DNA of 63,989 nucleotides, counting the filler, from Neoconidiobolus thromboides FSU 785 (Eukaryota; Fungi; Entomophthoromycota): NCBI GenBank assembly GCA_025603075.1. It is 7 parts of 7 records of this genome, joined end to end, with 100 filler letters (N's around TTAATTAATTAA, not from the genome) between each part and the next. Parts side by side here need not be neighbours in the genome. Positions count along the whole stretch, not along the records: positions 1 to 11,043 come from MU626643.1; 6 more parts are not named here. One strand, 5' to 3'. The position numbers and the translations under genes are program-made. Of the stretch, positions 1 to 63,989 are shown one piece after another. The notes beneath the pieces are model-generated. The model was not told the DNA's origin. It saw nothing but the letters and a program-made list of their open reading frames with translations, and did no database searches. Every line of letters begins with the position of its first letter. Position 1 is the first letter of the stretch.

Positions 1-1179
1 ACTGTGTTTATATAATTATGTATTTATATAATTATATAATCATATAGTTATATATTATATATCTGTTAAATATCTAACAGAACTAACATAAAATATATAG
101 TTAGGAAAATTAGCTATTTAGGAAAAGGAAACAATTAAAATAAGTTTTAAATAGAGACATTTAATTTTAGGCTTTTTAGATTTAACCGTTATATTGGACA
201 CAAACTTGAAATTTTAAATTTGGATTAATTTCTAAGTAGATTCTGAAACCAATTAGGACAGCCCCATATCTTTTCTTTGTTTTGTTTTATTATAAAATTC
301 CATAAACCTTGGGTTGTTATAAGTAGCTCTTAAAATTGATGTAAATGAATTACAATGTTTATATTGTGTACTCCTCCCTATTGTATTGAAATTTTCAAAA
401 ATTCCATTTCGAAGTCTAGTTATGAAAGTTTGCATTTTATTTTTATTTCAAAAAAAAATAAAGTCAAATAACTGGATTTATATAATTATATAACCATTGT
501 GAAATATCGCTTTGTCAGTCCCATGGTTAGTTATAGCATAACAATCCCCTAAGCTGTCGTGTTCTCGAGTTTAGAGAAAATCAGCCCCACGTTCTTATTT
601 TGATTTGCTATGAGAATTTCTAGCTCCATCCCAAAGAATATTATCTCCTCATTTTGATATTTATACTTTTCAGAGTATAAAAGAGTTTACAGAGTATAGT
701 AGTTCGAAGCTTTTTAACTGAGTTATTCCCTGATATCTCGAACATTTAATAAAGCCACTAAGTTTACTTAATAGTATTTTATATAGATTTTACATTAGTA
801 TTGTCTATTCTATTTGTCTTATATAGCTTGTAACTTATTACGTGCTATTCCTCATAATCCAAGTCTATCTTAGTCACATAAACTAAGACCTTTCGACTTA
901 TAGTGTAGTAAACCCAGCAATAGCTGCTCTTGACTCCAAACCCAGAGTACTAGATTTCACACCATATAGTTATATATTATATATCTACTAAATATCTAAC
1001 ATAAAGAACATAAAATATATAATTAGGAAAATTAGCTATTAAAAAAAAGGAAACAATTAAAATAAGTTTTGAATAAAGAGATTTAATTTAGGCTTTTCAG
1101 ATTTAACCATCACATTAGACACAAATTTAAGAATTGGATTAACTTCTGGGTAAATTCTGAAACCAATTCGGACAACCCC
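1..1179 (-). mobile_element. Nested non-autonomous repeat family B, with GGGG(T/C)TGTCC.AATTGGTTTCAG termini at 265 and 1179
   Basis: About 40-269 and 960-1183 are direct repeats ending in GAAACCAATT.GGACA.CCCC-ATAT. About 100-470 is the reverse complement of 37543-37925, and about 480-900 is the reverse complement of 52150-52580. No transposase ORF. Confidence 0.75.
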
Positions 1180-1229
1180 ATATACTCGTAAATATTTCAA
1201 ATAGTATTATATTAATATTAAGTAAATAA

Positions 1230-1760
1230 ATTATAGCTAACAATAGAAGCACAGAAGTACCAATTCAGTAGCCAACTTCAATCTTTTAGCTATATTGGTA
1301 TTATGTATAAATAGGGATGTTTTTTGGCTTCATTACTTTTTCTATGTTTTAAGCGCTATTTGAGTGGAAAAATCATTAGTGAAATTCTTAAACACAAAAA
1401 TATATCCTTAAATACTAACTGTAAATTAATTCCAATACCAGCTTTGAAGAAACTATAGTATAAGGGAAAGAATAACAGTTGAGGACTGATAAAAACAAAC
1501 AATAGAGATTCTTTATAATTTTAAGTTTGATTCCACAGTGGTAAGAAATTTGACTGAATATCATACACCATAATACCAGTTTATAAGCATAGGGTTATCC
1601 TATCTACTAAATTTTCATTGAACTGTTATGTTGACGATTTAATATAGTAGAGCTTACTCAATATAACTATTGTAAGTACAACTATGACTGCTAACATCAA
1701 CAATACTTTGCGCACCGCTGAATAAACCGCTTTACTTATATTACTTTGAATATTTAATAA
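1230..1760 (-). pseudogene. GPCR-like 7TM family pseudogene interrupted by a MITE
   Basis: Reverse complement aligns by eye to 10640-11043 (LVDR.TL, FFPLYYSF..AGIGINLQLVF.HN, GYWIG). The Trp codon is TGA (1265-1267), frameshifts are present, and a MITE sits at 1313-1409. Confidence 0.7.
1313..1409 (+). mobile_element. MITE family A copy (97 bp) with AAAT target-site duplication
   Basis: AAAT(1309-1312)-AGGGATGT...ATATCCTT-AAAT(1410-1413). Removing the element and one TSD restores the GINLQLVFIHN codons on the minus strand. Confidence 0.9.
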
Positions 1761-3384
1761 CACCCAATTTGACTAAAAAATCAATTTCATCACAAATAGT
1801 AGTTTTTCGTCGTATTTGTACAATTTTTGTTCTCATCATTCTAGTTCTTTAGTTTGATTTTCAACTATAGTCTAAAAATAATAGGACCTATTCAACTAAA
1901 CCATGAAATTCACTTTTTTCTTAAGCTGATTACTTTTTAAGATTGATTTAAACAATATAATAACTATACTAATTTATTATTTTCAGTTTTAATGGATTCA
2001 TTGGATGATAGTAGATTCACAACTTTTAACAGTTTATACCACTGATTATAACGATATAAGATTTTGAAAGATTAATATATGCCATATTATCACTATGATA
2101 TTTTGATTAAATAATATATACATAAAGTAAGTATAAGGGAATGGATTTCAATTTTAATATCTTATTTACATTTCAATAATTTCAATAATTAAATTATTAA
2201 ACTGTACATATTGCTTAATAATTTAACTTGGTTTAAACTTTATTTTTAAAAAATTTAAAACAAGTTGATCATTCCATCTGTATTTATAATTTGTTCAACA
2301 CAAAATTGTTTTTCAACAATAAAAAAATAAATATAAAACAAAAAAAGTGAATTTTTTACTAAAAAAACACAAAAGAGTAGACTCCTTAAGCGTATATTAT
2401 CAAGGATAAAAAACATACCAGAAGTAAACTAACTGATCAAAATAACGATAAAGGTAAGGAGGAAGAAGTGGTAGAAAATTTCACTTGACATTTAACAGCT
2501 TTAATTCTAAAAGTCTATAATTGATGGCTTAGAAATACATTTTAGTTAAAGTAAAATAGATGTTCAAAAGGCCAAAGGAGGTAGTAGATATAGCGATTTG
2601 CTTATTAGCTGATAAATTTTTGTAAATAAAGTGAACAAGTCATACCCTAATATTTATAATAAAAGTTTGAGACCAAGGGAATAAAATGGTAAAGACAAAC
2701 TATATATTTATAGATATGGTTTCTCATGTCATTATAAAACAATTTTTTAGTACAATCATTGAAACTGATTTATTATAAGTATAGAAATAATTAGAACTAT
2801 AAAAAACAAGTTAATTTTAGTAACTTACATTGTTCATGTGAGATGCTAGAAAAACAATGATATTTTATTTTGCTAGGAAATAGTTAGTGAATGATAAAGC
2901 ATTAAATCGATCATTTGAATAATATGAGGCAACGAAAGGGAGGATTTTAGTTTTAAATTTAAAAGGATTCAATTGATTATTTTATTTTATTTAGTTTCAT
3001 TTATTTAAGATATAATAAAAAAATAAATGGTTTGAATTAAAATAAGATATTATAAAACTCTCAATAGATAATATAAAATAGAAAGTATACCTAATCCAAA
3101 AAGGATAGACTGTAATTATGAGATTTCGCTTTAGATTTTAATAACTAATAATACGAAGGTCATGGGCTTTACTAAAGTAGCAACGACATTTAAGTGAATG
3201 ACTATCACTTGATAACTTTTATTACAAATATACTAAATCACAATAGAATTTAAAATATAAATTTATCACAAAATTCCTATCCTTAGTATTCGAATAAAAA
3301 AAGAAAATAAAGCATAGATAAAAAAAGGATAAATAGAAAAGAATTTCAAAAAACTATGTAAATTTTTTTTGCTATAAAGAAAAA

Positions 3385-5168
3385 ATGAATTCTTTAATTT
3401 CAATTTTACTTTTGTCTTTAAACATCAATACCATTTTGTAAGTTTTCTCATATAACTTCCTAACCACCATATACTAACCCTCATCTTTTTCATTAGCTCT
3501 TCTGGTATTCATCATGTAAGACTCCATCAAGAAGGTGATCGCTCTAAAGCTTGTCTCATTATCTCTGAAAGCGAGAACGTCACTTATAAAGACTTAAACT
3601 CCAATGATGTTAATGCTCTTTCTATCCTTAGTAAGCCAGCAATCTCTTCCGCCAACGATAATTTAACTAAAGAATCTGTAAATTCCAATATCATTGAGCT
3701 CTATTCTTATAGTAAATCCATTATTGATGCTCATATTCAATCCATATGTAGTAAAGTAGAAAATTTGAAACCATTATCTTCCTCGGCTAAGAATAGCAAC
3801 GATGATGTCGCTATTAATGCTCCCGATGTACGTAAAATTGTAGATAATGGAGACGCAGCTAATCGTATTGATGTTGTATTTATGGGAGATGGTTATACGG
3901 CTTCAGAGAAAACCAAGTTCTTTTCTGATATTTCGAGATTAACTACAGATATGTTTGAGGGTCCTACTTTTAAATCATGGTTACCCCTATTTAATATTTG
4001 GGCTATTCATGTGGAGTCTGTTGATTCTGGTATCGGTTACAATGGTGCTAAAAACACACCATTTAAATTATATCGTGAAGCTGGTCAATTGAGAGCTATA
4101 TTTACTGGAAATTCTAACTATGCTCGTCAGATTTGCCAGTTGACTGGTAGTAATGCTTGTGATTATCCAAGCTTAATTGCTAATGACGATTATTATGGAG
4201 GTTTAGGCGGAGAATTCGTAATTTCTACTAAATCAGCAAGAACCGGTACCGTTGTGTTACGTCATGAAATGGGTCATAATTTTGTATCTGTTGGTGAAGA
4301 ATATGATAATGGGCAGGTTTATTCAGGTGTTAATGCAGCTACTTCAATTAATACTGGATGGAAAAATTGGATATCTGGACCTGTAAGAGAAGAAAAAGCC
4401 ATTTATAGATTATTGGAATATCCTTGGCATAATCTTGCTAATGGCCAAAAATCTTTTACTTTTACATCTGATGGTAAATTTAAAAGATGGTATTTATTGA
4501 CTTCGGTTACTGCTGCTGGTGAAGCTAATTCTTTAGAATTTGTTCTTGATGGTAAAGTACTACCTTGGCAAGCAAGAGGTAGTGATGATCGTGAATTCTA
4601 CGACTGGCGTGGAGAACAAGGATTTACAGCTGGCACTCATACTTTGACTGTAAGATCTAAGACAGCTTCAACAAATCAAGATATACCACGTATGATTGCT
4701 TCAGTTACATTACATGAGTTTGGAGATGAAAATGAATTTAAAATAGCTAATGATAATTACTCCGCTTACCCTACTTGGGATGTTAATCGTAGAAAAACAT
4801 ATCGTCCAACCAACGCAGGTTGTTTAATGAGAAACATGACTCATAATTCTTTCTGTAATGTTTGCAAAGAAGGTATGTGGTTCCAATTTTTAAAACGTAT
4901 TTCGTTGATTGATGGGGTGAAGGCAGATAAAACTAAAATTTCTTTATCTACTCTTAAAATTGGTCAATTCCGTACACCTACTCCTGTACCCGGTGAAAAA
5001 TTAAGCATTACTTGGACTTTAAATAATCAAGTTCAAACTCAATTTAAAGATCAATTAGAAATTTTAAATCCATCTTCTGGTTCTTGGTCTGTTACTGTGG
5101 AATTTATTAGTCCTGAAATTCGTACTGCTTCTACTCATACTAAAGATGTAAAATCTTTTACTGTCTAA
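3385..5168 (+). CDS. Secreted M64-family (IgA peptidase-like) zinc metallopeptidase, 2 exons
   Basis: HEMGH zincin motif followed by GEEY, N-terminal IDVVFMGDGY, C-terminal CLMR...FCNVC. ATG at 3385 gives signal peptide MNSLISILLLSLNINTIFS. Intron 3438-3496; exon 2 is open in frame into the tracked ORF at 3765. Confidence 0.85.
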
Positions 5169-5306
5169 ATAAAATAAACAAGCTCGATTATAAAAACTAT
5201 TCTCAACTTCTATTAAAGTATAAAAAATCATTTTAATTACGATCGTTTTTTATTTCTAACTAAATTAATCTATAATCTTAAAAAACGCAGTCCCATCCCC
5301 TACTAT

Positions 5307-5774
5307 CTATTCTTCCTTTTTTTTTCCAATTCCCTTTTGCTTCATATATTCTTCCATCTCTTTCCTATTATCAAACTTCATCACCATTTCATCATTACTT
5401 TTGGCAATAGTATCCAAATTCGATTTATAATCCTCAAACCAATTCAAATTATCTGCAATTAAATGTCGGTTATCACATCCAGTACACTGAATTAAGACTA
5501 CTCCTTGTGTGTATGCTACTTTAGAGATTTCATTACTATTATAGACATTACATACTTTACATTTAAAGGTTAAACTCAGTTTTGCTTCTTTAGTATTTGG
5601 AGAAGGTGGGGGAGGAGCATTGGTGGTGGGTAATTGTTCTTTTGGGCGATGGCTCGTGATGAAACTGCGAGAGTGTAAATTTATATTTTGAGTGTATGCG
5701 GTTTTACATATTTGCTTTTTGAATTCGGTTAATAAGGATAATTGTAAGCGTTGATATAGTCTTGTTGCTCGCAT
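5307..5774 (-). CDS. ZIM17: Mitochondrial DNL-type zinc-finger Hsp70 escort protein (Zim17/Hep1/Tim15)
   Basis: FKCKVC...ISKVAYTQGVVLIQCTGCDNRHLIADNLNWF; Arg-rich N-terminal presequence. Confidence 0.93.
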   Translation of the reverse strand: MRATRLYQRLQLSLLTEFKKQICKTAYTQNINLHSRSFITSHRPKEQLPTTNAPPPPSPNTKEAKLSLTFKCKVCNVYNSNEISKVAYTQGVVLIQCTGCDNRHLIADNLNWFEDYKSNLDTIAKSNDEMVMKFDNRKEMEEYMKQKGIGKKKEE

Positions 5775-5967
5775 ACTTTTTTCAAATAGAACAAAATTAG
5801 GATAAAAAATTCAGTTAATTCGGAGGCTTAGTCTTGGTGTAATAAACTGAAATAAAAATCAACCAATTAAATAGTATAGTTTATTGGCAAAATGAATTTC
5901 GTAATTTCAATAAAAAATATAATTCATTTAAAATCTTGTACTATTTTAAAGTTTATTAATTTTAGTT

Positions 5968-6977
5968 ATGGAGGAAGAAGGTAATTAAATAAAATTAAAT
6001 AAAATTAAATAATCAATTCGACTAATTTTACTTGTGTAAGATGGAATAAAGTTATATAATAATAGTAAAGAAAGAGGGGAGATATTAAATTTAGCCAATT
6101 TACATTCGATAATAATAGCTATGGAATTATTAGAAAAAGGCTATTCTTCTGGTATTATTGAACCTGAAGAGTAAGTATCAATATATCCCCATTAATTCAC
6201 CAACCCATCAAATATATTCAGTTAACAAAATATTCAATTACTTTATAGGTATACGGAAGAGTGCAATTTGTTAATAGCTCAATATAAAGTGGCTTTAACT
6301 TCAGTTAGTAAAAAGATGCCAAACTTGGACACATTTCTAAAAACTTATCAGGTAAGGATAGGATTTGTTTTAGGATTGAGGATGTTGTAGTTTATGGTTT
6401 TATTATTAATTTAGTTTGAAGCTCCCTTAGCTAAATTTCGATTTCAAGAAGGTTACCCAGCGACGCTGCTATTAGCTAAAAATGAAAATAATAATTCTGT
6501 TGTTAAGAAAACGCTATTTGCTGGCGAGGTAAGTTAATCATAATATAATATTACTCCTTAATGTTAATAATACATAAAATAATTGGTTTTATTAATCTTA
6601 TAATTGTAGAAATTTATTACAGTTATCGATTCTTTAGAGTTGGGTTATAATCAACCAAGTCAATTATTTCCTGAACTATCAGCCTTAGCACAAACGATCA
6701 ATTCGTTAGCTTTAGAGTCTAACGGTATTCAAAATTTTGATGGAAAAGATAAAATATTTGATTGGTAAGATATTTAATGTTATTAATAATACTATAAATA
6801 GGATAATAATGATAACACATATTATTATCTTATATGCCCTATATTAATTTGGATTATTTTAGGTTGAGAGTTATAAATTCCATGAAAGCCAATCAAGAAT
6901 TAACTGAAGATGAAATTCATAATTTTAAATTTGATATTGATAAAGCTTACATTGGATTTAAAGATGCCTTACCTTAA
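5968..6977 (+). CDS. VPS28: ESCRT-I subunit Vps28, multi-exon
   Basis: Spliced translation IKLYNNSKERGEILNLANLHSIIIAMELLEKGY...EEYTEECNLLIAQYK...FITVIDSLELGY...KFDIDKAY; several GT-AG introns. Not in the ORF track. Confidence 0.85.
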
Positions 6978-7095
6978 TGATTGTTATAATAATATAAAAC
7001 TCAAAGTAAAAAATGTATATATTTGTAAATAATTTATAGATAATTTATTAACTTTATAGAATATATTTATTTTATATAATTTACTTATATATAAT

Positions 7096-8847
7096 TTATT
7101 GTTCTATAGTATTATCATTATTATTGCCATTTATCTTATTAATAGTAATAGGCTTCATTAATATATCTGCATTTAATGCCTCATGAATATGATTAACTAC
7201 TTGGTTAATATTAACTCTAATTTGTTTTTGAGTATCTCTAAAACGAATAGTCACCGTTTCATCTTCTAATGTTTGATAATCAATAGTAATACAATAAGGA
7301 GTGCCAATTTCATCCATACGATAGTATTTTTTACCAATTTTTAATTGTTGATTTAATAATCTAGTTGAGATATTTCTAATTAAAAATTGACTATTTAATT
7401 GTTCTGCTATATTATTGAATTCTTCTTTGTTGATTAAGGGACATATTCCCACCTTGATGGGTGCTATTTTGGGGTTTAATTTCAATATAATACGATCTTG
7501 TTGGATGGTGAATGCATCTAATAGTATAGCTAAACATGCTCGATTTAATCCAGAAGAGGATTCGATTACATAAGGTATTACTTGATTGTCATTTTCATTA
7601 TTCTCATTATTATTTACTAACTCATTATTACTACTTTTATTACTATTATTATTGATATTTTCATTATCTGTAATTCTAAAATTTCTACCACTAGCATTCA
7701 TATGGGATTTCAAATCAAAGTCGCCTCTATTAGCAATACCTTCTAACTCGCCCCAGCCCCAAGGAAACATGAACTCCACATCTGTACAAGCCTTTGCATA
7801 ATGAGCTAGTTCTTTATCTTCATGATTTCTTTTACGAAATAACTCTTTATTGTTAACTAACTCAAACCACCAATCCATTCTTTTTTGGACATAAACATCA
7901 AACCATTCATTAGCTTTCTTAGGTAAAGTAAAAAATTGTAACTCCATTTGTTCAAATTCTAAAGTTCTAAAGATCATATGTTCTACTCTTAATTCATTTC
8001 GGAAACTTTTACCTAATTGAGCTACACCAAAAGGTATTTTATTACCTGCAAATCTCAAACAATAAAGGTAATTGATAAATACGCCTTGTGCCGTTTCTGG
8101 GCGTAGATAAACGACAGAGGTATTATTGATCTGCTCTAATGTTTCTTTTGGGTTTGGAGATTCTATTAATCGTTGTAAAGGATCTATAGGATCCAAAAAT
8201 GTTTTAAACATACAATTAAACTTTCGGCTTTCTGTCAAAAAAGGAGAATTGATTTTAGATACATAACCATTATATGGATACTCTATAACTTCTTCTTTAT
8301 TATTTAAAAATTCAATCCTACCTTTATAATCATTACTATCTTCTGGTTTTATTACTTGTTTAATAAATAATTTGATTTGTTTATTTTTAATTTGATATTT
8401 AATCCCTTTTAACCCAATATTGCTTTCAATAATCTTTAAAAAGCCCTCTACGTCATTTTCATTCTCCGCAATAACTTTAATATACTTTTCTCCTTCCTTA
8501 TCCCCGCTAATCCTTAATTCCCCTGCCTTATCTGGTCTGAATCTCTCCTTTGATAATATATCATCTACCAACTCATCCGTAAAATTCTTCAAATGTCCTG
8601 ATGCTGAAAATACTTGAGAGCTATTTAATATACTAGTATCTAAGCCCATGACCTGGGGATCTGTAGTTACCATCCGATACCACCAATGCGAACTGATGTT
8701 TTTTTTTAACTCTAAACCTAGAGGACCATAGTCATACCCTCCTCGTAAACCGCCATAGATCTCACTGCTTGGGAATAAGTAGCCACTACGCTTGCACAGT
8801 TCGATCAGTTTGACCATTACGTTTTTTGGGTATTTGATAGGTTTCAT
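7096..8847 (-). CDS. glyQS: Glycyl-tRNA synthetase, homodimeric alpha2 type with bacterial-like motifs, intronless
   Basis: SEIYGGLRGGYDYGPLG, YLRPETAQG, GKSFRNE, FEQMELQFF, LAHYAKACTDVEFMFPWGWGELEGIANRGDFDL, and an anticodon-binding domain DEIGTPYCITID. Confidence 0.9.
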   Translation of the reverse strand: MKPIKYPKNVMVKLIELCKRSGYLFPSSEIYGGLRGGYDYGPLGLELKKNISSHWWYRMVTTDPQVMGLDTSILNSSQVFSASGHLKNFTDELVDDILSKERFRPDKAGELRISGDKEGEKYIKVIAENENDVEGFLKIIESNIGLKGIKYQIKNKQIKLFIKQVIKPEDSNDYKGRIEFLNNKEEVIEYPYNGYVSKINSPFLTESRKFNCMFKTFLDPIDPLQRLIESPNPKETLEQINNTSVVYLRPETAQGVFINYLYCLRFAGNKIPFGVAQLGKSFRNELRVEHMIFRTLEFEQMELQFFTLPKKANEWFDVYVQKRMDWWFELVNNKELFRKRNHEDKELAHYAKACTDVEFMFPWGWGELEGIANRGDFDLKSHMNASGRNFRITDNENINNNSNKSSNNELVNNNENNENDNQVIPYVIESSSGLNRACLAILLDAFTIQQDRIILKLNPKIAPIKVGICPLINKEEFNNIAEQLNSQFLIRNISTRLLNQQLKIGKKYYRMDEIGTPYCITIDYQTLEDETVTIRFRDTQKQIRVNINQVVNHIHEALNADILMKPITINKINGNNNDNTIEQ

Positions 8848-9159
8848 GGTTATGATTGAGGATTATATATAACTATGTTATTTTTTGAGATTTTGAGTTT
8901 TCTGTTAAGATAAAAACTCTGGATTTCAATTTTTCAAGAAATTTGGGATTTTGAAATTAAATTTTTTCGACTTAAAATCTGGGCATATAGGTGTTTCATT
9001 TTTTTAAATCTTGATAAGAAATTTCATTCACTACTACTCTGCTATGGTTTGAACATAAATTTGAGATTTTTGTTTTTGTTTGACATATACATAAATAATC
9101 TCAAAACCAAAATCTAATCTTTTATATTTTTACTAATTAATTAAGAAACAATAGAAAAC

Positions 9160-10090
9160 AATGTCCATCAAATCTTATCACGATTATGTTACAGAAGTGG
9201 CTTATCAGTAATATCAAAATCTTCTTTAGTATTAACGATAGTAGTTATATTAACAGTGGTAATATTAAGTAATTTATTGCATACTACCACTTTATCATTG
9301 TCGAATATTAACTCTCAAAATATAGTTATTTATAATCGAAAACTAGTAGATAGAATTCACCTTATAATTATAAACTGGTATCTCATGCTATGATATATGG
9401 TTCCATTGACTACTTTTATGGAATCGACTCTATAGTTATGAAGGATCTCTGTCGTGTGCTTTTATTGTTTATTAATTATTTTCATTCCCGTTGTCTTATT
9501 GTTTTTTGAATACTGCTATTGGATTGAATTTATAATTGATATTTTTACATAATGTTAATGTGACAAAAAGAATGGAGGTAGCATATTAGTTAGGCGCTGT
9601 GAGATTGGCTTTATTAATTACATTACCCCCATTGAGTAAGTTTTGAGGTTTATAATGTTGAATTTTTATGGATTCGCTTATTATTTAGCTATCCAGGTAG
9701 TAGGTTATGGTGAGTTTAATAAATGTTATATAGTTAGTAACGATCTAAATTCGACTAAATTGATCCATTTTTTTACAAATTTAATAATAATATGTATATT
9801 TTACTTGGTCACTATAGTTGTATTACTTACTATTAAATTATATCGTTGTATGCGTTTAATTTATGATCAAGGAGAAAATGTTGACAATGGATTATCAAAA
9901 AAAGCAATGAAAAAAATTATATTGTTGATTTCTAGAATGTAGGTGTTGCTCATATAAATAGTCTATAGTTTGTAATATTGACACGTTTTTAATAGTTCTT
10001 TATATTCAATAGTTATGATTATCACTCATCCTGATTTAGTAATTAACCAAACAATATCTGAATTTATCGAAATTGATTCATTAGAGCTAG
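9160..10090 (+). pseudogene. GPCR-like 7TM family pseudogene
   Basis: Homologous by eye to 10612-11043. In-frame stops: TAA at 9533 replaces Gln and TAG at 9587 replaces Trp. Tracked ORF 9643-9942 is a residual transmembrane segment. Confidence 0.65.
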
Positions 10091-10094
10091 ATAT

Positions 10095-10174
10095 GAGGGT
10101 GTTTTTTTCATTTTTAAGTGCTATTTGAGCGGAAGAATTATTAGTCGAATTCTTAAACATAAAAACACATCCCC
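10095..10174 (+). mobile_element. MITE family A copy (80 bp, internal deletion)
   Basis: ATAT-GAGGGTGT...ACATCCCC-ATAT. Confidence 0.85.
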
Positions 10175-10196
10175 ATATCTTGCTTATTTAACAGGT

Positions 10197-10289
10197 GGAG
10201 ATGTTTTTTTTGGTTTCCTCACTTTTCCATTCTTAAAGCGCTATTTAAGTGGAAAAGTTGCTAGTAAAATTCTTAAAAAATACATCCTC
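10197..10289 (+). mobile_element. MITE family A copy
   Basis: Core AAGCGCTATTTAAGTGGAAAAG; right end ACATCCTC-ATAT; left end degenerate. Confidence 0.75.
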
Positions 10290-10611
10290 ATATTGAATCA
10301 AAAATGGGTTCAATTCAGACATAGTTCACATTTTATTGGTTTGTAATAGTATGAAAACTTTTATTAAAGTGCTAAGCTTAATTTATTCAAACTTGCAAAC
10401 AGGTTTTTCGAAAAAATAAACTTTAAATCAAACTGGTAAAGTGGAATTGAAAATGTTATATTAATATTGACCCAATGTCTATGTATTTTAAGATAGAACA
10501 TTATTTATAATATATTAGGAAATCGAAAATTCTAAGGGATAGAAAACAATGTACTTAAAATGGAATATAAATACGAGCATTTGATTCCAATAGAAATTGA
10601 TTTTTATTATA

Positions 10612-11043
10612 ATGAATCTCGAAGAATATAGTGAATATGTAAATAAAGTAGTTTATCCAACAATGTCAAAGGTATCTTTAGTATTGGCCATCATAGTAGT
10701 ACTTACAATGGTATTGTTAAGTAAGTACTAGAACTATCTATCAATTAATATAATATTCTAATTTAGCAATAGCAATATATGATTTTAAATTGGTTGATAG
10801 AGTAACTCTTAGGCTACAAACTGGTGTTATATTATATGATATTTGGTTGCATTCTTTACCACTATGGAATCGTCCATATAATAAAGATGGATCGCCTTTA
10901 TGTACATTTATTGCTTACCAACTACTGTTCTTTCCTTTATATTATAGCTTTCTCAATGCTGCTATTGGGATTAATTTACAATTAGTCTTTCTGCATAACA
11001 TTAGCGTAACATGGAAAGTAGAAGCAGGTTATTGGATTGGAAC
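10612..11043 (+). CDS. GPCR-like 7TM protein (cAMP-receptor/Git3-like), 5' part, truncated by gap
   Basis: ATG at 10612, hydrophobic TM1, one short intron, then KLVDRVTLRLQ...CTFIAYQLLFFPLYYSFLNAAIGINLQLVF...YWIG. Family assignment is inferred from motif and TM spacing. Confidence 0.6.
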
Positions 11044-11143
11044 NNNNNNNNNNNNNNNNNNNNNNNNNNNNNNNNNNNNNNNNNNNNTTAATTAATTAAN
11101 NNNNNNNNNNNNNNNNNNNNNNNNNNNNNNNNNNNNNNNNNNN
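11044..11143. other. Assembly spacer N44-TTAATTAATTAA-N44
   Basis: Identical 100-bp spacers at 38029-38128, 51335-51434, 52632-52731, 54028-54127 and 61000-61099. Confidence 0.97.
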
Positions 11144-12183
11144 ATGGATGTTCATACTCTGAACTTGATATCTCCACTTGCAAGATTAAGCCACCAACTC
11201 CACCAGCATGTCCAAAACCTGAAGAAACTAAGTTGAAGTGTACTTCTACCCCAGCTAGTGATTCTACTTTCTACAATCCAGGAAAGAATGTATGTTGGTC
11301 ATCAAACAAAGACAACTCATACAACTGTCAACCAGCTGGAGCTGATGGTAAATGCTTAAAGAATGAAGTTGATGTCTCTACATGTAAGAAATTACCTCCT
11401 CCACCAACCTGTCCACCAGAAACTTCTTATTACTTAGAGTGTGATGCTGGAGCCGGTAATATTGGTTATGCTGGAAAACCAGGAGATAATGTATGTTGGA
11501 TCCTTAACGGTGATAAATGGTCATGTAAACCAAAAGGTAAAGATGGATGCTCATACTCTGAAATGGATATCACCAAATGCCCATTCAACACTCCAAAACC
11601 ACCTGCATGTCCACCAATGGATAATGGTGATCTTAAATGCACCACTAAATCTGGTTCTACTAGTACCTTTGATAACTTTAGTCCAAACACTTGTTGGTCA
11701 CTTAACAAGGATAATACTTGGGCCTGTCAACCATACGGCAAAGATGGATCTTGTCGCCTTGATGAAGTTGATGTCTCTAAATGTGAGCATAACAAATGTG
11801 TCCCAATCGATGCTAAATGTAGTACCTATGGAGGTTCCATTGGTATCACTGATCCAAATGCACCAGCATGCTGGATTAAAGGAAAATTAGGTGTATATAA
11901 ATGTGTTGATAAGAACTATAGTGGAAAATGTAATACCGGTTATACTGATATCACTGAATGCTATCCACGATGCCCACCATCTACTGCTACTTCTAATACC
12001 AGTGGTAAATCCGTTTCTGTTCAAGCTCCAGATGCTAAATTCCCTTGTTGGACTGCTGAACCTAAAGGTCAAGATATGACTTTTAAGAGTGCTGGTTATA
12101 ATTCTAAGGGCAAATGTCCACTCTATTACGCTGATGTAACCAAGTGTAACTACACTTATGATGTCGATGATGCTGACTTTTAA
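11144..12183 (+). CDS. Cys-rich tandem-module protein, probably secreted, 5' end lost in gap
   Basis: Frame is open from the gap (DGCSYSELDISTC...). It contains five complete modules of about 55-65 aa plus one partial, each with CW, E.D(I/V)..C and Pro-rich linkers. Confidence 0.85.
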
Positions 12184-13371
12184 ATAGCTTCCACAAATAA
12201 ATTATAGATTAAATCTTAAATTGTTTTTATTATTTCATAAATTTGGATAAATTTTATTTTTCAGAATTATTAAGTATTTTTGTATAGATTGATATTTCAA
12301 GGTCAAGTTAAAGAAAAAGGCTTCTTTAGTTCCTAAATTTAGGCAGTAAATAAGTTTAATTTGAATTTTGACTGTTATTTTAAAGCTGGAATATTTTAGG
12401 CTAATGAAACCAAAAAATTAGGCAAGAAAATTTAGCTTCACAATATGACTATTTGATAAAAGTACATCTTAAAAATAATTCTACTGTTTTAAACTAATTT
12501 ACATGAAAAAATGAGTAAGTTTTTATTGCTAACTTTTATAATATTGAAGCATAAATACAAATAAATCTACACATTTTTTAATTAGTTTTTTTTTTTTTTT
12601 ATATAAATGAATGTTTTTTATATTGTAAATATTAGCTTACGTTTAAAGAACTTAAAATTAATGTTAGCTTTAAAACTTGATACCAATTTATTTATTTAAT
12701 AATCTATAGAATTTTTTTCATTAAATTACTTGATATTTTTAAAAATCTATATTACAGAAATAAACAAAAAACGAAATTGAAAATCAACATTTTCCAATTT
12801 AAACCAAATTTTTAAACTTATCAACATACATTTTTTACTAAATATAGAATAAATTTAGAACATTTTGAATAAAATAAGTCGAGTATCATATTTGAGCTTA
12901 TTGTAGCAAAGTAACAAATTTTAGCAACACTTATTTTTGAACCTTATACTGTTAAATGCCAAAAATTCGGCTTTTTAACTACTAAAATGCCTACATATAC
13001 AAAAACATACTCTCTCATTTGATTTAACTTCTATTTACTTAGTTATAGGGCTAATAATTATTGATTCTTATTGAAAATAATCATTGATTAAATTATTAAA
13101 AATTGTGTTCAATACTTGATTAAAAATTGAAGAAATTTAAAGAACATCTCCCATAATTAAGCGAAGTACTAATCAAATTGATTCGCTCAAGAAAATAGAT
13201 ATTGAAAATTTTGTCAATATTAAGTGAATGATTGGATCTATAAAATGAGTTGAGATGAAAATTAACAAATCAAAATGAAAAGTTAAGTTTGAATTCAAGT
13301 AAATAAAAAATACAACTTTTAGTCTCAATATCAACGTAATAATTCTCAATTAAAGAACACGAATTGAGTTT

Positions 13372-15427
13372 ATGGATTCCAATTATAATTACAGTCAAGG
13401 TTTGTATGGCGGGTATGATATGATGAATATGAATCAAACTCCAACAATGAATCCAAATTTAAATCAAAATCAAAATCAAAATCAAAATCAAAATATTAAC
13501 ATATTAAATTATCCCACGGACTTTAATAACGAAAATTATACCAATGGTCCCAATTCAATGTATCAAAATGACAACTTACTAAATCAAAATAATCAATTTG
13601 ATAACCAAGATACCACTTGGAATATAAATATTCAAAATAGAGACCAAAATTTAAATATGATGAATATGAATAGTAGTAATATTTTAAATGAAGACCAAAT
13701 GCTACCAGAAGGTGATAAGGATAAGTTCAATAATAACTTGAATCTGAATTCACAAAATTTTAACTTTAACAATCCAGCAAATTTAAATAAAGGTATTTTT
13801 TTTTGCCAACTTTTTAAAATAATGTATTAATAATTCATCTTTAATTAGATGCTTCATTTAATATCAATGACTTGCAGCAAGGATATAATTCACTAAACTA
13901 TCAATATAATGGCGTAGGTATAGATAACATGAATAATTTTCAAAATATTGAAATGGGGAATTTTAATAATGAATATACACAAAATCAAGAAAAGATGAAG
14001 TTAAATGATAGTGCTAATAGTTCGTTTACAGATCAAAATAGCACTCAACAAAATTACATTAATAATTATCAATCAAATAATTCCATTAAAGTCAATGATA
14101 ATATTAACAACAATGAGTATGATCAATCAATGAATCAATTTAATAAATCTCAAAGAAATAATTTAGAATTTCAAGGTTTGTCCAATTTAAATTCTCCAAA
14201 TAAAATAAGAACATTTAATAACCCTAATTTGGAAAACCTTTATCAGGCTAAGTTATCGAATGCTCTTACTCCAAATATTCGTCCATTAGACAACAATTTA
14301 ACTTCATTTAACCCCAATTTTGCCCAACAACAACAAGCTCAACAACAAGCTCAACAACAACAAGTTCAACAACAACAAGTTCAACAACAACAAGTTCAAC
14401 AACAACAAGTTCAACAACAAGCTCAAGTTGCTATGATGAATAACAACAATTTCAATCGAATGCAATACATAAAACAAGATTATTATAACAACATTAATAA
14501 CAATATGAGAAATTATCCTTATCCACAACCAAAATTAATGAATAACACAATGGGAATGAATCCTAATTTAATAGAGAATAATCGAGATAGTAATGAGAAG
14601 GGATACAATCAAGAGATACTTCAATACCAAAAATCACGTACTAATTCATTAAACAATTCTAATGTTTCTACTCCACGCCCACCAATGTCATTGAATCTCA
14701 ATAATACCTTTCAAGGCTATTTACCTAAAAGTAGCTCGAATTTAACACCCAAATTATCAATGGAGATTAAAAATGAAAATAAAGTTCAAACTAAAGATAC
14801 ACAAAATATATTACCTACTAAACCAGACGGAGGTTACGATATTGAATTAATACGATCCCAATGTATCAATGATAAAGGCCAATTTTATACTTATATTAAA
14901 GCATTAACAGGTTATGATAATGAAAAGAAAATCTCAGTATTTGGAGAAGATTTAGATTTACATAAACTATGGATTACAATAATATCATTAAAAGGAATCC
15001 ATGTTGTTGGACGAAGTCGATTATGGTCCAATGTTCATAATTCCTTAGAATTTAATATTGAGCCTAAAAAAGTAAGTTCTAAAATTAAGCCCATTTATAT
15101 GAAATATTTGTTCAAATTAGAACAAATTGCTTATCCAGATTTTAGTATTATTAAACAAGAAGGTAATTCATTGTTTTCATTTTTTAATTTACTTTTTAAT
15201 ATTTATATAGGGCCGGTTAAACCCAACCTTAATAATCAAAATGAACAACAACAACAACAACAGGTAAAATTATAGTTAGTGTTTAAGATAATGCAAACTA
15301 ATGTTATTTTATTAGAACTCAAATACATTTAATAATATACCAAATATGCCCAATATGTTAAATCAAAATAATTCGGATAAAATACCACAGTTAAATAAAT
15401 CTATCTTTAGACCGCCAATCACAATGG

Positions 15428-15499
<72 letters not shown>

Positions 15500-15744
15500 T
15501 GAAATTTAATTATAATAATAAATTAAGCCAACTGTTAACCAATGATGATAAAATGATATCAATGCAAAATGAACAATTAAGAAAAAATTCAATTCAAAAT
15601 GAACAAATTCGGAAGAACTCAATGCAAAATTTGAATCTAAATTTAGATAATAATAAACATAATGTTAATAATTTATTAAACCCAAAAACACCACTATATA
15701 ATCCAATCAATTCAAATCTATTAAATACAACGAATAATCAAGGA

Positions 15745-15775
<31 letters not shown>

Positions 15776-17109
15776 TGTTGAATAATTTACAAATTAAAGA
15801 TTCAAAAACAGTTAATAATAATAATAATCTTAAAGAAGAACGAATTGTACCATATGATTATGTACCATTTATTAGAAAATTAGAAACATATGGTGGTATT
15901 AATTTAAATTTATTTAGTTATAATAAAAATAAAGAGGATATATTTAATATTGGTTCCGGCCAAATTATTAAAATCCATCAAATTACTATGAGTTTACAAA
16001 GTAATCAACAAATTGAAATTAATAATTCAATTAATACATTAATTTATTTATCTCAAGAAGTAGAATTATCTTTATTAAATTGTCAACGATTATTACATGT
16101 ATTATATTGTTTATTAAAAGAAGATTATAATTATTTAAACAATCAATATAATAATAATAATAATAATATAAAATCAATAAATTATTTCCAATTACTAAAC
16201 AATTTATCTAATGATTTGTTAGATTTAAAAATAGGATTAAACGAAGATATTAAACTAAGAGTTAATCGATCCTTAGGAATTCTATTAATATTAAGGAATT
16301 TATCATTTATACCAATTAATCAAAGTTATTTAGCTAATTCTATCGAAGTATTACAATTAATCTTATTGTATAATCAATTACCAAAAATAGAATTGGAATA
16401 TAATTTAGAATTAAAAAAACATAGTATTACATTATTTTCTAATATAATGGAATTTTTTAAAATCGAATTCAATATATCTAGTTCAACCATAATAATGATA
16501 TTACAATTAATGATGGAATTTTTACCTATGGACAATAATACTGATAATGATAATAATAATAATTCATTATATCCATCTTTAGCATTAGAATGTTTTGTTA
16601 AATTATCTACTTGGGATCAACATCGTATGATATTAAATCAAGAACAATATCATTATTATATGTTACAATATTTACAATCTATTAATAATTCCATACAAAA
16701 AATAATATTATATCAAAATGAAAATTATACGAACATGAATTATTTTGATGAAGAAAGATTAACCTTTTTACAATATTTATTAATGGCATTAAATAATGTT
16801 TTAATTTTATTACCATTTAATAATGAGCAAAAAATAGAATTCAAAGTGAAACAAGTATTATTTAATTTATTATTATTAATTCAATGCTTATTAAGATTAA
16901 GTAATCAACAACAATATATTGAGTTAGGTTTAAATGATATACTTAATAAAATGATATTAAGAGCATTAAATTCCATTTATCAAGTATATTTAAAATATCC
17001 TACTTTTTCTTGGATAATTAATATTAATTTGAAACTTACTGAGCTACTTGAAATTCCCAATTTACATCCAGAGATTATGTCCAATGTTTTACAGATATTA
17101 AAAGTATAA
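13372..17109 (+). CDS. SWI1: SWI/SNF ARID-domain subunit Swi1/Sol1 (ARID1-like)
   Basis: Introns 13793-13848, 15163-15210 and 15264-15315 join three tracked ORFs in frame. ARID motif LDLHKLW...KG...V...RLW.....L...Y.KYL; C-terminal RKLETYGG...IHQITMSLQS; N/Q-rich N-terminus. Confidence 0.82.
14328..14426 (+). repeat. Coding minisatellite encoding QQQA/QQQQV repeats
   Basis: Tandem CAACAA(CAA)CAAG(C/T)T units. Confidence 0.85.
15430..15498 (+). repeat. (AAT)23 microsatellite encoding poly-Asn
   Basis: Perfect trinucleotide run inside SWI1. Confidence 0.95.
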
Positions 17110-17398
17110 ATTCAATATACAATATAACAGCTTATTTAAGTAGCCTATCTTTTATTCAGAGATTTTGTCCTTCATTTTATAAATTTTTAAAAGTATAAAC
17201 TCATAGCTTATAAATGTTCTTTTTTATATATAAATATATTACTATTTTTTTTAAACAAAATAAAAAAATAAAAGAATATCACTATTTTTTCATATATATG
17301 TTATAATTTTATTATTAATATTAGATTAAGAAATGATAGTATATTAAAATGAAATATTTAAAAAAAGCTAAAAACCGAAGTCAATTTGTTATTTAAAA

Positions 17399-17417
17399 TT
17401 ATTTTTTAGTTATTGTT

Positions 17418-17484
<67 letters not shown>

Positions 17485-17995
17485 CACTGTTATTATTATT
17501 ATTCATTTGCATCTTATTAATAAATTGAGGTAACTGGGAGCTCAGATCAATTTTAGGTAAATTAGTACCAACAATCAGTTTATTTCCTTTTACTTCCACT
17601 TCTTTTTTTTCTTCTTCAATTACCTTGTTTTCAATTTCAGAACCTTCTTTTTCTTTTAATAAATTTTTATAATAGATACCTTGTGGATATAGTTGATTTA
17701 AATCAGAATTTAATACTTTTAAATACTCTTGTTGACCATTCGAGGTTAAATAAATGGGTGTAGCTACATATATCGTTTTAGTAGCTAATTGAGACGGATT
17801 AGAAGTGGAAAGATAGGAGTAATGAATTGTTGGGGTAGGTAAAGCAAGTGAGGGTTCTAAAGATGATATGGAGTTTGAATAACTAATGATAGTAGAAGAT
17901 AAAGAAAACGAAGTTTCTAAGCTGGATATTGGGGTAATGAAATTAGGTAATAATTGAGCCGAAACGGAGTTGAGAAATAATGAAAGAAATAGCAT
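17399..17995 (-). CDS. Hypothetical secreted Ser/Thr-rich protein with poly-Asn tail
   Basis: Signal-like MLFLSLFLNSVSAQ, Ser/Thr-rich stretch, (AAT)21 at 17421-17483. Confidence 0.6.
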
Positions 17996-18718
17996 ATTTT
18001 TAGATAATAAGTCTAAATTAATTAATTAATTAATTATAGAGAAACTGGAGTGTAAAATTTAATCTCTTTTTCAATATTGATCTTTGTTTATATACTCCTT
18101 GATTATGTAGAATTTTCGACTAGTTTTATTACATATCTCTAGAGTTTAGAATTTAAACTCTCTCTTTTATGATTTTTAAAAGGTTGATCATACTTCATTT
18201 TTAGTAATATAAAATTTTCTTAGAATTTGATTTTTTTAAGTTTGTTCAACAGTAAAATCTTATTAAAATAGATGGGCGTTTTATTTAGAATAATGGATTA
18301 AACTTTAAATTGCCACTAAAACACGATTTTAAATTGTTAAAAAATTTAAATTTTTTTAAACTGTTAAGAGTTTGAGACGTAGATTATGATTTCTTCAAAT
18401 TAATGATTTTAGGACTTTAGTTTTAATATCATTTATTAGTAAATTGAGTTTTTTTTAAAATATTAATATAAAATATATTATAAGTTCAACTAATTTATAA
18501 ATTATTAAATCCTTAGTACTTTGAATGTTAGAATTTAAATTCTTCAAAAATTCTTGAATAATGAGGTCATTACCACCTTCAAAAAATTCTTCAACAAACA
18601 GGATCGAATTTACAAGAATAAAAAAAAGCATCGAAATTAATTCAATTTTATTTTTCAATAAAAAGAAAAATACAAACTACGCAATATATTCATAGAAAGA
18701 AACCAAGGATTATTCAAT

Positions 18719-20889
18719 ATGGAAAGCAATCCATCTATAGTTACGACTACATCCGAAAGCTGGATTGATAAACTTAAAAATCAAGACTGGAAGTTTTATG
18801 CTGGTATAGTGACCACCGTAGCATTGGCTGGTTTAGGTGTATCTGCTTTATATTATTCAACGAGACCACCAAGTGATAAAAAAAATAAAATAAAAGGGAA
18901 AAAGAAGGATAAGTTAGGTAAATACATTAAATTTTTGATTATTTAAAGTAAAAAAAAATTAAATCACTATTTCAGATACAGTGTATGAACCTTTATTAGA
19001 AGAAGTCATCCCAACTCCAACTTTAAAAGAAGGTAATTTAGAAGAGTTTAAGTTGGCTTATACAATGAAATCCGATGAAATTAATAGCCTAAGCTTACAA
19101 GTAAGATAAATAGATAAATGCCAAACGTTAACATATTAACTGTTACACTAGCAAAAAGAGAGTTATTCTCAAGTCTTAAAAGAAGGAGGAAATAATTTAT
19201 TTCGAGAAAAAAAAATCAAGTCAGCAATTTCCACCTATACTAAAGCATTAGAATTTGCCTTAAATCCCATATTTTATGCCAATAGAGCAGCTTGTCATGC
19301 CAATTTGGATAATCATCAACAAACTATTGAAGATTGTAGTAATGCTGTTAAATTAGATAATAAATATATCAAAGCTTATGCAAGAAGAGCTCATGCTTTT
19401 GAAGCTTTAGAACATACTAGAGAAGCTTTGGATGGTAAATTTGATTATTTTTTTTAATATCAAAAAAAGGGATATTAAAATTTCTTTTTTTTAGATTATG
19501 TTACGGTATATGTACTCTCTAAAGCTACTAATTTACAAGCCAAAGAAAGCGCTAGTAAAGCTATTGACCTTATTGCTGAAAGAGAAGCAGAATTGTTATA
19601 TAAAGTAAGCTAAATTATAAAATAGATAGGATATTAGTAATAATAGTTAAATAGGACAAAACACCAGGAGTACCATCTACTTCATTGATTATTTCATTTT
19701 TTAATGCATTTGGAATGGGTAAGTTTAGACTTAATTCTAATATAACAATATTAATATAATAATATTAATTAGATGCTCAAGAAAGTATTGAAGTTAAAGA
19801 AAAGGCAGACGAAATTTATCTATCAGCTATTAATAATTTAAAAAATAGAAACTATGAATCAGCATATGAACAATTACAACAATACATAACTAGTGGAACT
19901 ACCTATAAAAATGAAGCTATTGTTTATCGATCCGCTTATTACTTTTTAATGCAAATGTATGATGAAGCAATCAATGACATCGATAATGTTTTGTTAAATG
20001 ATCCTAAGAATATAAGATGTTATATATTAAAATCATATCTAGTATTAGAAAGAGGTCATTATGATGAAGCAATAAAATTAATATTAGAAGCCAAAGAAAT
20101 AGAACCAAGAAACAAAAATGTAATTTATCAATTAGCCCAATTATTATTTGCTTCTGGGGATTGTGATGGAAGTGTTGAATTATATAAATTAGCTTTGGAA
20201 ATTGACCCTAATTATTTATTGGCATATATTCAGTTAGGAGTAGCTTATTTTAAAGCTGGTCAACAAGAAGAAAGTCGAAAAATTTACGATCAATTAATTT
20301 TAACGCATAAAAACTCAGCTGAAGCTCATAATTATTATGCAGAAATGTTACTGACTTTAGGAGATTTCGATAAAGTTAATGAAGAATTGAATAAATCTAT
20401 TGAATTGGATGATAAATACCCTTTGCCCCTCATTAATAAAGCAATTATTCATATTGATCACGGTCAATATCAAGAAGCTAATCATTTCCTTTTAAAAGCA
20501 GTAGAATGTAAGTTAATTTTATAAATCAGCTTTTATATTTATTAAAATTAATACAATATTTTGTTGACTTATTGTTTAGTGGACCCAAGATCAGATTTAG
20601 TCCAAGCTAGCTTAGCACAAACATATGCTTATTTATATCAAACTAGAGAAGCAGCTGAAACTTATCAAGCTTGTATTGAACATGCACGAAGTCAATATGA
20701 AGCTAAACTGTTTATTTGTTATAAAGAGGTAATTTTAATTTCAATACTATTATAAGTTAATCTAATCAATCCTTTTATATATAGTCTTGTTTAGCTTTAT
20801 TAAGATTTATCGAAAATCATCCAGATTTAACAGAATATATTAAGGAATTATTTTTAAACAATTTTAGTAAAGAATCCAAGTATATTTAG
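18719..20889 (+). CDS. TOM70: Mitochondrial import receptor Tom70 (TPR), multi-exon
   Basis: N-terminal TM anchor followed by a Lys-rich stretch; TPR clamp LKEGGNNLF...AISTYTKAL...FYANRAACH...IEDCSNAVKLDNKYIKAY.RRA; further TPRs; stop TAG at 20887-20889. Confidence 0.88.
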
Positions 20890-21028
20890 TTTTTATAAAG
20901 TCAAGATTCTAATAAAAATTTATTAAAATAATCAAATTTAGTTTTAAAGTTTTATTTAATTGGTTAAATTTTGTTTTTAAAATGACATTGAGTTTTTTAC
21001 TTTTGTCTTTTGTTTTGCATTATTTAAT

Positions 21029-22249
21029 ATGAAAATTGGTAGATTGAATTTAAAAAACAAAAAGTTAATATTTAATTTAATAATAAATTATAGCATGTTT
21101 ACAATATGATATTCAATTTAAAGAAATTGAATTAAATTGTAAAAAAGTAGAATCTATGATACAAGAGTAATTAATTTATAACACAATAATAGTAATAAAA
21201 TGTAAAATATAAATTAATAAATATTTAGTTTAATTGAGTTACCAGATATTCTTATTTTACCTGAAATGAGTTTAACTGGTAAATTATTTTATTTCATTAT
21301 TTTATATTATATATTAATCTTTTATTAAAGGTTATATGTTTGAAAATCAAGATGATATCAAAGCATATGTTGATTTATATGATCCAATAAAACTTTTATG
21401 GAAAGGAAAGAATGTGAGTTGGGGAATTAAATTAAGTATTATTTTATATTTAAAAATAGCTATTACCCTTCTTATTAATAATCAACTTTTTATTATTTAT
21501 AGCAAAACAGTATAACATTACGCTAATTTTAAGTTTCCCAGAAAAAAATATATCTACAGAAAATTATTATAATAGCTGTGTTGTAATTGATCCTAATGGA
21601 ATGATATTACATCATTATCAAAAACATTTCTTATATTTAATTGATGAACGATGGGCTATGAGTGGACCTTCATTTTCTACTTTTTGTTATCAACAAAAGA
21701 AGCTGGGGATTGGCATTTGTATGGATTTAAATAATTCTAATGAATTAGATTCTTTTATGAAATTTGAATTTGCTACTTATCATCATCAAATGAAAACTGA
21801 AATTATTATTATTACAATGAACTGGATATTATCTGATAAGTTATTTTATTTCAATCTATTCTATTGGCTGTTTCGATTATCTCCATTATTAAAGGAACTA
21901 GAGAAAGAAATTATTATTATTGGATGTAATAGAATAGGGACTGAAAAAGACATTACATTTACAGGTAAATTTAAAACTAAATTTATTTGAATTATTAGGT
22001 TAACTTAATAATTATTTTATAGGCACTTCATTTGCTATAAAATTTAGTAAACAATTACAACAGTCATCTGAAAATTGTATATCGCTATTAAAATTTATAA
22101 AACAACATATTAATTTAGAAGAATTAACTGAAAATCAATTAACTTATTTAAATAATTTATTAGATTACATACTACCATATATAAATCATATTTATATTTT
22201 AAATTATCTAAATAATAATGAAGAAGATACGCTACTTATGACTATTTAA
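21029..22249 (+). CDS. NTA1: Protein N-terminal amidase (nitrilase superfamily), multi-exon
   Basis: LILPEMSLTGY, YNSCVVIDPNG...HYQKHFLY..DE.WA, GICMDLN, YW..RLSPL, CNRIGTE...FTGTS. Confidence 0.8.
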
Positions 22250-22258
22250 TAACAATTA

Positions 22259-23532
22259 TTATAACTTAAGCCATAAACTTAAAATTAATACAAGTAAAAT
22301 TAAAATTAACCCATCTAACATTCTATTTGAAAAAAGGGTTATATTTGGATTCAGATTGTTATTTAATTGATTCGTTGAAGAAGAACTCATCTCTTTATTA
22401 TTGTTTATATCGTTCACCATGCTTTCGTCTTCTTTTATATCTTCTTTTATCTCTAATAAATCTTCTGATTGGCTGTAATTTATAGTGTTATTATTCATTA
22501 TATTATCATCACCCTTATCTATAGTATATTGTATAACATTACTTACATCTATTCCAATGTTATTACTACCCTCTTCGATACTCGTGTTGAGTTCTATCAT
22601 ATTATTATTATTATTGTTCCCTTGTATCTCGCTACTATTCTCGTCTTTATCCTTTTTATCACTTTCATACGTCAACGTAATAGAATTTAAAAATTCTCTA
22701 TCTGTATTTGAAAGATTTTTATTCAAGCTTTCATTACTATCATCTTTAATAATAATTTTGCTCATCTTTTCATTACAAATATCACACTTCCAAGTTAAAG
22801 AACTATTTAGATAAAATATTTTTGATTAGCTCAAATATTACTAAAATTGAAAAATAGGAATATTACTTTTTTGCTAAATTTTTGCGTGCTTCAACGGATG
22901 TAGTTAGTGCACCCACTCCTTCTAAGGGTATGGGGAAGAGGCTTATAACACCTAATAATAGGGTAGAGACTAAGGAGAATTGTTTAATTGAAATGAGTTA
23001 AACTGACATCTAGAGAATGAACTTACTACTCCAAGCAGGTTGCCAAGATTCTGGATGATAACCGGTTATATTTAAACAAATTTTAGTTCTCAATTCAAAC
23101 CTTCCATTTGGCTAATACAGAAAATAGCATTATTACCATTCTATAATAACTTATTATAATATTACCGTTAAAAACATCAAATGAGGAGGTTTGAATGGAT
23201 ATTCATTAGGTAATATTATACGTCCATGATATCTGTTTGTTAATTAATTGATATGAAATAGATTAAAATCTTTGTACTATTATATGATAATTTAAACTAG
23301 CTTACCTCCCCCCTTCATATTCAGTATTATTTGGTCCAAAGATTGTGAAATGCCAATCAAATATATTCTCTTCTAATGGTTTAGCAATAAAATAACTACT
23401 TGGATTTTTCATAATATCTTTATATTCTTTCATGATTCTTTTAACAGCTTGAATATTATTTATTAATACTTTTAACCAAAATAAAATTTTTATAATATTA
23501 GTTTTACCTGGACTCTTTTTATTGTACTCCAT
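22259..23532 (-). CDS. UBC6: ER tail-anchored E2 ubiquitin-conjugating enzyme (Ubc6/UBE2J1 type)
   Basis: AVKRIMKEY...PLEENIFDWHFTI.GP..TEYEGG.YHGRI, KICLNITGYHPESWQPAW, hydrophobic C-terminal anchor. Confidence 0.88.
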
Positions 23533-24538
23533 TTTGATTTAATGATAGTAATATTGATCTTCGGTTTAATTTGTTTAAAGTAAATAAAGTATAAAATTGA
23601 TTTATCTTCATTAAACAATGCTTTCTTTATATCCCTTTTTTTGCAGTCACAAATATCTAATTCACCCAATAATTAATTGAAACAGTAACAAATCAATGCA
23701 ATAAAATTTTAAAGCTGCTACAATTCCATTGTGTAACCTAGCTAACTGTTCATTTAAGATTAAATTTTTGTCAAAGCTAGACTAAAATAAAGACTATGCG
23801 CACCAAAAAACTGAATAAACAAATAATTGACTCTCAAAATCACTGCAAACTAAGTCATAATAGAGCTACCACAGCCGTATAAAATAAAAAAATTATAAAT
23901 ATTTACATGTAAATAAATAACTAGAGAAAACAAAGAAAATGAAAGTAAATCAACCTTTGAGATAAAACAAGTATAAAAAACCTCCTACAAATACTTCAAA
24001 TTCAAACTCAAATTCAACTTATTATTATAAAAACATCTATGATTTTTGTATAACCTCCAAGTAGATCCTAATACACCTTTATTCTTCTCACTTAATAGGA
24101 TCTAAATATTCTCTTTCAAAGGGTAACAAACATCAAGATTATTCATAAAATTATCAAACAAACAGAATAAAAAAATGTCTTTATAAACTTAGATTAATTA
24201 GTCTTTCGTTTTTATTTTTACTTTTACTCTACTCATTACGAATATATCCACCATCCTTAATCCAACATCCTTAATCCAACATCCTCAATCCAACTCAAAT
24301 CATTTGGAAATTATAAACGCTAAAAACTAAAGCCCAAATCCTTTTTAATCACAATGAAATTTGATTTTACAAAACTATCCAGAGTATATTAATAGTACAA
24401 CACAATTGTTTCTACAATTCTTTTAGCTGTTTAGTTAAAATAAATATATTATTGATATTAGACGATATAGATTCTTTATTTATTCCTCTAATAGTAATTT
24501 CTGGTTTTTCTCTATAATATTAAGGACTATCAACATAT

Positions 24539-24635
24539 GGGAGTGTTTTTTTTGACTTCATTATTTTTTCCATTTTTTAAGCGCTATTTAAGCGGAAAAT
24601 TTGTTAGTAAAATTCTTAAACATAAATACATCCCC
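24539..24635 (+). mobile_element. MITE family A copy (97 bp)
   Basis: ATAT-GGGAGTGT...ACATCCCC-ATGT; shares subfamily variants with 34613-34710. Confidence 0.88.
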
Positions 24636-25179
24636 ATGTTATAATTGATTCAATATCATTCTCTAATTGATTATAGGAAGCTATATGATTTTGTTTTGTT
24701 TTTCAAATTTAAATTTTTTAACGAAACGAAACTCGCATGGTGACATTGTCATAACTGTTTGAACAGATCTCTATTAACCAATAGTTTTGATTTTATACCT
24801 TTGGTTTTATAGTCACTCAGTAGCAACTCAGTGAATAAAGTATTGAGAAGTAAGAACTAATTTAGTACAAACATGAATTAAAAAATTCTTAGTAAGAAAT
24901 TGCTCAATTTTTAAGCTTAAATGTAATTAGAAACATTAACTTTATAATGTTATTTAAGTATTTCAAATCATTCTATTTAATATAATATAGCTTTTTAATC
25001 AATCTAGTATTTAATCATAGGTATCATTTTCATCTTTAATATTTTTTAAGTTTTTGTAAAAGCATTTGTTTTAGCAATTTATATTGAAAAACTATCATAA
25101 TTCATAATGAATATAAAAATAAAAATAAAAAGACCAGAAATTCAAAGTTTCAATTTTATTCTATTCTAAAAAACCAGTC

Positions 25180-26097
25180 TTAAGGTTTAGCAACAATATA
25201 ATAAGTAGTACCAAAATGGAATCTACTTACTGATTGAACATCCAACTTTGCCGCTTCACAAAGTTTTAAAATATCTCGATTCCACCAACAACCCCATTTG
25301 TTAGCATGGTCCTCCGCATGTTGATTCAATAATTTATTTAAAAACTCTAATTTACCAACCCCATGTTGTAATAAAATGATTTTACCCCCATCTTTGTTAC
25401 AAACTCTTTTCATTTCTTTAATGGCTTTAATAGGATCTTTATAACTACATAATCCAAACGTATCAATTACCGTATCAAACTCATTCTCCTTAAATTCTTT
25501 CAAATGTTCACTATCTCCTCGATAAAACCTTATCCTTTTTCCTAATTTAATATATTCTTTAACTAAACTTTTAGTATAAGGATTGTTTTCACTTTGTTGT
25601 AACATTGAACCACTTTTATCTAACAAAGTTAAACTTGAAATTTCATTTTTTAGACCTATTGTATCATGATAATATTTCATATTTCTACCTGTACCTACAG
25701 ATAATTCAAGTACATTACCAGAAGCATTGGTTTTGATAACATAACGACGTAATAAATACAATCCCATAACAAACTCGTCCCATTTGGTTTTCGAATCATA
25801 ATCATTAGCTATACTATCATATGTTTTCGTCTTATCGGTTTGCTGTTCTAATAAATCGATAATTGTCTTGGGGTTTGGGACATCAGTAGTTGACTTGATT
25901 GTTTCTGTGGACTTGGAGGTAGATTGATTGTAAAATAAATGCAAAGAGATGAAATAGATACTTATTGTACCTAATGCTAATGGTATAGCTATCGTTGATT
26001 TTTTTGCTGTTGGAGGTTGAGTTGTATAATTTAATTTCGTTAGTATTGTACATGGTTTAACATGTCGTATATATGTTTTGATGTGATTGAATATCAT
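25180..26097 (-). CDS. OMS1: Mitochondrial SAM-dependent methyltransferase, OMS1-like
   Basis: N-terminal TM, VLELSVGTGRN, FDTVIDTFGLCS, EMKRVC...GG.IILLQHG, C-terminal RFHFGTTY. Confidence 0.85.
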   Translation of the reverse strand: MIFNHIKTYIRHVKPCTILTKLNYTTQPPTAKKSTIAIPLALGTISIYFISLHLFYNQSTSKSTETIKSTTDVPNPKTIIDLLEQQTDKTKTYDSIANDYDSKTKWDEFVMGLYLLRRYVIKTNASGNVLELSVGTGRNMKYYHDTIGLKNEISSLTLLDKSGSMLQQSENNPYTKSLVKEYIKLGKRIRFYRGDSEHLKEFKENEFDTVIDTFGLCSYKDPIKAIKEMKRVCNKDGGKIILLQHGVGKLEFLNKLLNQHAEDHANKWGCWWNRDILKLCEAAKLDVQSVSRFHFGTTYYIVAKP

Positions 26098-26229
26098 AGC
26101 TAATTTTTTTAAAATTTAAAAACGTAAAGTTGATAATGATGAATTTTCGATTTACAAATTAAAAAAATAATTTGAAATTTCTGTCAACTTTTGTTCTTTA
26201 GTAAATTTAATATGAAATGAATTCAGAGA

Positions 26230-27496
26230 ATGGGAGTAAATGAAGGTGTTAAATTAACTAGAAAAGAGTATAGGCGATTAAAAAAATATGATAAAAGGAA
26301 AAAAAAACGCCAAGATAAAGCCATTCAGTTATTAAGAGAGAAGACAGCAAATGATAAAGCGGGAAATGCCAAGGATAACGAAGTAAATAGACAAGAAGGT
26401 AATTTTATAACTAGTTAATTAATAATAATTAACGTAACATTAGAAATAGACAGGTAATAAAAAACAATTCAAATAAAAGATTAAAAATAATGACAAATCA
26501 TTTAGTACTTATTTTTTAACCCATAAAGAATGGAAAATTAGAGATACTGAAAGAAAGGAGATAGAAGCTAGAATCGAATCTAAACAACAGAATTTAAAAA
26601 ATAAACTATCAAAGTTATTAGGGAAGGAAACAACTATTAATGACAAAAACCATACCCTAAAGAAACACAAAATTAATAATAATAAAGATCAAGAAGATAA
26701 TAACAAACTTAACAAACTTAACAAACAAATCATTGAGCTGGAAACTCATAATAAAGGGTTGATGGTAACTTTTTAAAATATATAATTAATAAAGTAATGA
26801 TAGAATAAATAGAATAATAAAAAACAATCAGAACAACAAAGCTGTATAACGTATAATAAATTAGGAATCTGTATTTTAGGTCCAAATTGTTATTATTTAC
26901 ATACTACAATTACTGAAGGTCATGTTATTATTATACCAAACTGGTTTCAATTTGATTATTTTAATAAGTCAAAAAAAGAAATGGTAATTATATTTAATTT
27001 TAATTACATCCAAGTATATTAATTTAAGCTTTATTGAAAATTTAATATTAGAAGGAAAGGAATTTTAATACAATCAAAGAAGCTAACATATTTTTCAAAT
27101 TGAATCTGAAATGGTTGGGAAGGTTAGGAGCAATTAAGAATTTGAAAGTAAGATTTACTTGAAACCTACCTAATGTTTATTAACTTAATCTGATAATAGA
27201 TTTCTTATCATCCCAAGCTTGAATTTTCGGGCCATGTATACATAGAATATGCTACTATAACGGATGCCAAATATAGTCTAAATGAACTTAAATTTAAAAA
27301 ATCAGATAATTTTCAGTTTTTACCTAGATTTTTATCGATTAGAAGTTTAAATCTAGTACTATGTGGTAATTTTTATATAATCTATTGTGTTTTCATATAT
27401 AAACTATAACATTTTATCTTAGAACATCAGTTGAAATATAATCAATGTCAATTAATTAATAATTGTAATCAATTACACTGGTTAAATGAATTATAA
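26230..27496 (+). CDS. Divergent CwfJ-like (Cwf19/CWF19L2-like) protein, multi-exon, tentative
   Basis: Lys-rich N-terminus; internal exons ICILGPNCYYL...EGHVIIIP and GHVYIEY resemble CwfJ C-terminal motifs. Exon structure uncertain. Confidence 0.35.
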
Positions 27497-27990
27497 GTTA
27501 AATTCTTAGCTGAGTATGTTTTCAAAGTATTGAAGACAATTGAAGGTCCCATTAGACAACTGTAGTTAGTAATTAATACTGTGTTCTTATAAATAAAAAA
27601 GAACGTTTATCTATTTTATAAGTATTTAACAATTTTGTGACATAACTTTGATTTGGTTAGCTAGTAAACTAAATAACACTAGAACATTCAACTGTAGTGG
27701 TAAAATTTTAATAATAGTAATTATTCAGTACTACTACTCTTTAAAAATTAAATAAAGTCATCCTCAGATTTTGATTCATTACTGAATAAACTTCATAAAT
27801 AAAATTTGGTTTCTTAAATCATTACAAATTTATAATTGTCTGTTGATTTACTAATTTCTTCTTGTTTTAAACTATATTTCAAATTTTCTCTTGATATTGC
27901 TCCTTTTTAAAATTATCTACCTTCTTTCACTAATGTTGACTCTAAGTTAGTCAGTATTATTATTTAATCGTATATTTAATCACTATATGG

Positions 27991-28245
27991 GGACGTCTAA
28001 ATTAGTTTCATTTAGCTAGCTAATAAAATAAAATAAATAATGATATTAGATTTTTAATATGATTATATTATTTTTATATTAAAACTACTTAATATTCCTA
28101 TTTTTTTAAAATTAATTAAAATTTAAATCATTATTAAATAGACCAAGTAAACTATTTTAATTAAATGATTTTTTTTGACTTTACTTTTTCCATCTTTTAA
28201 GTGCTATTTAAGCGGAGAAATAATGAAATTAAAAAAAACATGCCC
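27991..28245 (+). mobile_element. Degenerate GGGG...CCC element with B-like left end and A-like right part
   Basis: ATAT-GGGGACGTCTAAATTAGTTTCA at the left; family A core AAGTGCTATTTAAGCGGA and ACATGCCC-ATAT at the right. Confidence 0.6.
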
Positions 28246-28379
28246 ATATTATAACTTACGATATACTAAAAATCCCTTTACAAATTTTTTTAATACCAAA
28301 CTTTAATATTACATTATTAAATAATAATTTTTGTTTTAAATTTTAGCAAAAAAAATGAAATAACTAATAGTAAAACAAT

Positions 28380-30627
28380 ATTGATTCTTTTATTATACTA
28401 ATCTTATTTTCAACCTTATTTTTTTATTTAATAACATTTTTTGAATTTCTACTTTAGCTTTTCTACCTTAATAAATTAACTTTTTACTGATTTTTCAACT
28501 TTTTATCTACATTTTTTATTATAATACATAATCTTTTAGAACTTTTTTTTATCAACTTTGAGCACTTTTTAATTTCCTTAAAACTTTATAGGTCTTTTAA
28601 GAGCATAAGTTTTTGCTTTTTTCCTTTTATTTAAAACATCACTTACAATATAATTAATATCAACTACTTAATGGTTGTAGTCAGCTACATTGGCCAAATG
28701 AAATTTAAATTAAGTTTTTAATTCTCAATTTCAAATTCATAGCCTGCATATGTCTTTAAAGTATTGAAATCAATTAAAGGGGCTACTGGGTGACTAAACT
28801 CATAATCAATATTGTTGTTTTTGAATAAAATAAATAAAACAACTCACCCTTTTTGTAAACATTTAATAATTTTATGGTGTGCTTCGATTTGATTAGCTAA
28901 CAAACTAAAAAATCATGTGTTAAATCCATATTGTAATCCCATTATCTTAATAACAAAAGTTACCTAGTATTGCTATTCTTTAAAAATTTAATAAATGACA
29001 GGTCAAACTTTAATTCATTGTTAAATAAACTCGGTAAATAACCTTTAGTTTCTTGAGATATCATGGATTTATAATATTCTATCAGCTTGTTGGTTTCATC
29101 TTGTTTTAAATTGTATTTTAAATTTTGACATATTAAATATCTATTATCATTATATTATGTCACTATTGTTATTATTATCAAACTTACTTTTCAGCCAAAA
29201 TAGGATTAACGGTAGGTGGTTGAATTAAATAGACTTTATCAAATAACAAATAATTTAAGTATAAAATATCATGAGTAAATTTTGATAAAGTATTTGCTAA
29301 CTTTAAAACATAAATGCCTCCTTCAACTAAAGTTAAACTCATAATTATTTGTCGTAACAATACTCCTTTTTGATACTCCTTATCTCCTTCTAATAATGTT
29401 GGCTACAAACAAGTTAGTATTTGAATATTTGTTTATACTTATTATTATTTGTTTACCATATCACAAAATATAAGATTAATCTTATTTTTCTCAAATTGAT
29501 GTTGATTCATAGTTAATAAGTCATTTTTGAACGAATCAAAATCTATATAAAAATAGTTATTAACATAATCAATATAAAAATATTGTTGTAAAGTACCATT
29601 TTCATTGATATAATTTAAATAAAAATTGCTGTTGTTTTGCTTATTCTCTTCACTTACTGCTTCTTTATTGTCTATAATAATCCCCTTCACTCCCCCTTTC
29701 CTCTTGTTCTTTAAAAATTCTGATTTGTTGTTAATTAAGTGTATTTGAAGCTAATAAAAGAACTACCATTAAGGACACCTGGATTAGAATTCAGTTCCAA
29801 AAAAGAAACATACTAGATAAAATTAGCATTCTAATTAAATATAAATACATGATTAACTTACATCAAACTTGAAATCACTTAAAAAATGAACAGTACTTTC
29901 AATGTTAACTAATTCTAAGCTCAAATTGTGTTGGAAATACACCCCTTTTAAATTTAAACAGGGGAAAATGGACTTCATTATTAATGTTCTTCCCTTACGT
30001 GGTAATTCATTTAGTTGTTTCTAGAAATAATTTATTGTTACTGATATTATTTGAATCTGCAGTGTTATCTTCTGATTACCTGTAAATCACGTAAATAATT
30101 CATCATTTTACCATCGAAGAAAGGCCCTTCAAATAATAAAAAATGCTATTTTTATAATTTAAATGCTATTTTTTAACAAAGAGTATAAATAACTTTACTG
30201 GTGATAGATTGAAATCGATTATCTTTTCAAAACAATTTTGAATATCAGTATACTCTTTAACACTACTTTGGGTTGAAAAAAATACAGCTCTAAACAAGTT
30301 TTTATCATAGCTGTTTTTTTTATCAAATGTTCTAACTTCTTCTTTTAACTGTGATACATTCATTTTCATCCCTCTGTTTATATTATTATTTGGCAACAAT
30401 ATACTGTGGCTTTTTAACATTCTATCATTTTCTAATGGGTTTAGTGGGCCCCTTTTTTTATCTTTAAAATTACTTTGAGCTTTACGTTGCCTTGGCGAAA
30501 AATGAATGTTAGGTGCCGCTATACCGCTATCTAATGAGCATTCGACATATTCTTTCTCGTCTTTATTGTACTATTAGCTTATATTTTATAATTTAATTTT
30601 TGATTCATTACTTGTGTATGGCTCCAT
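28380..30627 (-). CDS. Hypothetical multi-exon protein
   Basis: Chain of open exons (including tracked ORFs 30166-30420 and 29445-29690) with GT-AG boundaries, head-to-head with TFB1. No family recognised; ends approximate. Confidence 0.35.
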
Positions 30628-30796
30628 AATTATCCTTTGTTTAATATTGCTAAAATAATTCTTTGCTTTATAACTCGCAGCTTCAGTTTAATTTCAAAAT
30701 TAGCCAATAGATTCATAATTATTGTAATTTACTCTATTTACACAATTTGATTCTACGTTTTTGAATTTTATCCTTTATATCTAAAACCATTTTAAA

Positions 30797-33073
30797 ATGG
30801 TATCATTTTTAGAGAATGAAGTAGTATCCTCAAACATGCATCCAGTGACATATGAAAAAAAAAAAGGAAGATTATATTTTACTTCAGAAAGGATAGCATA
30901 TGTATATGATGGAGAACAAGAATTTGCAGTTAGTATTGAACATGGTTCTATTGTTAAGCATTTAGCTACTAGTGATAACGCAAAAATTCCAAAGATTAAG
31001 ATTGAAACAGATAGTACGACTAATAAGGAATTTGTTTTTTCTTTTGGGTATCAAAACGGCGTTGACGATAAAAATGTATTTAAACAATTGATTCAACAAT
31101 ATAGACTCAATAGAGAAAATAATGCTACAATGTTCAATAATAATAGCAATAATGCTTCTACGGATAATACTGGTGTAGATAACAATACTTTAAATCAGAA
31201 AAATGAAGATTCAACTATGAATCCTACAACTAACATACCATTGAACAAAGAAAGACAAGATGGAGTCACTGGTATTGATTCTATGGAGTTAAGGATTCGA
31301 GCTTCAATCTTATCAAAAAATAATAATTTAGCCAAGTTACATCAGAAATTAGTCTTGACGGGTATAATTTCTGAAGAAGAATTTTGGGAAAATAGAAAAG
31401 TAACCAACATTGTTAAGAATTGAAGGAACACTATTTATAAATGTATCTTATTTTTAGGTTTTATTAAATAACCAGCAGATTCAATTAAATCAGAGTAAAG
31501 CTCAGAGTTCAGCCTGGTTAGATTTGAAACCTAATGCTCAGGACGGAAACGAAATTAAATACACTATCACTCCTGATATTATTAATGAAATATTTTTAGT
31601 TTATCCCTCAGGTAAATTAATATATAACTATTATTCTATAGTATATATGATATTTAATAACTATTAGTCAAAAGCGCATATGAAGAAAATGTACCAGATA
31701 AAGTAAAATTTTATGAGATTGATTTAGATATTAAAATACTAATTTATATCAGATTAATGAAATTGATTTTTGGAAACGATTTTTTGCTTCAAAATATTTC
31801 CATAGAAATCGTTCAAATACTAGAATTAATTTGGATCTAGATGATCCTATTTTTGATCCTTTATTAGATCAAGATGATCAAGGTAAAATATTGATATAAT
31901 AACAATATAAAAATAATATGTAAATGTGATACAATATTAATATTATTACTATAATAATAGAGGCGGAATCTTTAGCTAAAAAATTCAAAAGTGATAGCAT
32001 ACTAAAAAGTATTGATTTAAATGCGAATGAAGCAGATCATGAAGAAGTAAATAATAATAATAATAATAACATAGCCACTCGTAATATAATATTTATTATT
32101 ATTAGTTTGGTAATCAACCAGATCAGACCATGATACCAGGACGTACCAAAAATGCATTATCTTTGATCCGAAGGTTTAATTTCCATTCTAATCAAATTCT
32201 AAATAATGCAAAGTAATTCAATTATTAGTTATAATAATAGTATATTAATATTTATTTGATAGGAACAATAACACAACTACAACTAATAATGAAGTAAGAG
32301 TTGTTTTATTACTATATATATATTTATTGCTTTTTAGGATATTATTAAAAAAGAGTTAATAATTGAAGATTTAAATAAACAAAAGCAAATTAATAGTATT
32401 CCACTTCAACTTAGAGATAACAACAATATTTTGAATATCAGCAATAATACGAAAGAGGAAATAAAGGAAGAAAACAATGAGGTAGATATCATACTAATTC
32501 ACCTAGATATATAGTTTTAATTTTTTATTATAGGATTACAACAAGGTTGTTGAAAAGTTTAAAAAGGATTATCAACAATTAGATTTGAATTTGTGTAATG
32601 TAAGCATGTTCAATTATTATTATATATTAATATATCTTTACTGTTATTATTTAATAGAATAAAACGCATACTAAATTAGCTAGTGATGCCAACATTAAAT
32701 TTAGTGAAATTATTCAAAACAATAGACAAAGTAAAGAAAACCCGAAGAATATATTAGATAGCAGCAAGTTAAATGAATTGAAAACTTTTCATTTAATTGG
32801 AGTTGAATTGTTAACTCAATACTGGTCAACAGTCAATCAAAATACCAATGACTTGGAGAAAGAAAAACGAATGATTGAAGCACTAAATAAAGTTAGAAGA
32901 GATATTATTGAAGTTGTTAGAACACAACAAAAAATTGACAAAATGACATTTAAACTATCAAAATTAGTAAGAGATTAGCTATAATTGCCCATGATTTTGT
33001 ATTTACTTTTATTTTATAGTATATGAGTTCTTTGATAAGAGCTATTGATTTCGTGATTCAAAAGCAAGCTTAA
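30797..33073 (+). CDS. TFB1: TFIIH p62 subunit (PH and BSD domains), multi-exon
   Basis: KKKGRLYFTSERI (PH), LHQKLVLTGIISEEEFWENR, IKYTITPDII.EIF..YP.V..AY...VP......FW.RFF.SKYF; last exon YMSSLIRAIDFVIQKQA*. Confidence 0.9.
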
Positions 33074-33850
33074 AAACTTTCTTCTTCATTAAAAAAATAA
33101 GCATACAATAATATGGAAGCATAAATTAGCAATCCTCCGCTTATTGATAAGGTTGCAGCCATTGGCTCTATCTTTAATAAAAATTAAATTATTAGTATTA
33201 TATTGTATTATGTTGTATTATTGTTTACTAAATTTGAATGACTTAATACTAATGGTAAACCTAGAAAAATTAAAAAAGTTAATAATTTATGATATATAGC
33301 AATAAGTAAGGTATACCGAATCCAGAAACAACGAATACTGAAGTTAAAAATTTACCAGCATCCGAGAATCCACTATAATGATATTGAATAAAATAAATAA
33401 AAGATGTAAGGTTATTAAGACTTACTTATTATTGTTGTCAGATAAAATGTCCTCATTTATATTGGAACACCTTTGACATAATGGGTTTGGTATAGCAGCA
33501 AATAAATAAATAAACACTAAGAAATTCAGATTAATATTTTATTGGATTAATAAATTTAATTTCTTACCTACTATTAATGGTAGCCAATTTCTAGAATGAT
33601 TAAGGTTGTTATTTAGTTAGAAAGTTTACAGTTTAAATGTTATAGTTACCCATACAAAGCACAGGCTAAAATTGATAATAAAAATCCAACGGCTAATACA
33701 AACGCTAAGCTTACGATTCTAATTTTATTTTTGTTAAAATCAAATTATTGTTGATATCATTATAATTATTGTTACGCTATAAAAAAACCCATATTAAATA
33801 AATCCTAATTTATATTACAATATTCACTATTTACTTTTCAATCCTGCCAT
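33070..33850 (-). CDS. VPS55: Vacuolar protein sorting 55 (LEPROT family), multi-exon with a probable 1-nt exon
   Basis: MAGLK(T)IVSLAFVLAVGFLLSILACALYGNWLPLIVV...IPNPLC...DAGKFLTSVFVVSGFG.PLVLSH...LSISGGLLIYASILLYAYFFNEEESF*. Not in the ORF track. Confidence 0.9.
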
Positions 33851-34612
33851 CCTTCTCTTTTACTTATTCGCTAATATTAAAAATAAACTCTCTTTTTTAC
33901 TCAAATTGAGTATTTAATTTCTTGTCATAAGCAAACAGCAAATTCATTGGCCTATATTGACGTCATTGGACGCCATCAATTGAAGCATGAGTTTTACTTT
34001 TTATATAATTGTTGAAAATTAATTGAATATCAGTATAAATCAAATGTTTGTATTTGTCATATAGAAAAGACAGGTAATAATATAGGGCTTTCCCATATGA
34101 TGCCTGATTTCTTGTAGCTTTTAGATGGTGAAGGCAGATGATTCCAATAGTGGATTTTATTTTTTGCAAAGCGGCTAATAATCTTTAAATTATATTTCAA
34201 TTGAAAAATATCAATAATTACAGCTATATAGCTGTTAAGTTTAATTGCATGCTGCTCAAGTTTTCATTTAACAAAACCTCACATTTTAAATTGTAATTAT
34301 AGCGATAATTCAATTTTTTATTAATAAATTATTGTCAAATAGTTCTTTCTTTTACTTATAAATTATAACTCTCATTTCAAGTAGTAAAAAAATTTAAGTT
34401 ATACTTTTTACTCTAACAAACAACGCTATTTTTTTTCAAAAATTGGATATAATATATAGAAAAGCTTTACAAATCATATTATAAAAAAGTACTAGATTTT
34501 AAATGAAGAATGTATCTATGTTAGATAAAAAAGCTTGGTGCCTTTTACATATTAAGCAAATTTCAAAACAAAAAGCATTAGTCATAAAGAGCTTATATAT
34601 CACATAAAACAT

Positions 34613-34710
34613 GGGAGTGTTTTTTTCGACTTCATTATTTTTTCCATTTTTTAAGCACTATTTAAGCGGAAAATTTGTTAGCAGATTCTTAAACACAAAA
34701 ACATATCCCC
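34613..34710 (+). mobile_element. MITE family A copy (98 bp) with ACAT TSD
   Basis: ACAT-GGGAGTGT...ATATCCCC-ACAT. Confidence 0.92.
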
Positions 34711-35129
34711 ACATGTTATTTAAAAAAAATTATAAATAGCTTAAAAATTAGTTTATTTTTTAATACTAATTTTGAATATTATAATTATTTTAATATAAAC
34801 ATATAAAAGCAATACTTGACATATAAACTATTACAACATTAATAATGCAATTAAGAAACAAGTGCTTTTTAACTATTGAAAAACAAATATTTCAAATTAA
34901 ATGTTAAAACATTAGAATAGTTTTTAAAAATATAAACAAAAATTAAGCCAAAAAAAATATAGTATAAAAAGCTATATATGTAACAATTTTAATTTATACT
35001 AAATTAAATAAAATTTGAGTTTTTATTTATTTAGTTTGTATACTAGTTGTTTAGAACTGTATAATTATATTATTCTATTTTTACAAATACATTTATATAT
35101 ATTTGTAAAGTTTTCAATAAAACGACAGG

Positions 35130-35202
35130 GGGGAACTAGCTCAGATGGTAGAGCGCTCGCTTAGCATGCGAGAGGCACCGGGATCGATGCCCGGGTTCTC
35201 CA
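35130..35202 (+). tRNA. tRNA-Ala(AGC)
   Basis: Cloverleaf: acceptor stem GGGGAAC/GTTCTCC with G3:U70, anticodon arm CTCGC-TTAGCAT-GCGAG, T arm CCGGG-ATCGATG-CCCGG. Confidence 0.95.
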
Positions 35203-35349
35203 TCTTATACTCTAATAAGAGATACATGCGTTAAAAATATTTTACTATATCTGAATTGGTCTCATTTTTTTATTAAATTTAATAGACTCCCAAATTAGCA
35301 AGGACTTTACTAATACAACTTATATATTAATTAAAGTTGTAATATATAT

Positions 35350-35435
35350 GAGGGTGTTTTTTTGGCTTCATTACTTTTTCCATCTTTTAAGTACTATTTG
35401 AGCAGTAAAATTGTTAAACGCAAAAAAGCATCCCC
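35350..35435 (+). mobile_element. MITE family A copy
   Basis: ATAT-GAGGGTGT...GCATCCCC-ATAT. Confidence 0.88.
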
Positions 35436-35584
35436 ATATATATATTTATCAATAAAGTTTTGTTAGTAGTTAAAGCTAAATACCCAGAAATTAAACCAAA
35501 TATATTTAGCTAAATTTCACCAAAATAATCATAAATACTATATAATTTAAATTCATTAATTCAATATTATTATAGATTTGTTTT

Positions 35585-35668
35585 AAAAAGCTGATTTTTT
35601 CATTTAAGAATTTTATTAGCAGTTTTTCTATTATTTGAATGGAAAAAGTGATGAAACTAAAACACCCC
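35585..35668 (-). mobile_element. Degenerate MITE family A copy
   Basis: ATGGAAAAAGTGATGAA...ACACCCC matches the reverse complement of the left arm. Confidence 0.6.
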
Positions 35669-35911
35669 TATATATTCAAATAATTACAAGCTATTTTTTA
35701 TTTTAATTGACACTTTTTTAGAAACTGCAATTGTTTTATAATAAATAACATTTACCATCATAACTTGGTCTTGTCATTATAAAAACTTTATAAAATTCAG
35801 ACATTTTAAGCAAAAAAGCCATTAATTAAAATAGTATTTAGCTAATAAAAGCTTAAATATTATTCTTAGGCTGGATAGGTATATTTGTTTAATAACTCAA
35901 GTAAAAAAGTA

Positions 35912-35984
35912 TGCCTTCTATCGGAATCGAACCAATGACCTTCCGCTTACTAGGCGGACGCTCTGCCAACTGAGCCAAGAAGGC
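35912..35984 (-). tRNA. tRNA-Thr(AGT)
   Basis: Reverse complement GCCTTCTTGGCTCAGTTGG...TCCGC-CTAGTAA-GCGGA...GGTTCGATTCC...AGAAGGCA, followed by a T6 Pol III terminator. Confidence 0.95.
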
Positions 35985-36296
35985 TTAGTATATGGGATTT
36001 TTTTATTATAATAATTTCTTCTATTTTCTACTAGTAACTTTTCTTATTAAATCGACTTTATACAGTTTAAATGGAATGCTTAACCTATTTTGTAATGCCA
36101 CCTTTTAGTTTGAACTTGATATTCTTTAGCTTTTTTAGTATTAAGCACTTTAGATTTTTACTTTTTGATGGTTTTTTATTAATAAAAATTATTTAATTCT
36201 CTAAACTTTTTTACTTTCCCTTATATTGTTACTATTTTTAATTATTATATAATAATAAATTATTTTTTAATTAAGCTTTATTTATTCGTTATATGG

Positions 36297-36690
36297 GGAT
36301 GTCCAAGTTAGTTTCAGAATTTATTAAAAAACTAATTTAAATTTCGTTTTTAAATTTATAGTTTTTAATATATGATTAGTTTAAACATAAAGATTTAGTC
36401 TTAAACTTTTTAAATAAATTTAAAAGTCTTATTTTAATGTTTTCACTAAATCTTTAATAAATATACAGGTATTTGACTTTTTTTGTTGAAATAAAAATAA
36501 AATCCAAGTTTATATAACTAAACTTTAAAATGGAATTTTCAAAAAATTTAATATAATAGGGAGAATTACATTATAGTTCATTTACATTAATTTTAATAAT
36601 AATAAACTTAATCAAGCAATATATAAAATTAATGCTTTAAAGGAAACAGGAAACCAACAAGTAGCATTGTTATTAACTATAGCTTCGGTA
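36297..36690 (+). mobile_element. Degenerate family B repeat copy
   Basis: ATAT-GGGGATGTCCAAGTTAGTTTCAG start; 36465-36670 matches 37715-38028. Confidence 0.65.
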
Positions 36691-36840
36691 TATTTTTTAA
36701 TAAATATGAAAGTTTTGAGTTTAATATAAATGTAAACCAATATGATTATTCAAAAACAATTGATAATAATAAAATGTCGGTACTATAATCTATCATTAAA
36801 AGTACAAAAACCATTGACCAAAAAAGACATCATTATATGA

Positions 36841-36913
36841 TGATCCCGCCAGGGATCGAACCTGGAATCTTCTGTTCCGTAGACAGACGCCTTATCCATT
36901 GGGCCACGGGACC
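36841..36913 (-). tRNA. tRNA-Arg(ACG)
   Basis: Reverse complement GGTCCCGTGGCCCAATGGATAAGGCG-TCTGT-CTACGGA-ACAGA...GGTTCGATCCC..CGGGATCA. Confidence 0.95.
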
Positions 36914-37329
36914 ATTTTTAGTTTTCTATTTAAACATAAATATATATAGCCAAGTAATGTCTTGAAAAATCTATTACTCTAATGTTGATATAACAAACCT
37001 GAGTAAAAAAGGTAATTTTTTTGTAGCTAAGATTATGAATTTAAAAATGACCTCATTGGTTCTAATTGATCCAAGGGAAATTTATTATATTAAATTCAGC
37101 TATTTTTTAAAAGCTCTGCTAAATTATTTCAAGTTAATAGATTAAGTTTTTCAAATATTTAAATTCAGATTTAATTTTTAGATAGTTTTTGACAAATATT
37201 ATTAATAAAATTAAGTATCAATATTTTATTTAGTATTATATCCACAGAACAAATTAAACTAAGTTAAAAAGCAAAGATATAAAAATAAGCAAATAAATAA
37301 ATTAAAAATCAGATTAAATTTAAATATTT

Positions 37330-37380
37330 GGGAATGTATTTTTGTGTCTAACAATTTTTCCGCTTAAAAAAATCACCTCT
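37330..37380 (-). mobile_element. Internally deleted MITE family A copy (51 bp) with ATTT TSD
   Basis: ATTT-GGGAATGTATTTTTG...TTCCGCTTAA...CACCTCT-ATTT. Confidence 0.65.
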
Positions 37381-37542
37381 ATTTAATAATTTAAAATACA
37401 AAGCATTTAAAATAGTGTTTTGTAGTATAATTTTTATAGCTTTTTATTTAGCTAAATTAGCCTTACAAAAAGCTGATTTAATATTTACAATCAACTTATT
37501 TATACTATAGCTTTTTCTTAGAATATATTAGTTTCATTATTT

Positions 37543-38028
37543 GGGGTTGTCCTAATTGGTTTCAAAATTTACTTAGAAATTAATCCAAATTTAAAATTTT
37601 AAGTTTATGTTCAATATAACGGTTAAATCTAAAAAGCCTAAAGTTAAATCTCTCTATTTAAAACTTATTTTAATTGTTTCCTTTTCTTAAATAACTAATT
37701 TTCCTAGTTATATAGGTACAGTTATTTGACTTTATTTTTTGTTGAAATAAAAATAAAATGCAAACTTTCATAACTAAACTTCGAAATGAATTTTTGAAAA
37801 TTTCAATACAATAGGGAGGAGTACACAATATAAACATTGTAATTCATTTACATCAATTTTAAGAGCTACTTATAACAACCCAAGGTTTATGGAATTTTAT
37901 AATAAAACAAAACAAAGAAAAGACATATTATCAAAGTTTACTATCAATAATAATAATAATAAACTTAATCAAGTAATGTATAAAATTAGTGTTTTAAGGA
38001 AAACAGGAAATAAAAATCAGCAAGTAGC
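37543..38028 (+). mobile_element. Family B repeat copy, truncated by gap
   Basis: ATTT-GGGGTTGTCCTAATTGGTTTC start; reverse complement of about 100-470. Confidence 0.8.
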
Positions 38029-38323
38029 NNNNNNNNNNNNNNNNNNNNNNNNNNNNNNNNNNNNNNNNNNNNTTAATTAATTAANNNNNNNNNNNNNNNN
38101 NNNNNNNNNNNNNNNNNNNNNNNNNNNNAAATATATCGATAGTTAACGATTCCAACTAATCTTTAGTCTTGTTTTTATCAAATAGCTAGACTATGTAAAA
38201 TCACCCCATAGTATAGTAACACTAAATACGTATTCATTAAAAAAGTATATAAACCCTGTAAATGTTGGCCTTATATTTATAAAAATCATACATCAAATCA
38301 ATCATCTATAATATATTAGAAAC

Positions 38324-39403
38324 ATGCTCTTAAGTTACAATAATCCGGCTATTATTGCTTTATTTTTCGGCATATCATTAATTCAATGTCAATCAACTGA
38401 AACAACTGGTAACAGTGCTACTACTACTACCAATGATAATGTATTACCATCAAATAATATTAAACCCAGTTTGAATACTGGCACTAACAATACGGAACCA
38501 GTACAAGATGATTATTTTAAAGATTTGATGGAAAATTTAAATTATTTGAAAGAAAATGTCAAATTAGAACCAGAGTCCCAGGAGGAAGCTACTGGACGTG
38601 CCATTGAATTACCAACTCAATTAAAAGTGAGTGATATTCAAACTAGTAAATATTATGCTCGATTAGCAGGTGCAGCTTACTGTAATGATATGAATTTAAT
38701 GAATTGGTCATGCTCTCATTGTCAACATGTACCGATTCAGCATCGAGGAACTTATTTTGATAAAAAGACAGAAACTAAAGCCTATTTAGCTGTTGATAAT
38801 ATGAAAAAAGCTATTACTCTAGGTTTTCGTGGGAGTTCTTCATTAAGAAACTTTATTCAAGATGCTAAGTTTTTCAAAGATCCTATTATATTTGATAAAA
38901 AAGAATATAAAGTTCATCGTGGATTTAAACAATGTAGTGATGAATTATTACCAATGTATATGAATAAGTTAAAACAACTGATGAATGAGCATAAAGATTA
39001 TAAATTAGTTATTGTTGGGCATAGTTTGGGTGGCTCAATAGCCACTTTAAGTTCTTTAATGTTAAGAGAAAAACTAAACTTAAAAGATGATAAGTTACAA
39101 GTATTTACTTATGGAGAACCAAGGGTTGGAGATAAGGAATTTGCACGATATTTGAATCAACAAACTTTTACATTTACTCGAGTTGTTAATAATAATGATA
39201 TGGTACCTCATTTACCACCTAAGCTTAGTTCAGTTTCTGACTATTGTCATCATCATAATGAGCTTTGGGTTAATGGCGATAGAAATATTCATTGTAAAAC
39301 TAATAAATTAGAAGATCCTAGTTGTTCTGCGTCAAAATGGTACAAACCTTCGGTAAATGATCATTTGACTGTTTGGGGTATTAGATTGGGTGGTGAATGT
39401 TAA
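38324..39403 (+). CDS. Secreted class 3 triacylglycerol lipase
   Basis: Signal peptide and propeptide; FRGS, VHRGF, GHSLGG nucleophile elbow, TYGEPRVGD, RVVNNNDMVPHLPP, C-terminal DH. Confidence 0.93.
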   Translation: MLLSYNNPAIIALFFGISLIQCQSTETTGNSATTTTNDNVLPSNNIKPSLNTGTNNTEPVQDDYFKDLMENLNYLKENVKLEPESQEEATGRAIELPTQLKVSDIQTSKYYARLAGAAYCNDMNLMNWSCSHCQHVPIQHRGTYFDKKTETKAYLAVDNMKKAITLGFRGSSSLRNFIQDAKFFKDPIIFDKKEYKVHRGFKQCSDELLPMYMNKLKQLMNEHKDYKLVIVGHSLGGSIATLSSLMLREKLNLKDDKLQVFTYGEPRVGDKEFARYLNQQTFTFTRVVNNNDMVPHLPPKLSSVSDYCHHHNELWVNGDRNIHCKTNKLEDPSCSASKWYKPSVNDHLTVWGIRLGGEC

Positions 39404-39553
39404 TTTCAATAAACAATTCTTTTATTTCCTTTTTATTTTTCATTTTGTTTATTTTTTATCAAAATTGTTATGCTTGCTGCACCATGTCAGATAAAACTGA
39501 GTATGTTTAATTCTAATAGCTTACAAAAAAATTTAGATTTTTAGAACTTATAT

Positions 39554-39644
39554 GAGATGTCTTTTTTCTATTATTATTTTCCTTTTTTAAGTGCTATTAA
39601 GTGTAAAATATATCAGCAAAATGCTTAATGGAAAAAATACCTCC
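39554..39644 (+). mobile_element. Degenerate MITE family A copy
   Basis: Core TTAAGTGCTATTAAGTGTAAAA; ends GAGATGT and ATACCTCC. Confidence 0.7.
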
Positions 39645-40283
39645 ATAACTATTTATCTTATAAATATTAGCTATTGTAAAATTAAGTAGCATTGTATTCC
39701 TCATACTAATAGCAAAATAGTGATTAAATAACTATAAAAATCAATGCTACTAGTCCGTATTTGACCTTAATCTATTTTCTTGAGGCTATTTTTATTAAAC
39801 TTATGGCTAATTCCTTATCTATTGGGAAAAATCAACTCAATTTGTGTATAAATAACTTACGACTTTTATCTGATATAAAAAATGTACTATCAAATATAAT
39901 ATTCTAACTGTCAATCTCTAGTCCTTTTAACAGATCTTTTTGATCCCTTATTTAATCTTATACTCTATAGCTGAGTCCTAAATTATCAGATAGCAGCAGA
40001 CATAAAAGGTTCAAAATTCCAAAAAAATTACATAAAAGTTTTTCAATGACTTCATTTTTAGGCTCATTTCCAAACTTAGCAATTTTATCATTAGTTATTT
40101 TAACTATAATCTCCCCAAATGTCAACTAATGAATAATCAAGCTCCCAGGGCAGGAATTTATTACTAAGTTTGAAATAAAAACCATAGATTTTTATCACTA
40201 TTTTATTTAATTTTATCAATTATTATTGACTATTTTTGTTATATCAATATAGCATTATTATAACGTTGAAACGAATAATTATA

Positions 40284-41810
40284 ATGAGTGAAAAGCCAAC
40301 CTCTGCTTTAAGCTTAGATTTTATTATCAATAATTATGAGGAAGATGGAGAACAAGTTGATGAAATGATAGAACAAGAGAGAATTAAAGAAAATGCTCAA
40401 GATATTCGGACAGAGAACGAAGCGAACTATGATTTAAACTCAGAAACGGTAGTTCTATATTCTTTACAAAAGAAATTTGACTAATCTTTTAGGGACCTGA
40501 AGCAATAAATTCCACTTTACCACCATTAAATTCACCTGAATGCAAAGCCTGTATCATCGAAATTAATAATAATCTACCCGACCCTTTAAGTATCAATAAC
40601 TCGCTTAATTTAAACAAGAATAAAAAAAGCAAATCAAACTCATTTGATAACCAAAACTTCGGTCAAGAGCAACCAATGACAAATTATAGCCAAGACAATA
40701 TAAATGAAAACAAACATAAAACTCAGCAAAACGATGATCAACTGTTTTATGAAAGTGACAAGAATGTAAGGAAAATTAAGAATCAAAGTAGTATGTCACC
40801 TCATAAATCTTCTTATGTAAATATTGTTCATACTCAAATAAATACCAAAAGACCGCTTAATGAGTCCACTTCAGATCACTTTTATCACGAAGGAAAAGAA
40901 GAAATTGAAACAATACGTTGTATGTGGGAAGCGTGCCCAGCTCAATTTGAGTCTCAAGATGAGTTAGTACCTCATATATCAACAAATCATGTAGGAGGAC
41001 GAAAAGTTGATAGTCAGTGTAAATGGGAAACTTGTAGTGCGATGAAAAACAACAGTGATGAACTATTAAGTCATCTTTATCGGGATCATTTGGGCTTTAA
41101 AAGAGTTAAATTGACGTGCTTATGGGATGATTGTCGTACCCAGTATTCTAGTTTTGATGAGTTAACAGCCCATTTATCAGAAGGTCATGTAGGTTCGGGT
41201 AGATCTCAATATATTTGTAACTGGTATAAATGTGAAAGAGGTGGTAAACCTTTTACTCAAAGGCAAAAAGTTATGCGTCATTTACAAGTTCATACGGGGG
41301 ATAAACCTTATATTTGTAATCTATGTGAAAGAAGGTTTGCTCAATCCAACGTTATGACTCAACATCTTCGTACTCATACGGGAGAAAAACCTTATAAATG
41401 TTCCGAGCCAAAATGCTCAAAAGCTTTCTCTATACCCTGGGCTTTAAATTATCATTTAAGAACTCATAATGGTAGGTTTTTATTGAAGGATTTTTTAGTT
41501 AAATTGAATCATTTTTAGGAGAACGACCGTTTGTATGTAGTTATGAAGATTGTAAAAAACAATTCAGCAATTCATCCAATTTATCAAAACATGTAAGCTT
41601 CATTTAGTTTATTTTTCTAGAAGTTTAGTTTACTAATATTTTTAATAGCAAAAGATTCATTCTGGAGTGAAACCATTTGAGTGTAAAATCGATCCCACTT
41701 GTAAAAAACGCTTTGCTAGATTAGATCATGCTAAAAGACATATGAAAGTCCATGTTAATATGGATGATACCACTTGTCCAACAGAAGACCAATCACCTAA
41801 ATCAAGATAG
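40284..41810 (+). CDS. ZAP1: Zap1/ZafA-like multi-C2H2 zinc-responsive transcription factor
   Basis: Tandem CxWxxC fingers, HVGSGRSQYICNW, QRQKVMRHLQVHTG, SNSSNLSKH; about 9 fingers across exons. Confidence 0.75.
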
Positions 41811-42102
41811 GAATTAGCTATGATATTTTAATTTTTGTTAGATGTCAAATAATAGTTAAAAACATTTTTTTATTCTTTTGTATTTATTTTATAGTTATAA
41901 AGTGATTATATCATAGTTAGATTTATTGAATACATTATGTTAGTTTTTTATTCATAGATACTTATATTAAATTTGAATCCTTCCTTATAGCTAATTAATA
42001 GTCTAAATGATCTTTTTATATTAATATTTTCAATAAGATAATTAATTTGCACAATTTCAATCTATATTGCTTTTATTTCCCAAAGATAATATCAAGGGGA
42101 TT

Positions 42103-43626
42103 CTAAAAGTATTTTGAATTATTGAAATAAGGCCTTAAAATTTTTGGTATTACCACTTCTCCTTTACCGTTTTGATTCTGTTCAACAATAGCTAAAATAG
42201 TACGAGGTACAGCACAAGCAGTGCCATTAACGGTATGAACAAATTCACTAATTTGTGTTTTTGGGTCTTTAGTTAATCGAATATTCAATCGACGACTTTG
42301 ATAGTCCGTACAATTGGAAGCTGAAGAGATCTAAAACTGTAAGTACGATATTTAATTCTATACAACTATGATCACCTCTCCCCAACGGTTTTGATGGGGT
42401 AAATAAGCCTCAATATCAAATTTTCTATAAGCACTTGCCCCTAACTCTTCAGTTGGCATATCTAAGACTCTTAAAAATGTAAATATTAGCTATATAGAAA
42501 CTCTAAATTCAAATTACCTAAAATCCAACTCTAAATCATTAAAAAATTCAATTTGGAACTCCAATATTTCTTTTAATGTTTTTTCACTTTCCATAGGTGA
42601 ACAAAAAGCAAATAATTCCACTTTTGTAAACTGATGTACTCTATACAGTCCTTTAGTTTCTTTACCTCTAGCCCCAGCTTCTGCTCTAAAACAATGAGAT
42701 TGACCTGCCCACTTCATTGGTAAATCGCCAGGCTGAATTATCTGATTTAAATTCATACCAGCTAAGGCAATCTCTGAAGTAGCTGCAAGATAAAGGTCCG
42801 AATTTGAATGAGCACTTACATTATAATTTTGATTTAAATTATTATCCCTAGGTTGAAACCCACAGGCATTGACAATGTCTTTTCTTACTAAATCAGGGGT
42901 TAAAATTGGACTAAATCCTTTAGACATAGCTTTTGATAATGCTAGTTGACATAATGCTAACTCCAACATAGCTCCTTGATTTTTTAGATAATAAAAACTG
43001 TTACCAGATACTTTGGCTGCGGACCTTAAATCTAACATATCCTTTTTGATTAAAAATTCAGTACCATCAGTGATTGTTGATGGATAGGCTCTTCTATTTT
43101 TAGTCAAGATGGTTTTGGCATTTTCTTCTGAACCAATGGGCGATTCTGGATGTGTAAAATTTGGGATTAAGCATCCTAGCTTTAAAGCCTTTTGTTCTAA
43201 GGTCTCAAGCTCCTCTTCTTTTTCCGAAATATCTTTTTTAATCTCTTTTGCTTCTAAAACTAAGCATTGTCTATTTTCAGTAGTACTAACTTTTGATATA
43301 CTAGTTGAAATCTGAGTTCTCTTTTGCCTCAAATTATTAACTAGGTATTGAAGCTTCCCATATTCATTATATGCATTTAAGGCTTCATCCAAATCTATAT
43401 CATTTGATAAGTTACGTTGAGCTATATTTTTAATCATCTCTTCTCGTCTTTCTTTTAACTCTTTGAAGTTTAAGTGTGGTTTTCCAACAATCCCACGTTT
43501 TATTGAATAGTTATAGGAAGCATTCAAGTTTTTACCGTATACTTGTGATCTAGCTTTATATAAGTATAAATCCTTTTAAAAATATGATGACTTATTATGG
43601 AACTTACATAGCAGTTTTATAAGCAT
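42103..43626 (-). CDS. DIA4: Mitochondrial seryl-tRNA synthetase
   Basis: [29 protein letters not shown]....[45 protein letters not shown]. Spliced start MLIKLLSRSQ at 43626. Confidence 0.88.
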
Positions 43627-43765
43627 TTTTTAAATGGAAGAAATTAGAAAATGATTTTTGTTTCTAACAAATTTCGAATTTTTTCATCATTATTTGAAAA
43701 AGTCAACTTTAAATTTTTTAGAATTTATTCAATCGATATTAAAACTCAACTATTTATTAAATAAA

Positions 43766-45015
43766 ATGAAAATAGTATTAAAAAACGATATAAGAAGTAG
43801 AGGTTCGGGCCTTAACATAGTAAAATATAGCTCGGATGGTAATTATTGCTTTAGTGGTGGTAACGATAAAACGATTAGATTATGGAATTATAACCAAAGT
43901 GAAAGCAACAATTTAATTTATAATTTCGAAGGCCATGGTTGGGAAATATATGATCTTGATGTGTAATAAGCTAATATCAGTTTTGGGAAAACATTTATTT
44001 ACTTTAAAAGTTCTTCAGATAGCTCAAGGCTAGCGTCATGTGGTGGCGATCGTTCAGTATTTTCATGGGATATTGAGTCAACGTCTATCATTCGAAAATT
44101 TAGTGGACACTCACATGTAAGGCTATTTTAAAATCATAAACTTTACTTAATATTTTTAGAAAGTTAATTCGATTGCTTTTAATGAAGACGCTTCAGTGAT
44201 TGCTAGTGGTAACTATTGATTAGGATTGTTTTGATTATGTTTTGATTATTTCAGGCTCTTTTGATACCACCGTTAGGCTTTGGGATTGCAAGTAATTTTT
44301 TTAAAAACTTATGTAGCTTAATGTTTAATAAATAGATCTCGATCTCATTTACCTATTCAAATATTAGAAGACAGTAAAGATAGTATTTCTTCAATAAGTA
44401 TACAAGGACCAGAAATTTTAGTAGGGTACATTAATATTTATGATAAGGTTTCAAGTTAATTTTTTAGTTCGGTTGATAACAAAGTGCGGTTATATGACCT
44501 TAGAATGGGGAAATTGTATACTGATACTATGCCAGGTAAATTAATAAATAGTTATATGATTTTATTAAACTTTTAGCTTCTGTAACAAATGTTGGTTTTA
44601 CTAAGGATGGTAACTGTCTAATCATTTCAACCTTGGACAGTACAATTCGACTTCTTGATAAATCTAACGGAAGTTTATTAAATCAGTATTTATTTTTATT
44701 TTTTGAAAAGGAAGTACGCTAACTTTTTAAAAGCTTCAATAAACATACCAATCAAAGTTATATGATAGGAGCAGCATGCAGCTATGATGATAGTCTAGTA
44801 ATCACTGGATCTGAAGATAAGAGAATTTATGTGTATGATTTGATGGAAGTAATATGACAGTATTATTAGTTATTTTTACTTAAATTTTTTAGGGTACTGT
44901 TGTACAAAGTTTAGATTTTCATCAAAGAAGCGTTACTTCAGTGGCAGCTCATCCAAAGAAAAAAGAGTTTATAGCTTGCTCTACAGATGGCAGAATATCA
45001 ATATGGGCTTATTAA
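43766..45015 (+). CDS. WDR83: WD40-repeat protein WDR83/MORG1, multi-exon
   Basis: YSSDGNYCFSGGNDKTIRLWN, GHGWEIYD, ASCGGDRSVF.WD, SGSFDTTVRLWDCKSRS..PIQILEDSKDS, GSVD..VR.YDLRMG. Confidence 0.88.
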
Positions 45016-45623
45016 GTACAAAAAAGTTATTAGTTTATTAAAATAAGTTCAGTTTTAAAGTTCTAATTAATTTAAATTTAAAGTTAAAAATTTCTACAAG
45101 CTATTATTACACATTTTATAAAATGTTACTTACATATGTTATTAAATACCATCGATTTCCAGTCATATATATTTATATATTAAATGAAAACAACTTGTCA
45201 AGCCTATCATATCAATATACTAATCATTGGTCCTTCAGAAAGAATACGCTTAAATATTATTATTCCCCCTAAACCCTATAATAATTAAAATAGACTTTAC
45301 AACAAGTTTGTACATACATTTCTATACAAGTTATGCTAATATAAATATTGTGTAGTTGTAGAAGTTTATATGAAAAAAGTAGTATTAATGTCGAACTACT
45401 ATATTGTAGATATAAATATAAGTAAAAAGATGTTAGAACTAAAACAATCAAAGGGGTTTTGACACTATTATTTAAGAGTCACTAAGTTGTTGAACTTAGT
45501 ATTAAAATTAAAATTACAAAATGAGTTAAAATAGAGCTGAGTTAATAATATTAAACTGCAATGTAAATGATTAAAGTTTATTCAAAAATATTACCTAATC
45601 ACAGATTAGATTAAGATAAATCA

Positions 45624-46258
<635 letters not shown>

Positions 46259-49200
46259 TTTGTATTTTGTCAAGATAAAAAGGTTCACACCAGTGTGGGG
46301 AAACTTAAATTTATATCACGTGATTTATACATCATCAGCCTAAACCAATCAAACTTAACCTACCTATGAATAAGGAAACTGCCTTTTTTAAGCTTACAAA
46401 ATCGAAAGAGAAATTTAAGCATGTGAATTTTTATCATTAAAATATTGAGCTAATTGATATAAATAAACTTGCTAAATATTTGTTGAGAACTCTACCCCTT
46501 TCACTTCCTCCGCATTATTCACTCTCATTTTATATATTGCTAATAAGTCGCTTATGAGTCTCATCACTTTTTCAAGGGCCTTAAAAAAAGTGATTGAAAT
46601 CAATAGTTATAAAATATGAGAAATTAATAGTATTATGGTTTGATTAACTATAGATTTAATTTTGATGTATGATTAAAATATTAACACATATATTAGTTTT
46701 TAACTTTTTATATTTTTAAGTTTTATTTTAACCTTTTTTATTAAATGTAAGGCTTTTAGAAGCCATACAATGGTAAATAACTAACAAGGGCAGCAGCTAA
46801 TATGTTATCAAAAGTGTTACTTGAAAAAAATCGCCTTCTCATATCGTATTTATATTATATAAGAACTTAAAAGAATTGAAGAATATAGTTTACAATGTCT
46901 GAACATCAACACATTGAAGATCGGCTTAATTTAAATTATCTTTTTGCCTTTTATATAATACTTTGGTGACAGTAGATAACGTTTACACTACATTCTTGCC
47001 ATATTTTTCAAAAGTGCTTACTTGCTTTGATGGAATATACATGCATTTGGTATTAAAGATAGCCAGGGTCGATAATACTTTATAATAAAGCGAAGCATCT
47101 AACTATTTTTTTAAATATTTATTACTCCTTTGACTTTCATTTTTAATTTTCATCTAAGCTGGTTTTTAATTTTTTTCAATATTTTGACATTCATAATAAT
47201 AAAATATTCATTGAAAATAAGCTCTAGTATTTTTATGTCAATAGAAGCAATAAAAGTTAAATACGCTTAAGCTAGTGCAGTAAATTAAATGTATTATTTT
47301 GAAATAAATAAATATTATAAAGATCTAAAATTTTTTTAGGAAAATTCATTTAATACAATAAGTTGTCCTTATAGTGTATTATTTATAACTATTGTAGATT
47401 TGTAAACCTTATAATAAAATTACCATCCTTTAAATATGCTTTAAGAAATTCTTTAAGAAATTCTTTAACAACTTTTAAACCTAAAAAGTTTTAATACTAA
47501 ATTTAGAAAAATAAAAATGTTGAATTTATTATTAATTATACTATATTTATTACTGTTTTACTAGATGTTAATTGACTATGTAATTTCTCAGGGTATGTGA
47601 ATTAATTTTGTTTTTAAAAAGCGATATTTTTATTTCTTATTATACAACATGCGTTATTATATATGTACTGGCTATATAATCAATAAAAAAAGATGCATAA
47701 TGATAGAAAAGCTATAAGTGAAGAGCAAAAATCAATATTTTTTTAAAATAAAACAAATTTGAAAAGGTATTGAAAATGCTTTATTGTTTAAGTAAGATTA
47801 AATATTATAATTTATCATACAGTTATAAAAACAAAATCATAAAAAACCAATCACTTAATTGAAGTTTACTAAAGTCTATTATTTTCATAAGTTTGATTTA
47901 CTTGTGTTGTAATTAGTTATATCATATATTTTATAATCCAAATTATAAATAGAATAGATGCTATTACATACTGGCAAGCTATAAATTTCAATAGTGAGTA
48001 TTTATTACTTGAAAATAGTAAGAGGTATTTTAGCATTAGTTATTATTAAAAATGTATCATATTAGATTAAAAATTTTAAGGGTAAATGTTTATCAAATTG
48101 ATTCTTTAGTAAAACTATACTTTTTAGTAAATAAAGTAAATTAGGACGCACTTTAAAAAAGCCAAATTGCTTTTATACGACTTTGATTTTTCATTATCTA
48201 AGTATTGGTCCATTCTCTAAGCAGCCCAAATGCTTTAAAAACACAAGTAGTTATCAGACATAAAAAACACGACCATATAAAACCAGGCCACTTTAATGTT
48301 GTTCTACATTAAATTGTTAAAGGACATATAAAAAACAATCTTATAAACACATTTGAATATTTTGATAAAAAATCAATCTTCATTATCATAAATATTTTTT
48401 AATTGAAATACTTTCAACTGTATATTCTGTGGTTTTTTACTTATTAATCAATCTATAACAACTAAATAGATAAGTATATAATATTTGGAAACCTCAGAGG
48501 ATAACACTTAATATTCTAATTAAGTCTATAAAATTATAAATAATCTCCAAAAATACAAAACATAAAATTTTATTCACATTTAAAGATCATCATATTTTGA
48601 TCTATAATAATCACTTGTCATCTAGGTTACTAGGATAATTCTACCTTTTTTTCAGCGTTTCATACCAGAGATGTTAAAAATATCAATTGAATTCTGAAAA
48701 TCTATTTATTCGAATCAAATAGCATAACCAGCTCTGAAAACTAAAGAGTTGAGAGAAAATATGATCAAATTCATAGTTGGTAAAAAGTAACAATGATTTG
48801 TCCTCTTAGCTATTAGAATCACTGATGATACTTGTATTTAGTTTATCAATTGATACTCTAGCTTTACATGCTTAAAAAATGTAGGAATGGTATTCTATAT
48901 AGCAATATCACGATGTTAGTATTAAATCATTTATATTGCTTTAAAATAGAATACCTAAGCTTAGACTTAAATACAGAGTTTCAAAAGAATTGCTTCACTT
49001 TAGAAAATAGCTCTAAAATAATCATTTATTGAAGGAATAAAAACATCACGTAAAAAGCTTTTAAAAAACGATTTAATACATTCTTATATTTAAATCATTT
49101 TAAAAATATAGTCAATATTGGACCATTTTTTAACTTTTATAACAATATCATAAATTGTTTATAAATAGCAAAACTGGCATTCAACTATTGAAAGAGCAAA

Positions 49201-50268
49201 ATCTTAATTATAATATATTTTATTTGAAATCACTTTATTTTTTAAATATGATCTCAAATTTAGTATGTATTTTTAGTGCTTTAAAGCTATTAAGCCTCCT
49301 TTATTAATTTCAATGTTGATTGTTGTTTCTATTTAATATATTAACTAAATAGTAAGTGCATGGACGAAGGCTTAAAGATTAATTAAAGATGACCTGGATA
49401 AACAATCATATTTTGTATCAAACTAAGGCAGCTAATAAATTCATTCTGTATTTTTAAATACTAAAGTCAATTTATAATAGAATTGGATGATGTTTAAATT
49501 ATATTTAAAAAATAAAATATTTGTTTTTACGGTATAATAAATACTTTTGAAATTTAAACAATGCTATATCATTTTGACTTACATGGATTTTTCCACTTTC
49601 CTTTAGTAATAATTGTTTCTCTCACAAAAAACAAAAATCTCATCCTTAATAAAGACATAAATGCCTCATTAGCTTAAAACCATAGTAAAACAATATTCCC
49701 CTATACAGTTATATTCAAAGGCTTTTACTTTAAAATAAAGTTGCAAATAGAGTTGATGTACATAAATGACGAATAAAACTATACTTTTAAGCTAATTTGA
49801 ACAAAATAAAAATTTGATAATGATAAAGCCTTTGTTTAATCGAATTTTTAGTAAAGATTTTCTTGTTTTCATTTAATATTTCTTGAGATTATATTTTTTA
49901 TGCTGTTTTAGCACAATATTTATATTGGATCTATGCATCAAATAGGCTCTGTTGATCTTGGATAATTAAATTGATGCATGCCAATTTACTTAAGTATTTA
50001 ATTTACAAATATATCTATTTAAATTCATAAAGCGAGGATATAAAGCCTTGTTTAAAATCTATTAGTTTATAATGAAATAATTGATGGCTTAACAAATGTA
50101 AAGTACCACGAAGGATAAGTAAAATGTTAACTATCATAGCTATAATATAAGAAAAGAGTATATAAACATTCAAAAAATAACTTAAATTATTATTAAATTA
50201 TCTCAATCTATTTATTGTACATTGATATATACTCAAAAACATATTTATTATAACAATCAATTATAAAA

Positions 50269-51334
50269 ATGAAAACCTTTATTGCTGAACTCATCCCATT
50301 CTTAGCTATTGCTTCTGCCTTAAACTTACCAGAAAATAACAACGCAGCTAACAACCAAGCAGTGACTGCCAAAGGATACGGATATGGCTATGGAAGTAAG
50401 CCAAGTACTGGTAGTGGAAGCGGAAATAATCCTAATTATAGCTATAATCCATGGAATTCTCCATATTTTTTAAGATGGTATTATGAATATCTTTGCTATT
50501 ATAGAGGTTATGGATGTAATTATATATATGGACCAGGCTCATCAGGTGCTCCAGGTTCAAGTGGTAACCCAGGATCTTCAGGTGCCCCAGGTTCAAGTGG
50601 AAATCCAGGATCCTCTGGTGCTCCAGGTTCAAGTGGTAACCCAGGTTCTTCAGGTGCTCCAGGTTCTTCTGGCGCCCCAGGCTCAAGTGGAAATCCAGGA
50701 TCTTCAGGTACCCCAGGTTCAAGTGGTAACCCAGGATCTTCAGGTGCCCCAGGTTCAAGTGGAAATCCAGGATCCTCTGGCGCTCCAGGTTCTTCCGGTA
50801 ACCCAGGATCCTCTGGTGCTCCAGGCTCAAGTGGAAATCCAGGATCTTCAGGTGCTCCAGGTTCTTCCGGTAACCCAGGTTCTTCAGGTAGCCCAGGTTC
50901 TTACATTCCAGGCTCTTCAGGTGCTCCAGGTTCAAGTGGCAACCCAGGATCTTCAGGTGCCCCAGGTTCAAGTGGAAATCCAGGATCCTCTGGTGCTCCA
51001 GGTTCAGGTGGAAACCCAGGATCTTCAGGTGCCCCAGGTTCAAGTGGTAACCCAGGATCTTCAGGTGCCCCAGGTTCAAGTGGTAACCCAGGATCCTCTG
51101 GCGCTCCAGGTTCTTCCGGTAATCCAGGATCTTCAGGTGCCCCAGGCTCAAGTGGCAACCCAGGATCCTCTGGCGCTCCAGGTTCTTCCGGTAACCCAGG
51201 CTCTTCAGGTGCCCCAGGTTCAAGTGGTAACCCAGGATCATCAGGTAGCCCAGGTTCTTATATTCCAGGCTCTTCAGGTGCTCCAGGTTCAAGTGGTAAC
51301 CCAGGATCTTCAGGTGCTCCAGGTTCTTCTGGCG
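50269..51334 (+). CDS. Secreted collagen-like (Gly-X-Y) protein, 3' end lost in gap
   Basis: Signal peptide MKTFIAELIPFLAIASA, Tyr-rich head with C-x6-C, then (GSSGAP/GSSGNP)n from 50536. Confidence 0.88.
50536..51334 (+). repeat. 18/36-bp coding minisatellite with a roughly 357-bp higher-order unit
   Basis: CCAGG.TC.TC.GG.(GC./AA.) units; the GSPGSYIP interruption recurs at about 50884 and 51241. Confidence 0.9.
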
Positions 51335-51434
51335 NNNNNNNNNNNNNNNNNNNNNNNNNNNNNNNNNNNNNNNNNNNNTTAATTAATTAANNNNNNNNNN
51401 NNNNNNNNNNNNNNNNNNNNNNNNNNNNNNNNNN

Positions 51435-51559
51435 CTTAGTCACATAAACTAAGACCTTTTGACTTATAGTGTAGTCAACCCAGCAATAGCTGTTCTTGAC
51501 TCCAAACCCTGAGTACCAGATTTCACAAAGTAAATTCTGAAACCAATTCGGACAACCCC
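51435..51559 (-). mobile_element. Family B repeat terminus (deletion derivative)
   Basis: Matches 869-960 joined directly to 1150-1179, ending GGACAACCCC-ATAT. Confidence 0.75.
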
Positions 51560-52047
51560 ATATATTAGTATTAGCACTAATGTTTTTTATTTAGTTTTAA
51601 TATATAAAATGTTATTTAAGTTATTAATAGGCCAAGCTAATAAATAGTTAAAAAGCAAATAATTCTAATAGTAAGTAAAATTTATTATTATATTATTTAC
51701 GTTGTAAAAAAATAATCAGCTATAGTTTTAGAGGTAATTATTCTCTTTTATGCAGCTACTTATTAACTTGATAACACATTAAGAATGCAATTATAGTATT
51801 AGCATATAGGCTATCTTAATAAACCCTTTGCTAGTAAAGCAATTTTTGTTAAATTTAATAGAAGTTCTACTAACTTACAATATAAATTAAAGTACTTTAA
51901 AACTATATTAAAGTACTTTTTTTAACAAAAAGTTTATTTTTATAAAACTCAAGCAGAGTTTTTGAAATACAAAATTTTTAAAAATCAGATAAAAAATGAA
52001 ACTAACTGTGAAATCTTGGTATTCAGTATTTGAAGTCAAAAACAGCT

Positions 52048-52146
52048 GGGGATATATTTTTGTGTTTAAGAATTTTACTAACAAAATTTCCACTCAAATA
52101 GTGCTTAAAAGATGGAAAAAGTGATGAAGCCAAAAAAAACATCCCC
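52048..52146 (-). mobile_element. MITE family A copy (99 bp) with AGCT TSD
   Basis: AGCT-GGGGATAT...ACATCCCC-AGCT. Confidence 0.93.
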
Positions 52147-52149
52147 AGC

Positions 52150-52631
52150 TATTTCCTGGTTAATTACACTATAAGTCGAAAGGTCTTAGTTTATGTGGCC
52201 AAGATAGACTTGGATTATAAAGAATAGCACGCAATAGGCTACAGACTATATAAGATAAATACAATAGGCAATACTAATGTAAAACCTACGTAAAATAATA
52301 TTAAGTAAACTCAATGGCTTTATTAAATGTACGAAGATATTAGGGAATAATTCAGTTAAAAAAGCCTCGAGCTACTATGTTCTAAAATCTCTTTTATACT
52401 CTAACAAGTATAGATATTAACACGAAATGATAATATTCTTTGAGACGAAGATAGAAATTTTCATAACAAATCAAAATAAGAACATGGGATTGATTTCCTC
52501 TGAACTCGAGAACACAACAGCTTAGGCGATTGCTATGTTATAATTAATCATGGAGCTGACAAAACGATATTTCACAGCGTTTAATATAAATAAAATATAT
52601 GGGGCTGTCCTAATTGGTTTCAGAATCTACT
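52150..52631 (+). mobile_element. Family B repeat internal segment plus a new GGGGCTGTCC terminus at 52601
   Basis: Reverse complement of about 480-900; ATAT-GGGGCTGTCCTAATTGGTTTCAG. Confidence 0.75.
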
Positions 52632-52731
52632 NNNNNNNNNNNNNNNNNNNNNNNNNNNNNNNNNNNNNNNNNNNNTTAATTAATTAANNNNNNNNNNNNN
52701 NNNNNNNNNNNNNNNNNNNNNNNNNNNNNNN

Positions 52732-63989: not shown

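What the first reader, a model, noticed from the sequence alone, without database searches (positions are those of the whole stretch)
7096..8847. Intronless bacterial-type alpha2 GlyRS embedded in a fungal housekeeping block
Seen: the motifs FPSSEIYGGL, YDYGPLG.ELK.NI...WW, SGH..NF.D.LVD, LAHYAKACTDVEF.FPWGWGELEGIA.RGDFDL and a protein with no N-terminal WHEP extension. Established, from my recall of the families: these match the bacterial homodimeric glyQS clade rather than eukaryotic GARS/GRS1 (AHYA.DCWDAE...YGWIE.VGCADR). Seen: no introns, an Asn-rich insertion like those in neighbouring host genes, and a stop 118 bp from intron-containing VPS28 on the same contig, which argues against contamination. 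Inference: a bacterial gene transfer, possibly serving as mitochondrial GlyRS, although no clear presequence is visible.
Basis: partly seen in the sequence, partly recalled or inferred. Interest (0 to 1): 0.8.

Follow-up and report, generated by a model that had tools for sequence, protein, structure and literature searches.

The report
Ancient bacterial-type GlyRS in a fungus
The gene is a real, intact bacterial-style glycine-tRNA ligase, but it is an old gene shared by early-diverging fungi and the single-celled relatives of animals, not a recent bacterial import into this fungus, and it may be the ancestor of the animal mitochondrial DNA polymerase helper subunit POLG2.

Summary
Window 7096-8847 (-) is an uninterrupted 583-codon ORF for a bacterial-type homodimeric (alpha2) GlyRS. 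All quoted motifs are present, there is no WHEP domain, and its stop lies 118 bp from the stop of spliced VPS28.

ML trees put the protein inside one well-supported opisthokont clade: Zoopagomycota, Mucoromycota, Blastocladiomycota, Fonticula, Capsaspora and Ichthyosporea. The branching order mirrors the species tree. The clade is sister to a bacterial group of Myxococcota, Acidobacteriota, Planctomycetota and Marinimicrobia. An AU test rejects joining it to eukaryote-type GARS.

So the bacterial origin is real but predates the fungal-animal split. The gene is a vertically inherited resident, already annotated as GlyRS in many fungi. Catalytic residues are intact, and variants in related strains are mostly synonymous.

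A mitochondrial role is the best guess but is unproven. Holozoan orthologues carry presequence-like N-termini. Fungal ones, including this one, do not, and RNA contigs show no 5' exon.

One side lead: profiles of this clade, above all the holozoan members, score animal POLG2 higher than bacterial profiles do. That suggests POLG2 descends from this lineage rather than from an animal-specific transfer.

The parts
7096..8847 (-). Complete coding sequence of the bacterial-type alpha2 glycine--tRNA ligase: 583 codons, with the stop at 7096-7098
   Evidence: ORF; NF003211 at 493.8 bits; PDB matches; AF2 model with pLDDT 85.4 and pTM 0.80; Foldseek best hits are Mycobacterium and Thermus GlyRS
8527..8826 (-). 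N-terminal part of the catalytic domain, aa 8-107: first helix, FPSSEIYGG, SGHLKNFTDELVD, ERFRPDKA
   Evidence: Aligned to Thermus residues 7-101; invariant columns in A1 and A2
8248..8526 (-). Insertion domain between motifs 1 and 2, aa 108-200. It is longer in the opisthokont clade than in the sister bacteria and is absent from, or different in, Thermus-type enzymes
   Evidence: Alignment A1 columns 100-250; confidently folded beta-rich module, pLDDT 84-95
7693..8124 (-). Class II catalytic core, aa 242-385: RPETAQG (249-255), FRNE (282-285), FEQME (298-302), PWGWGELEG
   Evidence: Pfam tRNA-synt_2b at 242-385; ungapped alignment to Thermus 182-285 places E251, R283 and E302 on Thermus E188, R220 and E239; these columns are invariant in A2
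7573..7692 (-). Asn-rich low-complexity loop, aa 386-425, occupying a variable loop before motif 3
   Evidence: Translation; pLDDT 56-59; variable length in A1; these are exactly the 40 codons missing from the deposited 314-aa gene model
7575..7694 (+). 120-nt GT-AG intron of a plus-strand transcript antisense to GlyRS, with splice sites AAG|GTATTA ... CTAG|C. Read on the minus strand it would be CT..AC
   Evidence: Joint 7572>7693 seen in RNA runs X2 and X7; sequence
7513..7572 (-). Motif 3 region, aa 426-445: YVIESSSGLNRA, with E429, S431, G433 and R436
   Evidence: Aligned to Thermus YVIEPSAGVDRG; E429, G433 and R436 are invariant in A2
7183..7455 (-). C-terminal anticodon-binding domain, aa 465-555
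   Evidence: Pfam HGTP_anticodon, 2.9e-19
7099..7161 (-). Low-confidence, Asn-rich C-terminal tail, aa 563-583
   Evidence: pLDDT below 50; not conserved in A1
8863..8865 (-). In-frame TAA five codons upstream of the ATG; it rules out a longer N-terminus
   Evidence: Sequence; script
8934..8999 (-). Upstream 21-codon ORF (MKHLYAQILSRKNLISKSQIS*) in another frame. It is not spliced to the main ORF in RNA contigs and is probably a uORF
   Evidence: Sequence; the X2 contig is colinear over 7693-9268 and no indels were reported
5968..6977 (+). Convergent neighbour VPS28, with RNA-supported GT-AG introns at about 6171-6248, 6352-6414, 6529-6609 and 6765-6862
   Evidence: Deposited model carries PF03997; joints
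7006..7059 (+). Plus-strand GT-AG intron downstream of the VPS28 stop. The same RNA contig then runs on into the GlyRS 3' half
   Evidence: Joint 7005>7060 and X2 record 2; splice sites

Best explanation
This is the host's own, vertically inherited copy of a bacterial-type homodimeric glycine--tRNA ligase. The gene entered the lineage once, before fungi and animals diverged. The donor was a bacterium related to today's Myxococcota, Acidobacteriota, Planctomycetota and Marinimicrobia enzymes. It has been kept in Holomycota (Fonticula, Blastocladiomycota, Zoopagomycota, Mucoromycota) and in unicellular Holozoa (Capsaspora, Ichthyosporea). No Dikarya or animal sequence appeared among the labelled hits. 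The enzyme has every residue needed to activate glycine and an intact anticodon-binding domain, so it should charge tRNA-Gly. By inference, it most likely supplies Gly-tRNA for mitochondrial translation while a canonical eukaryote-type GRS1 serves the cytosol. Shown here: identity, integrity, host residence, clade membership and ancient vertical descent (about 0.9). Inferred: the mitochondrial role (about 0.55), because the fungal proteins lack a cleavable N-terminal presequence.
For: Family: NF003211 scores 493.8 bits against a cutoff of 312. Thermus scores 323 bits and human GARS 187. Foldseek ranks Mycobacterium and Thermus GlyRS first. Catalytic residues: E251, R283, E302, E429 and R436 align with Thermus E188, R220, E239, E359 and motif 3, and are invariant across 27 clade members. 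Phylogeny: IQ-TREE with LG+C20 PMSF recovers the opisthokont clade at 100/98, and at 99/94 with 31 sister bacteria added. Clade plus bacterial sister group is supported at 100/100. The inner order is Ichthyosporea, Capsaspora, the Fonticula group, Blastocladiomycota, then Zoopagomycota plus Mucoromycota. The window protein is sister to Conidiobolus coronatus at 99/97. The AU test rejects grouping with eukaryote-type GARS. Residence: an independent DNA contig spans 5200-9700, GC3 matches the host, and the Rhizopus orthologue is also intronless within a fungal gene neighbourhood. Selection: 10 of 12 listed variants in related strains are synonymous in this frame. Mitochondrial hint: Creolimax (66 aa, Arg-rich), Capsaspora (90 aa) and P0122 (31 aa) carry presequence-like N-terminal extensions. 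The literature reports a bacterial alpha2-type mitochondrial GlyRS in the jakobid Andalucia (PMC8754408) and a single dual-targeted GlyRS gene in Dikarya (PMC7049704).
Against: No Holomycota member has a usable N-terminal extension: they have 1-25 residues before the first conserved helix, and the window protein has 13. The window ORF has an in-frame stop five codons upstream. C. coronatus and Rhizopus have only 11 and 17 open codons upstream. RNA contigs show no 5' exon. Localisation was not and could not be tested. I could not check whether this genome, or other early-diverging fungi, also encode canonical GRS1. RNA contigs carry no strand information, and the only splice inside the ORF belongs to the opposite strand, so sense transcription is inferred from conservation rather than shown. 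Five clade members are unlabelled metagenomic or transcriptomic sequences. Holozoan branches are long (Capsaspora 1.5-1.6), so the position of the root inside the clade is unsure.
Confidence: 0.75

Rival explanations
1. Recent or lineage-specific horizontal transfer of a bacterial glyQS gene into this fungus or its close relatives.
For: The gene is bacterial in type and intronless. Bacterial homologues reach 38-41% identity.
Against: Fungal orthologues are closer, at 42-55% identity. The tree follows the species phylogeny across two opisthokont branches with strong support. Base composition is fully host-like, and an Asn-rich host-style loop has evolved within the gene.
Confidence: 0.03
2. Bacterial contamination or a chimeric assembly.
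For: None beyond the bacterial type of the protein.
Against: One contig of an independent DNA run, with 28 differences, spans zf-DNL, VPS28, GlyRS and the upstream region. GC is 0.31 in a 0.28 GC contig. The flanking genes carry spliceosomal introns.
Confidence: 0.01
3. The fungal enzyme is not mitochondrial. It would be a second cytosolic or dual-localised GlyRS, or serve a non-translational role, having lost the presequence that holozoan orthologues keep.
For: All roughly 90 fungal models and this RNA-checked locus lack an N-terminal extension. The N-terminus resembles that of the bacterial enzymes.
Against: Holozoan orthologues look organellar. The labelled hits show the gene only in lineages outside Dikarya, and Dikarya are known to dual-target GRS1 (PMC7049704). 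Keeping a fully redundant cytosolic enzyme for over a billion years would be unusual. Many matrix proteins import without cleavable signals (background knowledge).
Confidence: 0.2
4. The protein acts as a POLG2-like accessory factor of mitochondrial DNA polymerase gamma rather than as a synthetase.
For: POLG2 is a homologue and scores best against this clade's profiles.
Against: All aminoacylation residues are invariant in the clade. That is what an active synthetase predicts, and it argues against a factor that has given up aminoacylation. Fungal Pol gamma is known to work as a single subunit (background knowledge).
Confidence: 0.03

Closest known systems
Bacterial homodimeric (alpha2) GlyRS, glyQS type (NCBIfam NF003211; Thermus thermophilus 1ATI, Mycobacterium 8U2Q)
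   Same: Same domain order, the same class II motifs and glycine-pocket glutamates, the same anticodon-binding domain and the same fold.
   Different: It is encoded in a eukaryotic nucleus. It has a longer insertion domain (aa 108-200), an Asn-rich loop and an Asn-rich tail. Its nearest bacterial relatives are Myxococcota, Acidobacteriota, Planctomycetota and Marinimicrobia enzymes, not Thermus or Actinobacteria.
Annotated 'glycyl-tRNA synthetase' of Conidiobolus coronatus NRRL 28638 and other early-diverging fungi (P0007, P0001, P0003, P0023 and others)
   Same: They are orthologues at 45-55% identity with the same architecture and the same short N-terminus.
   Different: The deposited model for this genome is truncated to 314 aa and skips the Asn-rich loop. 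There is no conserved synteny with VPS28.
Eukaryotic GARS1/GRS1 (archaeal/eukaryotic-type alpha2 GlyRS)
   Same: Same reaction and a distantly related fold (187 bits; Foldseek ranks 12-25).
   Different: It is a separate clade, and the AU test rejects the union. The window protein has no WHEP domain, a different insertion pattern and different signature motifs.
Animal POLG2 (Pol gamma accessory subunit)
   Same: It is derived from a bacterial-type GlyRS and is mitochondrial. It scores highest with profiles of this opisthokont clade.
   Different: POLG2 serves as a processivity factor of Pol gamma rather than as a synthetase (background knowledge). The window protein keeps all the synthetase residues.
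Bacterial alpha2-type mitochondrial GlyRS of the jakobid Andalucia godoyi (PMC8754408)
   Same: A nuclear-encoded bacterial-type alpha2 GlyRS assigned to mitochondria.
   Different: Whether it belongs to the same clade was not tested. Other eukaryotic bacterial-type GlyRS (Amorphochlora, Cardiosporidium) fall in a different clade.

Membership tests
Bacterial-type homodimeric GlyRS (NF003211 / PRK04173) | Scores above the curated equivalog cutoff over the full length | tested here: met
   493.8 bits against a cutoff of 312, residues 12-553 on profile positions 2-453 of 454
Bacterial-type homodimeric GlyRS (NF003211 / PRK04173) | Class II motifs 2 and 3 and the acidic glycine pocket (Thermus E188, E239, E359; R220) | tested here: met
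   E251, E302, E429 and R283 align to these positions and are invariant in the clade
Bacterial-type homodimeric GlyRS (NF003211 / PRK04173) | C-terminal HGTP anticodon-binding domain | tested here: met
   PF03129 at 2.9e-19, residues 465-555
Bacterial-type homodimeric GlyRS (NF003211 / PRK04173) | Branches with bacterial alpha2 enzymes, not with archaeal or eukaryotic ones | tested here: met
   AU p 0.0012 against union with eukaryote-type GARS
Bacterial-type homodimeric GlyRS (NF003211 / PRK04173) | Glycylation of tRNA-Gly and a homodimeric state | not testable with these tools
   Needs recombinant enzyme
Eukaryotic GARS1/GRS1 | Membership of the eukaryote-type clade (TIGR00389 as best model, WHEP domain in many members) | tested here: not met
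   TIGR00389 scores lower (410) and in three pieces; no WHEP; separate clade
Nuclear-encoded mitochondrial aaRS | N-terminal mitochondrial presequence | tested here: not met
   13 residues before the first conserved helix, an in-frame stop 5 codons upstream and no 5' exon in RNA contigs. Holozoan orthologues do have extensions
Nuclear-encoded mitochondrial aaRS | Mitochondrial localisation, and a separate cytosolic enzyme in the same genome | not testable with these tools
   Only an 11-kb piece of the genome was available, and no search for GRS1 in the assembly was possible
POLG2 (Pol gamma accessory subunit) | Has given up the synthetase role, so aminoacylation residues are no longer conserved; partners with Pol gamma | tested here: not met
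   Catalytic residues are retained and invariant across the clade. Partnership with Pol gamma is not testable

The most novel reading that the evidence does not exclude
Animal POLG2 did not arise from an animal-specific transfer of a Thermus-Deinococcus GlyRS (Wolf and Koonin 2001). Instead it descends from this opisthokont-wide bacterial-type, ancestrally mitochondrial GlyRS, recruited to Pol gamma when eukaryote-type GARS1 took over mitochondrial glycylation. Support comes from the bit scores of human POLG2 against clade profiles, which fall in phylogenetic order: Holozoa 198.9, all opisthokonts 188.4, Holomycota 173.8, sister bacteria 154.1, other bacteria including the Thermus and Mycobacterium type 128.2, and an unrelated eukaryotic organellar clade 110.7. 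Bacterial GlyRS and human GARS show the opposite trend. A 2025 preprint still places the origin of Polg2 in Metazoa, with GARS1 as the nearest outside relative. No POLG2 sequence could be brought into a tree here.
Probability: 0.6. Interest if true: 0.65.

Novelty: new member of a known kind. Interest (0 to 1): 0.45.

Why it matters
For this genome, the result corrects a truncated public gene model and removes a supposed recent bacterial transfer. More broadly, it shows that a second, bacterial-type GlyRS is an ancestral opisthokont gene. It is kept in early-diverging fungi and in unicellular relatives of animals, and it did not appear among the labelled Dikarya or animal hits. That gives a clean system for asking how one dual-targeted synthetase replaced a dedicated organellar one. 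It also offers a simple vertical origin for POLG2, which is often cited as an animal-specific bacterial acquisition. I found no paper in the searchable library that describes this clade.

Tried and rejected
2. I looked for a 5' exon or presequence. The upstream ATG at 8999 opens a 21-codon ORF in another frame, and RNA contigs are colinear there, so it is treated as a uORF.
3. I first read the 120-nt skip over the Asn-rich loop as a possible GlyRS intron. I rejected this because it is GT-AG only on the plus strand.
4. I tried to show canonical GRS1 in early-diverging fungi. I obtained a eukaryote-type GlyRS query from a giant-virus contig. The top 120 hits were saturated with other eukaryotes, and the only fungi named were Rozella and yeasts, so this says nothing about Mucoromycota or Zoopagomycota. 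The Atlas search gave no useful taxon detail.
5. A search with the Amoebidium protein for animal or choanoflagellate orthologues returned mainly bacterial sequences.
6. POLG2 sequences could not be obtained through any tool, so no POLG2 tree was built.
7. The Chromosphaera 1473-aa protein was checked for a Pol gamma fusion. It is a Peptidase_M3 fusion, probably a merged gene model.
8. Synteny with VPS28 is not conserved in C. coronatus or Rhizopus.
9. A literature search for the assembly accession found nothing. The organism name is therefore not stated, only its tree position.
Full report
**Observation**

The piece (1-11043, 27.8% GC) carries one long ORF at 7096-8847 on the minus strand, 583 aa.
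- Pfam finds only the class II core and the HGTP anticodon-binding domain, with no WHEP domain.
- NCBIfam's equivalog for the bacterial-type homodimeric GlyRS (NF003211) scores 493.8 bits against a cutoff of 312 over the full length. The archaeal/eukaryotic model TIGR00389 scores 410 in three pieces.
- Among solved structures, the best sequence matches are Thermus (323 bits) and Mycobacterium alpha2 GlyRS. Human GARS scores 187 and POLG2 about 98.
- An AlphaFold2 model built on 27 relatives is confident (pLDDT 85.4, pTM 0.80). Foldseek ranks it in the same order: bacterial alpha2 GlyRS, then human and archaeal GlyRS, then POLG2.
- The ungapped alignment to Thermus places E251, R283, E302, E429 and R436 on Thermus E188, R220, E239, E359 and motif 3. 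These are the glycine pocket and ATP-binding residues described for that enzyme (Arnez et al. 1999, from my knowledge). The columns are invariant in 27 clade members.

The protein therefore looks like an active GlyRS.

**Genomic setting**

The source record is GCA_025603075.1, contig MU626643.1. Its neighbours are:
- VPS28 on the plus strand (deposited model 5968-6977, PF03997);
- a zf-DNL (Zim17/Hep1-type) gene at 5307-5774 on the minus strand;
- a Peptidase_M64 ORF.

Contigs of two RNA runs show four GT-AG introns in VPS28 and a fifth just after its stop. An independent DNA run (X3, 28 differences) has one contig covering 5200-9700. GC3 of the GlyRS ORF (0.24) matches the neighbours at 0.19-0.29.

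**Gene model**

The ORF needs no intron. It is colinear with homologues over 92-97% of its length, and the RNA contigs are colinear from 7693 to 9268.

One 120-nt skip (7575-7694) removes exactly the Asn-rich loop, residues 386-425. It is seen in two independent RNA studies. Its ends are AAG|GTATTA...CTAG|C on the plus strand and CT..AC on the minus strand. It therefore belongs to a plus-strand transcript antisense to GlyRS. That transcript is probably read-through from VPS28, because the VPS28 exons and 7060-7574 sit on one RNA contig.

The deposited protein for this locus (P0121, 314 aa) starts at M213 and omits these same 40 codons, so the public model is truncated.

Contigs carry no strand information, so sense transcription is not shown directly. 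However, 10 of 12 listed variants in related strains are synonymous in the GlyRS frame. One more is I>V, and one lies in the Asn-rich loop. That pattern indicates purifying selection on this frame.

**Relatives**

The best database matches are fungal, not bacterial, at 42-55% identity. They include:
- Conidiobolus, Entomophthora, Massospora and Basidiobolus;
- many Mucorales, Umbelopsis, Mortierellaceae, Jimgerdemannia and Calcarisporiella;
- Dimargaris, Dispira and Paraphysoderma.

Labelling cluster representatives added Catenaria, Fonticula alba, Capsaspora, Creolimax, Amoebidium and Chromosphaera. It also added unrelated eukaryotes, Amorphochlora and Cardiosporidium.

**Phylogeny**

A FastTree run on 177 rows and two careful IQ-TREE runs under LG+C20+F+G4 PMSF (77 and 85 rows) agree.
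- All opisthokont sequences form one clade, supported at 100/98, and at 99/94 after adding 31 members of the sister group.
- Its sister is a bacterial group containing Acidobacteriota, Planctomycetota (Uabimicrobium), Myxococcota, Bdellovibrionota and Marinimicrobia. The two together are supported at 100/100.
- Inside the clade the order is Ichthyosporea, Capsaspora plus Chromosphaera, the Fonticula group, Blastocladiomycota, then Zoopagomycota and Mucoromycota.
- The window protein is sister to Conidiobolus coronatus (99/97) within Entomophthoromycotina (100/100).
- Amorphochlora and Cardiosporidium fall elsewhere, so other eukaryotes acquired bacterial-type GlyRS separately.
- With nine eukaryote-type GARS added (obtained through a giant-virus locus), the clade stays apart. 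The AU test rejects a union with GARS (delta lnL 274.6, p 0.0012).

The gene is an ancient opisthokont resident of bacterial ancestry.

**Function and localisation**

Holozoan members with complete models have N-terminal extensions that look like presequences: Creolimax 66 aa and Arg-rich, Capsaspora 90 aa, P0122 31 aa. Every Holomycota member has only 1-25 residues before the first conserved helix. In the window an in-frame TAA lies five codons upstream of the ATG. C. coronatus and Rhizopus have 11 and 17 open codons upstream. A hidden N-terminus is therefore unlikely.

The 21-codon ORF at 8934-8999 is in another frame and is not spliced to the main ORF.

The literature supports an organellar reading in general:
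- Andalucia godoyi has a bacterial alpha2-type mitochondrial GlyRS that charges both A73 and U73 tRNA-Gly (PMC8754408).
- Dikarya use one dual-targeted GlyRS gene (PMC7049704).

I therefore rate a mitochondrial role as most likely, at about 0.55, and mark it as inference. I could not test whether this genome also has a canonical GRS1.

**POLG2 lead**

Animal POLG2 is held to derive from an animal-specific transfer of a Thermus-Deinococcus GlyRS (Wolf and Koonin 2001, cited in PMC4419789). A 2025 preprint states that Polg2 originated in Metazoa and that its nearest non-metazoan relatives are GARS1.

I built profiles of six groups and scored the PDB with each. Bit scores were as follows:

| Profile | Human POLG2 | Thermus GlyRS | Human GARS |
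|---|---|---|---|
| Holozoan members (5 sequences) | 198.9 | 456 | 252 |
| Whole opisthokont clade | 188.4 | 504 | 328 |
| Holomycota | 173.8 | 497 | 334 |
| Sister bacteria | 154.1 | 486 | 256 |
| Other bacteria | 128.2 | 610 | 382 |
| Unrelated eukaryotic organellar clade | 110.7 | 545 | 353 |

Thermus GlyRS and human GARS score highest with the 'other bacteria' profile, the one POLG2 likes second least. With the holozoan profile, POLG2 also aligns as a single 308-on-308-residue stretch.

This graded pattern is what descent of POLG2 from the holozoan branch of this clade predicts. It is a lead and not a tree, because no POLG2 sequence could be fetched.

**Verdict**

The gene itself is a new member of a known kind, already annotated as GlyRS in many fungal genomes. 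The clade-wide picture and its link to POLG2 appear undescribed in the searchable literature.

Noticed in passing
window 7575-7694 (+), 7006-7059 (+), 9269-9325 (+): Three GT-AG introns on the plus strand lie inside or beside the minus-strand GlyRS gene. RNA contigs join the VPS28 exons to the GlyRS 3' half, and the GlyRS 5' half to the next plus-strand gene. This suggests antisense read-through transcription across the whole GlyRS locus.
   Followed up: partly
window 7001-8211 (-); L001:2833-4043: The deposited gene model for this locus is a 314-aa fragment. It starts at M213 and removes the Asn-rich loop through a non-canonical CT..AC 'intron'.
   Followed up: yes
window 41-1741 (-) and 9210-10997 (+): Both ends of the piece hold diverged copies of a small multi-pass membrane-protein gene family. 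Direct repeats are spaced about 920 and 1452 nt apart. Inverted repeats 1403-1741 and 10637-10997 are 70% complementary. There is no Pfam match.
   Followed up: partly
window 3765-5168 (+): An uninterrupted ORF of at least 467 codons encodes a Peptidase_M64 (IgA-peptidase family) protein, a family better known from bacteria. It is annotated as 574 aa in the record.
   Followed up: no
window 8934-8999 (-): A 21-codon upstream ORF with a basic, hydroxyl-rich peptide (MKHLYAQILSRKNLISKSQIS) lies 86 nt before the GlyRS ATG, in another frame.
   Followed up: partly
P0160 (Chromosphaera perkinsii, 1473 aa): Here the bacterial-type GlyRS is fused to an N-terminal Peptidase_M3 domain. This is probably two merged gene models.
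   Followed up: partly
P0229 (Amorphochlora), P0176 (Cardiosporidium), P0149, P0151: A second, unrelated clade of bacterial-type alpha2 GlyRS occurs in eukaryotes with plastids. Its members have long N-terminal extensions and point to an independent acquisition.
   Followed up: partly
L099, L100, window 5307-5774: Orthologues often sit next to genes with mitochondrial functions: Suv3 helicase and a class Ib aaRS in C. coronatus, Som1 and an Fe-S assembly protein in Rhizopus, and zf-DNL here. This is anecdotal and not tested against chance.
   Followed up: no
L082:1471-3297: A 93-kb IMG/VR contig, probably a giant virus, encodes a full eukaryote-type GlyRS that scores 494 bits to human GARS.
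   Followed up: partly
L047, L044, L020: Genome bins labelled Acinetobacter pittii, Comamonadaceae and Bacteroidaceae carry GlyRS genes that branch within Bacteroidota or Bacillota. This is probably bin contamination.
   Followed up: no
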